In this document: in pieces, positions 1-64,000 of the stretch
Layout of the letters: the number at the start of each line of letters is the position of its first letter
Numbering within the stretch: position 1 is the first letter of the stretch
Source of the DNA: Candidatus Micrarchaeota archaeon
GTDB lineage: Archaea > Micrarchaeota > Micrarchaeia > Anstonellales > Bilamarchaeaceae
Reading direction: 5' to 3'
NCBI GenBank assembly: GCA_964588555.1
Contig: CAZPPT010000004.1
Coordinates: 6,476-70,475 of the forward strand
Length of the DNA: 64,000 nt
Position numbers and translations under genes: made by a program
Notes under the pieces: generated by a model
What the model was told of the DNA's origin: nothing
Seen by the model: the letters and a program-made list of their open reading frames with translations, nothing else
Databases searched by the model: none

Positions 1-645
1 GATTTTCTTGCCATACACCGTACTTCAGGCGACCTGAAGCGCTTCCTTGAGGCATTCAGCAAGCAATTTGGCTCGTATCTCCAGGAGAAGGCGATCCACA
101 AGATAATTACGAGCTGCAAGTTGAACCAGAAAGTCCTCTGGCCGGGGCCGACCGTAAAGAAATCGTTTTATCACGGCGAGCCGTCTGATGAAGTGCTAAG
201 CCCAATCGATTACAAGCTCATCCTTGCACTTTCACGGAATGCCCGCCTCAAGCTTATTGAGCTTGCCCGCATTACGGGCGTCGACCCACGGGTGCTAAGT
301 TACCACATTAAGAAACTTGAGCAAAAGAAGATTATTGTCGGGTACTCAACAAGCCTTAATTTTGAACTGTTCCACCTTGAATTCATCCAGATTGACATCA
401 GCCTTAAGCACCACGGCCTCATCCCCCGGATCATCAGCTTTTTTGACCAGACGTATGCCTGCCTTTTTGCATATGAGCTTATTGGCCTGTATGACCTAAG
501 CGTTGAGATATATGTCGAAAGCGACGAGCAGCTCCGCAAGATCCTTGCGCTTTTCAAGGAAACGTTTCTTGAGCATTACATATCATATAACGTTTCGCGC
601 ATCTACGATGAGCAGCTTTCAAACTGGTCGCCGTTTGAAGGTTAG
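1..645 (+). CDS. Lrp/AsnC-family regulator, 5'-truncated at window edge (second half of a tandem-Lrp protein)
   Basis: Frame 1 is open from nt 1, so the listed start at 121 is internal. wHTH segment IDYKLILALSRNARLKLIELARITGVDPRVLSYHIKKLEQKKII plus a RAM-like C-terminus. Collinear with the second half of the paralog at 5112..6080. Confidence 0.7.
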   Translation, partial: DFLAIHRTSGDLKRFLEAFSKQFGSYLQEKAIHKIITSCKLNQKVLWPGPTVKKSFYHGEPSDEVLSPIDYKLILALSRNARLKLIELARITGVDPRVLSYHIKKLEQKKIIVGYSTSLNFELFHLEFIQIDISLKHHGLIPRIISFFDQTYACLFAYELIGLYDLSVEIYVESDEQLRKILALFKETFLEHYISYNVSRIYDEQLSNWSPFEG

Positions 646-1745
646 ATGCAAAGATCCAAAAATTCATCTTTTATCTCCGTAACTTCAAGCGACATGCACT
701 TGGCCGTAGTTCCAAGAAGTTCCGCAATGCTTGGCTTCGTGCGCTCCTGATCCCCGCTGATGAGTTCCTTGATGTAGGTGCCTGCTTCTGCAAACACCCG
801 TATTGTTGCATGGTTCTTGTCGTGCTTTAGGACTGCGACCTTCTTTACCCTTCTTTTTCGGATCAAATCAGCACGGCGGTGCGCTACCCGTTCAGGCGTC
901 CGTTGCTCAATAAGCGCGCCGGAAAGCGATTCAATTTTTTTAATGTCCTCGCCAGTAACTTCGTGGCCGAGTTCAATTGTTGCCTCGTACTCCTTGTCAA
1001 AATGGGAATTCGCGACGAGCTCGACCGCGGATCGTCTTACGCGCTTTAATTCGCCGACTTCCACCGACCCGCCTGCGTTGATTTCATTTTTTACTGCCTC
1101 GAGATTCATGCGCGTATTGTTTGGATTTATAATTTCGAGCACGAATGGCCTGCCTGCAGTATTGGTCGCATCGACGTCTTCCCGTCCGCTTGCATGCAAT
1201 GAGTAGTTTGCCGCCGCCGCCTCTTTCTTGAGCGGTTCCCCGATAAGCTCCTCAACGGACACATAATGCTTGCCCTTTTGTTCGCATTTTTTGCATCCCC
1301 TGCCATGGCAACGCATACAAATCCAGCGGGATTGGGAAATATTTGCCTTTTGCTTCTTGTACCTTCCAAATACGAAGAGGTTCTCGCGGTAGGTTTTCGT
1401 CCTTCCTTTTTTGAGCTCAAAAATGATCCTGATCTCGCCGTCACCTGCATCGTATCTCAGGCCGGTCTGGCGGGCCATTTCCTCAATGATTTTTTTGTTA
1501 ATGATATTCTTTATGCTCTGTACGAAAAGCACTTCCCGGTCCCATAACTCCTCCTCGCGCACAAGCCATTCGTCAGGGAGGCGGGTTGAAATGCAGAACG
1601 TGCTGCAATGCTCGTTTATCACCTTTTCCGCAGCGTCCTTTATGAGCGCATCAAGCTGGTCAAGGGTGTTCGCGCAGATAAAACAGTCGCCAGGGGGATA
1701 CCTATTCTTGTTTGCCGCATTGCAGAATGCACATAAGGTGGTCAT
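642..1745 (-). CDS. pus10: tRNA pseudouridine(54/55) synthase Pus10
   Basis: 367 aa. N-terminal Cys pairs (CAFC...CFIC) and CMRCHGRGCKKC zinc clusters. Catalytic-type GREDVDATNTAGRPF and C-terminal RTPERVAHRRADLIRKR are typical of archaeal Pus10. Confidence 0.8.
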   Translation of the reverse strand: MTTLCAFCNAANKNRYPPGDCFICANTLDQLDALIKDAAEKVINEHCSTFCISTRLPDEWLVREEELWDREVLFVQSIKNIINKKIIEEMARQTGLRYDAGDGEIRIIFELKKGRTKTYRENLFVFGRYKKQKANISQSRWICMRCHGRGCKKCEQKGKHYVSVEELIGEPLKKEAAAANYSLHASGREDVDATNTAGRPFVLEIINPNNTRMNLEAVKNEINAGGSVEVGELKRVRRSAVELVANSHFDKEYEATIELGHEVTGEDIKKIESLSGALIEQRTPERVAHRRADLIRKRRVKKVAVLKHDKNHATIRVFAEAGTYIKELISGDQERTKPSIAELLGTTAKCMSLEVTEIKDEFLDLCI

Positions 1746-1749
1746 TTGA

Positions 1750-1878
1750 TCACTTGGAAAGGCCGGTTATCTTCCGTAGCCTGTCAAGGAAAGATTCCTT
1801 TAGTTTTTTTCGTATGGTATACCTTCTTTCTGTCGGATAATTCCGTACTATCGTAAACGTATATCGTGTAGTATCCAT
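1750..1878 (-). CDS. possible 42-aa basic micro-ORF, translationally coupled
   Basis: ATG overlaps the upstream TAA by 1 nt (TAATG). Sequence MDTTRYTFTIVRNYPTERRYTIRKKLKESFLDRLRKITGLSK, with the stop 4 nt before the pus10 ATG. Below the ORF-track size cut-off and no recognisable family. Confidence 0.25.
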   Translation of the reverse strand: MDTTRYTFTIVRNYPTERRYTIRKKLKESFLDRLRKITGLSK

Positions 1879-2579
1879 TAGTCACTCCTCTTTTTAATAT
1901 ATCCCTCGCGTACGAGCATGTTGAGCCCTTCTTCGGCACGTGCAATTGGCAGGCGGTACGCCTCGCAGAATTCGGTCAGTTCAAGGGAGCCTTCGTGAAG
2001 CTTTATCCACTTGTAGAGCTCTTCTTTAAGCGCCTCGTCGCTCATCTTTTCAAGGCTGCGCACACGCCCCTCAAGCTCGTCGCGCCTCCGTTCGCATTCA
2101 AGCAAAAGGCGTGCGTTTTCCTCGCTTGAGCGGACCAGCTCTGAATATTTCTTTGACATGTCCGCATATTTTGCCCCGAGCTCCTCCTTTTGCGCCGCAA
2201 GGTCAAACGCATCCTTGTCCACCACCTGCCCAAGCTCCGTAATGAATGTGTTTACCTGTTTAAAGAGGCTGCTTACCCGTATGTCATAATCATCCTCTGC
2301 AAGGAGCGCGGTGTTGATGAAAATAGGAAAGAGCCGTAGGAGACGTTTTCGTTTGCTTTCATTGTGCCTGAGCGCGTAGCTGAACTCTATCGTTTTTTCG
2401 CCGAACGTAACCCGGTAGTCAAGGTTTGCCTTGCCGCTTAGCTCTTCACCGGCAATTTTTTCCGCAACTATGTCAGGCCCGTTTTCCTTGACATGGGTAA
2501 ACCCAAGGTCCTTAAGCGTCTGCATGACCCGCGTCCCCTTCTTCCTGCGCTTTGCCTCAACCGTGATTTTTTCATCCAT
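1878..2579 (-). CDS. coiled-coil protein with C-terminal winged-helix-like domain
   Basis: Start placed at the Met (MDEKITVEAK) 4 nt after the upstream stop; the track start at 2606 would overlap. Long heptad-like middle (KEELGAKYADMSKKYSELVRSSEENARLLLECERRRDELEGRVRSLEK) and a C-terminal LTEFCEAYRLPIARAEEGLNMLVREGYIKK. No family recognised. Confidence 0.6.
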   Translation of the reverse strand: MDEKITVEAKRRKKGTRVMQTLKDLGFTHVKENGPDIVAEKIAGEELSGKANLDYRVTFGEKTIEFSYALRHNESKRKRLLRLFPIFINTALLAEDDYDIRVSSLFKQVNTFITELGQVVDKDAFDLAAQKEELGAKYADMSKKYSELVRSSEENARLLLECERRRDELEGRVRSLEKMSDEALKEELYKWIKLHEGSLELTEFCEAYRLPIARAEEGLNMLVREGYIKKRSD

Positions 2580-2583
2580 ATGA

Positions 2584-4020
2584 TCACTTATCATCCAAAA
2601 CGACATTGACCACTCCCTTGGCGGCCTTTCGCATCTTTACAAGCGAGAATATCTTGATGAGGTTCTTTTCATCAATCCCAAGCTGGCGGAGAAATGACAG
2701 GATCGACGATTTTGAATACCCGAATTTTTCAAGAAGCGCAACAAGGTGTTCCGCCTCGACAAACCCGTCGTTCTTCTCAAACTCGGCGCGGACAATCGTC
2801 GACTGGCCCTCATTAAGCCCAAGCTCGTACAGCATACGCAGGAATTGTTCCCGCTCTACCTCCAACTCCATGCTACCACCTTTTATATGAAAGAGGAACA
2901 ACGGTTCCTCGCCATCAATCTTATTCATAAGGAATGTCGCGGCCCGCGCCTGGCGCTCCGCAAAGATCATGTTTACTGCCGCATCCCCGACACCAAAGCG
3001 TGATATTTCGTTATCTATAAATCCGCCATACCCTATCGAGTTCCGTACGTATTCCCTAAATTCGCTTAGCACAAGGCGCAGCACGAACAGCGTGCCGATG
3101 TTGCTGAATATCGTCTTATGCATGTCTGTCGGGTTTTGTGTTGCAATAATAAGGGCAAAGTTGTATTTCCGCCCCTCCCGAACGATCGTGATGACGTCGC
3201 TCCGCTCGTCATTTGCTATTTTCCATGCCTCGTCAAGCACGACAAAAAGGCGGATATTCTGTTCATTCTTGATGCCTTCGCCGCGCATGATCTCCTTTAT
3301 GTATTGCAGTATGGTAAGGCCGGCAAGGCTCCTGATCTCTTCTGTCGGCAGTTCGTGAAGGTCTATACAGACAAGTCCGCCTTCTGTTAGCTTTTGTATG
3401 TTAAGGGTGCTTTTGCCTGCAAAAAAATCGCTCCCTTCGACGGTGAACCGCCGCAATAGGCGCGCCGCCCGCTTTCGTTTGCGGTCTTCAAGGAGGCCCA
3501 CCACGTCCTTAAGGGTCGGGCTCTCTTCCTTTTCATATATGTCTTCAAGCGCCTCCTCAATCTCATCCCGCTCATTTGGGTAGCCCTTAAGGTCAAGTAA
3601 CAGGTCAAGTGCCGAAATAATCTGCTTTATCCGGTCGCGCTTCTTCTGGCCGCCAAGGTCAAGGAGGTTAAGTTTCTCATCCCCTAGGCTGATGACCGTG
3701 CCGCCTGCCTGTTTTACCCACTTGTTGTACTCGCCAACCCAGTCAAGGATGATCGCATTGGTATTCCAGATCATGCTTGCGCGGGTAAGGAAACTTTTTA
3801 CTAAATAACTTTTGCCGCTTCCGGTTATACCAACTACTGCGATATGCGGATTAATGAGCTTTTTAGGATCCCAGAACACGGGCGTTGCGAGGTACCGCGT
3901 CTTTCCAAGATATATGCCCTCAGTAGGCCCTGAAAGAAGAAGGTCTTTTCTTGGTTCAGGGGGGTGTACGAGAATCATCCGTTTTGCAAGGTCCTTTGAC
4001 AACATGTACGATAAATGCAT
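2584..4020 (-). CDS. HerA/VirB4-like (DUF87-type) P-loop ATPase
   Basis: Walker A AVVGITGSGKSY, Walker B LFVVLDEAWK, then ALIIATQNP. The layout is typical of HerA/FtsK/VirB4-class ATPases, plus a ~100-aa helical C-terminal extension. Confidence 0.8.
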   Translation of the reverse strand: MHLSYMLSKDLAKRMILVHPPEPRKDLLLSGPTEGIYLGKTRYLATPVFWDPKKLINPHIAVVGITGSGKSYLVKSFLTRASMIWNTNAIILDWVGEYNKWVKQAGGTVISLGDEKLNLLDLGGQKKRDRIKQIISALDLLLDLKGYPNERDEIEEALEDIYEKEESPTLKDVVGLLEDRKRKRAARLLRRFTVEGSDFFAGKSTLNIQKLTEGGLVCIDLHELPTEEIRSLAGLTILQYIKEIMRGEGIKNEQNIRLFVVLDEAWKIANDERSDVITIVREGRKYNFALIIATQNPTDMHKTIFSNIGTLFVLRLVLSEFREYVRNSIGYGGFIDNEISRFGVGDAAVNMIFAERQARAATFLMNKIDGEEPLFLFHIKGGSMELEVEREQFLRMLYELGLNEGQSTIVRAEFEKNDGFVEAEHLVALLEKFGYSKSSILSFLRQLGIDEKNLIKIFSLVKMRKAAKGVVNVVLDDK

Positions 4021-4073
4021 ATGCCCCTACTTGGTTGCTCATTTCGGGTTTAAAAATATAGGCTATTGTTGCC

Positions 4074-5105
4074 TCATACTGCTTGGACAATGCCCATATG
4101 CCTTTCCTGCCCTACGCCATACTTGCCATAAAAGTTAAGGACTATATCGACAAATTCAGCAGGGTGCGTTGCATACGCCGAGTGGCCCGCGTCAGGCACG
4201 ATCGTAACTGTTGCATGGGGGTTTGTTTCCCTCAGGTACTTCCTAATTGTTTCCGGCCTCGTAATTGCATCATGCTCGCCGCCTATGTATAGCAGCGGGC
4301 ATTCAAACAAGGGGATATCCTCTACCCGCCTATCTTTTCGCATTGAAATGTATGCCTCGGCAGTTACGCTAAGCGACGTCTCCTGAAAGTACCGTGCAAG
4401 TGCCGCAAGGGATCGAGGCGTAAACCCTGCCCTTTTAAGCCGTTCGCGCGGGATGCGGCCTATCCTTCTTTTAATGAGGCTGCTTATTGCTTCACCTTGC
4501 TTTAACTCGTCAAGGTATGCCGGCGCATGGCAGCTTAGCCGTGCGGCAATGCCGACCAGTACTGCTAAAAGCCGGTCTTCTGCGAACGTGCATGAAAGAT
4601 GCGGGTCAATAAGGGGCGTCGATGCAAGCACGGCGCTTTTGACCAGCGTTGGTTCCTGCCGATATATATGCCGAAACGTATGCCCGCCCATTGATTGGCA
4701 GATAAAATGCGCCTGCTTGATTCCAAGATGGTCCATTGCCATGCGCACAAGCTCTGCATTTGCCCGCAGGTAATCATGCTGTTTGGCGCGCCCCATACGC
4801 GTCATTCCCTGGCCAAGATTCTCAAATGCATAAATATCCATATATCCAGAAAGCCTTCCAGCAACCGGGTTCCATACGTCGGGCGGCACCATGAGGCCTG
4901 AAAGGGCAACTACTGGCTCACGCCCTTGCCCTGCGCTTCTTGTAATACACCGTACGCGAGTCCCGCTGCCAAGCTCATATGTCTTGTCATGGGATTCAGT
5001 CCGCCTTTTTCGGACTCCGTGGATAGTTAATGCGTGCATGGTAAATTTGTTATATGTTTTATATATAAATGCTCGTATCAAAATTGCAACCTCGTGCACG
5101 GACAC
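4074..5105 (-). CDS. alpha/beta-fold hydrolase
   Basis: Nucleophile elbow CQSMGGH (GxSxG), GGEHD and PDAGH motifs in the usual order. The start may be the internal Met at 5039 (MHALTIHG). Confidence 0.75.
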   Translation of the reverse strand: MSVHEVAILIRAFIYKTYNKFTMHALTIHGVRKRRTESHDKTYELGSGTRVRCITRSAGQGREPVVALSGLMVPPDVWNPVAGRLSGYMDIYAFENLGQGMTRMGRAKQHDYLRANAELVRMAMDHLGIKQAHFICQSMGGHTFRHIYRQEPTLVKSAVLASTPLIDPHLSCTFAEDRLLAVLVGIAARLSCHAPAYLDELKQGEAISSLIKRRIGRIPRERLKRAGFTPRSLAALARYFQETSLSVTAEAYISMRKDRRVEDIPLFECPLLYIGGEHDAITRPETIRKYLRETNPHATVTIVPDAGHSAYATHPAEFVDIVLNFYGKYGVGQERHMGIVQAV

Positions 5106-5111
5106 CGCGCC

Positions 5112-6080
5112 CTAAAATTGGGGCAGGTAGTTCACCTTGTAGTTTTTGATGAGCGTGTAGTACTCATAGCGCTTTATGCCGTTTGGAAATTTCCTTTCAA
5201 ACTCATCCATGATTTCTATGAACTGGCTGAAGCTTTCTACCTCGAGATCGAATTCAAAGTCAGATGTGACGAGCGTTTTTTCAGTATAGATGACGTTTGG
5301 ATGCGCAAGAATCGTATTCATGATCTCTTTTTTTTGCTTCGTATCTGCAAACCAGAGATCGACCTTGTAATAGAGGTAGCCAAGCTTCTTGTAATTAAGT
5401 ATTGTTCGAAAGCCGACGATGACGCGCTTTTTTATCAACCGCTTTAGCCGTGCACGTGCGGTGACAACTGATGTGTTTGTTTTATGCGCAAGATCGACAA
5501 GCGAGGTGCGCGCGTTCTTTGAAAGAAGGTTTAGGATTTTGAAATCGAGCCTGTCAAGCGCCTCCGGTTTTCCTTCGTGGAGAACCTTAAAACCCGTTTT
5601 TTCAACGTCCTTTTCGTTTCTCGTAAGGTACCCACGCGTAAATTCCGTATACTCTGTCTTTACTGCAAGGTGGCACTTCAAAAAATGGACTCCAAAATTT
5701 TCAGTAAACTCCTCCCAGAAATTCTGGTACTCCCAAACTGTTTTTACCCAGATGCTGAAACTGAAGTCGTAGTGGCCGGTAATGCGGTAAAATATCCAGA
5801 TATTTTTGTGGTTTTTGAGATACTCGATGAGCGCTTCCTTTTGCTGATGCGGCATGTCTGTAACGCGTACATAAAAGCGAAACGAGATAAACCCGAGCTT
5901 TGTGTAATCAATGACGGTATAAAATCCCTCAATAATCCAGTTCTCAATTAATTTTTCCATCCGATATTTTACCGTATCCTTGTTTGAACGGGTTTTCTTT
6001 GCAATTGCTCCGTAACCCTGTCGCGAATCACAGTCAAGCTCGTGAAGAATTTTCCTGTCAAGATGGTCTAATTCTATCAT
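5112..6080 (-). CDS. tandem (duplicated) Lrp/AsnC-family regulator
   Basis: Two HTH plus RAM units in one 322-aa chain: LDRKILHELDCDSRQGYGAIAKKTRSNKDTVKYRMEKL and LDFKILNLLSKNARTSLVDLAHKTNTSVVTARARLKRL. Confidence 0.8.
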   Translation of the reverse strand: MIELDHLDRKILHELDCDSRQGYGAIAKKTRSNKDTVKYRMEKLIENWIIEGFYTVIDYTKLGFISFRFYVRVTDMPHQQKEALIEYLKNHKNIWIFYRITGHYDFSFSIWVKTVWEYQNFWEEFTENFGVHFLKCHLAVKTEYTEFTRGYLTRNEKDVEKTGFKVLHEGKPEALDRLDFKILNLLSKNARTSLVDLAHKTNTSVVTARARLKRLIKKRVIVGFRTILNYKKLGYLYYKVDLWFADTKQKKEIMNTILAHPNVIYTEKTLVTSDFEFDLEVESFSQFIEIMDEFERKFPNGIKRYEYYTLIKNYKVNYLPQF

Positions 6081-6204
6081 ATTTAGATTTATTTAATTAA
6101 ATTAATAAAAATCTTTCTATTTTGATAAAAATTTGTCCTTATAATTATATTAATGTATTAATTACATATAGTTCCATTCAAATAAACAAAAAAGGTGATA
6201 CGTC
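6081..6204. promoter_or_regulatory. AT-rich divergent promoter/operator region
   Basis: 124 nt, almost entirely A/T (ttaattaaattaataaaaat..., ttataattatattaatgtattaattacatata), between the tandem-Lrp gene (-) and the ORFan operon (+). GGTGAT Shine-Dalgarno motif 5 nt before the 6205 ATG. Confidence 0.35.
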
Positions 6205-6783
6205 ATGAAAATACTACGATTGTCGCATGGATATCAACAGAGAACCATGGGGGAACGGCACACAAGGCCATTGTCGCGCGATAGCCTTCGCTTGTTTGGT
6301 GCACATCAACTTACAGAAGAACACATCGAGCCGGGAAGGCTTCTTGCACCTGCAAAAACAGTAATGGAAATAAGCCGTGACGCCATCCTTGTACGGCTTG
6401 TTGGCAATACGGTCGCGTTTGCGTATCCTGATTCGACGGTGACCCGTGTCCTATTCCATGACCGTTATGAAGGAAGCCACCTGCTTATTGAAGAAGGCGG
6501 CAAGCAGTCCCTTCGGAAAGGTCGGAAACACCGCCTTGGCAAAGTGGAGCTTGCATCTTTAAATGACGGTGCGGAAGTATTTTTTGGCTTTATCCTTGCA
6601 AGTGGTTTTTTCGTCAGTGAGACACGCGGTGCGTCCCCCTTGGTTGGAGGGGAAAACTACTGTTTTTCTTTTGAAATTGAGGCAACGCCAAATGGCACGA
6701 AAGAAGAACGGTTCCCGGCGGACTCGGTGCGCGTTGAGGTCTTTTCAACGCTTCCGCCGGTCTTGATCCTTGAGGCAAAATAA
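6205..6783 (+). CDS. hypothetical protein (ORFan operon gene 1)
   Basis: 192-aa ORF with a GGTGAT RBS and no motif I recognise. Confidence 0.6.
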   Translation: MKILRLSHGYQQRTMGERHTRPLSRDSLRLFGAHQLTEEHIEPGRLLAPAKTVMEISRDAILVRLVGNTVAFAYPDSTVTRVLFHDRYEGSHLLIEEGGKQSLRKGRKHRLGKVELASLNDGAEVFFGFILASGFFVSETRGASPLVGGENYCFSFEIEATPNGTKEERFPADSVRVEVFSTLPPVLILEAK

Positions 6784-6798
6784 AGATAAGGTGTGCAT

Positions 6799-7407
6799 AT
6801 GAATAGCGTTTTACGATTTCATATTTTTACTGCAATGAGGCATGTAAGGAAAAATGAGCTTAAAAAAGCAATTCCCTATTTTGTGGCTATTGACCGTCTT
6901 GCCACAACGCCTGAGGAACGATTATTATTAACGGGGTGCATGGGCATTTCCTATTTTAGGGCAAGAAATGCACGTGTCGCAAAAAATCTTTTTTCTGAAA
7001 TTCTTTATTCTACAAATCCGCTGGGCAAGCGCGTTGCCCGAAGGTATATGGAAAAATTGTCCGATCTTGAGTTTGATCCACTTACTTTAATGAAAAAGAA
7101 TGAAGACGGGCTTGCATTTCGGTCATTTCGGCCAAGTGAAGATTTTAGGCACTACCTATACGTGCTTCTTGAAAATACTGTGTGCCCCACTACTGGAAAA
7201 CGTGGTATGCCCCAATCAGATTTGGCACGGGAACTCGGCTTAAGTAAGACCCATCTTTCAGACATGTTGCGAAAACGTGGCCTTAAGAATATTCTTGCAC
7301 GGAATCTTGCCAGAATAGTTGAGGTATTGCACGAGCATGGCATTTCAAAAGAACAAACTGATCGTCTTATTGAATTGGCCACAGAGTGTGCAGGGAAGGA
7401 GGCGTAA
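6799..7407 (+). CDS. helical-repeat protein with C-terminal XRE-type HTH (ORFan operon gene 2)
   Basis: ATG at 6799 follows AAGGTG. C-terminal MPQSDLARELGLSKTHLSDMLRKRG matches the XRE HTH pattern. Confidence 0.65.
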   Translation: MNSVLRFHIFTAMRHVRKNELKKAIPYFVAIDRLATTPEERLLLTGCMGISYFRARNARVAKNLFSEILYSTNPLGKRVARRYMEKLSDLEFDPLTLMKKNEDGLAFRSFRPSEDFRHYLYVLLENTVCPTTGKRGMPQSDLARELGLSKTHLSDMLRKRGLKNILARNLARIVEVLHEHGISKEQTDRLIELATECAGKEA

Positions 7408-7431
7408 TATCTTAGATGGATAGGTGAACTT

Positions 7432-7548
7432 ATGTCGCTTGAACTATTACGAAGAATCAAGAAAATACAACATTCTATTCATAAAACCCAGTTTTTTTGG
7501 TTATGTTATGAGAGCTCCGATGCTCTAAAAAAGGTGAAATTATGGTAA
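7432..7548 (+). CDS. possible 38-codon upstream ORF, duplicated gene-4 start
   Basis: MSLELLRRIKKIQHSIHKTQFFWLCYESSDALKKVKLW. Its RBS region and first 8 codons repeat the start of the 8553 gene. It overlaps the 7542 ATG. Confidence 0.25.
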   Translation: MSLELLRRIKKIQHSIHKTQFFWLCYESSDALKKVKLW

Positions 7549-8543
7549 ACTGCAATGTAAAAAAACCGAAAATCTACTCGTTTAGGTTTTCAAAGAGAGG
7601 GGAACGATTTACCGGAGGCGTGCTCCTTCATGATGACTACAGGGCATCCGGACGTCTTATACATCGAAAAGCCTTAGGCGCTTCCGACATTTTTGAAGCA
7701 CAATCACGCCTCGCTTCTTTTAATGAGTCGCACGGTACAAACGTTCGGCTTATTTCCCCTCGGACAGCTTATTTTGCGCGTCAAACTGAGTTGGCATCCT
7801 TTAGTTTTTTTACTAATATGGGAGTAGTTCATAGGGACGGCCGCAAACCACTTGGTACAGAAGTCCGTTTTTTATATAATTCGCATGGAGATTCTTATCC
7901 TGACAAATGCGAGTATCGTTTTTTAATTCCTCCGCAATATCGGGATGCATCCACCCTTGTTTTCGACTTTGATGCATGCCGTATTAAAAATCAAAACGAT
8001 GTTTTCGTGTTGGAGGCACCTCCAGAAAATCTACATCGTATAGATGGTTTTATCGAATTTGTGACAAGCCCGCCCAAAGTCCGTAGAGAGTCTCGCCTTG
8101 TCCGCGATGCGAAAACAATGCTCCTGCGATTTTCGCAATCCCCCTCTACGGTTTCTGTTTGCGAGCCGCCCCCGCATCGGATCGAATTGGAGGAGGATTT
8201 TCTTTTCAATATGCGTGGATTAAGCCAAACGGGTACGTTTATTGGTGCGCTACTGTGCGATTCTTCATTCGAAAGTGGTCTCATTAGTTACCGCCTCCTA
8301 CCTTTTCATTCTTCTATAGAAACACTCCTCGTAGTTGAAGTTCCAGAACCAGGTCTCGCGTTGTTTCATGACATAATGTATGAAGATATGGTTGGTTTTC
8401 TGCATTCTCAGCTGGATCTTCTGGGCCGGGGGTTTGATAAATTTACTAATTTTATGGGAGATCCAGTAGATCCACGTGTCAAGGCTGCGCTAGGGGTGGT
8501 CTCATCAATTTTACCGCCCGTAGCAACTCCAGATGATAAATGA
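7542..8543 (+). CDS. hypothetical protein (ORFan operon gene 3)
   Basis: 333-aa ORF with AAGGTGA 7 nt upstream and no recognisable domain. Confidence 0.6.
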   Translation: MVNCNVKKPKIYSFRFSKRGERFTGGVLLHDDYRASGRLIHRKALGASDIFEAQSRLASFNESHGTNVRLISPRTAYFARQTELASFSFFTNMGVVHRDGRKPLGTEVRFLYNSHGDSYPDKCEYRFLIPPQYRDASTLVFDFDACRIKNQNDVFVLEAPPENLHRIDGFIEFVTSPPKVRRESRLVRDAKTMLLRFSQSPSTVSVCEPPPHRIELEEDFLFNMRGLSQTGTFIGALLCDSSFESGLISYRLLPFHSSIETLLVVEVPEPGLALFHDIMYEDMVGFLHSQLDLLGRGFDKFTNFMGDPVDPRVKAALGVVSSILPPVATPDDK

Positions 8544-8552
8544 TGTGAACCT

Positions 8553-9527
8553 ATGTCATTAGAATTATTAAGAAGGCTCCACAAGGGCCCACACGCTGAA
8601 CAATTTAAACAGCGAAGCGCGCGTGCGGCATTTGAAAAATTTGCAAAAGGAAGTGACGACCCAATTATCGGATTTGAAAAATGGGTACGTGAAATCGAGC
8701 TTATTGGTCCGGGTGCCGATCAATTGCGCAGAGCAGTGCTTGAAATGCCGCGCCTTGCAGGGTTTGCGGACATATGTTCTAAGCCGGAGCAGGTCTTTGT
8801 AGTTGACCGGTATGAGAAAGCAATCGATGGCGAATACGCAATTGGCGCACGACTGACCGGCCGTAAGTATGGAGGCATCTACCTTCATGAGGGGGAGCGC
8901 CGTGATGCGCTGAAACGCATAAACACTGTTGCAGGGTTTGACATCTACAGGCGAATTGATGAGCGCGATCCTCACGAACCTGCGCTCTATAGGTACTTAA
9001 AAATTGGTGATGCGCTTATCCGCGTGCCGCATGACCAGGACGGGAAAGCGGAAACGCTTGTCCATGAGCTACGGGATTTGTTTTTTGACGAAACGCTTCT
9101 TGACGAACGGGTACAATTGGTTCTTGAACTGATCCGCTCGATTCGAAAAGGGGTTGTTGACAGCGACGGGGACAAAAAAATGGGCCTGGTCATTGCCGAA
9201 CCGGTTGCGCAAAAGCTTGGGGTAATCCATAGGCCGGCTGGCGACCACTATGACGGGCTCCTTGAAGTGCGGCAGCTAACGGTAACGACGCGCGTATCAT
9301 GCAAAGCCACTAAGGAGTGGCCGACGGATGAGCGCCTTGTCGGGGATACGTGGAGTGTTGTTTATGACAAAGAGATAGAGCACAACCCGCCGCATAACGC
9401 GATACTTGTTATTACAGATCAACGCGTAGGCCATACTCCGTATTTTGACGCCTACTTTAGCGAAGGCCTCTATTCATCCTGTTTCTTTAATGAGCGAAAA
9501 TTTGCAACTGAAATGCTTTGGATTTGA
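8553..9527 (+). CDS. hypothetical protein (ORFan operon gene 4)
   Basis: 324-aa ORF, 9 nt after gene 3, no recognisable domain. Confidence 0.6.
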   Translation: MSLELLRRLHKGPHAEQFKQRSARAAFEKFAKGSDDPIIGFEKWVREIELIGPGADQLRRAVLEMPRLAGFADICSKPEQVFVVDRYEKAIDGEYAIGARLTGRKYGGIYLHEGERRDALKRINTVAGFDIYRRIDERDPHEPALYRYLKIGDALIRVPHDQDGKAETLVHELRDLFFDETLLDERVQLVLELIRSIRKGVVDSDGDKKMGLVIAEPVAQKLGVIHRPAGDHYDGLLEVRQLTVTTRVSCKATKEWPTDERLVGDTWSVVYDKEIEHNPPHNAILVITDQRVGHTPYFDAYFSEGLYSSCFFNERKFATEMLWI

Positions 9528-9618
9528 GATTTGCGAGCGTTAATAAATAGTGTTGAAATAATGATTGTGATCCATCATATTTATAAGATTTGTCTTACAA
9601 ATAAGATCTGGTGATACT

Positions 9619-9864
9619 ATGAACGAAACGCTTGAGATTGGAAGAGTAAGCGCGCGTGGGCAAATCGCAATACCAATCGAAATACGAAAAGAGATGGGGC
9701 TCGATGAAGGTTCAAAGGTTCTTTTCTTTCTTGAGGATGACACACTTCTTATTAAGAAGGTAAGTAGCCAAACATGGGAACAAATCACTGCTCCGCTTAA
9801 GGCTGCAAAAAAGAAAATACGGGAGGGTGAAGTGGATGATTTGGTGCACCGGATGAGAAAATGA
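9619..9864 (+). CDS. vapB: AbrB/SpoVT-family antitoxin (VapB-like)
   Basis: SARGQIAIPIEIRKEMGLDEGSKVLF is a swapped-hairpin AbrB-type motif. The stop overlaps the ATG of the PIN gene (ATGA). Confidence 0.8.
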   Translation: MNETLEIGRVSARGQIAIPIEIRKEMGLDEGSKVLFFLEDDTLLIKKVSSQTWEQITAPLKAAKKKIREGEVDDLVHRMRK

Positions 9865-10286
9865 TGAAAGTTGTATTAGATACCAACGTTCTCGTTGCAG
9901 CGACGTTTTGGAAAGGCGAAGCAGATGACATTATTCAGTTAATTCAAGAAAGGAAGGTACTCGCTTTTTTGTCAAAAGAAATACTTGGTGAGTATCATAA
10001 AGTTATACGGAGCGATGAGATCATTGAAAAAATTGAAGAAAAGCATTTAACTGTAAAATTGACTGCGATCAAGATCGTGCACCTTTTCGAATTCGTTGAG
10101 CCTAAAAGAAAAATTAATTTTATTATCGATGATCCAGACGACAATAAAATAATAGAATGTGCAGTTGAGGCACAGAGCGACTTTATTATTACTTACGATC
10201 GTAGACATCTACTGAAGCATAATAAATTCGAAGAAATAAAGATTATTTCCCCAGCTGAATTTCTAAGAATTTATAGTCAAAGATGA
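9861..10286 (+). CDS. vapC: PIN-domain toxin (VapC-like)
   Basis: VVLDTNVLVAA at the N-terminus, DDNKIIECAVEA and ITYDRRHLL acidic positions typical of PIN. Confidence 0.8.
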   Translation: MMKVVLDTNVLVAATFWKGEADDIIQLIQERKVLAFLSKEILGEYHKVIRSDEIIEKIEEKHLTVKLTAIKIVHLFEFVEPKRKINFIIDDPDDNKIIECAVEAQSDFIITYDRRHLLKHNKFEEIKIISPAEFLRIYSQR

Positions 10287-10296
10287 GGTGTACGTC

Positions 10297-10803
10297 ATGA
10301 ATGAAACAATCCATATTATCCTGACAGGCGGAACAATCGACTCAGTATTTGACCCTGTAAAAGACGGCGTTGTCATCGGGAAGGAGACAGTAGTTGAGGA
10401 TTACCTAAAGAAGCTGCGGCTCCATAACTCCCTTGAAGTGACGCTTGCATTCCTTAAGGATTCGCGCGAGATCCGCCACGCTGACAGGAAAAAGCTTCTT
10501 GAACTCGTCCAAAAATCGCCACACAAAAAGATCCTTATCACGCACGGCACGTACACGATGCCTGACTCTGCCCAGTACCTTAAGGAAAACATTGCAAAAA
10601 CGAGCAAGACAATCGTCTTTACCGGCTCAATGGTCCCCTTAACTGGTTTTCAGTTTTCAGATGCGGCATTTAACTTAGGCTATGCAATCGGACAACTTCA
10701 GTCATTAAAACCAGGTGTGTATGTGTGCATGAACGGCAAGGCATTTGATCCGGATAGGGTGGACAAGAACACGGTCCAGGGGAGATTTGAAGAGATCGGT
10801 TAG
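10297..10803 (+). CDS. asparaginase N-terminal-domain-like protein
   Basis: IILTGGTIDS (the TGGTI threonine motif) and ITHGTYTM. Only ~168 aa, so a single domain. ATG at 10297 follows GAGGTG. Confidence 0.6.
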   Translation: MNETIHIILTGGTIDSVFDPVKDGVVIGKETVVEDYLKKLRLHNSLEVTLAFLKDSREIRHADRKKLLELVQKSPHKKILITHGTYTMPDSAQYLKENIAKTSKTIVFTGSMVPLTGFQFSDAAFNLGYAIGQLQSLKPGVYVCMNGKAFDPDRVDKNTVQGRFEEIG

Positions 10804-10815
10804 GCGGCGCAAAAC

Positions 10816-11607
10816 ATGCTTGAACTTATCCTCCTTAAATTTTTTGTCGCAGTTGGCGCAGTCCTTGGTTTATCCCTTATCTCAGAACGCATGAGCCCCG
10901 CCACAGCAGGATTTTTGGCCGGTCTTCCAACGGGAACTGCAATTTCTCTTTTCTTTTTTGGACTTGAACACGGGACTGATTTTGCAGCACAAAGTGCAGT
11001 GCATAATCTTTCAGGAATGGTTGCGCTACAGGTCTTCATTTTCTTATATTATGTCGTTTCCGTTCGAATTAAAATTACAAATATTTTTACGATCGCACTC
11101 GTTACTATTATTTCAGTTATCGGATACGCGCTTTCTGTCTATGTAATCAACGCCCTCCATCTTGATCTTTTTGGCTCGGTTCTTGCGCTTATTATTTCGA
11201 TTCCGTTTTTTATCTATTTATTCCGACGGATCGAACCCGCCCGCATCAATGGTGCAGTCACGCTTTCATTTCCCGTACTCGGCATTCGGTCGGTCATTGC
11301 CTCATCTATCATTGTCACCGTTATCTCGATTGCCGGCTCAGTTGGTCCGGCATGGGCGGGCCTTTTCTCCGCATTTCCAACAACGTTGTTTCCCCTTATA
11401 CTCATAACACACCTTACCTACGGAATAAAACCAACCCATGCACTTATCAAACGAGTTCCCGAAGGATTAGGTGGGATGCTTATCTATGGGCTAGGCGTTT
11501 TCTTTACGTACCCGTCGCTTGGGATTTACATAGGTACGATTGCCTCATACGCGCTCGTATTTTTTTATGTCCTGTCGTATCGGATGTTTGCGTTTCGTTC
11601 TCGGTAG
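10816..11607 (+). CDS. polytopic membrane protein
   Basis: 263 aa, about 8 hydrophobic segments, no family recognised. Confidence 0.6.
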   Translation: MLELILLKFFVAVGAVLGLSLISERMSPATAGFLAGLPTGTAISLFFFGLEHGTDFAAQSAVHNLSGMVALQVFIFLYYVVSVRIKITNIFTIALVTIISVIGYALSVYVINALHLDLFGSVLALIISIPFFIYLFRRIEPARINGAVTLSFPVLGIRSVIASSIIVTVISIAGSVGPAWAGLFSAFPTTLFPLILITHLTYGIKPTHALIKRVPEGLGGMLIYGLGVFFTYPSLGIYIGTIASYALVFFYVLSYRMFAFRSR

Positions 11608-11611
11608 CTAT

Positions 11612-12403
11612 TTACAGCCTGAGCATCTCATCCCTTAACTCATCATATGTGGCAGGGAAAAACAGGTCCCATTCAAAGCAGCGGAGCATATCCTTATCTA
11701 TTAGCTCGACAACCTCGCTTCCAAGCGAACTCGAAAGGATCGTCCGCACCTCCTTTGCCTGACGCCTTACCTTTGCAACGGCCTCCTCCTTCGTGAGGCC
11801 AAAGGCGGTTGTGCTGCAAAATGCGATGATCTCAACAGGGCGCTCCCCATGCGTTATCCGGTCGAGTAACCTGTTCCACATCGCAATCTCACGGTCAAGG
11901 CGTACGACTTCTTCTGAACTTTCCTGCATGTACTTTGCCTTTTTTGATTCGGCAGCGCTCCGCTTTGTTTTTATTTCGTCAATGTGCTTCGACAAGTCAA
12001 CAGCGGCAATCAAGAGCGATATCTTTACGATGTACTTAAGCGAGCTGATCGCCTTTTCAAATGACTCAAAAAGAAGCCGCTTTTGTTCGTGCTCCTTATC
12101 CATGCTCGATTCATAGAACTTGATCTCAAGGAACTTCGCGGCATAATACCCGTTCTCCGCCTTCTTGATGATAAAGTCGCGCGTTGGCGCCACCTCGTGG
12201 CCGTTTCGTACCTCTACGATATTTGTCGCACGCGTGATCACCGGGATAATGAGATACCCATAATTCCAGAATATGACGCTTACCATAAATGAAATCGCTG
12301 CAAGCGCGATAAGGATCGTATTTGAAAGCGCAAGGCCTGCAAGTATTGCGATGATCCCCCCGACCAGGGGTATAAACGTAACTGCGCGGTTTAGGTATGC
12401 CAT
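11612..12403 (-). CDS. membrane-anchored coiled-coil protein
   Basis: Two N-terminal TM segments, then a charged helical region (IDEIKTKRSAAESKKAKYMQESSEEVVRLDREIAMWNRLL). Confidence 0.55.
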   Translation of the reverse strand: MAYLNRAVTFIPLVGGIIAILAGLALSNTILIALAAISFMVSVIFWNYGYLIIPVITRATNIVEVRNGHEVAPTRDFIIKKAENGYYAAKFLEIKFYESSMDKEHEQKRLLFESFEKAISSLKYIVKISLLIAAVDLSKHIDEIKTKRSAAESKKAKYMQESSEEVVRLDREIAMWNRLLDRITHGERPVEIIAFCSTTAFGLTKEEAVAKVRRQAKEVRTILSSSLGSEVVELIDKDMLRCFEWDLFFPATYDELRDEMLRL

Positions 12404-12412
12404 CGTTTCACC

Positions 12413-13477
12413 TTATACAAGACTGAAAAGTCCCAGTTCCCCTCCAAGGATATTTCCAAGTTCCTTAATAAATATCACACTTAGGAATAGTGAAAAAATC
12501 GGCGCAACGAGCAGGTAGAAGTATAATGCCGAAAGCGCCGCGCTGTTTGCCTGCACTGCGACCGTAAGGTCGCTTGTGAGGTCGACGGCCGTTAGGTTTA
12601 TCGACTGGTTGAGCGTACTGTTTGTCTGGTTTGTAGCATTGCTTATTCTTCCTGAGAGAAGGTCGATACGCTGCGCAATTGCGTTGTTGTCATTAAGGTC
12701 AACAATCGGCACAAGCCCGTACGCCGTGTTGTTCGTGATATTTTGCATGATGCCATATGCCTGGTTTGTTTCTTCGTATGGGTTATCAAATATCATGATA
12801 AATGAGGGGTATATGAGGTAGAGTCCGATCGCAAGTGCCAAGAGAAAGCCGCCGAACCTGCGCGTTGCAAAGAACATCCTGAACAAAAGGCCGACGCTGA
12901 AAAGAAGCGCAAGGGCACTCACGCTGATAAAGTCAATAAATTGTAAGTTAATGTTTATGAGCATGGTAAGAAACTGCATGTTTGCCCCCTGGGCTGAAAG
13001 TATGTCCGAAACCGACGCAAGGTTCTCAAGCGGCCGTATCGAAAAATAGCCAAAATCAAGGCTTAGTGTCTGGTAATACCCAAGTATCTGAAGAACCCCC
13101 ACCGTTTCTTGGAAAAGGCCGCCAAGCGTAGGTACCAATGACGTCCGTATGCCGCACCCAAGCTCATCAATCGGAACTCCCGTACTACATGCCTTTGCCG
13201 TGCTTTTGCCCACTTCAGTAATCGTTGCAATAAGTACTGCCGCACTTCCAAAAAGCGCTGCATTGATGAGCGCCTGGGTGAGTTCTTCGATCCCAAATCG
13301 CTCGATCTTTTTATACCCAAGCCCCCTTCCAAGGCCGATAAGGATGCCTGCAAGGATGATTGACGCCGTTACGATAAGGATGGGTATTTGAGATTCAAGT
13401 AAAGTAGCCATACGCTCATATACATCGGGCGATAAAAGTTTATAAAGATTCGCGGTCGTATCGCATTCACAGACCAT
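12413..13477 (-). CDS. polytopic membrane protein with sequon-rich loop
   Basis: 354 aa, about 7 TM segments. One loop, NATNQTNSTLNQSINLT, is dense in N-x-S/T sequons. The overall look is VirB6/TrbL-like, but that is only an impression. Confidence 0.55.
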   Translation of the reverse strand: MVCECDTTANLYKLLSPDVYERMATLLESQIPILIVTASIILAGILIGLGRGLGYKKIERFGIEELTQALINAALFGSAAVLIATITEVGKSTAKACSTGVPIDELGCGIRTSLVPTLGGLFQETVGVLQILGYYQTLSLDFGYFSIRPLENLASVSDILSAQGANMQFLTMLININLQFIDFISVSALALLFSVGLLFRMFFATRRFGGFLLALAIGLYLIYPSFIMIFDNPYEETNQAYGIMQNITNNTAYGLVPIVDLNDNNAIAQRIDLLSGRISNATNQTNSTLNQSINLTAVDLTSDLTVAVQANSAALSALYFYLLVAPIFSLFLSVIFIKELGNILGGELGLFSLV

Positions 13478-13506
13478 TTATAAACTTTTTTTGACATATT
13501 TACTCC

Positions 13507-14349
13507 ATGACTTATCTACTAAAAAATAAACCAGCCAGGCCGAATGGCGGACGAATGCACGATCGTTTGCTTGATGCGCGGCCGACTGACCCACAACACA
13601 ACCGTACCTTTCTTGAGGCGGAATTCCGTAAGCGACCTGTCTTTGGCGACCCCTCCGAGGTTATCGAATCCCTTGCATTGGCGCACAGGATGTCCCCGCG
13701 CGTATTTCGCTTAACCATGGCCCCCCTTTCTCTTGAGGAAGTGCTTGATGCGGTCATAGCCGAAAAAATTACTGCTGCACTAAGTAGTTCAAAAACTATT
13801 ACTGCAGCAGCGAGGCAATTGGGGATTAGCCAACCAGTTTTTTCAAGGCATATGAAGCGTCTGCATATTAAGAAAGATCCATCAGTTATACAAAAATCTA
13901 AAAAACCTACTAAGGAGCAACGCCGCGCCAGGCGGGAGCAGTGCCGCACCCTTCGAAAAAAGAATTTAGATATACTTGAAGCCTCATTTGCCGAGCCGGT
14001 CTCAAAAGTGAATCAAGCAGCCATTGAGGCGTATGTGCGTTTGCGTAACCCATTTAGGGACCGAATTAACCTTGATCGCCTGGCAGCCCATTTTACGGTG
14101 CAGAAAAAGGCACTGGGTGCCCATCTTGAAAAAGAGGGCATCAATCTAAGGCAAATTCTTGATGGATACATTAAAGAGCTTATCCTATGTGCCATTGAGA
14201 CCTCTGAGACGGTCTCTGAGGCTGCGCGTGCATTGGGAATTCAGACTTCAATGTTTTACGCCCATACGTCGCGCCTTGGTATTAAGCCAGCTGAGCATCT
14301 GGGAAAACGTTTAGGCGAGGCGTTTGAAGCCCCGTATTTGAAGAAATAG
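13507..14349 (+). CDS. protein with two Fis-type HTH motifs
   Basis: ITAAARQLGISQPVFSRHMKRLHIK and VSEAARALGIQTSMFYAHTSRLGIK both fit the NtrC/Fis C-terminal HTH pattern. Basic linker between them. Confidence 0.55.
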   Translation: MTYLLKNKPARPNGGRMHDRLLDARPTDPQHNRTFLEAEFRKRPVFGDPSEVIESLALAHRMSPRVFRLTMAPLSLEEVLDAVIAEKITAALSSSKTITAAARQLGISQPVFSRHMKRLHIKKDPSVIQKSKKPTKEQRRARREQCRTLRKKNLDILEASFAEPVSKVNQAAIEAYVRLRNPFRDRINLDRLAAHFTVQKKALGAHLEKEGINLRQILDGYIKELILCAIETSETVSEAARALGIQTSMFYAHTSRLGIKPAEHLGKRLGEAFEAPYLKK

Positions 14350-14377
14350 AAAAAAGCGCCTCCGCCGGGAATGTCAG

Positions 14378-14475
14378 TTTCGCCCTTGCGCTTTTAGGAA
14401 AAGCGCCCAAAACTGGGATTTCAAGGGCGAGCCCCAAAAACAAATTTGACCTGTGCAAATCCTTTTGGTTTTGGG
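14378..14475 (-). repeat. conserved intron module, copy 1 (tRNA-Asp T-loop intron)
   Basis: Plus strand reads tttcgccc ... gggcgagccccaaaaac-loop-ggttttggg. See the finding on the shared module. Confidence 0.6.
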
Positions 14476-14554
14476 ATAATGCGTAGACCTTTGCCATTTG
14501 GTTTTCTAATTCAAAGGGCTTCGCCTTCGAACCCGGGTCGCGAGAGCTCCGTTA

Positions 14555-14631
14555 TTTCGCCCTTTTTAACGCTTCTATATTTCTTGCGTCAAAAAGGTCG
14601 AGCCCCAAAACATGGAAAACCAGTTTTTGGG
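14555..14631 (-). repeat. conserved intron module, copy 2 (tRNA-Asp anticodon intron)
   Basis: Plus strand reads tttcgccc ... ggtcgagccccaaaac-atggaaaacca-gtttttggg. Confidence 0.55.
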
Positions 14632-14749
14632 CTGCCTTTTTTCTAAAAAGGCAGAATGACAGTCTCGTATGCTAACCAATGTGCATTAATCTAAGTAGGA
14701 TTAATACTACACTACAGAGGCTAAAGAGATATATCATGTGTAAAAGAGT

Positions 14750-15922
14750 TTAAATGCCTTGCTTTTTTTCTTGCCTCTGTTTTTCCCGTGCTATGGCGTC
14801 TTGCGCTTGCTTTCTTATGGCGGAGTCGTCAGTTTTTTCAGCTATAAACATAAATAAGGCGATACTGTCGTGCGGCAGCTCACTTACATGTTCGCATAAG
14901 AAGCTTAATGCACGTTTATTTCCTCTTCTCGCAAGCCAGAAAAGAGCGTGCCATTCTTGATTAGTTTCCAATCGTTTACTATTTTTAGTAAAATAATCTT
15001 CAAGCGCCCTTTGCGCTTCAGGCGCCGCGCAATCCCACACATGCGGATAGACATACCCTTCGGTGCGATCCCATAGCTTAAATAATTTCCCCGTCGCATA
15101 CAATCGAACCGCCGTTCTTGTTTCATTTCTTAGTATGTCCCCCATTGCGCCGTAGGTTACATCCCGGCTCCCCGTCATAAACATGCGAACTATCGTGTCT
15201 ACTGCGTATCTGCCAGTATCGTCGTAATGCGACTGCCGTGCCGTGCGTGCAAGTGCGTATATTCTGTTGCCGTAGCTAAGCGCTTGCCCTGCAATTGCAT
15301 CAATCGCCGCCCTTCGTGTTTTTGCATGCGGATGAATCGCCCCACTCCTTGGCAATATCCATCGCGTACTCGTTTTGGCAAGTTCTTCGATGTGTTTTCC
15401 AAGTTCAATGCATACGCTTTCAGGAAAAACGGAGGCCGCCGAATCAATGGGCCACCAGCGTTTCTTTTCTATAAGCAGCTCTATAAGTGGTGTGTAATGA
15501 GGCGGATCAAGTTTAAGTGCGGCTATGCCAAGTATGTACGATGCAAGCTCAACAGAGTTTTCTTCGCGTGCAATGCGGCATACCTCCATAGGCGTCCCGT
15601 AGATGCTTTGCCAGGTATACTGCGTTCCATTAACAGCGATTGTAATCGGGTCCCCACGTATTTGTACCCCCGTTGGTACAAAATCCCGTATTGAAAAACC
15701 TTCACTATGGATATCCCCCCATGTTGCAATCCGTGCAAGTCTTCGTATTGCGTCTTCGCGCGCGTCCGGGCGTAGTCCTGCAATAAGTACGAGGTTTGGC
15801 GTGCCCAACGCGGCTACTTCGGCTCGTAGTGTGTCAGTTTGCACCTGCCCTATGTGCCTCATTACCTGGTTTAGTGGCTTGGCCCATGGTGAAACATTCG
15901 ACCTTAATTGTGTCCTTTGCAT
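14750..15922 (-). CDS. hypothetical alpha-helical protein
   Basis: Long ORF. The track start at 16066 lies 2 nt from the divergent mrp ATG, so I placed the start at the internal Met MQRTQLRS (15922). The start is uncertain. No family recognised. Confidence 0.5.
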   Translation of the reverse strand: MQRTQLRSNVSPWAKPLNQVMRHIGQVQTDTLRAEVAALGTPNLVLIAGLRPDAREDAIRRLARIATWGDIHSEGFSIRDFVPTGVQIRGDPITIAVNGTQYTWQSIYGTPMEVCRIAREENSVELASYILGIAALKLDPPHYTPLIELLIEKKRWWPIDSAASVFPESVCIELGKHIEELAKTSTRWILPRSGAIHPHAKTRRAAIDAIAGQALSYGNRIYALARTARQSHYDDTGRYAVDTIVRMFMTGSRDVTYGAMGDILRNETRTAVRLYATGKLFKLWDRTEGYVYPHVWDCAAPEAQRALEDYFTKNSKRLETNQEWHALFWLARRGNKRALSFLCEHVSELPHDSIALFMFIAEKTDDSAIRKQAQDAIAREKQRQEKKQGI

Positions 15923-16068
15923 AACTGGTATGGGTAGGAAAAGCATTAAGAATATGTTTCTGCGTAATACTATCGATAACGATGAATGTACCGTCCCAGA
16001 CACAGCTTCGGCGATGACGACAAGAGTAGCTACTGAGTTATCGAAACTTTTTATGGAGCACATCATGC

Positions 16069-16836
16069 ATGGTCACGACAGAAGAATTCCGCTCCCAGTT
16101 TGCTAAAGGGGTCAAGCAGCAGTGGGTAATTAGTGAGAATATAAAAAACATCAAAACCCGTATCGCAGTCTGGAGCGCGAAAGGCGGAGTGGGAAAAACG
16201 ACATTTGCAGTTAATCTTGCATATGCACTAGCAGAAAAAACAAACACAGGTCTACTTGATGCAGATATTGATTGTCCCAATGTATTTGCTGCCCTTAACA
16301 TCACTGAGCGCCATATTGCAAGCGGAGGTAAAATTCTTCCAGTCAGAAGGGGAAACCTTGAACTGGTGAGTATGGGCGGCATCACTTCGGATACCATCTT
16401 GTGGCGCGGCCCGCTTGTTTCACAAGCGCTTTCCCAATTTCTATCAGGGGTTGCATGGAATGTAGAAACGCTTGTTGTTGACCTTTCACCGGGTTCAAGC
16501 GACGTACCCATCACTATTACAGAACTTCTCAAGCCAACTGGTTTTATCATCATTACAACAAGCGACGAAATGGCGCTTTTGGATGCGCGTAAAAGTATCC
16601 AGTTCGCAAAGAAACTCCGCTTTCCCATTATCGGCATTGTTGAGAACATGTCGGGGGATGTTTTTGGAAGCGGTGGCGGGGAACAATTGGCAGAAGAATT
16701 CAATATCCCGTTTTTAGGATCGTTACCGCTTGATAAGAAAATACGGGAGCATATGCAAAATAATGTGCCACTGCACAAGACGGAGTTTAAGGAGGTGTTT
16801 GAAAAAACGGTGGAAAGAATTAGGGTAGAAAAATAA
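16069..16836 (+). CDS. Mrp/ApbC/NBP35-family Fe-S cluster carrier ATPase
   Basis: Deviant Walker A WSAKGGVGKTT, DADIDCPN and DLSPGSSD motifs, 255 aa. Confidence 0.85.
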   Translation: MVTTEEFRSQFAKGVKQQWVISENIKNIKTRIAVWSAKGGVGKTTFAVNLAYALAEKTNTGLLDADIDCPNVFAALNITERHIASGGKILPVRRGNLELVSMGGITSDTILWRGPLVSQALSQFLSGVAWNVETLVVDLSPGSSDVPITITELLKPTGFIIITTSDEMALLDARKSIQFAKKLRFPIIGIVENMSGDVFGSGGGEQLAEEFNIPFLGSLPLDKKIREHMQNNVPLHKTEFKEVFEKTVERIRVEK

Positions 16837-17191
16837 CTCCTTCTATATTTTCAAATTGTGGATCTCCTGTAAGAAATGGTACGCGTAATGCACGTGCGGT
16901 TACATACCCCATACAATCGGCATATGAAAGTTTTTTGCTTTTATGTTGTAATCGAAACTCAGCTGCTTCTATGAGAAGGTTATTATTAACCGATATTTCA
17001 AATTCTTCAAATGTTTTGTACTGCTTTTGTGCTTCCTCTTTTCTAATTCCTATTCTTCGTAGATTATAGTAGAGTTCGATAAGATTAAACTGGGTAGTCA
17101 AGTATCTAAATCCTCTTTTGTACTGTTCATATGCAGTATTTCCATTTATAATTTGGAAAATAGCGTATGTATCTAAAAAAATTGCACTCAT
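16820..17191 (-). CDS. vapC: PIN-domain toxin (VapC-like)
   Basis: MSAIFLDTYAI..., SYADCMGYVTA and FLTGDPQF. The start overlaps the antitoxin stop (TGATG). Paralog of 29030..29407. Confidence 0.8.
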   Translation of the reverse strand: MSAIFLDTYAIFQIINGNTAYEQYKRGFRYLTTQFNLIELYYNLRRIGIRKEEAQKQYKTFEEFEISVNNNLLIEAAEFRLQHKSKKLSYADCMGYVTARALRVPFLTGDPQFENIEGVIFLP

Positions 17192-17403
17192 CAATCCCAG
17201 CTCTCCCTGCACATTTCCTTAAACTTGCGTGCTGAAACGCCCGTTTTAAGAGAGCCAAATATATGGCCTAGGTCAGCATGTTTTTCAACTGAAATATGTA
17301 TTTTGTCCCCTTCCTTTATGCCTTCTTTTTCTGCAATTTCCTTAGGTATTATCACTGCCAGGGAAGAACCCCATTTTTTTGTTATACTTTCAATCTCATG
17401 CAT
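17191..17403 (-). CDS. vapB: AbrB/MazE-type antitoxin (VapB-like)
   Basis: KKWGSSLAVIIPKEIAEKEGIKEGDKIHI. Paralog of 28821..29030. Confidence 0.8.
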   Translation of the reverse strand: MHEIESITKKWGSSLAVIIPKEIAEKEGIKEGDKIHISVEKHADLGHIFGSLKTGVSARKFKEMCRESWD

Positions 17404-17509
17404 AATATCACTAAATAATATTATTTTAAGTAATATTTATAAACACATATAAAGACACAGTCACGATTTGTTTTTAAATGTTATTATTTATATAATAATA
17501 TGTGATTAA

Positions 17510-18355
17510 ATGCCAAAACGTCCATTCAAAGGTCACATGGAGCCAAACAGACCCCCTCCAGGTTCCGTTAAGGTTTTTACCCCTGCTGAAATTGCGGCTA
17601 AATACGGGCCGGCAGTAGAACTGGAAATGGTCCCATGCACTGGGAAAACTGTTACGATTACCCTTCCGGGAGGACAACGCACATTCAAGGATGAAGAATT
17701 GGATGTGCTTTTGAAAGAACATAAAGATGAACTTCCTCCTGCCATGCGTAACCCACTTGCGTCTTTTCGTAAAATAATTTCGCAAGGTAGGGAATTGACC
17801 CCTAAACAACTGAATTACCTAACTACTATTGTAAAAAGAGTACTTTATGGAACCGATAAGGAACAGGAAAGAAAATTCCAACAAACGCGAGCTTTCTGCA
17901 ACGCATTCCTTAGGCTTAAAGGAAACCCCAATTTAACCGAAGAATCTGAAACGGTATTTGGGCGAGGTGTTCGTACGCGTGTCACAGAAGAAGTTGCGGC
18001 AATTCTCCGTGAGTACCCCATTGACGGACATACTGCCGAATCTATCGTTAGGGACGCAATAAAAAATTTTATTGACTATCATCTTATCGACCTTTATGAC
18101 CGCGGTTTCCAACTAAAGGATTTTTTAAAATATGAACTCAGTTGTAGTGGCTATGTTGCTTCACAAGCTCGCGTGTTGGGGTCCCTCCCCTCTTTCCTAC
18201 GGGAAAATCTTGAAGCTGCCATGCGGGATGGAAGTTTGGCTTTAGATGCACTGGACAGTGCGGTTAGTAGATGTACGAATCTTCAATCCATTCCTAAATT
18301 GAGCATTGATGCCCTCCGAGGGGGTAGCCCCGGGAGCGGTCGGGGCGGAGTCTAA
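17510..18355 (+). CDS. hypothetical protein
   Basis: 281-aa ORF downstream of an AT-rich divergent region. Gly-rich tail GGSPGSGRGGV. No family recognised. Confidence 0.5.
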   Translation: MPKRPFKGHMEPNRPPPGSVKVFTPAEIAAKYGPAVELEMVPCTGKTVTITLPGGQRTFKDEELDVLLKEHKDELPPAMRNPLASFRKIISQGRELTPKQLNYLTTIVKRVLYGTDKEQERKFQQTRAFCNAFLRLKGNPNLTEESETVFGRGVRTRVTEEVAAILREYPIDGHTAESIVRDAIKNFIDYHLIDLYDRGFQLKDFLKYELSCSGYVASQARVLGSLPSFLRENLEAAMRDGSLALDALDSAVSRCTNLQSIPKLSIDALRGGSPGSGRGGV

Positions 18356-20085
18356 ATGACCTTGCTTGGCGACCAGTTCTTTTCAACTGCCTGCATGAGC
18401 GTGTTAAAGTCGCTGTAATATATCTTCATGATTGCCCCGACATCCTCGATCTGGTTAAGCCTGTTTTTGAGCATCCATCCGAGTACTTTTTTCTTCGTAT
18501 TTTGATCCTCTGCCACTTCCTTTTCCGTCATGCCGGTGTGTATGTTCATCTGCTCGATGTATCGCCGTGGCGACTTTACGAGCTGGAACGTGTCGTCCCG
18601 GGCACGCCATGAATAAATACGGTTTAGTTCCGGGCCCGAGGCGCCTGGCACAACCTCACTAATCTCAAGCGTCCGCCGCAGGTTTTTTCGTCGGTCGCGG
18701 TACTGGATCATAATAAGGTGGATGTCCTCCGTTTCGCTTGGCGGGATTTCAATTGGCGGCTCGATAAGCCGCTTTAACGTCTGTGCGCTCGTATCTGCGT
18801 GCATGGTTGCATACACGGAGTGGCCCGTGTGCATTGCCTCAAACAAAACTTCCGCCTCCTTCTTTCGCCTGATCTCGCCCATGATGATCCGGTCGGGCCG
18901 CATACGAAGCGCATTTACGACAAGGTCAAGCATGGTTACCTCACCGAGCCCTTCAGGGTTTGGCGCACGGGTTACTAACGGCACCCAGTTCCACTGGTAG
19001 CTTGGAAGCGCAAGCTCACGTGTGTCCTCGATGCTCACCACTCGTTGGAATGGCTGCACCAATGATACGACTGCGTTAAGGGCGCTCGTCTTGCCTGAAG
19101 CAGTTCCACCTGCCACCAGTATGTTCATCTCATAATGCACTGCCTGCCAAAGGAGTGCAGCCATATCGATTGAAAGCACCGTATTCTTCTCATTCAAATA
19201 GCTCACGATACTCCAGGGGTTGCGTGCAAACAACCGCAGCGTAATGCTGTGTCCATGCGTAGATATCGGAAAGAGCGTTGCATTGACACGGTCACCAGTA
19301 AGCAGGTGCGCATCAAGGATCGGGTTAAGGAGGCTGATCTGTTTTCCGATCTTTCGCGCAATCTGTGATGCATAATTTTCCACTTCCTGCTCGTCCTTAA
19401 GGACGATGTTTGTCTTCATCCAGCCGTATCTGCGGTGATATATGGCTAACGGATTATGCGACGAGTTAAGCACGATCTCTTCAAGCTGGTCATCCGCAAT
19501 GAGCGTCTCCATCTCGCCTAGGCCGTACATGTCGCGGTACAATATGCCGCACAGTACATCCAGGTTCTTTTTTTCCGGCGCAAGGTCGCGCATAAGTACC
19601 GACGCAATGATCGAGTGGCGCGTCTCAAATGTCTTGTCTATGTCTTCCTTTGAGATCTCAACAATACCAATCGGCGTTAATTTTGATATTTCCTCCTTTA
19701 TTGCCTCATAATAGCATTTGGTCGCATATGAAACACGCGGCATGTCGATATGGTAGGTGGGCCGTTTCTCATCTTCAGATATGAGGATCCGGGCAGTTCC
19801 GGTTGCATGTCCCCTCAAGCCGGATATCTCGTACTCGTCAACCACTTCGCCCGCAGGCCTTGTTGTTTCATACTCTGCCTTTGCGTCGATCAGCCGTACC
19901 GTTGGCTTTGCGACGACATTGATCGGATAGGTGAGCTTCACCACCCCCTGCTTGTCAAGTATCTGTGCGATCTTTTCAATCGATTGGACCGGAAGCCCTA
20001 TTGCTTTTGCGATTTCGTCAAGGGAGGCGGATTTCTTGTCCTTCAGAAGCTTAATCATGTCGTCTATTTTTGTCCGTATCATCAC
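18352..20085 (-). CDS. type II/IV secretion-family ATPase (archaeal PilB/ArlI-like)
   Basis: Walker A VAGGTASGKTSALNA, Walker B-like RPDRIIMGEIR, GHSVYATMHA His-box. N-terminal wHTH-like region. Confidence 0.85.
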   Translation of the reverse strand: MMIRTKIDDMIKLLKDKKSASLDEIAKAIGLPVQSIEKIAQILDKQGVVKLTYPINVVAKPTVRLIDAKAEYETTRPAGEVVDEYEISGLRGHATGTARILISEDEKRPTYHIDMPRVSYATKCYYEAIKEEISKLTPIGIVEISKEDIDKTFETRHSIIASVLMRDLAPEKKNLDVLCGILYRDMYGLGEMETLIADDQLEEIVLNSSHNPLAIYHRRYGWMKTNIVLKDEQEVENYASQIARKIGKQISLLNPILDAHLLTGDRVNATLFPISTHGHSITLRLFARNPWSIVSYLNEKNTVLSIDMAALLWQAVHYEMNILVAGGTASGKTSALNAVVSLVQPFQRVVSIEDTRELALPSYQWNWVPLVTRAPNPEGLGEVTMLDLVVNALRMRPDRIIMGEIRRKKEAEVLFEAMHTGHSVYATMHADTSAQTLKRLIEPPIEIPPSETEDIHLIMIQYRDRRKNLRRTLEISEVVPGASGPELNRIYSWRARDDTFQLVKSPRRYIEQMNIHTGMTEKEVAEDQNTKKKVLGWMLKNRLNQIEDVGAIMKIYYSDFNTLMQAVEKNWSPSKVI

Positions 20086-20301
20086 TCGTAATGGGTGAAT
20101 TAGATTAAAATGCTTTTTGCATTGCTATTTCATTACTTCTGTTGGTTGTTATGCTACAAGTGATAATTCTATTCCTTTACAAAATGGCGTTATTTTGAAA
20201 TGCGTCAGCCAATCATACACGGGCCCAAAATTCCGCCATATCTTTATAAACCTTCTTGACAATAAATAGTATGTTATCTCCCTTATTATATTGGTGCATT
20301 T

Positions 20302-20934
20302 ATGGACGAGGCTTCTGAAAAAGCAAGAAAAACAGGTACTACTACCGTAGGTTTGGTCTGCAAGGACGGCGTCGTGCTTGCAAGCGACCGCCGTGCGACG
20401 ATGGGTTACCTGATTGCAAGCAAGGATATTGACAAGATTTATGCAATTGACGAGCATATCGCAATGACGATTGCAGGCGGCGTAGGGGACGCACAGATGC
20501 TTGTCCGCTGGATGCAGTCAGAAGCAAAGTTATATCGCCTTCGCTATGAACGGCCAATGCCGGTTCAGGCTGCCGCCACGTTACTTGCAAACATCCTCGC
20601 ACAGTCAAAGTATTTCCCCTTTTGGGTGCAGATACTTGTAGGCGGCCTTGATGAACAGGCGCGGCTCTTCAGTGTTGACATGCTAGGGGGTATTACGGAA
20701 GAAAAGGTAACTTCTACCGGAAGCGGTTCACCGATTGCATATGGTGTGCTTGAGGAACTGTATGAAGAAGACAGGTTTGTCCAGGAAAACCTTCCGATCG
20801 CCGCCAAGGCAGTTTCCGCAGCAATGCGCCGCGACGCGGCAAGCGGGGAGCGCGTAGATCTTGTCCTTATTAACAAGGATGGATTTAGGCGCTTGTCAAA
20901 GGACGACATAAAGACATTGCTTATTAAGAACTAA
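20302..20934 (+). CDS. psmB: proteasome subunit beta
   Basis: Short propeptide, then TTTVGLVCKDGVVLASDRRATMG with the catalytic Thr. 210 aa. Confidence 0.9.
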   Translation: MDEASEKARKTGTTTVGLVCKDGVVLASDRRATMGYLIASKDIDKIYAIDEHIAMTIAGGVGDAQMLVRWMQSEAKLYRLRYERPMPVQAAATLLANILAQSKYFPFWVQILVGGLDEQARLFSVDMLGGITEEKVTSTGSGSPIAYGVLEELYEEDRFVQENLPIAAKAVSAAMRRDAASGERVDLVLINKDGFRRLSKDDIKTLLIKN

Positions 20935-20995
20935 CAAACGCTCATTTTTCTCTTTTTATTTTTACATAAATTTATGATATAAGGGGTGTTATTTT

Positions 20996-22891
20996 TTGCA
21001 CTTTAAGGAAATAGAAAAAATAGTTATCGACATAATGCCAAAGGAATGCGAAGTGACCAAGGTAGAGGCAGAAGGGCTCGCCACGGTCGTTTACCTTAAG
21101 AACATCAAGGCATTCTATGAGCACGGCGACATCATCAGGCGACTTGCAGGCATGCTTAAGAAAAAGGTAAGCGTGCGCCTTGATTCAAGCATGCTTTTGG
21201 ATCCTGAAAAGACAAAGCAGATCATCGAGCAGCTTGTTCCAAAAGATGCTGAAATAAAAAGCATCATGTTCGTGCCTGATTTTGCCGAGGTGCACATCGA
21301 GGCGCTTAAGCCGGGGCTCGTTATTGGGAAAGGGGGCGTCATACTCAAGGAACTTATGCTCCAGACTGGCTGGGCGCCAGTTGCAAAACGCGCATCAACC
21401 ATGCCAAGCGTTACTCTTGACGGCATCCGAAAAGGGCTTGTACAAAACGCGGCAGAGCGTAAAAAATTCCTCATCAATATCGGCAAGAAAATCTGCCAGC
21501 CCACAAGCCCAAGCGATTGGGTCCGCCTTGTCTGCCTTGGCGGTTTTCGTGAGGTCGGTAGAAGCTGCATCCTTTTACAGACGCCGCACAGTAAGGTGCT
21601 TCTTGACGTAGGGATCAATGCTGCGACCGGCGACCCAAGCAGGGCCTATCCGTACCTTGGCATGCTTGGCTTTCCGATAGAACAGCTTGATGCAGTAGTC
21701 ATTAGCCATGGGCACATTGACCACATGGGTTTTGTGCCATTTTTATACAAGATGGGGTACGACGGCCCGGTTTATTGTACGAGCCCGACACGGGATATCA
21801 TGGTGCTTTTGCAGCAGGATTACATAAACCTTGCAAAGCGCACATTCGGTGTTGAGCCGCCGTATGAAAAGAAACACATCCAGAAGGAGTTAAGCAATGT
21901 CGTGACCGTTGATTATGGCGAGGTCGTGGACATCACGCCTGAAATGAAGATGACGTTCTACAATGCAGGACACATTCTTGGAAGCGCCATTGTGCACCTT
22001 CACGTCGGCGAAGGCGGCCATAACCTCGTGTATACGGGAGACCTTAAATACGGCTATACGAAGCTCTTTGAGCCTGCGCACACGCAGTTCCCGCGCGTTG
22101 AGACCATCCTTATTGAGAGTACGTACGGCGGGAAGAACGATATCGGCCACAACCGCATTGATTCGGAAAACAAGCTTATGTCCATGATAAAGGCGACCAT
22201 CGACCGCCGCGGTAAGGTGCTCCTTCCCGTATTTGCGGTCGGGCGTGCGCAGGAACTGCTTTTGGTTCTTGAAGAATACTCCCGGCGCAACCCGGACTTC
22301 AACGTCCCCATTTATATTGACGGCATGGTGCTTGAGGCAAGCGCAATACATACTGCCTATCCTGAATACATGCGCGAACAGCTCCAGCGCCGCATATTAA
22401 GCGACAATTCGCCCTTCGAGTCACCGCTTATTAAGGTGGCAAAAGGGACTGATAAGGAAACGATCGTAAACGGCGAACCGGCGGTCATCCTTGCGCCAAG
22501 CGGCATGCTTAACGGCGGACCAAGTTATGAATACATGCAGATGCTTGCAGACGATGCGAAAAACTCCCTCGTATTTGTCGGGTATCAAAGCGCACTGTCA
22601 CTGGGGAACAAGCTCCAGCGCGGACAAAAGGAACTCATGATCACCGGCGACGACGGCCGCGCAAAGACGCTTAATGTCAATATGCAGATCCACACGGCAT
22701 CCGGATTTTCAGGCCACGCGACGCGTGACCAGCTTATGGCATACCTCCGTAACGTCCGTCCGACCCCTGAGCGCATATTGACGCTTCACGGGGACTGGGG
22801 AAAAACCGAGGAACTTGCGCATTCGGCAGCGGCAATGCTCCGCAAGGAAGGCCGTGCGCTTAACGACTTGGAATCGATCCGGTTAAAGTGA
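20996..22891 (+). CDS. archaeal CPSF1-type beta-CASP ribonuclease (KH domains plus metallo-beta-lactamase)
   Basis: N-terminal KH-like GLVIGKGG, HxHxDH motif ISHGHIDHMG, beta-CASP region, 631 aa. This is the architecture of aCPSF1/FttA. Confidence 0.9.
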   Translation: MHFKEIEKIVIDIMPKECEVTKVEAEGLATVVYLKNIKAFYEHGDIIRRLAGMLKKKVSVRLDSSMLLDPEKTKQIIEQLVPKDAEIKSIMFVPDFAEVHIEALKPGLVIGKGGVILKELMLQTGWAPVAKRASTMPSVTLDGIRKGLVQNAAERKKFLINIGKKICQPTSPSDWVRLVCLGGFREVGRSCILLQTPHSKVLLDVGINAATGDPSRAYPYLGMLGFPIEQLDAVVISHGHIDHMGFVPFLYKMGYDGPVYCTSPTRDIMVLLQQDYINLAKRTFGVEPPYEKKHIQKELSNVVTVDYGEVVDITPEMKMTFYNAGHILGSAIVHLHVGEGGHNLVYTGDLKYGYTKLFEPAHTQFPRVETILIESTYGGKNDIGHNRIDSENKLMSMIKATIDRRGKVLLPVFAVGRAQELLLVLEEYSRRNPDFNVPIYIDGMVLEASAIHTAYPEYMREQLQRRILSDNSPFESPLIKVAKGTDKETIVNGEPAVILAPSGMLNGGPSYEYMQMLADDAKNSLVFVGYQSALSLGNKLQRGQKELMITGDDGRAKTLNVNMQIHTASGFSGHATRDQLMAYLRNVRPTPERILTLHGDWGKTEELAHSAAAMLRKEGRALNDLESIRLK

Positions 22892-22895
22892 TCTC

Positions 22896-23612
22896 ATGTT
22901 TGGCACACCGCCTTCTGATGATTATTTTGATGAAACTGCGCGGGAAGGTCAAATTGCCCGTGTCAGGGAATTAAGCGCGCTGGCAGATTTACTTGAAGCA
23001 CTTCACGGTGAAGACGATTCACTTTGGCGCATTGCATTTGATGGCCTAAGGAAACGAAAGTCCCCCTGTGTCTTGGATGCATTTGTTCAGTTACTTAGCA
23101 CATGAGGCATTTGACGAGCTTGTGAAATCAGGGGTGGCATCAATTCCCTGTCTTACCCAAGCGCTTGAATCCCCACGCTATTTTGTACGTTCTCTGTGTG
23201 GGCACTTGGTGAGATAAGACACTATGATGAAGAAGCAGTAGCACGTTTGGTAAAACTACTTACTGATGAACGGTACATTCCAGTTGAGGCAACATGGGCG
23301 CTTGGTGAAATTGGGGCGCTTGAAGGTGCAAATCACCTTATTCCTCTCGCAATTCGTGGGCCCGACAAGCCAAATCTACGGGAAACTGCGGAGTTTGCAC
23401 TTGCGAAAATTATTGGAAAATGTGATGCGGGCGAGAAACTTGATAGGATAAGGGACGATATACGAAGCATCGCAGTTGAAGGTAAAAACGAACGGATGCG
23501 GATTGACCGATTATTTAGGTGCATCGCAGAGAGAAGAAATGTGCTTGGCGGTCATGGCTCAAAATTTCAAAAATCAGCAATTATGATTAGGCCGCATCGG
23601 CATAGGATATGA
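22896..23612 (+). pseudogene. HEAT (PBS-lyase type) repeat protein broken by two compensating frameshifts
   Basis: Repeat-like sequence continues through three frames: ...DAFVQLLST (to 23105), EAFDELVKSGVASIPCLTQALESPRYFVRS (23104..~23195, +1 frame), VWALGEIRHYDEEAVARLVKLL... (from 23196). Confidence 0.5.
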
Positions 23613-23629
23613 TCGTACGCCTTCAAAAC

Positions 23630-24721
23630 TCAATAGCTAAATTTCGCACTTCCCTTAAGCACAAAAAATAGTGCCGCAGCCTGCGGCAATTCTCTTTTCT
23701 CATCTTTTTTGAACGGCCCAAATGTCGTATCCATGAACTCTAGTTCCGGTACATCTTCAATGAACGTGGCCACCATGCTATTCTTACTTGGAATGACTGC
23801 GTCGCGTAATGGGTCAAATTCATTAATGTCTTTTACGACCTTTGCAACAAGCCCGGTCTCCCCATGAATGCTGTTTGGCACGCGGATGAGCTTACTCAAG
23901 TCCTGCGTTACCCCCGCATCCGTATTTACCGACTTTAATGCAAGGTCGCCTGCAATTTCCTTTAATTTGTCCCTGTATTCACGCAGGATGCTCCAATTGC
24001 CCTTTTCAATGCCGGCAAGCGCAGTGGTACGTTCCTCCTCCTTTTTGAACTTTCTTGATATCGCATTTGGGTTCTCATGCAGTTTTTTTACGATTGCACG
24101 GGCAAACCTGCCGCGATATCCAGCCTCAGTTGGTTTTGGGCCTAAGAGACGCAGCGCCTTAAATCCCGGGATCTCCTCTTCCCTGAAGAAATGGTCAATT
24201 GCAAGCCCCGTTGCCCGCACGTAATCGACAATTTCCTTGCGTTCGTCGGAGCCAAGTGAAAGGAAATCCTTGTCCCGGACATGGAGGTGGTAGCCGCGGT
24301 TTCCTGAAAATACGTATAGCACTTCGCGTATGCCAAAATCGTTCTTGAGAAAATCCTCGGCAAGCCGTAGTGCGTCTTCCTTTACTTCATCAAGCTTCTT
24401 ATATACGCCGTATTTTTCATCTGCATGGAGGTCAAGGTCAAAGACTATATCTGCCCCTTGCCATACCTTTTTTTGTATCGGCGTGGCCGCAGGAAAACCG
24501 TAGTATGCAGTTGAATGCGAGACAAAGAGGGGCGTGTTTAAAAGGAGGTATTTCCTGAACACTTCAGCGCTTTCGAACGCAAGGTGGCGCGCGTCAATTT
24601 TTTTAATTAACCCGACACCGAACTCCCTCCGATCGATTTCCTGGAAATTGAACTGTGCGGTTTCGTAGTATGCGCGAAATATCTCAAGCGCCTTCTTTTT
24701 GCTTTCGTCTAATGCGATCAT
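23630..24721 (-). CDS. priS: DNA primase small (catalytic) subunit PriS
   Basis: Start at MIALDESKK, which overlaps the priL stop (ATGA). DIVFDLDLH acidic motif and SGNRGYHLHV. Confidence 0.85.
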   Translation of the reverse strand: MIALDESKKKALEIFRAYYETAQFNFQEIDRREFGVGLIKKIDARHLAFESAEVFRKYLLLNTPLFVSHSTAYYGFPAATPIQKKVWQGADIVFDLDLHADEKYGVYKKLDEVKEDALRLAEDFLKNDFGIREVLYVFSGNRGYHLHVRDKDFLSLGSDERKEIVDYVRATGLAIDHFFREEEIPGFKALRLLGPKPTEAGYRGRFARAIVKKLHENPNAISRKFKKEEERTTALAGIEKGNWSILREYRDKLKEIAGDLALKSVNTDAGVTQDLSKLIRVPNSIHGETGLVAKVVKDINEFDPLRDAVIPSKNSMVATFIEDVPELEFMDTTFGPFKKDEKRELPQAAALFFVLKGSAKFSY

Positions 24722-25683
24722 CGTTTCCCCGTCTTCCCTATCCGTTCCTTCACATCCTTTGGAAGCGAGCCCCAGTTGAGCGGGCTTCCGATCCTGCATT
24801 CGGCACAGCACAGCCCCCACGTCATCACGGTTGCACATGCGGGGACTGCATATTCCTTTTTCTTTGCATGCTCAAGCTGGTACCGTGTGATTTTTTCATT
24901 ATAATCCGGGAGGTTCGAATAAATTGCCACGATGTCCTCAAGTGGCACGCGGTTCTTAAGAAGGTATACTGCCAGGTACCAGCGTGCCTGGTGCGGAAGG
25001 TTCTCGTGCTTTTTTATTGATTCCATAAGTTTTTCGATACATGGCGGCAGGTCGCCTTGGGTAAATGCGACGGGCGCTTCTTTTGGTTCAATCTTCAGGA
25101 GCAGTTCCTTTAGTTTTTCCGCCGCGCCCTTGACCTTTTCAGGCGGGTCCTTTACAAGCGGGATCCTTTCCATGTGCTTTCGTATCGCCTCTTCGATAAG
25201 GCGTATTTTTTCCCGTGGCTTGATGACCACGTAGCCGTTTTCTATCTCGCGGTTGATGATCTTATAATCAACTGAGCGCGGCGAACATGCAAGGTACGTG
25301 TAAATCGGGATCCTTATTACGTTGTTCTCCGTCTGCGTTACTATCCCAAATTCGTTTCCGAGCGCATCGACCGTATCCTTTTCTTCGCCTTCAAGGTATG
25401 CGGATGCGCGCTTTGATTCGGCAACGGCATACTTGTTGGTAAGGTAACGGTTTTTCGCATAGCCTAAAATCATCCTGGATGCGGCATAGCTTGCGATTTC
25501 CTCAAGCTTTTCATTTTCATGAAGTGCGATGCCTTTTTGGAGCTTCCCCTCCTCAAGGGCAGTAGTTATCCTGCTTAGCGACCGTTCGATGATTGAGTCG
25601 CTGACCTGGATCCCGCTTTGCTCAAGTACTGTTTTAGCAGCCCTGCTAAAGGGATATTTGACACAAAAGGTAAGGTCTGCCAT
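24718..25683 (-). CDS. priL: DNA primase large subunit PriL
   Basis: 321 aa. The C-terminal region has four Cys (PPCIEKL...VPACATVMTWGLCCAEC), consistent with the PriL Fe-S domain. Directly upstream of priS. Confidence 0.8.
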   Translation of the reverse strand: MADLTFCVKYPFSRAAKTVLEQSGIQVSDSIIERSLSRITTALEEGKLQKGIALHENEKLEEIASYAASRMILGYAKNRYLTNKYAVAESKRASAYLEGEEKDTVDALGNEFGIVTQTENNVIRIPIYTYLACSPRSVDYKIINREIENGYVVIKPREKIRLIEEAIRKHMERIPLVKDPPEKVKGAAEKLKELLLKIEPKEAPVAFTQGDLPPCIEKLMESIKKHENLPHQARWYLAVYLLKNRVPLEDIVAIYSNLPDYNEKITRYQLEHAKKKEYAVPACATVMTWGLCCAECRIGSPLNWGSLPKDVKERIGKTGKR

Positions 25684-25737
25684 ACTGCCATTTTAATGGC
25701 AAGCAAATAAGACCATTGCGCTTGCCCACTTCGCATA

Positions 25738-26229
25738 TTATTTCGCAGGCGAAAACAGGTGATCTACCCATGCCTTGTTTTTCTCTAGTGCCGCATGATG
25801 CAGTGCATACCGCAGCTCCTCAAACCATTCAGTGCCGGGTCTGCACCGTACTCCCACGTAGACGAGTTCGTCAGGCTCATCTACCCGTTGCCCCGTGATT
25901 ATTTGTGCATCAACTTTATCCTTTCTGATATAAGATACCTTCATGCGCGTCTCAAGAATTAGTTTTGGGAATACGCTGAGTGCAGGGTTTGATTCCAATA
26001 ACGCTATTGCTTGTTCGTAATCCCTTGGCAGGAATAACCCTGTTTTTGTTCCGACTGGAAATGGTATGTGGGGGTCGTCAGCGTCTTGCCTGCAAAGATA
26101 TTCCCTTCCATCCAGTATCTCAATTGTCCTGAACGGGGGACCTCTTCGGCCCGCATTGTGCGCAAGGTAACTTCCGACCATGCCCCTAAATTCCTGTTCC
26201 CGAAAGCAAGCGGTCCTCTTGCCTGGCAT
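25738..26229 (-). CDS. hypothetical protein
   Basis: 163-aa ORF between uppS and priL on the same strand. Confidence 0.5.
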   Translation of the reverse strand: MPGKRTACFREQEFRGMVGSYLAHNAGRRGPPFRTIEILDGREYLCRQDADDPHIPFPVGTKTGLFLPRDYEQAIALLESNPALSVFPKLILETRMKVSYIRKDKVDAQIITGQRVDEPDELVYVGVRCRPGTEWFEELRYALHHAALEKNKAWVDHLFSPAK

Positions 26230-26258
26230 GTACTTTATTTAGCCGTACCTTCTTTATA

Positions 26259-27080
26259 TTATTTCCCATACCGTCTTTTTCGCTGCGAATAATCCTTAAG
26301 CGCGTCCTCAAAGTCCTCCTTTGAAAAATCCGGCCACAGTTTTTTTGAGAAGTATAATTCGCTATAACATGACTGCCAGGGAAATAAGCCGCTTAAGCGC
26401 TGTTCCCCCGAAGTCCGGATAATGAGGTCCGGGTCTGGCATATCCTTTGTATAGAGGGACTCGCTCAACTTTCCCTCATCAATTTCCTTAACCCCGCTTC
26501 TTAGTAATCTGTTTACTGCATCGACAATCTCTTCCCGGCCCCCATATCCGAGCAAGAGGTTTAGCTGGTATTTCCTTTTTGCGCTGTTTGTTAATTCCTC
26601 AACTTTTCTTATCATTTCCTGTATCTCTTTTGGAAATATGTCAAAACGGCCAAGAAATCGCACTCGCAAGTTATTCTTATTGCTGTCGTCACTGTTTATC
26701 ACGTCCTGGAGGTTCTTTTTGAATAGTTCAAAAAGCCCGCCAACCTCCGCCTTATCGCGTTTGATATTGTCGGTACTGAATCCCCACATGGAGAGCATGG
26801 AAATATTGTATTCCTTGCACCACTTAAGCACATCGCCAATGTGCCTGATGCCTGTTGCATACCCTTCCGTTTTGTCAACGCCCCTTTGTTCTGCCCATCG
26901 CCGGTTTACAGTGTCCTGTTTTCAGTCAGTTACGAAACTGGAACAAGCTTGTCGCTTTGCGACAAGATGCCCATTGTCCGATCATTCGGACAATTGGGAC
27001 TCGAGACTGGAAACTGACTTTCCGTCCGGGATGATGGCAATGTGCGTTGGCAATTTCTCAACCTTTTCGATTTCAACCAC
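26259..27080 (-). CDS. uppS: cis-prenyltransferase (UPP/dolichyl-type diphosphate synthase), interrupted by a 114-nt insert; coding = 27021..27080 + 26259..26906
   Basis: Exon 1 is (GTG)VEIEKVEKLPTHIAIIPDG. Exon 2 is NRRWAEQRGVDKTEGYATGIRHIGDVLKWCKEYNISMLSMWGFSTDN...IIRTSGEQRLSGLFPWQSCYSELYF. Joining them restores DGNRRW. The track lists only 26259..26831. Confidence 0.75.
26907..27020 (-). other. candidate BHB-type intron inside uppS
   Basis: 114 nt with an in-frame TGA. AAA bulges flank an ACGG/CTGT helix, next to an exon-exon helix CATCCCGG/CCGG(C)GATG. Two perfect internal hairpins. Confidence 0.55.
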
Positions 27081-27102
27081 CAAAACTACTTATAAAAGGA
27101 GC

Positions 27103-28143
27103 CTAATAAATAACTTCCTCAAGACGCTTTTTCTTCTGCGCAAGCTTAAGCTCATATGCAATCCGCCTGCCAACGCCCATCGGTTCCTTGTAATAATAAA
27201 GCGAATATGCCGACCCATTCGGGTGCACGTTTGTCCCGGCGACAATGCGCGCAGATATCTCAAATGCATAGATGTCCAGGTCGTCATTGATGATCGTCTC
27301 GACGCTGAACGGGCCAAACATGCCGCCAAAGAGTTCAAAGCTCGCCTCACTTACCTTCCTGCCTATTTCCATGTATTGGCTTAGGAGGCTTTCACGGAGC
27401 ACAAGCGACTCGTTGCCCATGACTGTAAAGCTTAAGTTCGGCTTGATTCCCGCGCTTACCCCCCGTGCGATTTCATCAGCGCTGCTCTCAACGCGCCGGT
27501 CAACACCAAGGATCTCAAGGCGGCCTTGTTTTGTCCGGTACCCGTGTTCGATCACGGGCGACATGAAATAATGCGGATATGCACGCACGCCAACGATAAA
27601 TTCCTGTATCATGCATTCCTTGTTGCCGACCCGCTCTTCAAAATCCTCCTGCGACTTGACGATCAAATAGCCATGCCCGCCCTTTGCCCCTGGAAATTTT
27701 ACTATTGCCGGGCCGTCTATCTCACTTGGATTTAGTATTCGCGGAGTCCTGATCTTTGCGCGATGAAGCCACTCGAACATCTTTTTCCGCGAGCGCTCCC
27801 AGGCAACGCTTGCCCGCCTTCCGTAGATGGGGACTTCCAACTCATCAAATTTTGGCCCCGTATATTCGACAAAGCTTCCGTGCGGGATGATTATTGCCTC
27901 CTCCTCCACAAGCTCGCTTTCCGGGATGCTCTTGTAATCCTCAACCACAAGGTATTCATCAGGCTGTGCAAGCGGGAAACTTTCATACAATTCCTTCTTA
28001 TCTTCCCGTACAATGCCGATCGTCTTTATCCCTTCCTGCCGTGCACCGTAGAAAATCTGCAATGAGGAGTGCGAACAGATCGTCGCGATCTTGAAATTTT
28101 TATATGATTTTAGAATTTGGTCTATCTTCTCTTTAGTTACCAT
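27103..28143 (-). CDS. purP: 5-formaminoimidazole-4-carboxamide ribonucleotide synthetase PurP
   Basis: IATICSHSSLQIFYGARQEGIKTIGI N-terminal region and an ATP-grasp C-terminal half, 346 aa. Archaeal PurP pattern. Confidence 0.8.
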   Translation of the reverse strand: MVTKEKIDQILKSYKNFKIATICSHSSLQIFYGARQEGIKTIGIVREDKKELYESFPLAQPDEYLVVEDYKSIPESELVEEEAIIIPHGSFVEYTGPKFDELEVPIYGRRASVAWERSRKKMFEWLHRAKIRTPRILNPSEIDGPAIVKFPGAKGGHGYLIVKSQEDFEERVGNKECMIQEFIVGVRAYPHYFMSPVIEHGYRTKQGRLEILGVDRRVESSADEIARGVSAGIKPNLSFTVMGNESLVLRESLLSQYMEIGRKVSEASFELFGGMFGPFSVETIINDDLDIYAFEISARIVAGTNVHPNGSAYSLYYYKEPMGVGRRIAYELKLAQKKKRLEEVIY

Positions 28144-28185
28144 ATCAATGTATGGACTTTTATGTTTTTATAGATTTGCTTTTAT

Positions 28186-28647
28186 ATGTGCCGCATGGCT
28201 GAAAAAACCGCATTCATTAAAATCACTGTTGCACTACATGCTATTGCGGCACTTCTTAATCTTGGTTTATCCATAATTACCTTTATCTTAATTAATTCGA
28301 TAAACGAAACTCCTTTTCTTACATATGGCTCTAGCTTTTGGGGAGTAGATGCAGATGACGTGATTATTGCAGAAAGTATGAAAACGTTTGCATTTATGGC
28401 AATTGGAACCAGTACCTTATTCGTTTCTGCCTATCTACTAGCGGGCTATTTTCTTTGGAAATTAAACAACAAGGCGCGCTATGCCGCTTTGGCACTCGCA
28501 ATTTTTGGGTTAGGGTTTGGCATTCTTGATTTGTTTTCAGGAAGTATCTATGGAATAGTTGTGCTCCTGTGGAATGGGTTTGTTGTTTATACATTGTTTA
28601 TTGATCAGAAAACAAAGCCACTCTTCCCTTCAAAAAATACAAACTAA
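28186..28647 (+). CDS. small membrane protein
   Basis: 153 aa, four hydrophobic segments. Confidence 0.5.
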   Translation: MCRMAEKTAFIKITVALHAIAALLNLGLSIITFILINSINETPFLTYGSSFWGVDADDVIIAESMKTFAFMAIGTSTLFVSAYLLAGYFLWKLNNKARYAALALAIFGLGFGILDLFSGSIYGIVVLLWNGFVVYTLFIDQKTKPLFPSKNTN

Positions 28648-28820
28648 TTGGGTATCAGACGCTGTTGACTCGCTCATCGAAGCAAAGCTTCTCGCTGGTT
28701 GTTCATGTCATCATCTAAATAAATAACGCAGAATATGTTTATAATTACGCTGCCGACTTTTTGCTATATTTGCAATAGTATTATAAATATAACTATAAGT
28801 ATAATTATACTGGTGATATA

Positions 28821-29030
28821 ATGGAAGTACGTACACGCGTTAGGCGATGGGGTAATTCATTTGGAGTTACTATCCCAAAAGATGTAGCAGAAGGCATGCA
28901 TATTCATGAGGATGAAGAGGTAATCATAGAAGTTAAGAAAACATTCTCAATCAAGGATGCATTCGGTTCCCTTAAGCCAAAACGGTCAGTTGAAGAGATA
29001 ATGAAAGAAGTAGATAAAGGGTGGGACTGA
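28821..29030 (+). CDS. vapB: AbrB/MazE-type antitoxin (VapB-like)
   Basis: RRWGNSFGVTIPKDVAEGMHIHEDEEVIIEV. GGTGAT RBS. Confidence 0.8.
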   Translation: MEVRTRVRRWGNSFGVTIPKDVAEGMHIHEDEEVIIEVKKTFSIKDAFGSLKPKRSVEEIMKEVDKGWD

Positions 29031-29407
29031 TGTATTACCTAGACACCTATGCGATTTTAGAGTATATATTTGGAAATCAAAAGTTTAAACAGTATGTAGA
29101 CGATGCGAATTTTTGTCTCAGCAGATTTAATCTAATGGAGATGTACTATGCGCTTCTTAGAGATTTTAATGAGGAAACTGCTGAAAAGTACTTTGAATCT
29201 TTTGCAATTGCAGAGGTCGAAATCTCTGAAAGAACGCTAAAAAACGCAATGAAAAGGCGATTGGAACTGCATGGAAAAAAATTGGATATTTCGTATGTTG
29301 ACGCAATCGGTTATCAATATGCTTTAGATAATAAATTAAAATTTGTGACTGGTGATAGAGAATTCAAGAATCTTGATTCTGAAAATATAATTTATTTGGG
29401 AAAATAG
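29030..29407 (+). CDS. vapC: PIN-domain toxin (VapC-like)
   Basis: MYYLDTYAILEY..., SYVDAIGYQYA and FVTGDREF. Shares the TGATG junction with its antitoxin. Confidence 0.8.
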   Translation: MYYLDTYAILEYIFGNQKFKQYVDDANFCLSRFNLMEMYYALLRDFNEETAEKYFESFAIAEVEISERTLKNAMKRRLELHGKKLDISYVDAIGYQYALDNKLKFVTGDREFKNLDSENIIYLGK

Positions 29408-29408
29408 T

Positions 29409-30476
29409 TCAGCTAATTATTTTCCTTACCGCCTCAAGACACGCATCCAACTCTTCTTTTGTTACATGCCCCATGTTTGAAATGCGTAATCCCGTATCCT
29501 TGTACGCGCCGCGCGAGCCGACAATTTTTATTTTATATTCTTTTGCGAGTTTATCCCTGATTATTTTTGCTTTTTCCGCAGAGTCTGCATAAAAGCCAGT
29601 CACCGTATTGCTTTCAAATCCTTTTTCCGCAATAAGGCTAAACCCGAGTTCAGTGACGCGCTTTCGTACGTATTCGCTTAGTTCCATGTGCCGCTTTACT
29701 GCGCCGCTTAGGCCGCCTTTTTTATCAAGCATGTCAAATGCCTTCTGCAATGCCCAAAAAAGGGTAATTGCAGGCGTATTTGGTGTCTGCCGGTCTTTCA
29801 GGTAGCGCTTCTGGTGCCTCCGAAGGTCAAGGTAATAGCTCGGTATCCTGTCGCGTTTCGAATAACGCTCAACTGCCTCATTGCTTAACCCAATAAGCGC
29901 CATGCCCGGCGGTGCGGCAATGCCCTTCTGGCTCCCGGTCACAAAGCCGTCCACTTCGTATTCCTTAAAATTAAAATGGGTCCCTGGCCATGCGGATATG
30001 CCATCGATAATGACGAGCATCCCTTTTTTCTTTGCATATGCGCAGATCTCTTTGATATGATTGCGCACGCCGTAACTCGTTTCGTTGTATACCATGCCAA
30101 GTATGTGCGCCCCGCTTTCGTCAATATGTTTCTTTGCACGTTCCAGGTTCCATCCCTGTCCGTCCGGAAGCGTGTGCTCAATAACATTCGTATATACCTT
30201 TGCAGTCTCAACAAATTTTTGTCCAAATTCGCCATTTGGAAAACAGACCATTTTTTCGTTTGGCATAGAGAGGTTTGCCATCAAGCATTCCAAACCAAGT
30301 GCGCCGCTTCCCGTAATCACGTATGCTTCCTCACTTTGATAGTATGCGCGTAATCGTTCGACTAAATCAGTATAGAGTGCCGTAAACTCGCTTGAGCGGT
30401 GCGTAATCATTTCCTGCGCTTGCGCATTGCTGATTTCAGGTAAAACTTTTACCGGACCGGGGGCTAAGAGGATCAT
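29409..30476 (-). CDS. class V aminotransferase (serine-glyoxylate / phosphoserine aminotransferase-like)
   Basis: PLP-lysine motif GSQKGIAAPPG, 355 aa, class V layout. Confidence 0.8.
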   Translation of the reverse strand: MILLAPGPVKVLPEISNAQAQEMITHRSSEFTALYTDLVERLRAYYQSEEAYVITGSGALGLECLMANLSMPNEKMVCFPNGEFGQKFVETAKVYTNVIEHTLPDGQGWNLERAKKHIDESGAHILGMVYNETSYGVRNHIKEICAYAKKKGMLVIIDGISAWPGTHFNFKEYEVDGFVTGSQKGIAAPPGMALIGLSNEAVERYSKRDRIPSYYLDLRRHQKRYLKDRQTPNTPAITLFWALQKAFDMLDKKGGLSGAVKRHMELSEYVRKRVTELGFSLIAEKGFESNTVTGFYADSAEKAKIIRDKLAKEYKIKIVGSRGAYKDTGLRISNMGHVTKEELDACLEAVRKIIS

Positions 30477-30515
30477 AATGTAGATATTAGTAAAGAGGGA
30501 TTAAAAAGAGTGGGT

Positions 30516-31307
30516 TTAACCCCTCGTTAATTCGAACTCTTTTTTCCCCTCGACAATGAGTGTCTGGATCGTGCCTGCGGGCAGCGCATTAAGAATTGCG
30601 TATGCACCGTCAAGAGCCTCGTCAAAGGGCGGCTGACCAAACGATGTACTCGTCCCGCTTATTTCAAGCATTCCGTTGTGATGCCTCAAAAGGCCCCCTC
30701 CGTTTGCAAGATGCCCTTCAGCGTATTGCCTTACGAAAAGATAATCCAGGATTTCGTGCGTATCGATCCCCTTGTTCTCTTGCACCCATGCAAGATAATG
30801 CACGTTTGAAATGCCCTCCGGTGTAAGGAGTACATATTTTGCATATGTCGTTTCGGCGGGTATTGTCGGAAGCGACACCCATTTGTTATGCGGTTTTCTC
30901 CACACACCTTCTATTTGTGCCTCGAGCCTCATGGTGAGTACTACCCTGCAAATCGGCGATTCCCGTATTTTACGCCCTGCAGCGCCTTCGCCATTCGCAG
31001 TGAGTTCTCTTGAATTTGCAATCGCCCTGATTACGCCTATGCTTAGCTCCATGATTTCCTTAAGACGCACTCGTTGTGAGGATTCGGTGATATTATTTCT
31101 AAGCATCCCTTCGGTTGCATGTTCGCGGTCCATTACAAATGCGGTGTTGGGAAGGTGGACTATTGGTTTTCTGAGCAGGGGATCAAAATGGGCGTCAACA
31201 AAAAATATCTCTTTCGTTTTTTCTAGGCGGACCGTTGTCCTAAATGTTCCGCCATTATTTGACAGAATCGGCCGCGCAAGTCTTTTGAATTGCAGTGTGC
31301 TTGCCAT
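30516..31307 (-). CDS. hypothetical protein
   Basis: 263-aa ORF, co-directional with and between the ParB-like gene and the aminotransferase. Confidence 0.5.
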   Translation of the reverse strand: MASTLQFKRLARPILSNNGGTFRTTVRLEKTKEIFFVDAHFDPLLRKPIVHLPNTAFVMDREHATEGMLRNNITESSQRVRLKEIMELSIGVIRAIANSRELTANGEGAAGRKIRESPICRVVLTMRLEAQIEGVWRKPHNKWVSLPTIPAETTYAKYVLLTPEGISNVHYLAWVQENKGIDTHEILDYLFVRQYAEGHLANGGGLLRHHNGMLEISGTSTSFGQPPFDEALDGAYAILNALPAGTIQTLIVEGKKEFELTRG

Positions 31308-31338
31308 ATAGTATATTGTACAGAAGTCTTTTTATTGA

Positions 31339-32148
31339 TTAATAAATTACAATAACTGGCTCAACATACCTTCGTACGTTTCCGTTGTACACGCGGTTTT
31401 CAAGCATTTGGCGTAAATAGCGATGCGCTGCCTGCTTATCCTCATGAAGCCAGCCAAGGCGCATATTAAGCCTGATAATCCGGTTTGGGATGAGGTGGCG
31501 CGTTGATTTTGGCGGAAAGGGCGTATGTTGTTCTGCCGCCTTTATGATTTCCTCTTTTGAAAACGGCCGCCTGAATAGCACCGTATATCCCTTCTCCAGG
31601 TATTCGTCCGCCTGGTCGTCGGCAATATAACGTACTTCGGTGTCATTTTTCATGCTGCCGAGGATGGAGTTCTGTACCTCAATAAGCTCAGTCATCTTAT
31701 AATTGCCTGGTGCAATGAATGAGGCATTTTTACCCCCCTTGTTTTTTGATACTGCCATGGCTGCGGCCTTTGAGCCAAACAGCGCCGCCTTGCCGGCCCC
31801 GAAGTCGACCGTTTCAACCTTTACTTCTTTTGGCACCACTTCTTGGAGCGGCTTATTAATTGCAAGATACCATGTACCGACCTCTATTTTTGGGTCATCG
31901 TAGTCGACGACCTGGCACGTTGCCTGCGGGCATTCGATTATCTGGAGTACGTTAAGCCGGTGGTTGCCGTCAAGCACCACCTTGTGCTTTTTATCAACAA
32001 TGATGGGGTCAACAAGCTGCCCGATGTTAAGCATGGCCTCCTTGAGGCGCTTGACGTTCGGCGGCACGGTCTGTTCGTGGGGTAAGAGATCCTTTACTGC
32101 AAGGATGTCAAGCTTGCCTAGTATGTCTTCTAAGAGTGTGGTTCCCAT
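31339..32148 (-). CDS. ParB/sulfiredoxin-fold domain protein
   Basis: LLPHEQT...VDPIIVDKKHKVVLDGNHRLNVL matches the ParB-N/Srx nucleotide-binding pattern. Confidence 0.6.
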   Translation of the reverse strand: MGTTLLEDILGKLDILAVKDLLPHEQTVPPNVKRLKEAMLNIGQLVDPIIVDKKHKVVLDGNHRLNVLQIIECPQATCQVVDYDDPKIEVGTWYLAINKPLQEVVPKEVKVETVDFGAGKAALFGSKAAAMAVSKNKGGKNASFIAPGNYKMTELIEVQNSILGSMKNDTEVRYIADDQADEYLEKGYTVLFRRPFSKEEIIKAAEQHTPFPPKSTRHLIPNRIIRLNMRLGWLHEDKQAAHRYLRQMLENRVYNGNVRRYVEPVIVIY

Positions 32149-32278
32149 AGGATCAATAGATATGAAAACATCTCATAGTGTTTAAATAGATATCGGGCTT
32201 TGGCTTCGTGAAAGAAGAAACAATTTCCTGGCATATGTTTTTATTCCGTAACAACAATATTCCCTTATTTGTGGTCCC

Positions 32279-32779
32279 ATGGCGCTCCAAACATTTACCA
32301 ACGCATGCAGCCTTGTTTTTAAGAATAAAAAGAACCTAGCCCTCAGCCTGTTTCTTTCAGCAGTTTTCTTTTTTTTCTACGTTTCAGTACCCGTACTTAC
32401 GGTGCCAGGCAACAGCTACTCCTTTTTTATCTCAGCAACTCCCCCTCTCGAGCTTGCCTTTATTCTTGTCCTTTCATTGCTTATTGGGATTCTCTTTAGC
32501 ATGCACTTCTACGCGTGGAAGCACGGACATCAAAATAACAAGAACGCCGCACTTGGCATAAGCGGGTTTTTTGCAGGCATATTTGCAAGCATATTCTCCA
32601 CAGCCACCTGTATCAGCTGTGTCTCCGTGCTCTTTTCGTTTCTTGGTTTTGGCGGGATTCTTTTCCTAGCAGAGCATAAGAGCGAGATCACGGCGCTTAG
32701 TTCGGTCTTCGTCATTTCAGCTCTTTTTTTCACCTCCAAAAAAATTACGGGTGAATGCAAAAGCTGCAAGGTTCGGTGA
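32279..32779 (+). CDS. membrane protein with two CxxC motifs
   Basis: Four to five TM segments. CISC lies within a TM segment and CKSC at the C-terminus. Confidence 0.55.
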   Translation: MALQTFTNACSLVFKNKKNLALSLFLSAVFFFFYVSVPVLTVPGNSYSFFISATPPLELAFILVLSLLIGILFSMHFYAWKHGHQNNKNAALGISGFFAGIFASIFSTATCISCVSVLFSFLGFGGILFLAEHKSEITALSSVFVISALFFTSKKITGECKSCKVR

Positions 32780-32783
32780 GGAA

Positions 32784-33281
32784 ATGGGACTGAGATACGC
32801 CTTCATTTCTGTCATTCTTTTGTTAGGATGCGTTGCTGAAAGCAGTAGCCTCGCTGACAACACTTCCGTGCGGTATCAATCGCCAGATGTATCATCCAAT
32901 GAGGCAGTTAGCGTAATTGAGCCTGCTGCGGCCGAACTGACCCTAAACAATTCGCGTGTCAACAATTCAGAAATCAAAAATTCCTCACTTGTTCAGGTTT
33001 ATTTCTATTATTCGCCGATCTGCCCGTTTTCACATGCAATTGCCCCGTATGTTGACCTGGTGGCAACAAAATATGCAAACAGCACAGAATGGCACCGATT
33101 CAATGTGCTTGACTCGCTTGACATTCTTGAATATAACGCAATGGCAGCACAGTTCAACCTTACTGAAGGAAACGGCCGCGTTGTACCTATTATCGTTATT
33201 GGGAATACGAGCCTAAGCGGCATGTTTGAAATAAACCGGAGCCTTGAGAGCCTTATCATCAACATGTCCCAGGCGATATGA
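32784..33281 (+). CDS. thioredoxin-fold lipoprotein-like protein (CPFS motif)
   Basis: ATG after GGTGAGG. Signal and lipobox-like ILLLGC. YFYYSPICPFSHA (CxxS) and VPIIVIG are typical of a Trx/Grx fold. Confidence 0.6.
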   Translation: MGLRYAFISVILLLGCVAESSSLADNTSVRYQSPDVSSNEAVSVIEPAAAELTLNNSRVNNSEIKNSSLVQVYFYYSPICPFSHAIAPYVDLVATKYANSTEWHRFNVLDSLDILEYNAMAAQFNLTEGNGRVVPIIVIGNTSLSGMFEINRSLESLIINMSQAI

Positions 33282-33991
33282 TGGAGCGCAATCCTTACCG
33301 CTTTGCCGAGCTTGATATTCTTCGCGGCATTGCTATTAGTATGGTCGTCATTTTCCATTTGTTCTTTGACCTTGACTACCTTGGCATCATTGAAAACGGG
33401 ATGTACGAAGGGGCATGGCTTATTTTTCAGCGCACTGCCGCAACACTCTTTGTGCTTGCCGCAGGCATTTCAATTGTTTTAAGCGAGTCACGGAACCGCG
33501 AAGGCTATCTCCATCATGCAAGGCGCGCTTTGTTTTTAGGGATAATTGCGCTTGTTATTACGGTCGCCACGTGGATTTATCCGCACGACGGTTTTATCAT
33601 ATTTGGGATACTCCATTTTCTTGCGCTCTCAATCCTTATCGCACCCCTCTTTTTTAGGTTTAGGGCATGGAACGCGCTTATTGCACTTTTTGTTATTGCA
33701 GCCGGTTTTTCCCTTTGGCAAGTCGATAGCCCGTATCTTGTGTGGCTTGGGCTTACGTATCCTGGGTTTTATACCTTGGACTATTTCCCGCTTTTACCGT
33801 GGTTTGGGGTATTTTTGGTTGGGGTGTCAATCGCGTATGGATTATATTCAAATAATACACGCCGTTTCGATTTAAAAATTAATGAAAAAAATACGCTTGT
33901 ACGATTTCTGTCTTATTTAGGAAGGAATACGCTTTTGATCTATCTGGTTCATCAGCCGGTTATCATAGCAATTCTCCTTTTAATTCGATAA
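33278..33991 (+). CDS. DUF1624/acyltransferase-3-like membrane protein
   Basis: RFAELDILRGIAISMVVIFH N-terminal signature, about 7 TM segments. Confidence 0.65.
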   Translation: MMERNPYRFAELDILRGIAISMVVIFHLFFDLDYLGIIENGMYEGAWLIFQRTAATLFVLAAGISIVLSESRNREGYLHHARRALFLGIIALVITVATWIYPHDGFIIFGILHFLALSILIAPLFFRFRAWNALIALFVIAAGFSLWQVDSPYLVWLGLTYPGFYTLDYFPLLPWFGVFLVGVSIAYGLYSNNTRRFDLKINEKNTLVRFLSYLGRNTLLIYLVHQPVIIAILLLIR

Positions 33992-34041
33992 ACCCTCAGT
34001 TTTAATATATTGCTATATAATATTTATATAGGCGATTATAT

Positions 34042-34284
34042 ATGAGTTATACTACAATTCAAATCACTTCCGAAACTAAACATAAGCTTGCACAATTAAA
34101 AAGTGACGGGCGGGAGACATACGATGAACTTATAAACGCGCTTATTGAACTTATTCCTTCAAAAGATGATGAAGGCACGTATACAAACGAATTTAGGGCC
34201 TCTCTTTTAAGAGGTCTTTTGGACATTCGCCGGGGTCGTACCTATTCCGACGAAGAAGTACGAAAAAAATTGGGGATCGAGTGA
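34042..34284 (+). CDS. antitoxin (RelB/ParD-like partner of RelE)
   Basis: 80 aa, overlaps the downstream RelE-type gene by 4 nt. Confidence 0.65.
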   Translation: MSYTTIQITSETKHKLAQLKSDGRETYDELINALIELIPSKDDEGTYTNEFRASLLRGLLDIRRGRTYSDEEVRKKLGIE

Positions 34285-34532
34285 CCTTTGCGATTACTTA
34301 TTCTGAAGAAGCATTATATCAGCTTAAGAAGTTAGATAATCAAACTGCCAAGCGTATTCTTGACAAGGTAAAGGAGGCGGCAACAAAACCTCGTCATTTT
34401 TTTGAACGTCTCAGGGGAAGGGAGGCGTATAAGCTTCGGGTTGGTGATTATCGACTAATTGCATTTCTGTTTTTTACCGAAGAACGAATTTTTGTTTCAT
34501 CCATTGGGCACCGTAAAATTTATGAAAAATGA
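34281..34532 (+). CDS. relE: RelE/ParE-family toxin
   Basis: YKLRVGDYRLIAFLFFTEERIFVSSIGHRKIY matches the RelE/StbE core pattern. Confidence 0.8.
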   Translation: MTFAITYSEEALYQLKKLDNQTAKRILDKVKEAATKPRHFFERLRGREAYKLRVGDYRLIAFLFFTEERIFVSSIGHRKIYEK

Positions 34533-34575
34533 TTTTCATTACTTCTTTTTAACCTAACGCCCCATAAGCTACCTT

Positions 34576-35451
34576 ATGAAAATTATCGTAGCAGACACCA
34601 TGGAGGAAGAGGTTATTACTGAACTTAAGAACCTTGGTACGGTCGTGTACAAGCCGGCAAACCTGCCAAGCGAACTGTCAAATGCGCATGTCCTGATAGT
34701 GCGGAGTGCAACAAAGGTCACCCGCGAGCTTATTGCCAATGCACGCGAGCTAAAAATTGTCGCACGTGCAGGCGTCGGCCTGGATAATGTGGATACAAAG
34801 GCGTGCGAAGAACGCGGGATTAAGGTGGTCAATACCCCTGGCGCAAGCAGTAACGCGGTTGCAGAGCTCGTAATCGGACTTCTTTTTTCGCTTCACCGCA
34901 ACATCTATAAGGCACATCTTCTTATGAAGAATAAAATATGGGAAAAATCAAAACTTATTGGAAGTGAAATAGCCGGCAAAAAGTTAGGCATCATTGGTTT
35001 TGGCCGCATTGGTTCATTAGTTGCACAAAAAGCAAAGGCGCTTGGCATGAACGTTGTCGCCTACGACCCAACGCCACGCCCTGACGCTGCCGTGCAATTT
35101 GTAGACCTTGACACACTTTTACGCGAATCCGACATCCTTACAATCCATGTCGCACTCACACCCGAAACGCGCAATTTTATAAATCGGGATTCGATCGGCA
35201 AGATGAAGAAAACAGCGTATCTTGTCAATACTTCACGCGGTGAAGTGGTTGACGAGGACGCATTATATGGGGCATGTAAAGACGGCAAAATCGCAGGCGC
35301 TGCGCTTGATGTTTACAAGAAAGAACCGTATGACGGCAAGCTCCTTGAACTTGAAAACGTCTGCTTTACGCCACATCTTGGCGCAAGCACGAAGGAGGCG
35401 CAGGTGCGTATCGGAACTGAACTTGTTGAGAAGCTAAAAACGCTCCTATAA
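34576..35451 (+). CDS. D-isomer-specific 2-hydroxyacid dehydrogenase (SerA-like, no ACT domain)
   Basis: NAD fold GIIGFGRIGSLVA. Catalytic-region motifs NTSRG...D and TPHLGAST. Confidence 0.8.
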   Translation: MKIIVADTMEEEVITELKNLGTVVYKPANLPSELSNAHVLIVRSATKVTRELIANARELKIVARAGVGLDNVDTKACEERGIKVVNTPGASSNAVAELVIGLLFSLHRNIYKAHLLMKNKIWEKSKLIGSEIAGKKLGIIGFGRIGSLVAQKAKALGMNVVAYDPTPRPDAAVQFVDLDTLLRESDILTIHVALTPETRNFINRDSIGKMKKTAYLVNTSRGEVVDEDALYGACKDGKIAGAALDVYKKEPYDGKLLELENVCFTPHLGASTKEAQVRIGTELVEKLKTLL

Positions 35452-36657
35452 GCTTGCGACTTTTTCCCTTTTTCTTGCTTCTGCAATTTCACTATACCGC
35501 CGTACAAGTATCTCCCAGGTTGTCATGTCAAGAACCTTGTTTGCCTTGCGGTATTTCTCATCGCTTCGCACGCCTGCAGCAAAATACGATAGTGCCTCAT
35601 CCTGCCGGCCTTCAAGGTTGTTCCGCTGGGATCGGCTTAATTGCCCTGCCTCAGGCGAATTGAGCAAGAACCCTGAAAGCATGGTAACTGCCGTACTTAT
35701 TTTTCCAATCCGATAGTCCACGTCCGATTCACTTGGCCGCGTATCCTTTTGCGGTTCCTTTGGCCTAAATGCGGCTGCGATACGCTCGAAAAACGAGGGG
35801 GGTCGTTCCTCCTTGAGTTGCGGCAATAACTGCCCAATTGATTCCATCCCGATCCCCTGCATGATCCGCTCCGCCTCACGGAATATATCCAGCATTCCTT
35901 GCTCAGTGGTTTTTGGATCAGTTCGCCCTGCGATTATCTTTTCCTCAAGCCGGACAAGTCGGAGTGCGCCCTCGGCCATCTCCTGCTCATGTTTATTTCT
36001 TGAAAATACGAGCGGAGGTTGGGGCACTTCCTCTTCGTTTCTTGCCATCTGTTTTCTTTTGTCATATGACTCTACCAGTTGCCAGAGCCGCTTGCTTGCT
36101 TTCTCATACCCAATTTGGCTGGCGACAAATTGCGCTTCAGCAATGATATTTTTTTCTTCAGGGTTTGATAAGGAAAGGCCATACGCCCGCCGTGCCTCAG
36201 CTTCGATTGCCTGTGCCGGGTCTTCCTTTGCAAGCCGCTTAAATGAGGGTCGGTTTGTTGTAAATTCATCTGTTACTGGTGGGGCAGCCTTCTTCCTTTT
36301 ACTGGTGCCCCGTTCGTCCATAAGGTACCTGCTTGCGGCAGCATATCCCTTTGTTTTTGCAATCCCCTGCGCAGCCATTACGAGTTCGTGTTTTGGACCA
36401 AGGCCATAGACGTGTTTTGCCTCAAACCGAATCGCGGCTGTGGGATCCTTTTCCTTTAATCGTGAGAACGCAAGCTCCTTTATTGCCAATTTTATGCCTG
36501 CCTCGCTTCCTTTCCTCACAGCACTACTTATGAGGTTTGTGCGTTCGGATGCGGTTAGTTGGAGATCCTTATATGCCCCACCAAGCAACCGCTTTAATTC
36601 CTGCTGTGCAAAATTTGTAAGTGCCTCATCCTCGCCTGTTTTCATTGCCTGCGCCAT
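35446..36657 (-). CDS. hypothetical protein with internal repeat
   Basis: Start at MAQAMKTG, next to the upstream stop. Repeated unit KDPTAAIRFEAKHVYGL... / EDPAQAIEAEARRAYGL.... Confidence 0.5.
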   Translation of the reverse strand: MAQAMKTGEDEALTNFAQQELKRLLGGAYKDLQLTASERTNLISSAVRKGSEAGIKLAIKELAFSRLKEKDPTAAIRFEAKHVYGLGPKHELVMAAQGIAKTKGYAAASRYLMDERGTSKRKKAAPPVTDEFTTNRPSFKRLAKEDPAQAIEAEARRAYGLSLSNPEEKNIIAEAQFVASQIGYEKASKRLWQLVESYDKRKQMARNEEEVPQPPLVFSRNKHEQEMAEGALRLVRLEEKIIAGRTDPKTTEQGMLDIFREAERIMQGIGMESIGQLLPQLKEERPPSFFERIAAAFRPKEPQKDTRPSESDVDYRIGKISTAVTMLSGFLLNSPEAGQLSRSQRNNLEGRQDEALSYFAAGVRSDEKYRKANKVLDMTTWEILVRRYSEIAEARKREKVASL

Positions 36658-36658
36658 A

Positions 36659-37429
36659 CTAAACCCTCCTTTTTGCGCCGTCGCGCACCGCATGTACCAT
36701 TTCCTTTATTTTTGCAACCGCATTGCTTTCTTCAAATGCGGTTCCGACCTGGATTGCGGCTGCACCTGCCTTTGCGACGCCTTTTGCCTCCTCAGCAGTC
36801 CGGATGCCCCCTGCGACAATGTATGGGATGTCAATCATCTTTGCAACTGTTGCAACCATCTCAAGCGGGACGTGCCCTTCCTTTGGGTTGCTTCCCGTGT
36901 CCGTGATCACAAAGCGCATCCCTAAATATTGCGCAGCAAGCGCAAGGGACGCCGCAAGCTTTGGCTTGTCCCGTGGCATTGCATTTACCTCCCCGACATG
37001 GCCGACCGTTCCGCCCGGTTCGACGACAATGTAGCCGACAGGAAGCGGCTCTATCCCATATTGCCTTACGATCGGTGCGGCAAGCATCTGGGCGCCGGTG
37101 ATCCAGTAGGGGTTTTGTGAGTTAAGTAATGACATAAAATAGACTGCATCGGCATATTTGGTCACGGTGCCGATGTTTCCGGGGAAAAGGACTACCGGCA
37201 CGTTTACGTTTTCTTTGATCTTGCGCGTCAGGCCGTCAAGCATCTCGCCCTGCACGCCCGTGCTTCCGCCGATAAGGACAAGGTCGCTTCCCGCATCAGA
37301 GGCGTTCTTGGCAGTTTTTATCGCGTCTTCGGCACTTTTGTAATCAAGCGGGTCGATAAGCGCAAAAAGGAGGCAGCCTTTTTTCTCTATTTCGTTATTT
37401 ATGTATTTCTCTATCTTGCCGGTTTTCAT
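36659..37429 (-). CDS. geranylgeranylglyceryl phosphate synthase
   Basis: PcrB/GGGPS pattern: LFALIDP, LVLIGGSTG, VLFPGN, IVAGGIRT. 256 aa. Confidence 0.85.
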   Translation of the reverse strand: MKTGKIEKYINNEIEKKGCLLFALIDPLDYKSAEDAIKTAKNASDAGSDLVLIGGSTGVQGEMLDGLTRKIKENVNVPVVLFPGNIGTVTKYADAVYFMSLLNSQNPYWITGAQMLAAPIVRQYGIEPLPVGYIVVEPGGTVGHVGEVNAMPRDKPKLAASLALAAQYLGMRFVITDTGSNPKEGHVPLEMVATVAKMIDIPYIVAGGIRTAEEAKGVAKAGAAAIQVGTAFEESNAVAKIKEMVHAVRDGAKRRV

Positions 37430-37549
37430 AGAAAACTATCGCTCGCATTGTTTTAAAATGTGATGAATCTTCTGCCACACAACGGGTAAATAGAGTGGGA
37501 CATACATTTATTTAAAAATACTGTGGGATATGTATATATTGGTGGGATC

Positions 37550-37780
37550 ATGTATCATATTAGCTTAGATAAAAAAGGACGTATCGTTATTCCATCTGCA
37601 ATTAGGGAAAAATACGGGCTTGAAGAAGTAGAACTACGCGAGGAAAACGGAAAGATTGTACTCGAACCTATACAGCATATTGATGACCCTATCGCGTATC
37701 TTGCTTCATTTTCAATTAAAACAAAAAAATCACCAAAGGAGCTTAAAAAAGAAGCACAAGAATTAATGGGGCGCATGTAA
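37550..37780 (+). CDS. vapB: AbrB/SpoVT-type antitoxin (VapB-like)
   Basis: ATG after GGTGGG. LDKKGRIVIPSAIREKYGL. Confidence 0.75.
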   Translation: MYHISLDKKGRIVIPSAIREKYGLEEVELREENGKIVLEPIQHIDDPIAYLASFSIKTKKSPKELKKEAQELMGRM

Positions 37781-38172
37781 TGTATTATGTTGATACTGAT
37801 TTTTTCCTTGCCCTTGTGAAGGAAACTGATTGGATGAAGGAGAAAGCAATTAATTTTTCCAGAACTAATTCTCTCTTTAAAGAGAAACAGGTTGTAACAT
37901 CTTCCTTTGCCCTACTGGAAACATGGTTTATCCTTGAAAGAAACAAGGCATTTAAGCGCGAAGTTTTTCATGCTATTCGTCAAATTGTCTCTGGCATCTA
38001 TGAATTAAGTACTGACCATCTTGAATATGCGGCATATCTAAAAGAGGCGCATAATTTGAATATTGGAGATGCGATTCATGCATCATTTGCTCTGCAAGAA
38101 GATGGAATAATTAGCAGTGATGATTCATTTGATTATGTTGCTGGATTAAAGCGTATAGATTTTCTCAAATAA
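37780..38172 (+). CDS. vapC: PIN-domain toxin (VapC-like)
   Basis: MYYVDTDFFLAL, GDAIHASFA and ISSDDSFD acidic positions. Overlaps the antitoxin stop. Confidence 0.75.
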   Translation: MYYVDTDFFLALVKETDWMKEKAINFSRTNSLFKEKQVVTSSFALLETWFILERNKAFKREVFHAIRQIVSGIYELSTDHLEYAAYLKEAHNLNIGDAIHASFALQEDGIISSDDSFDYVAGLKRIDFLK

Positions 38173-39033
38173 TTATTTCTTCTGCACAACCTCGCCCGCA
38201 ACAACAAACACGCCAACTGCAACTGTATCCACTGCCGCAGTATCAATATGCGCGCCAAATGCATGCGGCTCACCGAATTTAGCGGCCTCAAAGCCATGCG
38301 TGTGTACCTTCCGTTCAAATCCATTGATGTCCTCACCAAGCAGCGTTTGATATAAGAAGAGTGCTTTTTTGTCCTTCATTTCAAAATGATTGAGCACTGT
38401 TTGTGGTGATGAGCGCATAAAGATATATCCCCTCATTTCGCTAAACGAGCCGCTCATGACACCGGTAATCGTTTTCTTTTTGTCCCCTACTAGTCCCGCA
38501 ACCTTTTCCATGCCCTCGACTACCGAATCAGCATTGTCAAATACGACAACAAAAACACGGTCTTTTGTACCATTAATCTGCTTTCGTGCAGTAAGGACGC
38601 ATAACGGATATACGTTGATCGCCTCGACCATCATGGCCGTGTGCCTGCCGCCGTCAATATGGATCCGCATCGGCGAACCGCCCGGCAAATATATCAACTC
38701 ACCTGCGTTTTTACCGTTGTTAAATGTAAATCCACCAAGGCCGCCCACGATTTCAAAATCATCAGCCTTAATCTTTTTTACTTCCTTGTCAATGTCGTAT
38801 ATCTCGCTTAACTGGACCGGGGAGGGCTTCTCGATCCGTTCGTTGAACTTTTCAGATGTACCATACACAAATACCTTGTCCTCGCATCCCATCTTCAATA
38901 ATTCAGTGCAGTATTTGAGCTGCCAGTTGAGGAGCGTCCGGTGTTCATCACCTAGGCGGGCATGCCGTAATACGTCAATCTCCTTCTTAAGGAGCTCCTT
39001 ATCCTTTGGGTTTGCTAAATCAAACAGTTTCAT
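38173..39033 (-). CDS. conserved-looking hypothetical protein
   Basis: 286-aa ORF with globular composition. I cannot assign a family. Confidence 0.55.
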   Translation of the reverse strand: MKLFDLANPKDKELLKKEIDVLRHARLGDEHRTLLNWQLKYCTELLKMGCEDKVFVYGTSEKFNERIEKPSPVQLSEIYDIDKEVKKIKADDFEIVGGLGGFTFNNGKNAGELIYLPGGSPMRIHIDGGRHTAMMVEAINVYPLCVLTARKQINGTKDRVFVVVFDNADSVVEGMEKVAGLVGDKKKTITGVMSGSFSEMRGYIFMRSSPQTVLNHFEMKDKKALFLYQTLLGEDINGFERKVHTHGFEAAKFGEPHAFGAHIDTAAVDTVAVGVFVVAGEVVQKK

Positions 39034-39095
39034 AGTTTCAACTCATAATTTGCAGCTATTAGACAGCGAATTCATAAATCCTTTTCGCTTTGCCC

Positions 39096-39956
39096 TTATA
39101 ATTTGAGTTCTTCTACCAGTTCCTTAATTCCCTCTTCAATACTCCGCGGCTTGAATTTCAGGATTTTCTGCGCTTTTGAGTAGTCAAACTTTCGGTCGCT
39201 TGCCAGGAACGATATGTACTCTTTTGGAAAGAGGCCGAGCATCCCGGCAATCCGTGCAACACCAACTGGCACGTGAAGCGTCGGCGGCTTTACCCCAAGA
39301 TTGCGAGCTGCGATTTCATATATCTTTTTCTGCTCAAGCGCCTCGCCTGAAACGACATATATGCCAGGGGGTGCCTTGAGCGCTCCCTTTACCGCCAGCG
39401 CGACATCGTCTGCGCTTACAAATGCAAGCCGGTTATTTCCGTCTCCAAGGATCGGCAGTTGCCTTCGTTTAACAAGCTTAAGCATCTTTGCAAAAATGGG
39501 GATGGATGGTGCATACACCGCAGCAATACGTAAGCTGATTGAGTCAGGGTGCGTAAGTACGATGTCTTCCCCCTCAAGCTTACTTATTGCGTATGCAGTA
39601 TCCGGTTTCACTGGCGTTTCTTCATCCACTGCCTCAAGCATGTGTTGTTTTCCATATACTGCAATTGATCCCGCATATATAATCCGAGCGTTTTGTGGTG
39701 TCGCGTTTACGACCCGTCTCGTTAATTCGACATTTATTTCCTTAAGCGCTTGTTCGTTTTCAAAATCAAGCGACCCGGCAAAATGGAGCACAACATCTGC
39801 ATCCCCTAAGATCTTACGAAGCGATTCCTCGCTAAAGTCAGTAACAATCTCGTTTTTGAAACCCGTTTTCTTTCTAACAAGCGGAATTACGTCTTTAATC
39901 TCCTTTCGTATTGCAGTGCCGATGACGCCTGTCGCACCGGTGAGATATATGTCCAT
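39096..39956 (-). CDS. NAD-dependent epimerase/dehydratase (extended SDR)
   Basis: N-terminal YLTGATGVIGTAI Rossmann motif and YAISK (YxxxK). Confidence 0.8.
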   Translation of the reverse strand: MDIYLTGATGVIGTAIRKEIKDVIPLVRKKTGFKNEIVTDFSEESLRKILGDADVVLHFAGSLDFENEQALKEINVELTRRVVNATPQNARIIYAGSIAVYGKQHMLEAVDEETPVKPDTAYAISKLEGEDIVLTHPDSISLRIAAVYAPSIPIFAKMLKLVKRRQLPILGDGNNRLAFVSADDVALAVKGALKAPPGIYVVSGEALEQKKIYEIAARNLGVKPPTLHVPVGVARIAGMLGLFPKEYISFLASDRKFDYSKAQKILKFKPRSIEEGIKELVEELKL

Positions 39957-39996
39957 AAATTAATGAGAAACTTCAGTATTATAAATGGGCGTTGTT

Positions 39997-40875
39997 CTAC
40001 AGAATTCCCTTTACAATTAAGGGAAACGCAATCGTCGCATCGCAATCTACCGTAACGTAGCGTGATTTTTCCCCTATTTTCCCCCACGAAATCGCTTCCT
40101 GCGTACGCGCCCCGCTCAGGCTTCCGTCCCAGGGGCTTGCGGTTGTGACATATACGGCATAGTCCAGTCCGCCGCGCAATATATTGACTCCGATGGCATG
40201 ATGTTTCGATATGCCGCCGCCAAGTATGATGCCGCCTGTTTTATTTGCATTAAGCACAATGTCTGCAAGTTCCTTCATGTCCTTGGTAACATCAATGCCA
40301 AAATCCTTATTTTTCTGCTTGAAAAAATATGTTTGCAGGCCGATAGCGCTGTCGGTAATTCCGGGGCAGAAAACAGGGATGTCGTTTTGCGAACACCAAT
40401 ATAAAAATGATCGTTCGTCATTAAGCGATACGCCGATCTCTTTAGCTATTTCACTTGGCGAAACGATCTTATTTTTTTTATATACGTGTTCGAAAATTGG
40501 CGTTATCCGTTTCTCAAGCTCCTCATAGCACTCGTTTGGAACAAGTATGTTCCCAATCCTATTCATTCCTTTTTTATGCAGCGCAACATCATCCATATAG
40601 AAATCGCCGATCTGGTAATTTTTATACGCCCGGATCAAATCATGGTCGATGCTTCCGCCTGCGGTAATGATTACATCGACAAATTTGCGTTTGCATAATT
40701 CTGCAAATAACCCGCGCAGGCCGCTTGCAACCATGTTTGAGGTAAACGAAAGGAAAACAACTGCATTTTCTTCCTTCATGAGCTTGATTGTTTCAATTGC
40801 ATGTGCAAGCTGCGTTGCCTGAAAACCTGTTGCAATAAAATCCGCGTCGCCAGCCGATAGATCCTTAATGTCCAT
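39997..40875 (-). CDS. dys: deoxyhypusine synthase
   Basis: GFQATQLAHAIETI, FLSFTSNMVASGLR, VDVIITAGGSIDHDL and ILGGGISKHH are characteristic DHS blocks. Confidence 0.85.
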   Translation of the reverse strand: MDIKDLSAGDADFIATGFQATQLAHAIETIKLMKEENAVVFLSFTSNMVASGLRGLFAELCKRKFVDVIITAGGSIDHDLIRAYKNYQIGDFYMDDVALHKKGMNRIGNILVPNECYEELEKRITPIFEHVYKKNKIVSPSEIAKEIGVSLNDERSFLYWCSQNDIPVFCPGITDSAIGLQTYFFKQKNKDFGIDVTKDMKELADIVLNANKTGGIILGGGISKHHAIGVNILRGGLDYAVYVTTASPWDGSLSGARTQEAISWGKIGEKSRYVTVDCDATIAFPLIVKGIL

Positions 40876-40896
40876 GGTATCATCTTTCTAACATAT

Positions 40897-41394
40897 TTAT
40901 TGTTGCAACTTACCTGATGGGCTACTGGTGTGTCTTTCAAGTGCCTGGTCGGCCATTTTTTCTACCTCATCCAACCGTTTAATTATCCGCCTAACCTCAT
41001 CTGAAAGTAATGCAGTTAATCGTATTAATTCCTTGTGGATCGATGAGGCAACCTTCATTGCAAACGCGCCTGCGGTGAAAAACGCGACTGCAACCCCAAT
41101 AAACAGGTTTTGGTTGCGCTCCAGTATAATGGCGATCATGCCCGCAATACATCCAAGTTCCGCACAGGTGTATGCCATGTTGTTGTATCGGTCAAGCGGC
41201 TTCTCAATACGTTGCCTCATGCCTTCCCGCACTTCGTCCCGTTGCAGCAGTAATTCAGCGGTCCTTTCAATCGGGTTATGGGTTCTCTCTGCATTTTGTA
41301 CAAGGAGTCGTATCTCCTCCTCAAGCAGCTTTGCGTCCCTGAACACTTTTTGCGTTCTTTTGGATCCGGCTGTCCGTACCGTAATATGCTGCAT
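40897..41394 (-). CDS. hypothetical membrane protein
   Basis: Track ORF trimmed to Met MQHITVRT because the longer N-terminus runs through tRNA-Pro. Two TM segments flanked by helical charged regions. Confidence 0.5.
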   Translation of the reverse strand: MQHITVRTAGSKRTQKVFRDAKLLEEEIRLLVQNAERTHNPIERTAELLLQRDEVREGMRQRIEKPLDRYNNMAYTCAELGCIAGMIAIILERNQNLFIGVAVAFFTAGAFAMKVASSIHKELIRLTALLSDEVRRIIKRLDEVEKMADQALERHTSSPSGKLQQ

Positions 41395-41451
41395 ATTAAT
41401 TCTATAATACATATAATTTTTAACACTATTTATCACAATTAGATGAAAAAA

Positions 41452-41524
41452 TGGGGTTGCCCAGATTTGAACTGGGATCACCGGCGCCCAAGGCCGACAG
41501 TCTGCCAGGTTAGCCCACAACCCC
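41452..41524 (-). tRNA. tRNA-Pro (UGG), intron-less
   Basis: GGGGTTG TG GGCT AACCTGGCA GACT G TCGGC CTTGGGC GCCGG TGAT CCCAG TTCAAAT CTGGG CAACCCC A. Perfect acceptor and T stems, G37, A73, oligo-T after. The D stem is weak. Confidence 0.85.
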
Positions 41525-41580
41525 AAAATAAGTATGAAATTAATGTAAAAGAGAATTTAAAAATAAATATCAAATGCCCT

Positions 41581-41781
41581 TTAGGTTTTCCTGCACTTTT
41601 TGTCTTTGGGCCCGCCATCAGGTTGCGGCTTGCCCGCCCGAACTGCCCTTTTCGCTGCGAACGGTTCACTTTTTGAAGACCGGCATACCAACGGTTCTTC
41701 CTGAGCCCGCCTCCTGGCCCGATCCACCCGTAACTGCTCGACGATTTGCCGTGTTATCCGTTCAAGTCTTTCGTGGCTCAT
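41581..41781 (-). CDS. possible small basic protein
   Basis: 66 aa, MSHERLERITRQIVEQLRVDRARRRAQEE..., GGAG 8 nt upstream. Lies between two tRNA genes. No homology recognisable. Confidence 0.3.
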   Translation of the reverse strand: MSHERLERITRQIVEQLRVDRARRRAQEEPLVCRSSKSEPFAAKRAVRAGKPQPDGGPKDKKCRKT

Positions 41782-41802
41782 ATGCTTATCTCCTTAGATA
41801 AT

Positions 41803-41926
41803 AGCCCCCGGAGGGAATATCAGTTTCCTGTTTCCGGTCTTTAGTTTGACTGCTAGAAACAAGACACGTTTGAACCCCCGGCCTATCGCTTACGAAGCGA
41901 TCGCTCTACCGCTGAGCTACAGAGGC
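41803..41926 (-). tRNA. tRNA-Thr (CGU) with 52-nt T-loop intron
   Basis: GCCTCTG TA GCTC AGCGGTA GAGC G ATCGC TTCGTAA GCGAT AGGCC GGGGG TTCAAA|[52 nt, 41817..41868]|T CCCTC CGGGGGC T. The intron folds as GTGTCTTGTTTCT/GGAAACAGGAAAC. Confidence 0.8.
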
Positions 41927-41968
41927 TTAGGTACATATTCGTGTATCGAAAAAAATAAGAATAAACCG

Positions 41969-43159
41969 TTACTTATTTACGTCAGCATAGTTGACGACTT
42001 GGTTTCTGCCATGGTCTTTTGCATATTGAAGCGCCTTATTTGCAAGTTCCTTGACTTGCGTTCCAAGGTTGTTCCCTTCAGCGCTTATTGATACGCTGTC
42101 AACTATCCCTGCACTTACGGTGACGGAAAATGCATCATGGTCGTTATACATTATTTGATGGCTTTCAACCTTTGCCCTGAGCCGGTCTGCGATAACGGTA
42201 GCCTGCCCTGCATCTACGCCAAATAGTATAAGGATGAACTCTTCACCCCCCCAGCGGTACAACTTATCAGGATAGGATATCGACGTCGTTACCGCTTCAT
42301 CCCATCCTTGTCCTTCTGGCGGCCTGAGGCTGTTTGGTGGCGGAGGCGGGTCACTGAGGCGCCTTCCCGGCCGATTGGATTCACGTGAAACGCTTTTTCG
42401 TGCATTTGCGGATATCACGTGTGCAACCTCTGAAAGGGCATAATCTGCTATGAAATAACCGTGTTTCGTATTGACTTTTTTAAAATGGTCTATGTCAAAT
42501 ATGACTACGGAGAATGGGGCCTTTGTCCGCACGAGGTCCTTAAGGTCTGCCTCAAATTCTCTTTTTCCAGGCAAGCTCGTGGCATAATCAAAATTGTTCC
42601 GCATATAAAATACGACTGATGACGCGATTGCCGCTCCGACGGACATCGACCGCTTCGGAATACGCGTAATCGAGTCCCTGAGGCTAAGGTCCGTACCTTC
42701 CAGTGCAAGCAGGCCAATAATCTTTGCATTTGGCTTGTTCGACTCTGTTAAGGCTATGAGTATGTGGTCTTTTCCATCAGATGCATGCATCCGTATTTTT
42801 CGTGCAGCAGTATCAAACGGTGTCAAGTTAAATGCATATTGGCTTGTCCCATGGATAAATAACGGGCTTCTGTGCCTTATTGAATGGAGTGCCAAGTCAT
42901 GCTCAAATCTATTCTCAGGTCTGTCAGACGGGTATGTAGTATATGGATACAGCCTATCGTTTTCATACGTATATACTGATACGGAAGTTGCGCCTGCAAA
43001 CATTTCTTTAGCGAGTGCCAGTAATTCCGAGAATGTATGGACATCATTTACAAGCCTGCTGAATTCCCGATGGGCGGCGAGTTCCGGGTTTCCCAGTAGC
43101 CTATTCAAGAACTGTTTTCGTGGCATGACTGGCAGTGGCCCTACAGTTAGTCGTTTCAT
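41969..43159 (-). CDS. GGDEF-domain protein (diguanylate cyclase-like) with N-terminal sensor-like domain
   Basis: VVIFDIDHFKKVNTKHG, RWGGEEFILIL, VTVSAGI and KALQYAKDHGRNQVV occur in GGDEF order. A ~40-aa Pro-rich insert sits before the GGEEF loop. Confidence 0.8.
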   Translation of the reverse strand: MKRLTVGPLPVMPRKQFLNRLLGNPELAAHREFSRLVNDVHTFSELLALAKEMFAGATSVSVYTYENDRLYPYTTYPSDRPENRFEHDLALHSIRHRSPLFIHGTSQYAFNLTPFDTAARKIRMHASDGKDHILIALTESNKPNAKIIGLLALEGTDLSLRDSITRIPKRSMSVGAAIASSVVFYMRNNFDYATSLPGKREFEADLKDLVRTKAPFSVVIFDIDHFKKVNTKHGYFIADYALSEVAHVISANARKSVSRESNRPGRRLSDPPPPPNSLRPPEGQGWDEAVTTSISYPDKLYRWGGEEFILILFGVDAGQATVIADRLRAKVESHQIMYNDHDAFSVTVSAGIVDSVSISAEGNNLGTQVKELANKALQYAKDHGRNQVVNYADVNK

Positions 43160-43218
43160 ACAATTATTGTACCTAAAACTCTATTTAAATGTTTCTATTT
43201 ATGGAAAAAGAAGAAAAA

Positions 43219-43594
43219 CGCTGAGGACAGGATCTGTTCCTTTCGCCCTTTTTAGATTCATACGCCCTTCCTGTGTAAAAAAGGGCGAGCCCCAAAAACA
43301 GAAGAATCTGTTATTGGTGATCTAAACGGACGAAGTTCAACCGAAAATCTACGGTACACCACCGCAGGGTTTTTGGGATGAAGCGTAGACCTTTTGCCAT
43401 AAGAATGGCACAAGTCAAAAGGGCTCCGCATTGAACCTGTAATCCACGAGGGATCGGTTTACTCGTAACCTGGTTCGAGATTCGCCCCTTGGCCTAACCC
43501 TTCTAAGGGGGTGAGGCCTTAGGGGGCTCCAAGAGACACCTAAGTGCCCCCTAGGCTTCAAGACCGACGCACTACCAGGTTATGCGACCTCAGC
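43219..43594 (-). tRNA. tRNA-Ser (UGA) with two large introns
   Basis: GCTGAGG TC GCAT AACCTGGTA GTGC G TCGGT CTTGAA|[97 nt, 43460..43556]|A ACCGA TCCCTCGTGGATT ACAGG TTCAA(T)|[~197 nt, ~43233..43430]|(A)T CCTGT CCTCAGC G. All four stems are perfect or have one G-U. Long variable arm, G73, oligo-T after. Confidence 0.8.
43241..43377 (-). repeat. conserved intron module, copy 3 (tRNA-Ser T-loop intron)
   Basis: Plus strand reads tttcgccc ... gggcgagccccaaaaac-(69 nt)-gtttttggg. Confidence 0.6.
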
Positions 43595-43619
43595 ATCAAA
43601 CTTTTAGGAAAAGTTTGAT
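43595..43619. repeat. perfect 11-bp inverted repeat abutting the tRNA-Ser 5' end
   Basis: atcaaactttt-agg-aaaagtttgat. It begins at the nucleotide next to tRNA position 1. Confidence 0.6.
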
Positions 43620-43728
43620 CAAAACGTTCTGTTCATTTATTAACTGGGATAACCCAGTCTAACTAAACAAAGAGCTACATATATATACAACCGTCAGCTT
43701 TAATTTCTTTGCCTTTATAGCTCTATTT

Positions 43729-44379
43729 ATGATTATCCTCAATTTAAAGACATATCCGCGCACACTGGAGAAATCTCTCTCTTTTGTTGAGGTTGCGCAT
43801 GAGGTGACAGAAGATACAGATGTGCGCATTATCGTCTGTCCGCCTGCAATTTTTTTGAAGGAAGCGCGCGAACTATTTGAAGGGATTTTTGCTCAGCATA
43901 CTGATGTAAATGACCCTGGTGCTCATACTGGTGAGATTCCGGCCGAAGCGCTTAAATCCATTAAAATACGTGGCTCGCTTCTCAATCATTCTGAACGGAA
44001 ACTCGAGTTATCAGTTGTTAAAAAAACGATCGAGCGCCTTGCAGCACATGGGTTAGAAAGCGTTGCGTGTGCGGCAACTCCGGAAGAGGTGAGTACCATT
44101 GCCTCGTATGATCCAACTGCTATTGCAGTTGAACCACCTGAATTAATCGGAAGCGGCATAAGCGTTTCAAAGGCAAGGCCTGAAATCGTTACTGAAAGCG
44201 TTGCGCGGATTGCCCGAGTCAATACAAAAATAATTCCCCTCTGCGGCGCAGGGGTAAGCAACAAGGATGACGTAAAAAAGGCACTCGAATTGGGAAGTAA
44301 GGGCGTGCTTTTGGCAAGTGCGTTTGTGAATGCAAAAGACCCCAAAAAATTCCTTGAGGAACTGGTGAGCGTATTCTAG
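43729..44379 (+). CDS. tpiA: triosephosphate isomerase (short archaeal type)
   Basis: 216 aa. ILNLKTY, LLNHSERK (catalytic His) and AVEPPELIGSG (catalytic Glu). Confidence 0.85.
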   Translation: MIILNLKTYPRTLEKSLSFVEVAHEVTEDTDVRIIVCPPAIFLKEARELFEGIFAQHTDVNDPGAHTGEIPAEALKSIKIRGSLLNHSERKLELSVVKKTIERLAAHGLESVACAATPEEVSTIASYDPTAIAVEPPELIGSGISVSKARPEIVTESVARIARVNTKIIPLCGAGVSNKDDVKKALELGSKGVLLASAFVNAKDPKKFLEELVSVF

Positions 44380-44501
44380 AAATACTTTATTTTTTCCTTG
44401 CACTTCTTTCCGGCGCTCTTGTAAAATTAGTTGATGATATTGAGGATAAACGAAACGGCAAATCAATTGTCAAATGGCCGCTTGCAGTTGCGTATGGCGC
44501 A

Positions 44502-44861
44502 TTGATCGGCTACCTCATTTCACAGGCGTCTTTTTCAGTTATTTTCCTTGCCGCCCTCCTCGCACAGGTTATTGTCGGAAAGGTTGATAAAATCAGCCAT
44601 ATGCTCGGGTTTGGAATTGCCATTATCTCATCATTTTTACTTGGCCTTCCGCCAATTGAGTATGCGCCACTTGCAATTTTTGTTATCGCCGGGGCGCTTG
44701 ACGAGCTTACGCTTCTTGGTTTTTGGAAATTTTTTACTGAATATCGTTTGTTCCTAAAGATTGCGGCACTCGCCTTTGCCGTTATTGGTAGATTTGATTA
44801 CTTTATTGCGATTGTGCTGTTTGACGGCGGTTATTTGGTTGCAGAACTGCTTTCGAGTTAG
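44502..44861 (+). CDS. small membrane protein (start uncertain)
   Basis: The TTG start is from the track. The same frame is open and hydrophobic back to 44358 but has no ATG/GTG/TTG. Confidence 0.45.
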   Translation: MIGYLISQASFSVIFLAALLAQVIVGKVDKISHMLGFGIAIISSFLLGLPPIEYAPLAIFVIAGALDELTLLGFWKFFTEYRLFLKIAALAFAVIGRFDYFIAIVLFDGGYLVAELLSS

Positions 44862-44881
44862 GGCAAATTTTACACCATCTC

Positions 44882-46123
44882 TCATTCATACCGTAGCGCA
44901 TCCACCGGCGAAAGATCCGCCGCACGCCGTGCAGGAATAAACCCTGAAATGAGCCCAACTACTGATGAAAACACAATCCCAAATAAAAGTATCTCTAGTT
45001 TTATTGCAGCAGGTGCGCCGAAGAACTGCGCAAGGAGCGCTATCGCACTTCCGACAAGCACCCCGCCGATCCCGCCAGCCATGCCAAGGAATACGCTTTC
45101 ATATATGAATATTTTGAGTATGTCGTCGCGTGTTGCGCCCACTGCCTTGAGCACGCCGATCTCGCGCGTGCGTTCAATGACGCTCGTAAACATGCTGTTC
45201 GCAATGCCAACACCGCCGACAAGAAGCGAAATGCCCGCAAGGGCGCCTAAAAATACGGTAAGAAGACCAAGGATGGACCCGACGCGCTCTTGGATGACCT
45301 TTGGATTTATGACGCTGAAGTCCTTGTCATCCGTTCGCACCTTGTGCGATGCGGCAATCTCAGTTGTGATGGCGTCGGTAACCTCGTCTATGTCAGAGCC
45401 TTCCTTTAACGTAAGTGCGATCGCCCCGATTTCGTTTTCTGCCAAGGAATCGCTGAATAGGTCCTGTGCATCCTCAAACAGTACATATATGCCCGTGTCC
45501 GTCTGAGACGTAGGGCCAAAACCGCCGCCTGATTTTTTGAGTATCCCGATAACCCTGAATTTTTTGTCATTGATCGTAAGGAAGCTGTTTACTCCTACCT
45601 TGTGGTTGTCAAAGAAATCCTCGGCAACGCTTGCGCCGATTACTGCAACTTTTTGGTCACCAGAAGACAGGAACCGCCCTTCCTCTATTTCAATCGCGGT
45701 CGTCTCTTCAAATACCCCCGGTTCAATGCCGCTCACCTGCGCGCTGATATCCTTGTCCTTAAACCCAATGCTCGCCCTGCCGATGAGGAGGCGTGCTATG
45801 ACGTCTATTTCTGCGATTCGTTCAAGCCGGTCTGCATCTTTTTGGAAGAGTTTGCCTGAGGTTGCAAGCGAACCGGGTCCCCCGCTGAACACTGCCGAAG
45901 ATGAGGCAGAATCCGAAAGCGGCGTAACAAAGACGGTGTTTGAGCCAAGGCTTCCAAGCTGTTCAGACACCTGCTCGTTAAACCCTTCGCCTATTGCAAG
46001 AAGCGATACGACTGCCGCAATGCCGATTACGATCCCAAGGATTGTAAGCCAGGAACGCATCTTGCGTTGATGGAGGCTTTTTGCCGCATACTGTACGGTC
46101 TCGATGAATTTCATTTCGGTCAC
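44882..46123 (-). CDS. ABC transporter permease, MacB/FtsX family
   Basis: N-terminal TM, large periplasm-like loop, C-terminal FtsX-type 3-TM bundle (REIGVLKAVGATRDDIL). Confidence 0.85.
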   Translation of the reverse strand: MTEMKFIETVQYAAKSLHQRKMRSWLTILGIVIGIAAVVSLLAIGEGFNEQVSEQLGSLGSNTVFVTPLSDSASSSAVFSGGPGSLATSGKLFQKDADRLERIAEIDVIARLLIGRASIGFKDKDISAQVSGIEPGVFEETTAIEIEEGRFLSSGDQKVAVIGASVAEDFFDNHKVGVNSFLTINDKKFRVIGILKKSGGGFGPTSQTDTGIYVLFEDAQDLFSDSLAENEIGAIALTLKEGSDIDEVTDAITTEIAASHKVRTDDKDFSVINPKVIQERVGSILGLLTVFLGALAGISLLVGGVGIANSMFTSVIERTREIGVLKAVGATRDDILKIFIYESVFLGMAGGIGGVLVGSAIALLAQFFGAPAAIKLEILLFGIVFSSVVGLISGFIPARRAADLSPVDALRYE

Positions 46124-47586
46124 TGCCTTTGTGCCTGTTTCTTGCTTTTACGGTACCACCAGTACCCGACGAGGGCAATTGCAAGAACTGCGATTATGGG
46201 AATTATTCCAAGGCCCCCCTGACCTTCCCCCTGACGTATGCTGATTGTGTTTGCTATTGTTTTTTCCACCATTGTGCCGGACTGGTCCTTGTATTTTACC
46301 AGCACGGGAATCGCATAGGTACCTGGCTCGACATTTCGTATCTTCACCTTATATTGTACTGTGCTAAAATCATCGCTTTCAAGGCCGCCGATGTATTGTG
46401 CCGGCTGCGCATTCAGTATTTCGAAGACATCTGCGTCCGTAAGGGCAACCTCGACATTTTCAATCTTGTATGAGCCGGTGTTCGACACAAGAACCGAAAG
46501 CGTGTGCTCCGCACCGATCGCAAGCGGCGCCGGTTTTGCTTCAAGGAATATCGCCACGTCCGCATCGGAGCTTACGACAATCGGTATGCTTGTCTTTTCC
46601 TCCTTTTCGACGTCATTTTCAATCCACGTAAGGGTCACATTTATGTTCCGTACTCCTGGCTGGGCCTCGATAAAAACCGGGATCGAAACAACGCGCTCCT
46701 CGTTTGCGCCAAGCACGCCCACCTTGATCTCGTTTGCCTCCTTTGTCTGTACTCGTTCATCCTCAAACGTGATCCGGAAATCCTCAAGCGACTTGCCCGT
46801 ATTCTCCATTCTTAATTCGAGGATGCTGTCCTTTGAGGTAGTAACCGCACTTGCCTGCGTAAACACGACATCCGCGTTTTCCTTTTTTACGGTCACTGCA
46901 ATTTTTTTCTCCTCTGTTATGGTATCGCCATTCTCGTCTTGGTAGCTAATGCTTAGGATGAGCGCTACTACGCCTGATGGTGCATTTGTTGAATCAATCC
47001 CAAGCTCAACAGTCTTGCTTTCGCTTACGTCGCCAACAAACACTTGATCCTGGCCAATAAGTGCAAAATCATCGGTGTTGTTTATTTTTATGGTCATTTT
47101 CCGTGCCCTGCCGCCCTTATTGGTAATTGTCATGTGAAGCGTATCCGTGCCGGTAAATGTTTGTGTATCAAATGAGACTGTGATTATCGCTGCATTCGTC
47201 ACCTTTATTGGCACTGTAAGTACCTGCTTACTTCCATCACGCTGCTGGATTGAAAAAGAAGGAGAAACAATCCCCCCCGATGCATTCTCGGTTATTCTGA
47301 TCGGTATAACTGCGAGTGCTGTTGAACCTCCTTCGATGGTTCCGATTTGGATTGGGCTTTCAACAAGGAATTGAACGCCTTGTGCGGTCGAATGGTAGAT
47401 TGAAACATCCTCAACAGACTTGGTAATGGTCGTGATTCCAGTTGGCTGCACATTCTTAAGTGTGATTATGATCGAGCCTGTCTGCCCTGGAATCATTTTT
47501 TCCGGCGAAACCTCGTAGGATTCGACAGATAACGGGGCATAGAAGAGCCCAATAAGTACCAGAAATGCTACTAGTATCTTTTTCAT
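46120..47586 (-). CDS. secreted beta-rich repeat protein (COG1361/CARDB-like) with C-terminal TM anchor
   Basis: Signal peptide, repeated ~100-aa beta-type segments, C-terminal IIPIIAVLAIALVGYWWY followed by a basic tail. Sits inside the ABC operon. Confidence 0.65.
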   Translation of the reverse strand: MKKILVAFLVLIGLFYAPLSVESYEVSPEKMIPGQTGSIIITLKNVQPTGITTITKSVEDVSIYHSTAQGVQFLVESPIQIGTIEGGSTALAVIPIRITENASGGIVSPSFSIQQRDGSKQVLTVPIKVTNAAIITVSFDTQTFTGTDTLHMTITNKGGRARKMTIKINNTDDFALIGQDQVFVGDVSESKTVELGIDSTNAPSGVVALILSISYQDENGDTITEEKKIAVTVKKENADVVFTQASAVTTSKDSILELRMENTGKSLEDFRITFEDERVQTKEANEIKVGVLGANEERVVSIPVFIEAQPGVRNINVTLTWIENDVEKEEKTSIPIVVSSDADVAIFLEAKPAPLAIGAEHTLSVLVSNTGSYKIENVEVALTDADVFEILNAQPAQYIGGLESDDFSTVQYKVKIRNVEPGTYAIPVLVKYKDQSGTMVEKTIANTISIRQGEGQGGLGIIPIIAVLAIALVGYWWYRKSKKQAQRQ

Positions 47587-48263
47587 GTTTCCACCTCAAT
47601 AATTTTTCCATCCTTAATATGAATCGTCCTGTCGGTCATCTGTGCAATGTCCGTGTCATGCGTGATGATGATGACTGTTTTTCCCTGCGCGTGGAGCTCC
47701 TCGAATATCTCAAGCACCGCCTCACCTGTTTTTGAGTCCAGGTTGCCCGTAGGCTCGTCTGCGAGGAGTATGTCGGGGTTGTTTACGAGGGAACGCGCGA
47801 TCGCGACCCGCTGGCGCTGCCCGCCGCTTAGCTGGTTTGGGTAGTGCATGGTACGTTCTTTCATGCCGATCCGTTCCAATATGTCATATGCGCTACGTTC
47901 CGCCCGTTCCTTATCCGTTTCATAGAGGAGCGCAGGAAGCGCCACATTTTCCAGTACGGTAAGGGTGGGTATAAGGTTGAATGTCTGGAATATAAACCCA
48001 ATCTTTTTTCCGCGCACGTACGCGCGCTTTTTTTCATCAAGCTTGTTCGTTTCTATTCCGCCAATAAACACCTTGCCCCGGGTCGGTTCGTCGAGAAGCC
48101 CCAGGATGTGGAGCATGGTCGACTTGCCGCTGCCGCTTGGGCCAAGTATGCTTGCAAATGCGTTGTCCCCTATTTCCATGTTCACGTCATTAAGTGCGTA
48201 CAGCTCCTCACCAGTCGTATGGTATATCTTTGAGACGTGCTCAAGCTTAATAATCGGTTTCAT
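47583..48263 (-). CDS. ABC transporter ATP-binding protein (MacB/LolD type)
   Basis: GPSGSGKST, LSGGQRQRVAIARSL, LLADEPTGNLD. Confidence 0.9.
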   Translation of the reverse strand: MKPIIKLEHVSKIYHTTGEELYALNDVNMEIGDNAFASILGPSGSGKSTMLHILGLLDEPTRGKVFIGGIETNKLDEKKRAYVRGKKIGFIFQTFNLIPTLTVLENVALPALLYETDKERAERSAYDILERIGMKERTMHYPNQLSGGQRQRVAIARSLVNNPDILLADEPTGNLDSKTGEAVLEIFEELHAQGKTVIIITHDTDIAQMTDRTIHIKDGKIIEVET

Positions 48264-48586
48264 GAGATCATCTCTTTTAGGAATTCACGTACGACTCCAC
48301 GGAACATCTTTTTCCCTTCACCAAGCCTTTTTTTCCCCTTTGCGGTCAGTGCATACACCTTGCGTATGCGTTTCCCCTGTTTTTTCTCCTTTTGGGTGAT
48401 GAGGCGCTCCTGATGCAGCGAATTGAGGATCGGGTAGCACCTGCTTGGGCTTACGCCACGCATTCCTTCTTTTTGTAGCAGTTTCATCAACTCATAGCCG
48501 TGCAATTCCTTTTTATCGATGAGCCAAAGCATAAATAGGTTCATTTTTTGTACTATGTGGGTAGGTACACAATGACTCATTTTCAT
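48260..48586 (-). CDS. PadR-family transcription regulator
   Basis: LHGYELMKLLQKEGMRGVSPSRCYPILNSLHQERLI matches the PadR wHTH pattern. First gene of the ABC operon. Confidence 0.8.
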   Translation of the reverse strand: MKMSHCVPTHIVQKMNLFMLWLIDKKELHGYELMKLLQKEGMRGVSPSRCYPILNSLHQERLITQKEKKQGKRIRKVYALTAKGKKRLGEGKKMFRGVVREFLKEMIS

Positions 48587-48738
48587 GATATATCTATTTT
48601 TGTATATATTTAAAAATAGATTCCTTATTTGGCTTTTTGCCGCCCCAATCTAAATTTAGGCTTACCTATGCATTTAACCTTAAACGGAGCTTATGGCTAC
48701 CAGAAAGCTTTTTATTGCTGTTAAGTTTAGTTTTGCAT

Positions 48739-49656
48739 ATGGGAGATGTTGATAAATACCTTAGGCGAATCTTAGCAACATATCCTTCAGTTAAATGGAG
48801 GAATGCGGAATTAATAACTGATAACGGATTAGATTACGCGGTTGTGATTTTGGATAGAAAAAAAGTTTTTAGGTTTCCAAGAAAAGAAGGGTCTCCGTCA
48901 ACAAGTCTCTCTACCGAAATGAAGTTATTAGATAAACTCAAACCCCTCGTCAATATAGAAGTTCCAAATTACATATACAAAAACTACTCTTTTGGTGGAT
49001 ATAATTTAATTCATGGAGAAGAATTGGATACGGCAAACCTGCCAAAAGAATTAAAAAGTAAAAGAACCAGCAGTAAAGTTGCAAAATTTCTCACTGCATT
49101 ACATAATTTCGATATTAACAAAGCAAAACGAATGGGCGTAAAAAGTTCGGAAGATTATGGCGATATAGCAAAAGATTACAGAAAAAAACTAAATTTTATA
49201 TCTAAGAAACTATCAAAAAAAGAGATAGGATTCATTAAAACTGCACTGAATGAATTAGAAAGCTTTGAATATAATGAAAGATGTTTGATTCATGGCGATC
49301 TTTGCGGAGGGCATATTTTAATAAGAAAAAACAAGATTAGCGGAGTTATAGATTTTGGGGATGCGGAAATCGGAGATCCCAGTATGGATTTTGCTATTTT
49401 TTGGGATTTTGGGAAAGATTTCATGAAGAATTTATACAATCGATACAAGGGTCCAAAAGATGAAGGGTTATTAAGAAGGGCGGAGTTGAATAATCTCCGA
49501 TTACATATCTCCAATATTTATTGGGGGATTAAAATAAAGAAGGAAAACTGGTTTTATCCATCTTTAAAAATATTGAAAAAAATAATTAAAAGAGGATTTC
49601 ACACCCACATGGTCGGATATGTCAAGTCTTCTTATAAACTGCAAAGAATGTGGTAG
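48739..49656 (+). CDS. aminoglycoside-phosphotransferase-family kinase
   Basis: Start at MGDVDKYL. Brenner/catalytic motif LIHGDLCGGHILI and VIDFGDAEIGDPSMDFA. Confidence 0.8.
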   Translation: MGDVDKYLRRILATYPSVKWRNAELITDNGLDYAVVILDRKKVFRFPRKEGSPSTSLSTEMKLLDKLKPLVNIEVPNYIYKNYSFGGYNLIHGEELDTANLPKELKSKRTSSKVAKFLTALHNFDINKAKRMGVKSSEDYGDIAKDYRKKLNFISKKLSKKEIGFIKTALNELESFEYNERCLIHGDLCGGHILIRKNKISGVIDFGDAEIGDPSMDFAIFWDFGKDFMKNLYNRYKGPKDEGLLRRAELNNLRLHISNIYWGIKIKKENWFYPSLKILKKIIKRGFHTHMVGYVKSSYKLQRMW

Positions 49657-49671
49657 GGTCCTCTCAGTAGC

Positions 49672-50358
49672 TTACCCTAGCGTCTTTTCGAGAGCACGTA
49701 CTGCAAGCAGTCGCGTCGTGTCAATAAATGGAAGTGGCGAGTTTTTCTCATCAATGATGATCGGAATTTCCGTGCATCCAAGAATTATTGCATTACACCC
49801 TCGTGCCTTAAGCGCATTAATAATCGTAATTATTTCGTTCGTCCCGTTTTTGGTAATTTTATCTTGGATAATTTCTTCAAAAATAACTCGATTAACGATT
49901 TCTCGCTCACCTGCTCGAGGAACAACGTATTTTATTCTGCGAGATTCAAGTGCAATTTTGTATAACCCATGCTCCATTGTAAGCCTTGTTCCAAGTACGC
50001 CGACTGTTTTGTATCCTCTTTTCTTGCACTCATCAGCAGTAATCTCGACAATACTTAGAACCGGAATCGGAGATCTCCTTTTAACTTCATCAAAACAGTA
50101 ATGCATCGTATTTGCTGGTATGATTGCAAACTCTGCACCGCTTTTTGCAAGCGTTTCAACGGAATCCACAAGTATGTCCGCAATGGTTTTCCAGTCCCCT
50201 TTGTTCTGTGCTTCAAAAATATGGTGAAACGAGGGGTTATTGAGCGTGATTTCCGGATGCACGTTTTGGCCAAGAATTCTCGATGCTTCTGATACGATCG
50301 TCCGGTAACAAAGCGATGCCCCTTCTGCGGTCACTGCGGCGACGCCGATGTGTTTCAC
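49672..50358 (-). CDS. Asp/Glu-racemase-family protein (first catalytic Cys replaced)
   Basis: Family layout with IIPANTMH where racemases have xCNTxH. The second motif ILGCTEIP is intact. Confidence 0.7.
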   Translation of the reverse strand: MKHIGVAAVTAEGASLCYRTIVSEASRILGQNVHPEITLNNPSFHHIFEAQNKGDWKTIADILVDSVETLAKSGAEFAIIPANTMHYCFDEVKRRSPIPVLSIVEITADECKKRGYKTVGVLGTRLTMEHGLYKIALESRRIKYVVPRAGEREIVNRVIFEEIIQDKITKNGTNEIITIINALKARGCNAIILGCTEIPIIIDEKNSPLPFIDTTRLLAVRALEKTLG

Positions 50359-51246
50359 TTAGACTCCCCGTTCAGCAAGTTTTGTCCCAAGCGTGCCGAT
50401 TTCAAGCCCTACCATCGGTTCTCCTAGTCCAACGCTTGCCAAAGCAATCTTTTTTGCATCAGTGAAGTGTGCAACTGCATCCACTATTGCCCGTGCGCGT
50501 TTCTCCGGGTCAGCGCTCTTGAATATGCCAGAACCGACAAACACGCCGTCAACCCCCAGTTGCATGCAAAGTGCCGCATCTGCAGGTGTTGCAATGCCGC
50601 CTGCTGCAAAATTGACAACAGGTAAACGAGCGAGTTCGGCGGTTTTTTTAATTAAATCGATCGGGACTCGATATTCAACAGCGAGCGATTCGAGTTTTTT
50701 TACCTCTTTTTTATCAAGCGCCATCTTTATCTCTTCAATTCCCCTATTAATGGCTCGAATATGTCTGACCGCCTCAACAATGTTCCCAGTGCCCGCCTCA
50801 CCCTTACTTCGGATCATTGCCGCGCCCTCGTTAATCCTCCGTAATGCCTCACCAATGTTTCGCGCACCGCATACAAAGGGGACGGTAAATTTACTTTTAT
50901 CGACATGAAACTCATCATCAGCAGGGGTAAGTACCTCGCTCTCATCAATAAAATCAACCTCGAGCGCCTCAAGCACCTGCGCCTCAACAAAATGGCCGAT
51001 CCTGCATTTTGCCATCACAGGGATGGTGACTGCTTCCTGTATTTCTTTAATCTTAACGGGGTCAGCCATGCGTGCAACACCGCCCGCTGCGCGAATGTCT
51101 GCCGGTACGCGCTCAAGTGCCATGACTGCAACTGCACCTGCCTTTTCTGCTATGCGCGCTTGCTCCTTGTTTGTGACGTCCATAATGACGCCGCCTTTGA
51201 GCATCTGAGCCAAACCCGTTTTAACAGTACGTGTTCCTTTTTCCAT
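50359..51246 (-). CDS. pdxS: pyridoxal 5'-phosphate synthase subunit PdxS
   Basis: [38 protein letters not shown] is a near-invariant PdxS block. 295 aa. Confidence 0.9.
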
Positions 51247-51342
51247 AAAAATCGACCTGTAAAACTAATGGGGGGATGGGTTTTTAGGAATTGGCTTTAA
51301 TCGTTTCTTTTCATTGCTACTTTCTTGCAATGTGATAAAATG

Positions 51343-52383
51343 CTAAAACCAGTCATCTAGTTTGCTCTGTCCGCCCTTTTCCCGGTAATATGTCACCATG
51401 CGGCCCACGGTGCTTGCCACCCGTTCGGCACTAAAATCGTGTTCGTGTACAAGGATCCGCTCGATCTTTTCAGACGAGACCCGCCCCCATGAAAAGTTTT
51501 CAGTGACTTCGGCATACGGCGGGTTCGTAAAGAATTCGAGCACCTCGCCTATGTTTTCTTCAAACTCGTAATTATATTTTGTTTTCACGTACTCCTGCAC
51601 CCCCGCAAGCGTCTTATGTTCCTTTACGACCTTAAGCGCGGTCTTTGGTCCGACCTTGGGAACCCCGATGTTAAAGTCCGTGCCAATAAGTATGCCCATT
51701 ATGATAAGCTGTTCCTGGCTTACGCCCAATGCGGTTCGTGTTTCCTCGGCAACGATTTCCTCAGGTTCAATGAGCACAAACTTATCCTGCCGTGCGACGC
51801 GCCTTCTTCCGGTAATTGAGATGTTGCGCACAAGGCGCGGCGAACCAAACAATATGGAATCGTAATCCTGCGACGCTGCGGCATATGCGACGCCCCGGCG
51901 CACCATGACGCTTGCCTGCGCCTCACCTTCGCTTGGTGCCTGGACATAGGGAATATCCATCGCAACAAGAAGTTCCTTGCATTCCTCTATCATTTCCCCG
52001 GTGAGCCGGGAGGTGGCCTGTGCGTGCCTTCGCGCATCCTCAAAGCGCTCCTCCTCGAGCGCCTTGCGCCATTTTTCCTCAGCCTCGAACTTTGTCCGTG
52101 CCCGCGCTTCGCGCGTTCTTTTTTTGAACGCAGGTGCAACCCCGTCGAAAACAAACACCGGCCTGATGCCGTTTTCAATAAGGCGCGCAGTACGGTAAAA
52201 TAAGCCTGATAAATGCGCAGTAATCCTGCCCTTAAAATCCATAAGGGGCGTTCCGTCCTCCTGGCGGATGCTTGCAAGAAACTGGTATATGGTATTGAAT
52301 GCGTCGATTGCAATGACCTTTCCAGAAAGCGTGTCAAGTGAAATGGTGCGCTTCACTGCCAGGTCGCCAAGGTCAACGCCCAT
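51343..52383 (-). CDS. fen: flap endonuclease 1
   Basis: Start at MGVDLGDL, 2 nt after the upstream stop. AIDAFNTIYQFL, VFVFDG and SQDYDSILFG blocks. Confidence 0.9.
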   Translation of the reverse strand: MGVDLGDLAVKRTISLDTLSGKVIAIDAFNTIYQFLASIRQEDGTPLMDFKGRITAHLSGLFYRTARLIENGIRPVFVFDGVAPAFKKRTREARARTKFEAEEKWRKALEEERFEDARRHAQATSRLTGEMIEECKELLVAMDIPYVQAPSEGEAQASVMVRRGVAYAAASQDYDSILFGSPRLVRNISITGRRRVARQDKFVLIEPEEIVAEETRTALGVSQEQLIIMGILIGTDFNIGVPKVGPKTALKVVKEHKTLAGVQEYVKTKYNYEFEENIGEVLEFFTNPPYAEVTENFSWGRVSSEKIERILVHEHDFSAERVASTVGRMVTYYREKGGQSKLDDWF

Positions 52384-52387
52384 GTGC

Positions 52388-52849
52388 TCACTTTTTCTTC
52401 TGTACGATAAAATCAGAAAGGGTGATGTCGCGCTTGCTCCCAATTTTTTCCTGCGGTGTCGGCCCGCCGATGTCCGCGACTTTTTCAATCAGTTTTATCC
52501 CGAGCTCCTTTTCAAGCTTCTTTGCGCTTGCAAGCGTTAATTTCATTTGCCCGCGTTCGACGCCTTCAAGGTAGCTTGCACGTTCGCTCACCCGTTCAGC
52601 GACCACTGTAACAGGGAGGCCCAATTTTTCCCGCGCGCTTCGTATTTTTTTTGCATAATCCTCGACAATCTCTTCTTCTTGGAGCGGCGTGCTTATTGTT
52701 TGCCGTGCGATTGGTTGGGGCGTGTCATTTTGTAATTGGTACAATATCTTGCCGTGCCCTGCACAGTTTCTGCACGTGGTCATCTTTGCCCCTTCTATCG
52801 ATACGACATAGCCTGCATTTTCCCTGCCGCAAATATCACATGAAGCCAT
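52388..52849 (-). CDS. archaeal MBF1-type HTH protein (Zn-ribbon plus XRE HTH)
   Basis: CDICG...CRNC zinc ribbon, then an IRSAREKLGLPVTVVAERVSERASYLEGVERG HTH. Confidence 0.8.
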   Translation of the reverse strand: MASCDICGRENAGYVVSIEGAKMTTCRNCAGHGKILYQLQNDTPQPIARQTISTPLQEEEIVEDYAKKIRSAREKLGLPVTVVAERVSERASYLEGVERGQMKLTLASAKKLEKELGIKLIEKVADIGGPTPQEKIGSKRDITLSDFIVQKKK

Positions 52850-52886
52850 AATACTACTTTGAAGATACGTATTTTTGACGCTTTCG

Positions 52887-54050
52887 TTACTGTAGAAGCG
52901 CGATTATTCGGTCAGTTGCATTTTCGATTACCTGGAGCTGCGTAAGGTGCCGTGTTTTATTTAACAGGTCTGTTATTGCCTGCCTGAGGTCATCCTCGCT
53001 TGCTGCGCGCGCCATGACGTTTGCCTGCGAAAACTCGTCAAAGAATCGGTATTTCGGATCCATGCCCGGAAGGTACATGCAAACCTGCCTTCCTGCAATG
53101 CGCGCCGTAATAAGGGGCGTGTTCCATGTTCCGACTACAAGATCCGCTGCAAAGAGCAGTTCCTCAAGCGAATACGCATTTGCCGCATCAGTTCTATCCA
53201 TTCCCGGATTATGAATGACTTTGCTGATGTCCGGCGTTTCGATTGCGAACGCCTCAGCTGCATCTTGGTGGCGAACCGGGTGGGGGCGAACAACAACATT
53301 GAATTTAGCTTTCCCCTGTTTCGCCAGTTCATTCACGACACTCAAAAATGACTGGAGCACGCTTTTCTCGGTAAACCCAAGGTCTGGAAATGGAGCCATT
53401 GAGTCGCTTATAAATACGATAAGTTTGCCCTTTGGGAAAAATGATTCAAATACCGGCTTTTTAAGGAGCGTTTCCCTTGTCTTTTTACCCATTGCATCAA
53501 ATTGCGCCCTTACCTCTGCAAAATAGGGGCTTCCGGTAACTTCAATCTGTGCAAGCCTTCCGATGCCGCCGCGTACGAGTTCGCCTTTTGCAATGTCGTC
53601 CATCACTGCGATGACCTGCGGCACGCGGTAATTTGGCCCGCCTTTTCCCTGTCGTATCTTTGGCCCCACATTTGCCCGCACCTCAAGGTCGACAAACCGC
53701 TCAATATAATTCCCCCAGGAGTCGAGCACTGCGATCGTGGGTATGTTTTGGTTTTTTCCAGCAGCCCAGAACCTCTGTTCAAGCGTCATCCGACCCGTTT
53801 GTTCCTGTAACGGGTTGGCGCTCGTCAATATAGATGTTGGCATAAAGCGTCTAATCGTTGAGCGTAGGTCTTCATGGAGCGGCAGCCTTTGAAATTCCTT
53901 ATCCGGTTCAATGCCCGAAGCGCGGAACCCGGCGCTTCCTGCCTTGTAAGATACCGCCTGTACTTGAACGCCTTTACTGCGTAATTGTTTGATTACCGGT
54001 GCAAGTGCCTGGGCGCCACCGCCCAATGACGCTACGGCGAGGATCTTCAT
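52887..54050 (-). CDS. GT-B-fold-like protein (glycosyltransferase/epimerase-like)
   Basis: Start at MKILAVASLGGG. Two Rossmann-like halves. The assignment is tentative. Confidence 0.4.
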   Translation of the reverse strand: MKILAVASLGGGAQALAPVIKQLRSKGVQVQAVSYKAGSAGFRASGIEPDKEFQRLPLHEDLRSTIRRFMPTSILTSANPLQEQTGRMTLEQRFWAAGKNQNIPTIAVLDSWGNYIERFVDLEVRANVGPKIRQGKGGPNYRVPQVIAVMDDIAKGELVRGGIGRLAQIEVTGSPYFAEVRAQFDAMGKKTRETLLKKPVFESFFPKGKLIVFISDSMAPFPDLGFTEKSVLQSFLSVVNELAKQGKAKFNVVVRPHPVRHQDAAEAFAIETPDISKVIHNPGMDRTDAANAYSLEELLFAADLVVGTWNTPLITARIAGRQVCMYLPGMDPKYRFFDEFSQANVMARAASEDDLRQAITDLLNKTRHLTQLQVIENATDRIIALLQ

Positions 54051-54233
54051 GCATATAGTATGTCTCATTCATTTTATAAGGTGTTAGATAATGGTTATTG
54101 TAATCGCATGATGCAGTCCTTTGTACAAACCAACAAAATACTGCCAATTGTGTGACGCCTCTTTAAAAATATTCTCCTGTTACAATATATCCAGAAGCAA
54201 GTAAATAACGTGGGGTGAATGAAATGACAAAAG

Positions 54234-54521
54234 GTGGATTACTTTTGGACAAGCGCGGGTGGTATGAAATCCGGTAATGGATCAGTCGTAGTGGGTAAGT
54301 CCAAAGAACTAGAAGTAGCTAATTCTCAGGTTGATAAGAAATTTAAGCCGGCTTCCTATGGCCGTGTTGGGCGTCCAAATTCTCTAAGCGAGGAAAAGCT
54401 TGTTGAACTGCTTGAGGTGTATTATTCAAAACCGTACAGCCTTCGCCAGCTTGCAGACATGTTTGGCGTGTCACGGATGACGGTATGGCGGGCAGTGCAG
54501 ATGGCAGCGCTTTTGATGTGA
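54234..54521 (+). CDS. small HTH protein
   Basis: YSLRQLADMFGVSRMTVWRAV is a resolvase/sigma-70 region 4-like HTH. The start is uncertain. Confidence 0.45.
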   Translation: MDYFWTSAGGMKSGNGSVVVGKSKELEVANSQVDKKFKPASYGRVGRPNSLSEEKLVELLEVYYSKPYSLRQLADMFGVSRMTVWRAVQMAALLM

Positions 54522-54602
54522 TGCTAGGGATATTGGGGCCGCCCTGTACGCCGTTAAAAGAAGTGGCTTCGGTATACTACTTCGGCGCCTGCTGAAAAAC
54601 GA

Positions 54603-55370
54603 CTATCCCGGTAATGGCGATATTTTTTGTGCCATGCGTGCTATTGCCTCGCCGGTACTTCCTACGACCAGTGCCTTTAATTCCGCAACGCTTCTGCATC
54701 TTTGTGTTATTGCGCTTATCAATTCATCACTCACAATAGTGTGTCCGTTTGGTATGCCCCCTTCTTCTGAAAATATGCCGACCAGCTCCGGTATGTCATC
54801 AATTCGCTGCACTAAGGGGGGAACCGTACTGATGGGCAGCAACTCACCTAGCTTAAGTCTTTTAAGGGCAGATTCAGCTTCGGTTAACGTAATTGATGTT
54901 ATGCCAACAATCCGCACAGGTTCTATTCCTTTTAAATATTTCAAAATAATGCGGCGTTCTGTCCGTGTTAGCCGAGGGGCACCTCTGCCAAATTGTTGAT
55001 ATACACGCTGCCTTAAGTATGCCTTGATTATCTTTGCAGCCTCTAAAGGGACGCGCTCAATATTTTCTAAAAGTAGAACTCCGTTGCTTGCTTCATGGAA
55101 TCTTTGTGATAATTCATCATTTGTCATTTCTTTCTTTTCGCAATCAATGTGGACAAACGGCACTCCTTCAGGCAATCCCTCATAAAACAGACTGACGAGC
55201 ATTTTTTTGCCCGATCCGTGCGGCCCACGTAATACAAATGCGCGATTTTCTTCCGTCCCGCGTTCGATGTCCAGGATCACTTCCTTCATTTTTTTACTGT
55301 TAGCTACGATAATTCGGCCGTCTCTGAGTCGTCTTTGCATAAATCCACAATAATTTACTAAAAAAAACAA
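54603..55370 (-). CDS. NtrC-like (sigma-54-activator-type) AAA+ core without DNA-binding domain
   Basis: ANSKKMKEVILDIER...AFVLRGPHGSGKK (Walker A), GVLLLENIE (Walker B-like), RIVGITS and VPPLVQRIDDIPELV follow the order of enhancer-binding-protein cores. The start may be the Met at 55340. Confidence 0.6.
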   Translation of the reverse strand: MFFLVNYCGFMQRRLRDGRIIVANSKKMKEVILDIERGTEENRAFVLRGPHGSGKKMLVSLFYEGLPEGVPFVHIDCEKKEMTNDELSQRFHEASNGVLLLENIERVPLEAAKIIKAYLRQRVYQQFGRGAPRLTRTERRIILKYLKGIEPVRIVGITSITLTEAESALKRLKLGELLPISTVPPLVQRIDDIPELVGIFSEEGGIPNGHTIVSDELISAITQRCRSVAELKALVVGSTGEAIARMAQKISPLPG

Positions 55371-55373
55371 TTT

Positions 55374-58300
55374 TTAAACAGAAGAGGCATGAGTCGTTTC
55401 CGCCGGTTTCTCCCCATTCTCCTTATGCACAACAGCAAAGCTCGCAACCTTTTCCTGTTCGTTCAATTTGATGACCCGAACTCCTTGCGTGTTTCTGCCT
55501 ATTACTGAAATGTCGCTTACCGGCATCCGTATTGCCTGGCCCCCGGTAGTCATGAGGATAACCTCATCATCGTCGCTTACGCACCGTGTTGCGACAATGG
55601 CGCCATTTCTCCCTTCGGTTTTCATGTTGATGATGCCGCTTCCGCCCCGGCCTTGGATCCGGTATTCATCAATATGGGTTCGTTTCCCATACCCGTTTTC
55701 AGTGATCGTAAGCACGGTCTGCTTGTTGCAGATTGCAAGGCTCACCACATAATCAGTAGGGTCCATCCGTATCCCAATCACCCCTTGCCCAGTCCTGCCT
55801 ATTTCACGCGCATCCTCTTCGTGGAATCGGATCGATTGCCCGTTTCTGGTTGCAATGAGGATCGTCTCCTTGCCGTTTGTCTTGCGGACATCGACAAGTC
55901 CGTCCCCTTCCTTAAGCGTAATTGCAATGATGCCTGTCTTTCGGGGGTTATTGAAGTTTGCAAGGCTGGTCCGCTTGATGGTGCCGTTCTTGGTCATCAT
56001 GACAAGGTACTCGTCCTCGTTGAATGCCGCCACGCTGACCCATGAGCTGATTTTTTCATCCTTTAGCTCAAGAAGGTTTACGATTGTCTTGCCCGTCGCA
56101 TACCTGCCTGCTTCTGGCACGCGGTATGCCTTAAGCCAGAACGCGCGCCCCTTGTCGGTGAAAAAGAGGATGTAATTGTGGTTTTTGGTAACAATAAGGT
56201 CATTTACCACGTCTTCCTCCTTTGTCTCAGTGCCGATCACGCCCTTGCCGCCCCGGCGTTGCGAGCGGTATTCGTCGGTCCTGATCCGCTTGATATAACC
56301 GCGTTGCGTAATGACCACCACCACCTCGTCGTTTGGTATCAGTTCCTCAATGGTGATGTCTTCGCCACCTTCTGAAATGGCAGTTCGCCTGCCGTCCCCG
56401 TACCGCGCCTTAATTTCAGTAAGTTCTTCCTTTATGATCGCAAGTATCTTCAGTACGTCTGAAAGCACGTCCTTAAGCCAGGTAATCTGCTTTTGGAGTT
56501 CGCCGTGCTCGTCCTGGATCTTCTTTTGTTCAAGTGATATAAGCCGCTGGAGCTTCATGTCAAGGATTGCCTGCGCCTGTTTTTCACTAAGGGAGTACGA
56601 ATTCATGAGCCCTCCCTTGGCCTCTTCAACGTCCTTGCTTGCCTTAAGGAATGCAATAATCGGTTCTATCTGTTCAAGTGCCTTAAGGAGCCCCTCGAGT
56701 ATGTGCGCACGCTCCTCTGCGATACGAAGCTCGTATGTACAGCGCCTCTGCACAATCTCCTTTCTAAAATCTATGAACTGGCTTATGAGCTGGTGGAGCC
56801 CAAGTATTTTGGGTTCATTATTTACAAGTACGAGGTTGATAATCCCAAACGTGCTTTCAAGCGGCGTATGCGCATACATCTGGTTGAGCACTACCGCGGG
56901 CGTCGCGTCCCGTGAGAGGTCGATTACGACGTTGATCCCTTCGCGGTCGCTTCGGTCATGTACGCCCTTTATGCCGACAATTCGCTTGTCGCGTGCCGCA
57001 TTTGCGATCGCCTCGATGATGGAAGTTTTTGTTACCTGGTAGGGTATTTCACGGATTACAATTACGTGTTTTGTTTCGTCAATTTCGCATCTGCCCCGCA
57101 TCTTAATAATGCCCCGTCCCGTCTTGTATGCTGAGTAAATCCCTGCCTTTCCGACTATTTCGCCGCCGGTCGGGAAGTCCGGGCCAGTGACGATTTGAAG
57201 GAGCTGTTCTTCGTTTGCGCCGTCGATCACTGCGATTGCGCCGTCCACTATCTCAGTGAGATTATGGGGCGGGATATTTGTTGCCATGCCGACCGCTATG
57301 CCTGCGCTTCCGTTGATAAGCAGGTTTGGGACCTTGCTTGGGAGCACGGTCGGTTCCTTGAGCGTGCCGTCAAAGTTCGGGACAAAGTCAACGGTTTCCT
57401 TGTCAAGGTCATTAAGCATCTCTTCTGTGAGGTGTGCCATCCTCACTTCCGTATACCTCATTGCTGCCGGGCTATCTCCGTCTATCGAACCAAAATTTCC
57501 TTGACCATCTACAAGCATATAACGTAATGAAAACGATTGTGCCATTCTCGCAAGAGAGTCATACACAGCCTGATCGCCGTGTGGGTGGAACTTACCAAGG
57601 CAATTATGCGAAATCATCCCGTTAGCGATAAATTCGTGTGATTCTTCAACTTGTATGTCATATGTTTTTTCTGCTGGTCTGTTCTCTATTTTTTCAACTC
57701 TTAAGAAGTAAATTTCATTTTTAATGACCTGATTAACAAATGGTGCAAAAGCCGATTCTATTCTATTTAGTTTTTCTTGTATCCCCCACTCAACGAGCTG
57801 TGTTCTGCCAAGGTATTTTTCTTTTAAATCCTTAGCGTATCTAATTTTCGTCCCGTTTGAGTACTTTATCCCCATCCTGAATTTTTGGCCTGCCTTGTCG
57901 CTGTACCAGCCTGCTCCCACATGGTTCTTACTTAATTCCTCAAACAGTATGTTCCCGGCGTGCGGGATTTCATCAAACAAAGACGTTTTAATGATGTGGT
58001 TTGTAAAGTCACTTCGGCTATTTTTTCTTTCATCTGACAGCAATAGTTGTTGCAGCAATACCTGAGCAAATCTTCCTCCAATTTCCAAGCTATGGAACGG
58101 ATAATTGCCTTTAACAAGTTGCCCATTGACAGAACTCTTTTTTTCACTGTAATCAGTATACTTTTTACCAAAAATACCTAAATGTTGTAGTACTATTTGG
58201 AGTTGATCGATAAGTTTTTCTGATACGCTCCCATAATGGATGACATTCCTTTCCTTATGTATGCTGCCATCGCCATCGATAAGCCCGCTTATAAAAGAAA

Positions 58301-59207
58301 AGATAACTGATTTTGGCGATCTGAATATCTGCGGAGGTATTATTTTTGTAAACGCAACGGCATTTTGAAGGCTAAAAGCAGAAACTAAAAAATCATTTAT
58401 CTCGACCCTATTTACTCGTACTGTAAACATTCTATTAATAAGAATTTGACCCGATGCAGTCTCTATTTCATATTCTCTCTCTTCTATTGTCGGTTCGTAT
58501 TGAAATTCATTTTGCAATATCGCTGCAAGTCTTTGTGCCACTTCATACGAGTTGGTACTTACTGCACACCTAAACCCCTTTCCATGGTTATATCCTTTTT
58601 CTATCCAGCCGTCCGAAAGTAATTGGCCTAATAAGTAACCAATGTTCTGATTTAGGTGAATTTTCCTCCCGTATAATTCTCCCATGTACACTTCTTTTTC
58701 AATAACTGGATAAATTGCCCGGCTTACAATATAGTCCCCAACCGTGATATCTTTTGCCTCTTTCCATTCAAATTCAAGGTTTTTGTTTAGTATTTTCAAT
58801 TTCTGCGATTGCGTCACTGTATTCGACGTCCCATTTTTAAGTGTTATTTTAAGAAGTTCCCGCTCCGGCATTTCATATAACTCAGTAACCTTATTTTCCC
58901 CATTTTTAGTAAAAACGACATCACCACATTCTATTTCTTGTATTGGGATGAGCCCGCGTTTTGTTGCCACGAGCGTGTCTTTTACAAAGCATTCACCGAC
59001 GATACGGGCACTCTTTTTATACGCCTTATTATAATGGTTGCCGAGTTCCTTCATTGAGTATAAAATCCGTCGATGTACCGGCTTTAATCCGTCCCGAAGG
59101 TCTGGTATTGCGCGGCCCACAATGACGCTCATTGCATAATCCAAGTAGCTTTCCTTAAGGTCCTTTTCAATGGGCTGCTCAATAATCGTCTCAGTCATAA
59201 ACGCCAC
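55374..59207 (-). CDS. gyrA: DNA gyrase subunit A containing an intein
   Basis: Extein blocks [31 protein letters not shown] and C-terminal beta-pinwheel repeats. 1277 aa in total, about 814 aa without the intein. Confidence 0.9.
57603..58991 (-). mobile_element. GyrA intein (463 aa) with LAGLIDADG homing-endonuclease domain
   Basis: Inserted in ARIVGE|CFVKDTLV...[10 protein letters not shown]|[19 protein letters not shown] motifs [10 protein letters not shown] and [10 protein letters not shown]. Terminal HN with a +1 Cys. Confidence 0.85.
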
Positions 59208-59278
59208 TAATCCATATTAGAAAATAGTATAAAAACAATTGTGAAAAAGGCCTTTAAAGCGTATCGGATGTGCGATTA

Positions 59279-59632
59279 TCAGAGGTCTTCTGGTTTTGGA
59301 AATGAAGTCACGTTTGCAAGAAATGTCTTGACCCCGTCTTGCGCTTTTGCCGTTTCATACACATCCCTTATGAATCGGCCTATTTCTTCATTTGTTGGCG
59401 CATTACCTTCTTTTGAATATTTGGTGAATCCGCCTTTTTCGTCCCACGTCATCCGGTAGCCGTCATACTCAACCCCGATGCCATGCGGCATATTACTGCC
59501 GTTGTTTGTACTAAAAACATTTATCCAAGGGACATATCTCCTATCAAAGAGCACTCCCGCTTTTTCAAGCTGCGGTTTTCTTGGCCTTGTCGGATGAATT
59601 GGTGTGGCTAGCACTTGTGTTACGTGTGTCAT
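59279..59632 (-). CDS. hypothetical protein
   Basis: 117-aa ORF, no family recognised. Confidence 0.45.
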   Translation of the reverse strand: MTHVTQVLATPIHPTRPRKPQLEKAGVLFDRRYVPWINVFSTNNGSNMPHGIGVEYDGYRMTWDEKGGFTKYSKEGNAPTNEEIGRFIRDVYETAKAQDGVKTFLANVTSFPKPEDL

Positions 59633-59697
59633 ACTTGACCTTTTGATGCGGAATTTTTATATTTTTTTGGATTGTATCCCTAGTTACATGTGATGCT

Positions 59698-59934
59698 ATG
59701 AATATTTTGTACCTCTACGACCTCAAGGCAAAAAACAAGCGCGACTTTAACCGGGTTAAGCGCCGATTCTACTATCATTTGAAAAAGCTCGCGCTTAAGA
59801 AAAGTGATTTTCTTACAAAATCAGTCATCCTTGTTCCGCGGTCGCGCGAGAGAACGCTTGACTCATTTTTCAAACAGTTTTCAAAGGAAGTCGAGGTGTA
59901 CAAGGTACATTGTGAAAGCGTTGAGGAACTATGA
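59698..59934 (+). CDS. small ferredoxin-fold-like protein (Cas2/PaaX-C-like pattern, tentative)
   Basis: The pattern ILYLYDL...KRDFNRVKRRFYYHLKKL...LTKSVILV...EVEVYKV resembles the Cas2 beta-alpha-beta-beta-alpha-beta order. No CRISPR array or other cas genes nearby. Confidence 0.35.
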   Translation: MNILYLYDLKAKNKRDFNRVKRRFYYHLKKLALKKSDFLTKSVILVPRSRERTLDSFFKQFSKEVEVYKVHCESVEEL

Positions 59935-60681
59935 AGGCGCTTCATCCAGGAACCGTTCACCCGTCCTTTCTTCTATTCCCTGCCAAAAGCGTATGAGTGC
60001 ATCACGCTCCTTTCCACAGAGTTTTCGCGTAGGCGGTTGTGGGTTCATAAGGCATACCCTCTCATCGCCGTAGTCGCTTATTGCTCTTGTTTCATGGTGC
60101 TCGTTAAACCCAAGTAAATGAGCCGCCTCATGCTTTGCAATGCGGTATATAAGCGGTTTGTTTTCTTTTCTTTTTCCAGGTAACGACATTACCAGTATCC
60201 CCTTCGTGTATTCGCTGCTGCCCCAATTGTGTGGTTCTGTAAAATGCCGGCACGTAATAAAAACAACCCCATATTGTTCACTATCCGCGGCTCTTTTTGT
60301 AACAAGCAGGTCGCCAAGTGCATGGTAGTCAAGTCCGCCGTGCCCTGACGCCTCCATTGCCATGCGTGCCATCCCACTGTCATTTCCGTAATAGTGCGCA
60401 GCAGGATCTATTATGAATGTACGAAGCCCGATTTCCTCAAGCATTTCATTTATCCCGTTTACGGCCGCATACAAAACGCGTTCATCAACGTGCGGGCACT
60501 TAAAAACCCTGAGTTCCTTTCCATGGATCCATGCCCCGCCTTCGTATTCTTTTCCGCCCGCAGAGATCATGATTTTCCTTTTCCCTTCATCGAACCAGTG
60601 GCGTTGCCATTCTTCTTTTGAGCGCGGGAACCGTGCGCGTGTGCGGTCGTTTGGAGGTGCACTCCCAATGAGCTTGACCAT
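59929..60681 (-). CDS. zinc metalloprotease-like protein
   Basis: HEAAHLLGFNEHHE is an HExxH-type motif with downstream His/Glu, similar to archaemetzincin-type sites. Confidence 0.6.
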   Translation of the reverse strand: MVKLIGSAPPNDRTRARFPRSKEEWQRHWFDEGKRKIMISAGGKEYEGGAWIHGKELRVFKCPHVDERVLYAAVNGINEMLEEIGLRTFIIDPAAHYYGNDSGMARMAMEASGHGGLDYHALGDLLVTKRAADSEQYGVVFITCRHFTEPHNWGSSEYTKGILVMSLPGKRKENKPLIYRIAKHEAAHLLGFNEHHETRAISDYGDERVCLMNPQPPTRKLCGKERDALIRFWQGIEERTGERFLDEAPS

Positions 60682-60792
60682 ATTATCACTTAAATCTATA
60701 TTTAATAACTATTATAAATGGGACAGTTGTACATTTAAAACCTTCTTTACAATGTAATTACGACGATAAATTTTCGCATCATAGTTGATTAT

Positions 60793-63700
60793 ATGGCTGA
60801 CCAGAGTAGTGAATATACTGCAAAAGACATCCAGGTTCTTGAAGGATTGGAAGGCGTGCGTAAACGCCCGGCAATGTATATCGGTGACATCGGCAAAAGA
60901 GGGCTTCATCATTTAGTGTATGAAATTTCTGACAATTCGGTGGACGAGGCACTCGCCGGACACTGCAAGAATATCGAGATTACGCTTCATGCCGACGGCT
61001 CTGTTTTGGTAAAGGATGATGGGCGCGGGATCCCAATAGACATCCACCCTAAAACCGGCAAGAGCGCGCTTGAGGTTGTAAGCGGAAGCCTACACGCCGG
61101 CGGCAAGTTTGAAAAGAAGGCGTACAAGGTAAGCGGCGGTTTGCACGGCGTCGGTATGAGCGTGGTGAACGCATTAAGCCACTGGATGCACATTGAGGTG
61201 CACCGCGACGGCAAGATCCACACGCTTCACTACGACCATGGAAAAACACAGGAAGGCGTACGCGTTACCGGGGAGACTGCGTACCGCGGGACGATTGTCC
61301 GCTTTAAGCCCGACGCAACCATTTTCCAGACTGTCGAGTTTGATTTTGAGTACCTGAAAGAACGGTTTATGGAGCTTGCGTTCCTTAACAAGGGGCTGCG
61401 TATCACGTTGTCTGACGAGCGTACGCAAAAAAGCGAGGAATTTTACTATGAGGGTGGCATTGTCCAGTTTGTCGAATACCTCAACAAGGCACGGCCCCGT
61501 CTTCACCCGCCATTTTATATAAACAAGTCAATCGACTCACTTGAGATCGAATTTGCGCTCCAGTATACGGAAAGTTTCAACGACATGCTGTATTCATTTG
61601 TAAATGACATTAAGACCGTTGAGGGCGGCACCCACGTTATTGGGTTTAAGACCGCGCTTACGCGTGCAGTAAATGAGTATGCAAAGGGAAACAAGCTCGT
61701 AAAGGACGACCATAAGATTGTTGGTGATGATGCCCTCGAAGGCATAACTGCAGTCATCAGCATCAAGATCCCCGAGCCCCAGTTTGAGGGGCAGACCAAG
61801 ACAAAGCTTGGAAACAACGAGGTTAAGGGGGTTGTCGACAGCATCGTCTATGAGGCGCTTCAAACGTACCTTGAGGAAAACCCCGATTCTGCAAAGAAGA
61901 TCGCAGCAAAAATAGTCCAGAGTATGGAGGCACGCGAGGCTGCACAAAAGGCGCGCGACCTGATCAGGCGAAAGAACGTCTTTGAGTCAAGCATCCTGCC
62001 CGGAAAACTTGCTGACTGTGAGGAGGAAGACCCGACAAAGGCGGAGTTGTTTTTGGTGGAAGGGGACAGCGCCGGTGGATGTTTTTCGGGCGACACAAAA
62101 GTAGCGCTTGCTGACGGAAGAAATGTAACTTTTAAAGACCTCATAGAAGAAGATGCAATGGGAAAACGCAATTTTTGCTATACTATTAAGAAAGACGGAT
62201 CAATCGGTATAGAAGAAATCAAGCATCCTCGCATTACTAAAAGAAATGTTGAAGTTATTACAGTTATTTTGGATACTGGTGAAAAAATAGAATGCACTCC
62301 GGATCATTTGTTTATGCTTCGTGACGGCACCTATCGTAAGGCGCGAGATTTAAAACCATCGGATTCACTTATGCCATTGCAACGAAAGCTTTCTGAATTA
62401 GGCAATTCAATAACTATTGAAGGTTATGAAATGGTATACGATCATAAATCTCTTCGCTGGATTTTTACCCATCTTTTAGCAGATAACTGGAATATGGAAA
62501 ACGCAGTATATCCTGCATTGCCAAATGCACATCGTCATCACATCGACTTTAACAAGTTGAATAATAACCCAACGAACATAAGGCGATTAAGTCCCGAAGA
62601 ACATTTAGCATATCATCGCGGACTTCTTGAGAAAACACTTCACACTCCTGAAATTAAAGAAAAATGCAGGAAACTAAAACAGACAAAAGAATTTAGGGAA
62701 ATGATGAGTAAGAGAATGAAAGAGCCTTCAACAAGAAATATTCTTAGTAAAAATGCAAGGAAGCAGTGGGAAGATCAAGCATATAAGGAATACATGATAA
62801 AGAAATTCATTGATTTTTACTATGGCAATAAAGAATACCGTGAAAAATCTCTAAAAATTCTTGCTGAAAGTCAACGTACTTATTGGTCAAGCGAAGAAAA
62901 TGTTAAAAAACAATCTGAACGGATACAAAAATTCTTTAGCGAACACCCTGAGAGAAAACAAGTTTTATCAGTTGCCGCAAAAGAACAATGGCAGAACGAA
63001 CAGCTACTTCTTTGGAGAAGTGAAAGAACTAAAGAACAGTGGACCCCTGAATTTAGAAAAAAGCGAATGAAAGCTTACAATAAGGCGTACTATGACGCAA
63101 CAATACGAGCTTTACGAGACATCTACGATAAAACAAATATGATAGATATTGATGAATATAATCAGTTAAGGAAAAAAACTAAGAACAAAAATTTACTCCT
63201 TTTCGAGACATTTGCCAAACGATTTTTTGACAACGATACTGATAGTGCTAAACAGGCAGTTATGAATTATAATCACAAGGTCTTTGCTGTTATTAATTTA
63301 CATAAACAAATGGACGTATACGATATCGAAGTGCCTAATACACATAATTTTGCGCTTGCGAATGGCGTTTTTGTCCACAATAGTTCGAAGATGGCACGCG
63401 ACCGCCGATTCCAGGCAATACTCCCCCTCCGCGGCAAGATCCTCAATGTCGAAAAGGCCCCCATACACAAGACCCTCGCAAGCGAGGGCATAAAGAACGT
63501 CGTGCTTGCGATCGGTGCCGGATTCAAAGATGAATTTGACTTAAACAAGACGCGCTACCATAAAATTATCATCACGTGCGATGCTGATGTTGACGGTGCG
63601 CACATTAGGACTCTTTTACTTACGCTTTTTTACCGTTACTTCAAGCCCGTTGTCGAAAAGGGTTATATTTATGTTGCACAGCCCCCGCTGTATCGGGTCA

Positions 63701-63990
63701 AGAAAGGAAAGAACGAGCGCTACGTCTATAACGAAACTGAACTTGATGCAGCACTCAAAGAATTTGGCGAGGGGTGTGAAATCCAACGCTACAAGGGTTT
63801 GGGTGAAATGAACCCTGACCAATTGTGGCATACTACGATGGATCCCGCAACTCGTACGCTTAAGAAAGTGACTATCGAGGATGCGATGAAGGCTGATGAG
63901 CTGTTTAGCATTTTGATGGGCGAAGAAGTCGAGCCACGGCGTGAATTTATCGAAAGCTATGCAAAGGAAGTAAAGAATCTGGATATCTGA
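60793..63990 (+). CDS. gyrB: DNA gyrase subunit B containing an intein
   Basis: GHKL ATPase blocks VYEISDNSVDEA, DDGRGIP, GGLHGVG. Toprim LVEGDSAGG|...|S..RDRRFQAILPLRGKILNVEKA and CDADVDGAHI. About 631 aa without the intein. Confidence 0.9.
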   Translation: MADQSSEYTAKDIQVLEGLEGVRKRPAMYIGDIGKRGLHHLVYEISDNSVDEALAGHCKNIEITLHADGSVLVKDDGRGIPIDIHPKTGKSALEVVSGSLHAGGKFEKKAYKVSGGLHGVGMSVVNALSHWMHIEVHRDGKIHTLHYDHGKTQEGVRVTGETAYRGTIVRFKPDATIFQTVEFDFEYLKERFMELAFLNKGLRITLSDERTQKSEEFYYEGGIVQFVEYLNKARPRLHPPFYINKSIDSLEIEFALQYTESFNDMLYSFVNDIKTVEGGTHVIGFKTALTRAVNEYAKGNKLVKDDHKIVGDDALEGITAVISIKIPEPQFEGQTKTKLGNNEVKGVVDSIVYEALQTYLEENPDSAKKIAAKIVQSMEAREAAQKARDLIRRKNVFESSILPGKLADCEEEDPTKAELFLVEGDSAGGCFSGDTKVALADGRNVTFKDLIEEDAMGKRNFCYTIKKDGSIGIEEIKHPRITKRNVEVITVILDTGEKIECTPDHLFMLRDGTYRKARDLKPSDSLMPLQRKLSELGNSITIEGYEMVYDHKSLRWIFTHLLADNWNMENAVYPALPNAHRHHIDFNKLNNNPTNIRRLSPEEHLAYHRGLLEKTLHTPEIKEKCRKLKQTKEFREMMSKRMKEPSTRNILSKNARKQWEDQAYKEYMIKKFIDFYYGNKEYREKSLKILAESQRTYWSSEENVKKQSERIQKFFSEHPERKQVLSVAAKEQWQNEQLLLWRSERTKEQWTPEFRKKRMKAYNKAYYDATIRALRDIYDKTNMIDIDEYNQLRKKTKNKNLLLFETFAKRFFDNDTDSAKQAVMNYNHKVFAVINLHKQMDVYDIEVPNTHNFALANGVFVHNSSKMARDRRFQAILPLRGKILNVEKAPIHKTLASEGIKNVVLAIGAGFKDEFDLNKTRYHKIIITCDADVDGAHIRTLLLTLFYRYFKPVVEKGYIYVAQPPLYRVKKGKNERYVYNETELDAALKEFGEGCEIQRYKGLGEMNPDQLWHTTMDPATRTLKKVTIEDAMKADELFSILMGEEVEPRREFIESYAKEVKNLDI
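62080..63381 (+). mobile_element. GyrB intein (434 aa) with HNH-type endonuclease region
   Basis: GDSAGG|CFSGDTKVALADG...TPDH (block B)...HRHHIDFNKLNNNPTNIRRLSPEEHLAYH (HNH)...repeated KEQW-type helices...LANGVFVHN|S. Confidence 0.85.
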
Positions 63991-64000
63991 TTGTTGGTTG

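Follow-up and report, generated by a model that had tools for sequence, protein, structure and literature searches.

The segment between 14357 and 14721 on the minus strand of the window (the whole 64-kb stretch of DNA that was analysed) very probably encodes a functional tRNA-Asp(GUC) in a DPANN archaeon that resembles the Micrarchaeota. The gene is split into four exons by three protein-spliced bulge-helix-bulge (BHB) introns. Its two long introns are compact, self-folding modules, further copies of which occur in other tRNA genes and at other positions, both in this genome and in related ones. The flanking proteins find their best matches among proteins of 'Candidatus Micrarchaeota archaeon', and a FEN1/HTH gene pair has counterparts, 66% and 53% identical respectively, that are adjacent in a Micrarchaeota MAG.

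The exons are all read from the minus strand. Exon 1 (14707–14721; GCCTCTGTAGTGTAG) consists of the 5' strands of the acceptor and D stems and the start of the D-loop. Exon 2 (14657–14678) continues with the remainder of the D-loop, the 3' strand of the D stem, the 5' strand of the anticodon stem and the anticodon loop as far as A37, including the anticodon GTC. Exon 3 (14526–14546) begins with C38 and contains the 3' strand of the anticodon stem, the variable region CGAC, the 5' strand of the T stem and the T-loop bases UUCGAA. Exon 4 (14357–14370) then completes the molecule with U60, the 3' strands of the T and acceptor stems and G73; CCA is not encoded. The exons are separated by intron 1 in the D-loop (14679–14706, 28 nt), intron 2 at the canonical position 37/38 (14547–14656, 110 nt) and intron 3 in the T-loop at 59/60 (14371–14525, 155 nt). 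The gene was initially delimited with exons at 14721–14706, 14679–14657, 14546–14526 and 14370–14357, that is with base 14706 added to exon 1, and with introns of 26, 110 and 155 nt, which make up 291 of the 365 nt (80%).

Both the 74-mer spliced in this way and the 72-mer obtained with the longer intron 1 are called as tRNA-Asp(gtc) by ARAGORN. The acceptor stem is formed from six Watson–Crick pairs and one G-U pair, the anticodon and T stems are fully paired, the anticodon loop is CUGUCAC and the T-loop UUCGAAU. The conserved nucleotides of the cloverleaf (U8, G18G19, G53-C61 and the T-loop sequence) are in place. The identity elements recognized by AspRS are the anticodon GUC, the discriminator G73, C38 and the G10-U25 pair. 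The spliced sequence has all of these, the last within a D stem of GUGU/GCAU. The coordinates, sequences, stem and loop features and intron share given in the preliminary description were reproduced exactly, and the assignment to tRNA-Asp(GUC) with introns in the D-loop, at 37/38 and at 59/60 is borne out by the ARAGORN call, the splice motifs and an ortholog (see below). Its expectation that standard finders would overlook the gene also proved correct: the unspliced form is detected neither by ARAGORN nor by Rfam, including a scan of the whole window.

Putative signals for transcription are found on both sides. A TTTAAA box at 14750–14755 (minus strand), 34 to 29 bases upstream of the mature 5' end, may serve as the promoter TATA element. 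It shares bases with the stop codon of the ORF that lies upstream, a 438-aa orphan that is of no use for synteny. The putative promoter motif GCATTTAAACT.TTTT is kept in the ortholog, and the intron-less tRNA-Pro gene of the window has a similar TTTAAATTCTCTTTTACA at an equal distance upstream. At the other end a T6 run (14350–14355, minus strand), one base (C) past G73, forms a putative terminator; T-runs also follow the ortholog and the tRNA-Ser and tRNA-Pro genes of the window.

BHB motifs sit at all three exon–intron junctions. Intron 2 has a central helix of CUGU/ACGG (4/4 pairs) with bulges CA|U and AG|C, and the anticodon stem acts as the outer helix. At intron 3 the T stem takes this role; the bulges are AA|G and AU|U, the central helix UUCG/UGAC is only 3/4 paired owing to a U54-C mismatch, and the motif is of the relaxed kind with a weak inner helix. 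The same geometry is observed in the ortholog and in a tRNA-Thr gene of the window. Base-level splice sites were set by the BHB geometry and the ortholog, as ARAGORN is too tolerant for this purpose and still accepts shifts of a few bases within loops.

For intron 1 two registers are available. In the one described initially (14680–14705, 26 nt) the central helix is UGUA/UGCA (4/4), the bulges are GU|A and CA|U and the inner helix is 6 bp. Moving one base outward on each side gives the 28-nt register, with a central helix of GUGU/GCAC, bulges AG|U and AU|U and an inner helix of 7 bp, and a 72-nt tRNA with the D-loop AGUGGUUA. The shorter register leads to a 74-nt tRNA with the D-loop AGUUUGGUUA. 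It forms a valid BHB in the ortholog as well as in the window, the inner helix being 6 or 8 bp long, and its 74-mer is accepted by ARAGORN. However, the 28-nt register is the more stable in both genomes (−6.8 versus −3.1 kcal/mol in the window; −8.8 versus −6.6 kcal/mol in the ortholog), and the 26-nt register raises the number of differences between the two mature tRNAs from one to three. The D-loop of eukaryotic and archaeal tRNA-Asp is 8 nt long and reads AGUGGU.A, which may also speak against the 26-nt version. The D-loop intron is therefore more likely to be 28 nt, giving a 72-nt tRNA, and it is rather improbable that the 26-nt boundaries are the true ones; a BHB intron at this junction is upheld, and each of its cleavage sites probably lies one base outward of the position first given. 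It should be noted that by minimum energy the region around intron 1 would fold locally into a plain hairpin of 15 bp with one single-base bulge (−12.1 kcal/mol) instead of a BHB. The BHB needs help from protein binding or folding of the tRNA body to outcompete this hairpin.

The strongest evidence for the gene is an ortholog on contig L013, which has introns at the same three positions. Exons 1, 2 and 4 are identical between the two, and the single difference (71/72 exon positions identical) is a C to U substitution in exon 3 that turns a G-C into a G-U pair. The sequences around the exons are far more diverged: identity is 65% upstream, 46% downstream, and 71% (DNA) or 76% (protein) for the neighbouring ATPase gene. 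This conservation of exons against diverged surroundings shows that the tRNA-Asp exons are under purifying selection. Identity within the introns is variable, as expected of a tRNA gene that contains BHB introns. Intron 1 is 66% identical, with both BHB registers retained and an inner helix of 8–9 bp maintained by compensatory changes, intron 2 is 91% identical, and at the site of intron 3 the 155 nt of the window are matched by an intron of only 39 nt. Among the relatives with the ATPase gene, a tRNA-Asp gene lies near it only on L013, and none was found there on L008–L012 or L014.

These data bear on two ways in which the locus might not be a working gene. With free choice of junctions within 365 nt and a finder that tolerates loop shifts, there are many degrees of freedom by which four pieces could form a tRNA by chance. 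Yet none of 5000 random four-piece joins of the same geometry was called as a tRNA, only 8 of 200000 random placements had central helices with no fewer than 4, 4 and 3 pairs, and an independent ortholog with the same exon set refutes such a coincidence, whose probability is negligible. Alternatively, the locus could be a dead tRNA gene, broken by repeated MITE-like insertions and never spliced, with tRNA-Asp supplied from another gene. The inserts are indeed repeated elements, one of them is quasi-palindromic (see below), a short-read assembly break falls within intron 3, and a second tRNA-Asp gene would be compatible with a view confined to the 64-kb window. Against this, the exons have been retained while the flanks have diverged, every insert boundary fits the geometry of BHB cleavage, and the putative promoter and terminator are conserved. 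Furthermore, the tRNA-Ser and tRNA-Thr genes of the window are interrupted likewise, the predicted tRNA-Ser product equals that of an ortholog lacking the T-loop intron, and the Micrarchaeota lineage is documented to splice introns of this type (PMC3239211). A dead gene is thus very unlikely, and a functional tRNA-Asp gene remains by far the better description.

The window contains four tRNA genes, and all but tRNA-Pro are interrupted. Two of these three escape both ARAGORN and the tRNA model of Rfam, and the third gives only a partial Rfam match. The tRNA-Ser(UGA) gene (43219–43594, minus strand) was resolved by a brute-force search that combined ARAGORN with BHB scoring. It contains two introns, one of 97 nt at 37/38 (43460–43556) and one of 197 nt in the T-loop at 58/59 (43234–43430), and its splice solution was the unique best under this scoring, with 8/8 central-helix pairs. 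The predicted 82-nt spliced product is identical at 82/82 positions to the spliced ortholog on L017, which has no T-loop intron. As the longer of these introns exceeds that of tRNA-Asp, a T-loop intron of 155 nt is not the extreme it was initially taken to be. The tRNA-Thr(CGU) gene (41803–41926, minus strand) contains a single 52-nt T-loop intron at 59/60 (41817–41868) and is the one with the partial Rfam match (41873–41926). Its BHB has 3/4 central-helix pairs together with the T stem and an inner helix, and the spliced 72-mer is called as tRNA-Thr by ARAGORN.

Intron 2 is built from three hairpins: H1 (CUGCCUUUUU/AAAAAGGCAG), H2 (GCCCAAAAAC/GUUUUGGGGC) and H3 (UCGACCUUUUU.../...AAAAAGGGCGA). 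Its predicted fold is strong (−42.3 kcal/mol, z = −5.9). This arrangement, termed type A, is found again in tRNA-Arg(UCU) at 37/38 on contig L002 and in tRNA-Met(CAU) at 15/16 on contig L003. Both of these copies belong to another Micrarchaeota genome, the MAG RIFCSPLOWO2_12_FULL_37_11, and match intron 2 at 92/101 positions (tRNA-Met D-loop) and 89/104 positions (tRNA-Arg 37/38), and across both tRNA-Asp genes, tRNA-Arg and tRNA-Met identity is 86–91%. Compensatory changes among the copies are located in H1 and upper H3. A covariance model (R1) was built from three type A copies; type A copies score 100–119 bits, and R1 found no additional ones when run on the window and 12 loci. The module is quasi-palindromic, its antisense strand still scoring 39 bits against the covariance model. 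Placement of two further introns, in the T-loop of the L003 tRNA-Met and the D-loop of the L002 tRNA-Arg, is ambiguous.

Intron 3 represents a second module, type B, in which a 5' hairpin domain (GCGAAGCCCUUUG...CAAAGGUCUACGC) is followed by an H2/H3 core (CCCAAAA...UUUUGGGGCUCGCCCUU...AAGGGCGAAA). A paralogue, 113/136 identical, occupies the T-loop intron of the window tRNA-Ser. In orthologs type B is either replaced by the 39-nt intron (tRNA-Asp, L013) or missing (tRNA-Ser, L017). Model R1 detects type B weakly (23 and 13 bits), and the two types have in common the two-hairpin core CCCAAAA..UUUUGGGGCUCGNCCUU..AAGGGCGAAA. Introns with paralogues in different tRNA genes are found for both types, type A in tRNA-Asp, tRNA-Arg and tRNA-Met and type B in tRNA-Asp and tRNA-Ser. 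Around six module copies were collected, and as the core pairs are invariant among them, covariation supports the peripheral helices only. The recurrence of both long introns as structured families did not form part of the preliminary description.

Searches for the modules outside this group were largely negative. An exact-pattern scan for the core returned one other genome and one chance Streptomyces match among genome contigs, only contigs of the same organism as that genome among metagenome contigs, and nothing among viral contigs. BLAST of introns 2 and 3 against phage and plasmid collections gave no match. The modules match no Rfam family at gathering or permissive thresholds, with no match at E below 0.04 between 14000 and 15000 and a negative scan of the whole window; the sub-threshold matches within the introns (eiav_FSE, SmY, RAGATH-28) were rejected as chance. 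Self-cleaving or self-splicing RNA (group I and II introns, hammerhead, twister) was likewise rejected, as there was no Rfam covariance match in 14000–15000 or in the whole window. A box C/D identity was discarded because UGAUGA is absent from all three tRNA-Asp introns and the sole CUGA is part of a BHB, and no Rfam snoRNA or sRNA match was found in them. Inspection by eye of the motifs 'GGGCGAAA' and 'GGCGAAG' revealed no fitting hammerhead core, K-turn, box C/D or H/ACA.

Because the modules recur across genes, positions and genomes and vary between orthologs, they behave as mobile families; types A and B are apparently paralogous, mobile introns that are gained, lost or swapped between orthologous genes. 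It is possible, though doubtful, that the long introns (and type A in particular) are more than selfish elements and represent structured RNAs useful to the host, which after release would probably persist as stable circles. The 91% identity of intron 2 to its ortholog is well above that of intron 1, the flanks and the neighbouring protein gene, and all 9–10 differences fall in loops or bulges or are compensatory. In addition, the H2/H3 core is unchanged in five copies from two genomes (37% and 46% GC), the module folds are strong (z = −5.9 and −6.1), and a diverged copy in the T-loop intron of tRNA-Ser on L015 maintains H3 through compensatory changes. Such near-exon-level conservation of a 110-nt element is suggestive of a functional structured RNA outside Rfam. 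However, the modules have neither an Rfam family nor box C/D motifs nor an identifiable target or partner, they are dispensable at particular sites, where orthologs have a 39-nt intron or none, and the identity of the copies could also be explained by recent spread or gene conversion. A broader proposal, which we regard as speculative and unlikely, is that types A and B belong to a hitherto undescribed class of autonomous DPANN RNA elements that would be excised as circles by the BHB endonuclease and ligase of the host. Such elements would either move from one tRNA gene or genome to another, through reverse splicing or recombination, or serve as conserved non-coding RNAs. If true, it would account for the pace of type A evolution (91%, versus 99% for the exons and 46–71% for the surroundings). 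The description as mobile intron families is retained here.

From these features the following route to the mature tRNA may be proposed. A 365-nt precursor would be transcribed from the TTTAAA-box promoter, with termination at the T-run. The exon and the 3' end of the intron would pair at every junction to form a 4-bp helix between two 3-nt bulges, both of which would be cut by the archaeal splicing endonuclease, presumably of the relaxed-specificity epsilon2 type in the Micrarchaeota lineage. An RtcB-type ligase would then join the exons to the 72-nt (or 74-nt) tRNA, and the introns would probably be circularized. Endonucleases able to cut relaxed or non-canonical BHB motifs are of the epsilon2 or (αβ)2 type. 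A Pfam scan of ORFs from the window revealed no gene for a splicing endonuclease or an RtcB ligase, and the enzyme type is therefore assumed from the lineage (PMC3239211, PMC5829648).

The tRNA-Asp gene is of a known kind, as interrupted tRNA genes and a broad-specificity endonuclease have already been published for Micrarchaeota. The closest precedent is Candidatus Micrarchaeum acidiphilum (ARMAN-2), which by protein similarity shares the lineage at the level of phylum (Fujishima et al., 2011, PMC3239211; Hirata et al., 2012, PMC3488258; PMC12397907). Introns, some of them at 59/60, interrupt 56% of its tRNA genes, and a relaxed-BHB intron at 59/60 is cleaved in vitro by its epsilon2 endonuclease (PMC3239211). 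It similarly has non-canonical sites, relaxed motifs, genes with multiple introns and genes that finders miss. ARMAN-2 differs in its short introns (the substrates assayed had 13 and 25 nt), and the text consulted describes no long structured modules or intron families common to several tRNA genes.

[quoted passage not shown] They are members of the TACK superphylum with an (αβ)2 endonuclease, whereas the present host is a DPANN archaeon, and the modules here are of 110–200 nt with conserved hairpins, and are shared between genomes whose proteins are only ~55–75% identical. The earlier view that multi-intron genes are mainly a feature of Thermoproteales and that this gene lies at the extreme was overstated, given the Micrarchaeota-like host, the ARMAN-2 precedent and a published archaeal maximum of three introns per tRNA gene (PMC3239211, PMC4033280, PMC8450103).

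The haloarchaeal tRNA-Trp intron, as in Haloferax volcanii, carries a box C/D guide RNA. Like intron 2 it is ~100 nt, conserved, structured and positioned at 37/38, and it is released as a circle with a function of its own, a likeness that for intron 2 can only be proposed. It differs in that the tRNA-Asp introns are without box C/D motifs, an identifiable target or an Rfam match. The intron of H. volcanii has a length of 103 nt (PMC7714728).

Hidden interrupted tRNA genes in DPANN were suspected earlier (PMC5829648), and the present case shows why these genomes seem to lack tRNAs; estimates of DPANN completeness and inferences from codon usage depend on finding such genes. The orthologous loci also provide before-and-after pairs for the gain, loss and expansion of archaeal tRNA introns, with 155 versus 39 nt at one site, 197 nt versus none at another, and a single module that is seen at both 37/38 and 15/16.

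The tRNA-Asp(GUC) gene lies on the minus strand at 14357-14721 of the window. As cut in the preliminary description, it consists of four exons at 14721-14706, 14679-14657, 14546-14526 and 14370-14357 (16, 23, 21 and 14 nt), separated by introns of 26 nt in the D-loop, 110 nt at 37/38 and 155 nt at 59/60. The joined exons form a 74-mer, GCCTCTGTAGTGTAGTTTGGTTAGCATACGAGACTGTCACTCTCGCGACCCGGGTTCGAATCCCGGCGGAGGCG, which ARAGORN identifies as tRNA-Asp(gtc) with a normal cloverleaf. Reading and cutting the minus strand over 14200-14900 reproduced the stem composition, loops, G73 and 80% intron share listed in that description, and the oligo-T said to follow the gene begins one base past its end. The expectation that tRNA finders would miss the gene was borne out for the unspliced locus, for which ARAGORN made no call with the intron option on or off and the Rfam tRNA model gave no match at the gathering or a permissive threshold.

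[quoted passage not shown] The motifs proposed at all three junctions are present. The D-loop intron in its 26-nt register has a fully paired central helix UGUA/UGCA (4/4), bulges GU-A and CA-U (the hyphen marks the cut) and an adjoining 6-bp inner helix. At 37/38 the helix CUGU/ACGG is likewise 4/4 paired, with bulges CA-U and AG-C, and abuts the anticodon stem on its outer side. At 59/60 the helix UUCG/UGAC is 3/4 paired owing to a U54-C mismatch, with bulges AA-G and AU-U and the T stem outside. Pieces joined at random in the same geometry were never called as a tRNA (0 of 5000), and central helices with at least 4, 4 and 3 pairs arose in 8 of 200000 random placements. ARAGORN alone does not fix the splice sites, because it tolerates shifts of a few bases. 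Intron 1 can in fact adopt a second BHB register, one base outward on each side, with central helix GUGU/GCAC, bulges AG-U and AU-U and a 7-bp inner helix. This 28-nt register is the more stable (-6.8 versus -3.1 kcal/mol) and yields a 72-nt tRNA with the D-loop AGUGGUUA. The unconstrained local fold of the region is a plain 15-bp hairpin (-12.1 kcal/mol), so that on the modelled energies BHB formation would have to be helped by the enzyme or the tRNA body.

An ortholog bears on these readings. Logan contig SRR22388270_4009921 (L013) encodes a homologue, 76% identical, of the ATPase that lies 1.3 kb from the tRNA-Asp gene, and on its minus strand (938-689) it carries a tRNA-Asp gene with introns at the same three sites. 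The first of these (27 or 29 nt) retains both BHB registers, and its inner helix of 8-9 bp shows compensatory changes. The 37/38 intron again measures 110 nt. At 59/60, intron 3 has a length of just 39 nt, with a 3/4 paired central helix UUCG/CGAU that shares the position-54 mismatch of the window gene, and an inner helix GUUUCC/GGAAAC. The exons are identical at 71/72 positions in the 28-nt register, the sole difference being an anticodon-stem G-C pair that becomes G-U, and at 71/74 in the 26-nt register. Identity is 91% in intron 2, 66% in intron 1, 65% and 46% in the 60 nt upstream and downstream, and 71% in the DNA of the ATPase gene. The promoter-like GCATTTAAACT.TTTT upstream of the gene is also kept, and a similar sequence precedes the window's intron-less tRNA-Pro. 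This is the pattern predicted for a functional, spliced tRNA gene; it excludes both a chance assembly of four pieces and a decaying pseudogene. A BHB motif is present in the D-loop as first described, but its 26-nt boundaries probably give way to the 28-nt register, which is favoured by stability and by the ortholog's exons.

Intron 2 (14547-14656) is a structured module, here termed type A, that folds into three hairpins (-42.3 kcal/mol, z = -5.9): H1, NNCCUUUUU/AAAAAGGNN; H2, GCCCAAAAAC/GUUUUGGGGC, in which an A-G mismatch is conserved; and H3, UCGNCCUUUU.../...AAAAGGGCGA. Among 185,579 species genomes its core was found only in the Micrarchaeota MAG RIFCSPLOWO2_12_FULL_37_11, and a metagenome scan recovered the same organism again. 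There it occupies tRNA-Arg(UCU) at 37/38 (89/104 identical to the window copy) and tRNA-Met(CAU) at 15/16 (92/101). Among the copies H1 covaries (CUGCC/GGCAG, UUACC/GGUAA, AGCC/GGCU, and CCGCC/GGCGG in the ortholog), as does upper H3 (GACGC/GCGUU, GACAU/GUGUU, AUGUC/GACAU); H2 and lower H3 are invariant. The copies are quasi-palindromic, since H2 is flanked on each side by a CCUUUUU/AAAAAGG hairpin, H1 and H3; their antisense strands therefore reach 35-39 bits with the covariance model of the sense strand. The model found no additional copies in the ~150 kb searched, and viral contigs, phages and plasmids gave no matches to the intron modules.

Intron 3 (type B) differs from type A in its 5' hairpin domain, GCGRAGCCCUUU(U)G...CAAA(A)GGUCUACGC; after this domain comes the H2/H3 core that both types share. 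Just one further copy was found, in the window's tRNA-Ser, where it forms the T-loop intron (113/136 identical). In a relative's contig, L015, the tRNA-Ser T-loop intron retains a diverged H2/H3 with compensatory changes, and its 5' 60 nt match the T-loop intron of the MAG's tRNA-Arg. These two define type C, GCCAUA.CCCCUUUCU...AGAAAGGGGCUGAGUCAUUCACCCCCAAAGAA, located on the minus strand at 4256-4432 of the MAG contig L002 (tRNA-Arg(UCU)) and ~3545-3755 of L015 (tRNA-Ser(UGA)); the whole introns are 119/138 identical. The Logan short-read contig of the window organism, SRR5011273_163078 (4824 bp), ends within intron 3 of tRNA-Asp, its position 1 being window 14468, consistent with an assembly break at a repeated module.

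The window holds four tRNA genes, all on the minus strand, three of them interrupted. tRNA-Pro (41451-41525) is intron-less. tRNA-Thr(CGU) (41803-41926), of which Rfam detects only the 5' 54 nt, has a 52-nt intron at 59/60 (41817-41868); the 3' end of this intron, GGAAACUGAUAU, is similar to that of Asp intron 3 (GAAACUGACAU). tRNA-Ser(UGA) (43219-43594), undetected by ARAGORN and Rfam, has introns at 43460-43556 (97 nt, 37/38) and 43234-43430 (197 nt, T-loop 58/59), and a brute-force scan for its junctions gave one solution, with 8/8 central-helix pairs. The order GGDEF gene, tRNA-Ser, TIM (triose-phosphate isomerase) gene is retained in relatives, one of which (contig L017) carries a tRNA-Ser with a 38-nt canonical intron only and no T-loop intron, called directly by ARAGORN. 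Its spliced product equals the predicted window tRNA-Ser at 82/82 positions, which independently validates BHB-based prediction for this family of T-loop introns. The window tRNA-Ser has a 5' leader hairpin, AUCAAACUUUU CCU AAAAGUUUGAU. On the minus strands of L015 (~3900-3950) and L017 (~1660-1700) the first 8-10 nt of tRNA-Ser (GCTGAGGT(CG)) are repeated 40-55 nt upstream, which could reflect an extra intron near position 8-10 or an integration footprint. The GGDEF (diguanylate cyclase) domain protein (41969-43159, minus) is unusual in archaea; at least two relatives, L015 and L017, share its syntenic position between tRNA-Thr/Ser and TIM.

Expression of tRNA-Asp would proceed as for any archaeal BHB-intron tRNA gene, through transcription, bulge cleavage, ligation and intron release. 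Self-contained hairpins would hold a long intron's ends close to each other and let the BHB form, and such passive tethering is sufficient to explain the intron structure. It does not account for the 91% identity of type A between window and ortholog, with all differences structure-neutral, when protein-coding DNA is 71% identical; judged from these sequences, either a sequence-level function or a recent spread would do so. That the modules are functional or autonomous RNAs seems unlikely to us, and unless they prove to be so the result will not deeply surprise specialists; it is useful for annotation and opens a route to the mechanism of intron gain.

The gene belongs to a known class. According to published reviews, archaeal tRNA genes have at most three introns (PMC3239211, PMC4033280, PMC8450103), so the claim that it is extreme holds in that it reaches this published maximum and fails in that it does not exceed it. 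The T-loop introns of 155 and 197 nt are longer than the published examples compared, namely the 13-25 nt ARMAN-2 substrates (PMC3239211) and the 103-nt Haloferax tRNA-Trp intron (PMC7714728). In ARMAN-2, which belongs to the lineage of the window organism, 56% of tRNA genes are described as interrupted, 59/60 included, and its epsilon2 endonuclease cuts relaxed BHB motifs in vitro (PMC3239211); incomplete DPANN tRNA sets point to interrupted genes that have gone undetected (PMC5829648). As in the 'transposed' introns described for Thermoproteales (PMC4033280, PMC4090602), the same sequence occurs in different tRNAs and positions, and orthologous sites are filled or empty; the present introns differ in their length of 110-200 nt, their make-up of conserved hairpins and their occurrence in DPANN. 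The literature search found no account of recurrent structured intron modules in DPANN; the intron-family phenomenon itself is known, and these modules are most aptly seen as a variant of it, new for DPANN in the literature searched.

Two further contigs carry tRNA introns of note. A 146-kb Micrarchaeota contig from a Hainich groundwater assembly (L016, ~3100-3500, minus) has two adjacent intron-bearing tRNA genes, one Ser(CGA)-like with introns in the anticodon region and T-loop, the other starting GGGCCTGTAGCTCAG with a long intron in the anticodon region. The 51-nt canonical 37/38 intron of the MAG's tRNA-Met(CAU) (L003, 5185-5235, minus) has box C/D-like motifs (GUGAUGAG ... CUCUGAGA) and may encode a methylation guide like the intron-encoded ones known in Euryarchaeota.

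Genes in the window include those for archaeal Pus10, primase PriS/PriL, FEN1, deoxyhypusine synthase and aCPSF1/FttA. The nearest named homologues of its Mrp/ParA ATPase (50-63% identity) and TIM (59-68%) are 'Candidatus Micrarchaeota archaeon' proteins, and an adjacent FEN1/HTH pair is 66%/53% identical, and likewise adjacent, in MAG RIFCSPLOWO2_12_FULL_37_11; these similarities assign the window to a Micrarchaeota-like DPANN archaeon. Just upstream of tRNA-Asp is a 438-aa ORF (14750-16066, minus) whose stop codon falls within the tRNA's TTTAAA box; it is without a Pfam domain and matched only itself among 5.8 billion proteins. Inteins interrupt the genes for both gyrase A and gyrase B (55374-59207, minus; 60793-63990, plus), that of GyrA with a LAGLIDADG homing-endonuclease domain, and these are a further layer of selfish elements in the essential genes of this genome.

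Follow-up and report, generated by a model that had tools for sequence, protein, structure and literature searches.

A repeated three-hairpin cassette in large BHB introns of Micrarchaeota tRNA genes, probably the core of a spreading intron family

Three large introns in two tRNA genes of the 64-kb window (the whole stretch of DNA analysed here, which derives from a Micrarchaeota (DPANN) archaeon) share one structured module, and the same core was found in two further tRNA introns of a distant genome, JAGVWJ01 (Ca. Micrarchaeota RIFCSPLOWO2_12_FULL_37_11). The shared intron module, first noticed in a preliminary description of the window, is real and that description is partly confirmed in its details. 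We consider it rather likely that the module represents the conserved core of a spreading family of large BHB introns in Micrarchaeota tRNA genes, with its hairpins providing a folding scaffold. A search of the literature found no description of this tRNA-intron cassette.

The module-bearing introns reside in tRNA-Asp(GUC) and tRNA-Ser(UGA), both encoded on the minus strand. The tRNA-Asp(GUC) gene (14357..14721) consists of exons at 14707-14721, 14657-14678, 14526-14546 and 14357-14370, which are separated by three introns, and joining these exons in silico gave a 72-nt tRNA-Asp(gtc) in ARAGORN. Its D-loop intron (14679..14706; 28 nt, inserted after position 15) is devoid of the module and displays a BHB with the central helix GUGU/GCAC (4/4 pairs) and the bulges AGU and AUU, each cut before the final U. 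The anticodon intron at position 37/38 (14547..14656; 110 nt) contains a full cassette and has the BHB helix CUGU/ACGG with 4/4 pairs. The T-loop intron at position 59/60 (+/-1 nt; 14371..14525; 155 nt) carries the module as well and its BHB helix, UUCG/UGAC, is a relaxed motif with 3/4 pairs; for this intron, a valid tRNA is also obtained with an alternative junction at 58/59. The span 14371-14656, in which the module had initially been placed, is bounded precisely by the 3' end of the T-loop intron and the 5' end of the anticodon intron.

Similarly, the tRNA-Ser(UGA) gene (43219..43594) comprises exons at 43557-43594, 43431-43459 and 43219-43233 and two introns, and its joined exons were recognized by ARAGORN as an 82-nt tRNA-Ser(tga). 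The T-loop intron at position 58/59 (43234..43430; 197 nt), with the BHB helix GUUC/GAAC (4/4 pairs), carries the module. The anticodon intron (43460..43556; 97 nt), with the helix CUUG/CGAG (4/4 pairs), does not, and its orthologues in relatives are shorter (38-54 nt). A third interrupted gene on the minus strand, tRNA-Thr(CGU) (41803..41926), was seen as a partial tRNA match with Rfam and yields a valid tRNA-Thr(cgt) when spliced in silico; its 52-nt T-loop intron (41817-41868) is without the module, and the 3' end of this intron, GAAACUGAUAU, resembles the 3' end of the Asp T-loop intron. When the unspliced window was submitted to ARAGORN and Rfam, tRNA-Pro and part of tRNA-Thr were the only tRNAs reported and both tRNA-Asp and tRNA-Ser were missed, so that tRNA complements of DPANN genomes may be under-called.

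Splice junctions were checked by comparing the last six nucleotides of the exon with the last six nucleotides of the intron, the cut being placed after the second nucleotide of each bulge. The seven introns so treated, five from the window and two from JAGVWJ01, have a 4-nt central helix and 3-nt bulges, and the helix is paired at 4/4 positions in six of them. As BHB geometry is present at every inferred junction, these introns are ordinary archaeal endonuclease-type introns in kind, though unusually long. BHB introns are excised by the archaeal splicing endonuclease, after which an RNA ligase joins the exons. Splicing of the window introns by this route is predicted from the junction geometry and from the valid tRNAs obtained after joining. 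No gene for the splicing endonuclease was found among the 38 ORFs of the window that were scanned with Pfam. The window codes for FttA, a short archaeal TIM, primase and intein-bearing GyrA and GyrB, and the closest relatives of its TIM, with at most 69% identity, are from Ca. Micrarchaeota. Some introns contain runs of T5-T6 that look like archaeal terminators, which would be awkward for an innocuous intron.

Three copies of the module lie at 14378-14475, 14555-14631 and 43241-43377, in minus-strand sense, precisely where they had first been reported. The core common to the three introns is formed by the P2 strands CCCAAAA(A)C and GUUUU(U)GGG, a GC linker, the P3 strands UCGMCC and GGGCGA, and a terminal AA. 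In its full form, the cassette is made of three consecutive hairpins, namely P1 with the pattern NNNCCUUUUU-loop-AAAAAGGNNN, P2 with the pattern CCCAAAAAC/GUUUUGGG and, after P2 and the GC linker, P3 with the pattern UCGMCC(U)n...(A)nGGGCGA. Downstream of P3 there follow AA, 0-2 nt and a 4-nt stretch whose pairing with the exon creates the central BHB helix, and in all five copies known to us GGGCGAAA ends 6-8 nt upstream of the 3' splice site.

The Asp anticodon intron presents this arrangement completely, with P1 at 14632-14654, P2 at 14604-14631, the GC linker and P3 at 14557-14601, followed by AA and UAACGGAG (all on the minus strand). It starts with 2 nt and then P1 (CUGCCUUUUU-AGA-AAAAAGGCAG), continues with P2 (CCCAAAAAC-11 nt-GUUUUGGG), the GC linker and P3 (UCGACCUUUUU...AAAAAGGGCGA, which has an apical stem-loop of its own), and ends with AA, UA, ACGG, which pairs with CUGU of the anticodon loop, and AG before the 3' splice site. 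In the T-loop introns of tRNA-Asp and tRNA-Ser, P2 and P3 are present and P1 is replaced by a different long hairpin, GCGnAGCCCUUU(U)GA...AUGGCAAA(A)GGUCUACGC. The Asp T-loop intron thus divides into a 5' domain (14481-14524), P2 (14433-14475) and P3 (14380-14430), the latter forming a three-way junction with the hairpin GCGCUUUUCCUAAAAGCGC in its apex, and the Ser T-loop intron divides into a 5' domain (43383-43429), P2 (43291-43377, with a 69-nt loop) and P3 (43243-43288), again all on the minus strand. The 5' domains of both T-loop introns align, and the two additional blocks that both were said to share are found as described. A hairpin scan also revealed AUCAAACUUUUCCUAAAAGUUUGAU (43595..43619, minus strand), which abuts the 5' end of tRNA-Ser; this leader hairpin and the P3 apex of the Asp T-loop intron have a CUUUU-CCU-AAAAG motif in common, and related copies of it occur in the relative loci L019 and L017.

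Several details of the preliminary description need adjustment. The P2 loops differ wholly in sequence and in length, as it had claimed, and measure 11, 26 and 69 nt, one of them having been given as about 25 nt. A perfect pairing of TCGCCC with GGGCGA is found in both T-loop copies; in the anticodon copy, TCGACC stands in its place and produces an A.G mismatch. The claim that the P2 stems co-vary in the length of their A and T runs is wrong, since 4 A face 5 T in the Asp T-loop copy, 5 A face 4 T in the Asp anticodon copy and 5 A face 5 T in the Ser copy; both JAGVWJ01 copies have 5 A with 4 T.

The JAGVWJ01 cassettes are located in the anticodon intron (37/38) of tRNA-Arg(UCU) and in the D-loop intron (15/16) of tRNA-Met(CAU). 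Both introns possess BHB helices with 4/4 pairs, and the joined exons are valid Arg(tct) and Met(cat) tRNAs according to ARAGORN. Five canonical copies from two genomes, the one of the 64-kb window and JAGVWJ01, could therefore be compared, at positions Asp 37/38, Asp 59/60 and Ser 58/59 in the former and at Arg 37/38 and Met 15/16 in the latter. At the protein level, FEN1 is 66% identical between these genomes, which have GC contents of 46% and 37%. The cores agree between the genomes in 15-17 of 16-17 nt plus 8/8 nt, with an identity of 94-100%, and a 33-nt core is kept at the sequence level in the five copies, with the loops free to vary. Also, segments are shared among copies in a mosaic fashion: the Asp anticodon intron resembles the Met D-loop intron of JAGVWJ01 in P1 (21/26 nt) and in the P2 loop (10/11 nt), and it resembles the Arg intron of JAGVWJ01 in the interior of P3 including the apex (26/33 nt).

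Folding for minimum energy reproduced P1, P2 and P3 for four of the five canonical copies (z-scores of -3.2 to -6.1). P1, P2 and P3 are formed in the Asp anticodon intron (z = -5.9), and P2 and P3 in the Asp T-loop intron (z = -3.2); in the Ser T-loop intron, the 5' strand of P3 is engaged in an alternative pairing and P2 is not formed. Maintenance of the hairpins is also seen in the outer stem of P1, where compensatory changes distinguish the three copies possessing it (CUGCC/GGCAG, CUUACC/GGUAAG and CCAGCC/GGCUAG). When pairs of the core were counted over the five canonical copies, 14/18 never varied and one compensatory change was encountered; as the core helices are invariant, the covariation test proposed in the preliminary description speaks neither for nor against P2 or the base of P3. 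With a covariance model of the core, the Asp anticodon copy scored best (93.5 bits), followed by the Ser T-loop copy (72.5 bits) and the Asp T-loop copy (55.4 bits).

Searches for additional copies indicate that the core is confined to tRNA introns. A 17-nt core pattern matched the three module sites and nothing else in the 64 kb, and three or more matches occurred in 0/100 shuffled sequences; the covariance model likewise gave no copy in the window beyond the three. One genome per species was then scanned for 185,579 species with a strict 23-nt gapped pattern, which diverged copies would escape, and this resulted in the two matches in JAGVWJ01 and one chance match in Thermus. Scanning JGI metagenomes with the strict gapped pattern gave matches on contigs of the JAGVWJ01 organism only, and three pattern scans of viral contigs gave no match or GC-rich chance matches only. 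Applied to 188 kb plus 28 kb of Micrarchaeota DNA, the covariance model detected no core outside tRNA introns and no more canonical copies; it did detect a degenerate orthologue in the tRNA-Ser locus L021, described below, and one weak intergenic match in L029, which was judged to be due to chance. The core copies, three in the window and two in JAGVWJ01, are always in tRNA sense. In Rfam 15, tRNA was the only family to reach its gathering score, and at E<=10 both loci gave weak, unrelated matches only.

Orthologous tRNA sites in relatives were obtained by fetching the tRNA-Ser locus via TIM and the tRNA-Met locus via the PP2C gene that adjoins it in JAGVWJ01; a homologue search with the protein adjoining tRNA-Asp gave only that protein itself, and the comparison covers tRNA-Ser and tRNA-Met. 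In GCA_023247545 (locus L021), the order GGDEF-tRNA-Ser-TIM is kept and a T-loop intron of about 206 nt occupies the same site as in the window. It contains a degenerate module, CGUUUUUGGAUCAAUCCUUUUUU...UAAAAAGGCUUGAA, which reaches 26 bits with the covariance model and in which GGAUCAAUCC stands for GGGGCUCGCCC and GGCUUGAA for GGGCGAAA. Its fold retains P2 and P3 despite several substitutions per strand, a comparison that is based on the fold and on the alignment to the covariance model, because MAFFT mis-registered the stems when full loops or L021 were included. In L023, where tRNA-Ser was identified by TIM and the GGDEF side lies off the contig, the T-loop intron measures 24 nt (AGCCAU-loop-AUGGCUGAA), and in L025, with GGDEF-tRNA-Ser-TIM synteny, tRNA-Ser has no T-loop intron. 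ARAGORN recognized Ser(tga) among the in-silico spliced tRNAs of the related loci as well.

At the tRNA-Met locus, GCA_023247345 (L018), the closest relative of JAGVWJ01 (FEN1 84%), has neither the D-loop nor the T-loop intron. In GCA_023247545 (L019; FEN1 74%), the D-loop site is occupied by an intron that can barely be aligned, and tRNA-Met of this genome also has a T-loop intron in which a P1-like and a P2-like hairpin are the only parts present. A 40-nt T-loop intron type of L002 recurs in L018 with a length of about 150 nt, its central part containing about 110 nt of additional hairpins. The tRNA-Met anticodon introns of L002, L018 and L019 look like the box C/D guide RNA type.

Copies that are not orthologous are near-identical between distant genomes, orthologous introns are decayed or absent in closer ones, and segments are shared in mosaic fashion, which together point to a repeated element that is gained, exchanged and lost. 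Judged from the sequences, this is not the signature of a gene held at one place by long-term selection. Features by which a transposed intron family is recognized were all encountered, namely different tRNA identities (Asp, Ser, Arg, Met), different positions and orthologues without the intron, and the distribution of the cassette fits a mobile, recombining BHB-intron family, in this case with large structured cassettes. Such a family would acquire copies in further tRNA genes and at further sites (D-loop 15/16, anticodon 37/38, T-loop 58-60), and its copies, as their distribution suggests, would swap segments with one another and be lost or decay at orthologous sites. The intron-less orthologues, tRNA-Met of L018 and tRNA-Ser of L025, imply gain or loss after divergence, and either direction would account for them.

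The hairpins of the cassette most likely act as a folding scaffold for splicing. In such a model, hairpins that are each closed on themselves would let the cassette draw together both splice sites of an intron of 110-200 nt. With GGGCGAAA 6-8 nt from the 3' splice site, P3 would sit beside the BHB at the place of its intron-side helix (h'), and P1 and P2, as closed hairpins, would be insertions in the stretch from the 5' splice site to P3. A scaffold of this kind would keep a large insertion spliceable. A pure scaffold, however, would tolerate compensatory changes, and as P2 and the base of P3 are invariant, a sequence-specific factor may act on them. The invariance of the core may reflect a protein site, a mobility signal, a very recent spread or a function in trans of the excised RNA.

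The last of these leads to the reading in which the excised intron itself is a functional RNA, its P2-GC-P3 junction binding a protein or another RNA and the tRNA genes being mere hosts. We regard this as unlikely, even though it would explain why a 33-nt core is 94-100% identical in five copies from two distant genomes next to loops that are wholly different, why the copies are always in tRNA sense and why their folds are strongly stable. Such an RNA would probably be circularised like other archaeal BHB introns, and circularised archaeal tRNA introns are indeed known, some of them being C/D guide RNAs (PMC12558985; PMC4090602). However, the module belongs to no Rfam family even at E<=10, it has no C box and a D-box-like CUGA in one copy only, and, among 185,579 species genomes, the strict pattern matched just one, besides that organism's own metagenome contigs. 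Decay of the L021 orthologue and absence of the intron in close relatives would also be unexpected for an RNA that is needed. Of the two possibilities raised in the preliminary description, a mobile intron lineage is favoured by the comparative data, and a functional excised RNA is left without positive support.

In a stronger form of the spreading-family reading, the cassette would be a BHB intron with active mobility, able to pass from one tRNA gene to another and from one Micrarchaeota genome to another, with the core as its recognition element. We put this forward tentatively and hold it to be improbable. The excised RNA, which is probably circular, might re-enter by reverse splicing or ligation and then be copied into DNA; alternatively, movement might occur at the DNA level, with the invariant P2-GC-P3 core as guide. 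As regards the spreading-family reading as a whole, inspection of the intron ends by eye showed neither terminal inverted repeats nor target-site duplications. If active mobility were true, the cassette would be the first tractable example of archaeal tRNA intron gain.

The size series at orthologous sites bear on yet another reading, according to which the module is a MITE- or REP-like DNA palindrome that inserts and expands in existing short introns, the introns themselves being immobile; the repeat would survive there because anything within a BHB intron gets spliced out. The T-loop site of tRNA-Ser common to the window, L021 and L023 harbours introns from 24 to about 206 nt, the 40-nt type of L002 is found in L018 at about 150 nt, with about 110 nt of extra hairpins, the P2 loops of 11, 26 and 69 nt resemble nested insertions, and related U-tract/A-tract hairpins occur outside introns as well, in the leader of tRNA-Ser. 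The 24-to-206-nt series and the 40-nt type do support the notion that the cassette may expand existing short introns. As a general account, however, we find the DNA-repeat reading quite improbable, since the cassette amounts to almost the whole intron in the Asp anticodon, Arg anticodon and Met D-loop copies, and L018, the closest relative, is without any intron at the Met D-loop site, so that an expansion of short introns does not fit the case of tRNA-Met. Furthermore, terminal inverted repeats and target duplications were not visible by eye, no copies were found in intergenic DNA of the window or of the fetched Micrarchaeota DNA, and random insertion would need later selection to produce the constant orientation and the fixed distance to the 3' splice site.

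That the introns are ancient and vertically inherited, alike through purifying selection for spliceability and without movement between genes, is very improbable: a T-loop intron does occur at the same tRNA-Ser site in three genomes and a D-loop intron at the same tRNA-Met site in L002 and L019, but the canonical copies lie in different tRNAs and at different positions, the two strict matches of JAGVWJ01 are not in Asp or Ser, orthologous introns are barely alignable at a distance at which non-orthologous canonical copies are near-identical, and introns are absent in L018 and L025.

Other candidates were rejected. An intron-encoded box C/D sRNA was discarded, as no C box, even a relaxed one, exists in any intron of the window and CUGA is limited to the 3' ends of the T-loop introns of tRNA-Asp and tRNA-Thr; the preliminary description had rightly set this case aside. 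Readings of GGGCGAAA as part of a K-turn, H/ACA, hammerhead or GNRA motif failed because the partner motifs are absent by eye. A terminator plus promoter ('split tRNA in the making'), composed of the T runs and AAAUAUAG, was dismissed because the TATA-like block is present in only 2/5 copies and is located too near the 3' strand of P3. Group I or group II introns are incompatible with the lack of an Rfam intron match, the size of 110-197 nt and the BHB junctions, and a MITE or IS-derived element with the lack, by eye, of inverted repeats and duplications and of copies outside tRNA introns. A break of a Logan contig by tRNA-Ser was not taken as a sign of repetition, as shared tRNA exons could cause it as well.

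The cassette is a long and easily recognised marker, with an invariant core, present at three tRNA positions in two distant DPANN genomes and polymorphic in relatives. It can be used to trace intron gain, loss and recombination across Micrarchaeota, and it offers a defined substrate for studies of splicing, circularisation and possible mobility.

Among known systems, Micrarchaeum (ARMAN-2), with its broad-specificity epsilon2 endonuclease, 56% of its tRNA genes disrupted and introns at 59/60 (PMC3239211), is the one from the same phylum, and its biology is consistent with the introns of the window (PMC3239211; PMC5829648). As in the window, several introns can interrupt one tRNA gene, at 37/38 and 59/60, and the BHB motifs are relaxed and hBH-like, with a 4-bp helix and 3-nt bulges (PMC3239211). 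In contrast, the introns used in ARMAN-2 splicing assays measure 13 and 25 nt (PMC3239211), whereas the module introns described here measure 110-197 nt and are built of a repeated, sequence-conserved three-hairpin cassette. The box C/D guide RNA in the tRNA-Trp intron of Euryarchaeota is, like the module, a structured and conserved RNA within a BHB intron; the module, however, is without a C box, C'/D' boxes and the K-turn-forming GA pairs on both strands. Bacterial REP and MITE-like repeats are likewise short, multi-copy and hairpin-forming with variable loops, but the module is restricted to tRNA introns, has a constant orientation and a fixed register to the splice site, and shows, by eye, neither terminal inverted repeats nor target duplications.

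A close parallel to the family proposed here is the 'tRNA intron transposition' put forward for Thermoproteales (Fujishima et al. 2010, as summarised in PMC4090602). [quoted passage not shown] The introns studied here belong to DPANN and not to TACK organisms and, unlike those of Thermoproteales, they exist as near-identical copies in genomes whose proteins differ in one residue out of three, and they display mosaic exchange of segments among copies. Thermoproteales introns are short, in contrast to the long structured cassette seen here. To our knowledge, neither a mechanism nor a recognisable element is known for intron transposition in Thermoproteales. The spread suggested here for Micrarchaeota would be an instance of the intron transposition proposed for Thermoproteales, in this case with large structured cassettes.

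Growth of tRNA introns by internal hairpin insertion is suggested by a short intron type, AGCnUUGUCCUGUnGGACA...AAUUUGACnGCAAnGCnGUC, which occupies only 40 nt in the T-loop of the tRNA-Met of JAGVWJ01 (locus L002, ~5110-5150, minus strand) and recurs in a different tRNA gene of GCA_023247345 (locus L018, ~5720-5870) with about 110 nt of additional hairpins in the middle of the intron. Another family, GCCAUA(G/U)CCCCUUUCU...AGAAAGGGGCUGAGUCAUUCACCCCCAAAGAA, is common to the T-loop introns of tRNA-Arg from JAGVWJ01 (locus L001, 4252-4440) and tRNA-Ser from GCA_023247545 (locus L021, ~6830-7110, minus strand), and the 5' domain of the T-loop introns of the window looks like a relative of this family. 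The tRNA-Thr(CGU) of the window (41803-41926, minus strand) carries a T-loop intron of 52 nt (41817-41868) which lacks the module. Both the Asp T-loop intron, with the 3' end GAAACUGACAU, and a T-loop intron in the related locus L008 terminate in sequence similar to the 3' end of this Thr intron, GAAACUGAUAU; the likeness probably stems from pairing with the T-loop exon.

A hairpin of the type NNNCUUUU-CCU-AAAAGNNN was found to be recurrent at tRNA-associated sites. In the window, it abuts the 5' end of tRNA-Ser directly (43595-43619) and forms the apex of hairpin P3 in the Asp T-loop intron (14388-14406), and in relatives it is located within an intron (L019, GCA_023247545, 3692-3714) and at the end of a contig (L017, 10734-10750).

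Immediately upstream of tRNA-Ser, the first 8-20 nt of the gene are repeated in three related loci, all read in minus sense: L021 (~7130-7260), L023 (~420-560) and L025 (~1590-1700). The L023 duplication also takes in the 5' flank, and in L023 and L025 a minihelix-like hairpin, closed by acceptor-stem sequence, lies between the duplicate starts. Such an arrangement could have been left by an integration or excision event, or it could be what remains of an additional intron. Although it belongs to a DPANN archaeon, the window has a gene (41969-43159, minus strand) for a protein with a GGDEF domain (diguanylate cyclase), and L021 and L025 keep the order GGDEF - tRNA-Ser - triosephosphate isomerase.

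A conserved, structured-looking non-coding block separates SRP54 from a tRNA gene in three genomes (L017, 9330-9590; L018, 5365-5570; L019, 3330-3550). It is possibly the SRP RNA, and it scored below every Rfam gathering score. Inteins interrupt both gyrase subunits of the window, GyrA (55374-59207, minus strand; LAGLIDADG and Hint domains) and GyrB (60793-63990, plus strand; intein-splicing domain), and GyrB is intein-free in the relatives L008 and L023.

The three module introns of the window (14547-14656, 14371-14525 and 43234-43430) contain T5-T6 runs in tRNA sense, equal in length to the runs located 3' of tRNA-Asp, tRNA-Ser and tRNA-Pro, which are presumed to be terminators. Either transcription in this organism continues through such intronic runs, or they lower the yield of full-length pre-tRNA.

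Orthologous anticodon introns of tRNA-Met(CAU) in L002 (~5170-5235, minus strand), L018 (~6740-6795) and L019 (~7270-7335) display motifs resembling C/D boxes, such as gUGAUGA ... AUGAUA ... CUGA. These tRNA-Met introns look like an intron-encoded methylation guide and differ in this from the module introns.

Follow-up and report, generated by a model that had tools for sequence, protein, structure and literature searches.

The window (the whole 64-kb stretch of DNA analyzed) belongs to a Micrarchaeota (DPANN) archaeon and carries, on its minus strand, a uppS (cis-prenyltransferase) gene whose reading frame is split between the G and the N of the DGNRRW motif (Table 1). Exon 1, which encodes (M)VVEIEKVEKLPTHIAIIPDG and whose N-terminal length is comparable to that in homologues, is followed by an insert of 114 nt, after which exon 2 (NRRWAEQRG...) resumes in the frame of ORF 26259..26831, as the initial annotation of this DNA had described. 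Gene callers retain only this 190-aa ORF, from which the DGNRRW motif is missing. Codon 13 of the insert is the in-frame TGA pointed out before, and a second in-frame TGA was found in addition. That TGA is an ordinary stop, also claimed earlier, is borne out by its use as the stop codon of 13 of the 53 window ORFs of at least 150 aa. Joining the exons results in a protein of 236 aa, the alignment of which to its family, proposed earlier as a check, spans the entire Pfam profile Prenyltransf (PF01255; positions 1-219 of 219, E = 1.3e-74), whereas the 190-aa ORF by itself matches 30-219 only; aligned to PDB 2vg1, the joined protein shows no gap across DGNRRW. By these matches, the joined protein is a full-length cis-prenyltransferase.

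Table 1. Features of the split uppS gene and of the predicted bulge-helix-bulge (BHB) in its transcript.
Feature	Position	Strand	Remarks
uppS exon 1	27020..27083	-	21 codons plus first nt of the Asn codon; start TTG 27083 or GTG 27080
uppS exon 1, 3′ end	up to 27020	-	...ATC ATC CCG GAC GGA A
Candidate BHB intron, 114 nt	26906..27019	-	canonical cut after second nt of each bulge; two in-frame TGA
uppS exon 2	26259..26905	-	AC CGG CGA TGG ... TAA
Exon-exon helix, 5′ strand	27026..27033	-	CAUCCCGG, Ile-Pro-Asp codons
Exon-exon helix, 3′ strand	26896..26904	-	CCGG-(C bulge 26900)-GAUG, Asn-Arg-Arg-Trp codons
Central 4-bp helix, exon strand	27022..27025	-	ACGG
Central 4-bp helix, intron strand	26908..26911	-	CUGU; pairs A-U, C-G, G-U, G-C
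5′ splice-site bulge AAA	27019..27021	-	predicted cut between 27020 and 27019
3′ splice-site bulge AAA	26905..26907	-	predicted cut between 26906 and 26905
Intron interior, two perfect hairpins	26948..26993	-	multibranch fold; not conserved in other alleles

When 27050..26880 of the minus strand was folded with RNAfold without constraints, a BHB was obtained unprompted (z = -4.1; 0/200 shuffles folded as well). It contains the central 4-bp helix ACGG/CUGU with one G-U pair that had been drawn before; the exon-exon helix with its bulged C was recovered as well, but with 8 bp (CAUC/GAUG plus CCGG/CCGG) rather than 9, and the minimum free energy (MFE) structure adds UUGCC/GGCAG. AAA is indeed present as a bulge on both strands, but the one on the 5′ side lies opposite one unpaired A and is a 3x1 internal loop rather than a strict bulge, i.e., the BHB is relaxed. 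The insert had been placed at 27020..26907; the BHB rule gives 27019..26906, and because of the AAA ambiguity, both assignments lead to the same product. Relative to the genome, the predicted spliced junction (...CCGGACGGAA joined to ACCGGCGATGG) lacks 114 nt; the peptide predicted across it is IIPDGNRRWAEQR. The junction itself would fold into a hairpin, CCGG-ACGGAAA-CCGG, with seven nucleotides in its loop; in this model, the intron lies where position 37/38 of a tRNA would be, within a mimic of the anticodon arm, which may be the reason why this site can host an intron.

The interior of the insert contains both perfect hairpins reported earlier, TTGTCCGA-ATGA-TCGGACAA (26993..26974; unique in the window) and CTTGTCG-CAAAG-CGACAAG (26966..26948). 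A functional RNA within it was rejected, as there was no Rfam match even at E <= 1, no proper C box of a C/D sRNA by eye (AUGAUCG is not RUGAUGA), and no significant similarity by BLAST to the other alleles, the tRNA introns, or the other sequences compared. By eye, the ends of the window intron, and only those, resemble the ends of the insert in L163 (see below).

The chance of a BHB of 4 + 4 bp at one given position pair is ~1.5e-4. Scanning both strands of the window for the motif (4-bp flank, 4-bp center, and 3-nt bulges) returned 2,672 and 2,335 matches, compared with about 2,275 in shuffles; in silico splicing of the matches restored no tRNA, and 652 "ORF-joining" candidates were uninterpretable. 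Such a loose scan has no discriminating power. Other candidate split genes in the window were discarded: ORFs 10288..10800 (asparaginase-N) and 10816..11604 are separate genes (fold z = +0.2), and the FEN1 gene (51343..52488) simply begins at an internal ATG (MGVDL...). Because a loose BHB motif alone is weak evidence, the case for an intron rests on the comparison between genomes.

Nine complete intron-bearing uppS alleles, that of the window and eight others from different Micrarchaeota genomes and metagenomes, plus a partial tenth (L161), were available. The same-site inserts in the eight relatives comprise 17 (L010), 27 (L007), 28 (L084), 33 (L162), 35 (L009), 41 (L085), 42 (L003), and 70 nt (L163), and the junction between G and N is identical in all nine, irrespective of the mostly unrelated interiors. 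Insert length is not a multiple of 3 in 5/9, and one or more stops in the frame of exon 1 are present in 9/9; with stops or frameshifts in every insert, removal is obligatory. Folding each of the other eight complete alleles without constraints likewise gave the BHB in the MFE structure. It is strict in L084 and a bulge-helix-loop in L010; the central helix of L162 contains an A.G mismatch, and the Arg codon CGA of L161 would put a C.A mismatch in the exon helix. The 8-bp exon-exon helix with one bulged nucleotide is present in all alleles, and hairpins within the intron are present in 8/9. Standard pairs occupy 98.1% of the 108 BHB pair cells (25-40% for slid partners), and neither the pairing nor the covariation score observed was reached by any of 500 shuffles. 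Two pairs changed in a compensatory manner, G-C to U-A in the exon-exon helix (Pro CCG/CCU with Arg CGG/AGG) and C-G to U-A in the central helix (Asp GAC/GAU with intron G/A). All four base pairs of the inner exon helix are formed in 9/9 alleles with the intron, as against 1/22 without it (P = 5e-7), a comparison in which synonymous sites are saturated between most alleles; the alike exon flanks of the intron-bearing alleles could in part be due to co-conversion rather than to structural selection. Of the possible combinations of cuts, a single one restores PDGNRRW in all nine alleles, namely after nucleotide 2 of both bulges, the rule that had been proposed for the window allele. The inserts thus show the bulge-helix-bulge geometry, the flanking helices, the predicted cut product, and the compensatory change with free interior of an archaeal BHB intron.

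In the intronless sisters L083 and L081, the uppS reading frame is exactly the one predicted after splicing (site sequence in L083, ATAATTCCTGACGGAAATCGCAGATGG). For sister pairs with one intron-bearing member, dN/dS was 0.065 and 0.079, which indicates that uppS is under strong purifying selection. Across the clade, the intron is shared but patchily distributed. The DPANN host, this shared and patchy distribution, and a LAGLIDADG gene beside exon 1 in some relatives are points that the initial annotation did not contain.

The window also holds tRNA genes with one to three introns (positions 16/17, 37/38, and 59/60): tRNA-Asp(GUC) has three, tRNA-Thr has one in the T-loop, and tRNA-Ser(UGA) has one at 37/38. 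Applied to the 37/38 introns, the cut rule reproduces the loops CUGUCAC (tRNA-Asp) and CUUGAAA (tRNA-Ser), in agreement with the earlier claim. ARAGORN detected only tRNA-Pro, irrespective of whether its intron mode was on or off, and missed the intron-rich tRNAs, which were assembled by hand and then validated. The tRNA introns are indirect evidence for a permissive splicing endonuclease in the host; neither EndA nor RtcB was found by Pfam annotation of about 60 ORFs in the 64-kb window. In Micrarchaeum, the epsilon2 EndA is of broad specificity (PMC3239211, PMC3488258, PMC12397907); expression and crystallization of the ARMAN-2 enzyme have been achieved (PMC12397907). Archaeal tRNA introns at 37/38 are canonical BHB introns, according to the citation of Marck & Grosjean (2003) in PMC6379350. 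They share with the uppS intron the geometry (stem, 4-bp helix of loop and intron 3′ end, and two 3-nt bulges), the cuts after the second bulge nucleotide, and the product, a stem with a 7-nt loop; the central helix of the window tRNA-Asp (CUGU/ACGG) is even the mirror image of that of uppS. What differs is the host RNA, an mRNA whose "anticodon arm" consists of codons and lacks a tRNA body.

All computational tests run favored the archaeal BHB intron in uppS pre-mRNA put forward in the initial annotation; they concerned the split gene, the fold and how it is conserved and covaries, the single cut rule that fits all alleles, purifying selection, and BHB introns in tRNAs. The 114 nt are therefore very probably a genuine, endonuclease-spliced intron in a coding sequence. 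In the pre-mRNA, the I-I-P-D codons (CAUCCCGG) would pair with the N-R-R-W codons (CCGG-C-GAUG) and the adjoining exon tetranucleotide ACGG with CUGU, the intron tetranucleotide directly ahead of the 3′ bulge, which would leave an AAA bulge on either strand with 4 bp between them. The tRNA-splicing endonuclease EndA, which in Micrarchaeota is of the epsilon2 type with broad specificity, would cut each bulge after its second nucleotide, and an RtcB-type ligase would join ...GGA A to AC CGG..., which would restore DGNRRW and yield an mRNA for the 236-aa enzyme, the intron being released, probably as a circle. We infer that these enzymes are involved and that splicing occurs in vivo. Unspliced mRNA would give only a 33-aa peptide or an enzyme devoid of the catalytic Asp/Arg loop; thus, splicing would be obligatory for function. 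A BHB that starts 50 nt past the start codon would have to fold in competition with translation coupled to transcription.

If the insert were instead what a mobile element or a repair event had left behind, and stayed in the transcript, uppS would be a disrupted pseudogene and another copy would have to supply the function. Gene callers do report a truncated ORF only, and the LAGLIDADG gene near the locus in relatives shows that mobile DNA visits it, but both exons are intact and conserved in nine genomes, and a dN/dS of about 0.07 argues that uppS is not a pseudogene. Junctions are identical and the covarying BHB is conserved despite unrelated interiors, the insert lacks terminal inverted repeats, and no copies of it were found elsewhere in the window. 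A second intact uppS, named at the outset as a finding that would speak against splicing, was not encountered in any intron-bearing metagenome-assembled genome among matches down to about 40% identity. A pseudogene is very unlikely. Whether the insert is a mere assembly artifact or chimera had also been raised. The data are metagenomic; a separate Logan assembly, which may stem from the same reads, is identical over 6,573 bp including the insert, and nine further assemblies, independent and from different studies, have inserts at the same site; the probability of an artifact is negligible. Bypassing of the insert by the ribosome, or its recoding by stop-codon readthrough or frameshifting, without any RNA splicing, is hardly credible either. 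The take-off codon of T4 gene 60 is GGA, as it would be here, and the length of the window insert is a multiple of 3. However, a matching landing codon is missing: take-off would be at GGA or GGU, whereas the codon preceding AAC varies between alleles (GUA here and CGU, CAU, or AUU elsewhere). Readthrough is ruled out, because the inserts range from 17 to 114 nt, 5/9 are not divisible by 3, and up to three in-frame stops are present; TGA is a normal stop in the host genome. Moreover, what is conserved is an RNA structure of two strands, in which changes compensate each other, rather than a signal for hopping.

Cleavage by EndA might also serve as a regulatory or destructive switch, with only a fraction of the transcripts being ligated or with down-regulation of uppS as the main outcome. 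The 5′-UTR intron of Haloferax HVO_1309 affects expression (PMC7714728), and the position near the start codon suggests that translation and folding compete; against this, the reading frame is restored exactly in every allele, which argues for productive ligation, and uppS is normally essential and single copy. A switch is therefore improbable, if less so than a pseudogene. Other classes of intervening sequence were rejected. The ribozyme cores of group I and group II introns comprise hundreds of nucleotides with conserved domains; the inserts have 17-114 nt and no Rfam match at E <= 1. An intein is incompatible with stops in the exon-1 frame of 9/9 inserts and a shifted frame in 5/9. A homologous member of the cbf5 intron family was dismissed because the gene is uppS and the host is a member of the Micrarchaeota, although the kind of intron is the same.

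BHB introns in cbf5 pre-mRNA of Crenarchaeota were reportedly described by Watanabe in 2002 and Yoshinari in 2006. They occur in the Desulfurococcales/Sulfolobales, and those listed by Yokobori 2009 (PMC2738675) comprise 22-31 nt. Like the uppS intron, they are short and of the BHB type, lie within a coding sequence, often have relaxed motifs, and are patchily distributed with gains and losses; the hosts combine a broad-specificity endonuclease with many noncanonical tRNA introns, and both genes are misannotated as split or frameshifted. In contrast, cbf5 encodes an RNA-modification enzyme and uppS a cis-prenyltransferase, the hosts are Crenarchaeota with an (alpha-beta)2 endonuclease rather than DPANN Micrarchaeota with EndA epsilon2, and the uppS intron reaches 114 nt and interrupts a catalytic P-loop-like motif 21 codons from the start; also, unlike that of cbf5, splicing of uppS is a prediction from sequence. 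The BHB intron in the 5′-UTR of Haloferax volcanii HVO_1309 (PMC7714728) provides an example, from beyond the Crenarchaeota, of an mRNA on which the splicing endonuclease acts, but as part of an untranslated leader, it does not interrupt a reading frame, whereas that of uppS does.

In L162, L003, and L010, a free-standing LAGLIDADG_3 gene (decayed in L010) is located between purP and exon 1. Such a gene was found at 3/8 syntenic intron-bearing versus 0/9 intronless loci, a statistically weak association (P = 0.08); neither the window nor most of the intron-bearing alleles have it, and its protein had no significant match in the PDB (I-DmoI, E = 0.86). BHB introns of archaeal rRNA can encode homing endonucleases of the LAGLIDADG type (e.g., PMC4496867, PMC2602781). 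In "collaborative homing," described for cyanophage psbA/F-CphI (PMC6083498) and T4 mobE (PMC2790892), an intron that lacks an ORF is mobilized with a free-standing endonuclease next to it. The uppS locus resembles these systems in the LAGLIDADG gene of three relatives and in the patchy same-site distribution typical of homing; unlike in the rRNA introns, the endonuclease gene lies outside the intron, upstream of exon 1. The intron might, as a tentative and rather doubtful extension of the splicing model, be or have been mobile and spread among Micrarchaeota by collaborative homing. The endonuclease encoded directly upstream of exon 1 would cut intronless uppS at the conserved sequence coding for DGNRRW; the intron, ~60 nt off, would be co-converted with the endonuclease gene, and the carrier would be protected by its split target site. 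After fixation, the endonuclease would decay (L010) and be lost (window), while the orphan intron would still need splicing. If true, this would provide a mechanism for the entry of endonuclease-spliced introns into protein-coding genes.

In the literature searched, no uppS or Micrarchaeota mRNA intron was reported and cbf5 was the only coding-sequence case (PMC7714728, PMC2738675, PMC12397907), which fits the novelty claimed initially; by that literature, uppS would join cbf5 as a second archaeal protein gene whose coding sequence contains such an intron, and would be the first one known from beyond the Crenarchaeota. In the output of current pipelines, this essential gene appears as a truncated ORF of 190 aa, and metabolic reconstructions of DPANN archaea may consequently list such genes, in error, as broken or missing. 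The nine length variants, 17 to 114 nt, constitute a natural mutational series for the needs of the epsilon2 enzyme outside tRNA, and through the LAGLIDADG gene that some genomes have beside exon 1, the origin and movement of such introns could be studied. To our knowledge, endonuclease-spliced introns in archaeal coding sequences rested for more than 20 years on cbf5 alone, in one phylum. If the uppS intron is what it appears to be, such mRNA introns would recur where a lineage gains a permissive endonuclease and many tRNA introns, which would support the published view of a co-evolution between the specificity of the endonuclease and the spread of introns.

Translation of the minus strand over 27200..26200 bore out the initial annotation that uppS, the cis-prenyltransferase gene, is split inside its DGNRRW motif, and this description is confirmed. 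An ORF starting with TTG (27083) or GTG (27080) encodes (M)VVEIEKVEKLPTHIAIIPDG; past exon 1, the same frame enters AAG TCA ... TGA, and 114 nt downstream AAC CGG CGA TGG ... follows, encoding NRRWAEQRG... in the frame of ORF 26259..26831. The insert holds two in-frame TGA codons, and TGA is, as had been claimed, an ordinary stop in the host genome, where it terminates 13 of 53 long ORFs. Excision of 27019..26906 yields a 236-aa protein that matches the whole PF01255 profile (1-219 of 219; E = 1.3e-74) and aligns with solved cis-prenyltransferases without gaps over DGNRRW. The gene-caller ORF covers profile positions 30-219 only and is devoid of the catalytic Asp/Arg loop. Automatic calling retains such a truncated uppS (190 aa, or 179 aa) both here and at L160 (3001..3573), and produced artefactual N-termini in other genomes (call P0103 reads through the insert; P0072 starts at CTG). 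Intron-bearing uppS-type genes are systematically mis-annotated.

Unconstrained RNAfold of 27050..26880(-) yielded the proposed bulge-helix-bulge (BHB) unprompted (z = -4.1 versus shuffled sequences). The helices and AAA bulges drawn earlier recur in the minimum free energy (MFE) structure, except that the exon-exon helix (CAUCCCGG with CCGG-C-GAUG) comprises 8 bp plus one bulged C, not 9 bp. The central helix pairs ACGG with CUGU, each strand carries one AAA bulge, and the interior is multibranched, including the two perfect hairpins noted before. Opposite the 5' bulge lies one unpaired A, which makes the 5' side a relaxed rather than a strict BHB. In a motif scan, a loose BHB pattern was equally frequent in the window and in shuffled sequence; the chance probability of a BHB at one fixed pair of positions is ∼1.5e-4.

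A scan of 185,579 species genomes placed all of the closest uppS genes in Candidatus Micrarchaeota (DPANN), most of them with an uninterrupted DGNRRW. Nine complete alleles, the window included, carry an insert exactly at the G/N junction (Table); a tenth, L161, is truncated. Read in the exon-1 frame, each complete insert contains one or more stops, and the frame in these genomes therefore cannot be maintained unless the insert is removed.

Table. Inserts at the uppS G/N junction and other features of the window and related loci.
Feature	Locus	Coordinates	Strand	Remarks
uppS exon 1	window	27083 or 27080..27020	minus	
uppS insert	window	27019..26906	minus	114 nt; divisible by 3; window itself and Logan assembly of SRR5011273
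uppS exon 2	window	26905..26259	minus	
uppS insert	L163			70 nt; not divisible by 3; Logan assembly
uppS insert	L003			42 nt; divisible by 3; species-genome scan
uppS insert	L085			41 nt; not divisible by 3; metagenome scan
uppS insert	L009			35 nt; not divisible by 3; species-genome scan
uppS insert	L162			33 nt; divisible by 3; NCBI assembly
uppS insert	L084			28 nt; not divisible by 3; metagenome scan
uppS insert	L007			27 nt; divisible by 3; species-genome scan
uppS insert	L010			17 nt; not divisible by 3; species-genome scan
tRNA-Asp(GUC)	window	14721..14357	minus	inserts: 27 nt D-loop, 110 nt 37/38, 155 nt T-loop (59/60)
tRNA-Thr(CGU)	window	41926..41803	minus	52-nt T-loop insert at 41868..41817
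tRNA-Ser(UGA)	window	~43600..43440	minus	~97-nt intron at 37/38
LAGLIDADG_3 gene	L162	500..1504		334 aa
LAGLIDADG_3 gene	L003	1875..2789		50% identical to L162 protein
LAGLIDADG_3 gene	L010	2351..2984		fragmented
LAGLIDADG homologue	L001	3920..4414		
LAGLIDADG homologue	L081	1040..1498		
Unannotated ORF	window	25738..26229		163 aa; no Pfam match
PIN-domain ORF	window	9861..10283		
PIN-domain ORF	window	16823..17212		
PIN-domain ORF	window	29021..29404		
PIN-domain ORF	window	37780..38169		
GGDEF-domain ORF	window	41972..43159	minus	396 aa

MFE folds of all complete alleles share one layout of exon helix, bulge, 4-bp helix, and bulge. When this core was aligned across the nine alleles, with interiors swapped for a spacer (a seven-allele version was also made), 98.1% of 108 pair cells held standard pairs; the value fell to 25-40% when partner columns were slid by 1-3 positions, and none of 500 column shuffles equalled the real alignment in pairing or in covariation score. 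Two pairs are altered on both sides, one in the exon-exon helix (Pro CCG/Arg CGG versus Pro CCU/Arg AGG; G-C to U-A) and one in the central helix (Asp GAC/intron G versus Asp GAU/intron A; C-G to U-A). Full pairing of the inner exon helix is seen in 9/9 alleles with the intron but in just 1/22 DGNRRW alleles without it (Fisher p = 5e-7), a contrast that holds despite saturation of synonymous sites for most allele pairs. With the cut position in each bulge left free, only the canonical endonuclease rule, cleavage behind the second nucleotide of both bulges, restored PDGNRRW in all nine alleles; because the junctions were placed by requiring the restored motif, the result is conditional and singles out the canonical cut provided that a single fixed rule applies. 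Allele L085 (bulges UAA/AGA) ruled out positions 0 and 1, and L162 (AAG/AAA) position 3.

Were the split gene a decaying pseudogene, constraint should be relaxed. Yet dN/dS between intron-bearing alleles and their intronless sisters was 0.065 (L007 versus L083) and 0.079 (L084 versus L081), and the sisters' frame is exactly that predicted for the spliced product; this reading was rejected. No second uppS locus was found in any intron-bearing MAG, an observation whose weight is limited by MAG incompleteness. An assembly artefact was likewise rejected, as the Logan assembly of SRR5011273 is identical to the window over 6.6 kb, insert included. The conserved, covarying BHB, frame restoration, purifying selection, and host tRNA introns together support the splicing interpretation of the initial annotation; the insert is very probably a genuinely spliced BHB intron, and ordinary archaeal BHB splicing acting on mRNA is the best-supported reading.

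Three tRNA genes of the window contain introns (Table). ARAGORN detected none of them in the window, and the sole Rfam match was the 5' 54 nt of tRNA-Thr, reported as "complete"; once spliced in silico, tRNA-Asp and tRNA-Thr were called by ARAGORN. In tRNA-Asp and tRNA-Ser (anticodon arm of the latter: stem UCGGU, CUUGAA/.../A, stem ACCGA), the 37/38 junctions obey the uppS cut rule, in keeping with the earlier claim; tRNA-Ser may hold further inserts outside this arm. The central helix of the tRNA-Asp 37/38 BHB (CUGU/ACGG) is the mirror image of that of uppS, and the tRNA-Thr T-loop insert resembles that of tRNA-Asp at its 3' end (GAAACUGAUAU / GAAACUGACAU). Non-canonical introns of this kind require a broad-specificity endonuclease; biochemical and structural work has demonstrated such specificity in the Ca. 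Micrarchaeum epsilon2 enzyme (PMC3239211, PMC3488258, PMC12397907). Neither an EndA nor an RtcB gene lies within the 64-kb window.

By this mechanism, the tRNA-splicing endonuclease EndA would cut the uppS pre-mRNA between 27020 and 27019 and between 26906 and 26905, an RtcB-type ligase would join the exons, and the intron would be set free. After splicing, the junction is predicted to fold into a stem capped by a 7-nt loop (CCGG-ACGGAAA-CCGG), which would put the intron at "37/38" of an anticodon-arm mimic made up of the IIPDGNRRW codons. The inherent palindromy of these codons presumably lets the site hold an intron. Because the BHB begins only ∼50 nt past the start codon, splicing would have to compete with translation.

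A neighbor-joining tree places the intron-bearing alleles at scattered positions in a single Micrarchaeota clade, with none in the sister clade. BLAST among intron interiors found no significant similarity; by eye, the intron ends are similar between the window and L163, and L084 and L162 have a 5' segment in common, which fits in situ descent with indels. The purP-uppS spacer, 29-110 nt in other loci, is occupied in L162, L003, and L010 (decayed) by a free-standing LAGLIDADG_3 gene of 0.7-1.0 kb; the L162 ORF overlaps exon 1 in a different frame and terminates within the intron. This gene occurs in 3/8 syntenic intron-bearing versus 0/9 intronless loci (p = 0.08), which is only suggestive of a link to the intron, whose distribution the gene may have driven. 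The arrangement recalls collaborative homing in phages, where ORF-less introns likewise lie beside, and home with, neighboring endonucleases (PMC6083498, PMC2790892). Distant LAGLIDADG homologues (∼30% identical) lie just downstream of uppS in intronless L001 and L081, a position taken in the window by the unannotated ORF. The uppS neighborhood may be a hotspot for LAGLIDADG-type genes.

Elsewhere in the 64 kb, four separate PIN-domain ORFs were found, at least one of which adjoins a MazE-like antitoxin ORF (Logan gene calls); the density of toxin-antitoxin-like genes is unusually high for a small DPANN genome. Directly beside the intron-bearing tRNA-Thr, an ORF encodes a diguanylate cyclase domain (GGDEF), a type that few archaea possess.

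In the literature searched, cbf5 of Desulfurococcales/Sulfolobales is the sole archaeal coding sequence with a BHB intron (PMC2738675, PMC7714728, PMC12397907, PMC6379350), in agreement with the initial annotation; that of Haloferax HVO_1309 lies in the 5'UTR (PMC7714728). No report of uppS or Micrarchaeota mRNA introns was found in the literature search. The uppS intron shares mechanism and kind with known BHB introns but differs from that of cbf5 in gene, phylum, endonuclease type, size range, and location in a catalytic motif, and these features are new. It bears on archaeal RNA biology and on the annotation of DPANN genomes.
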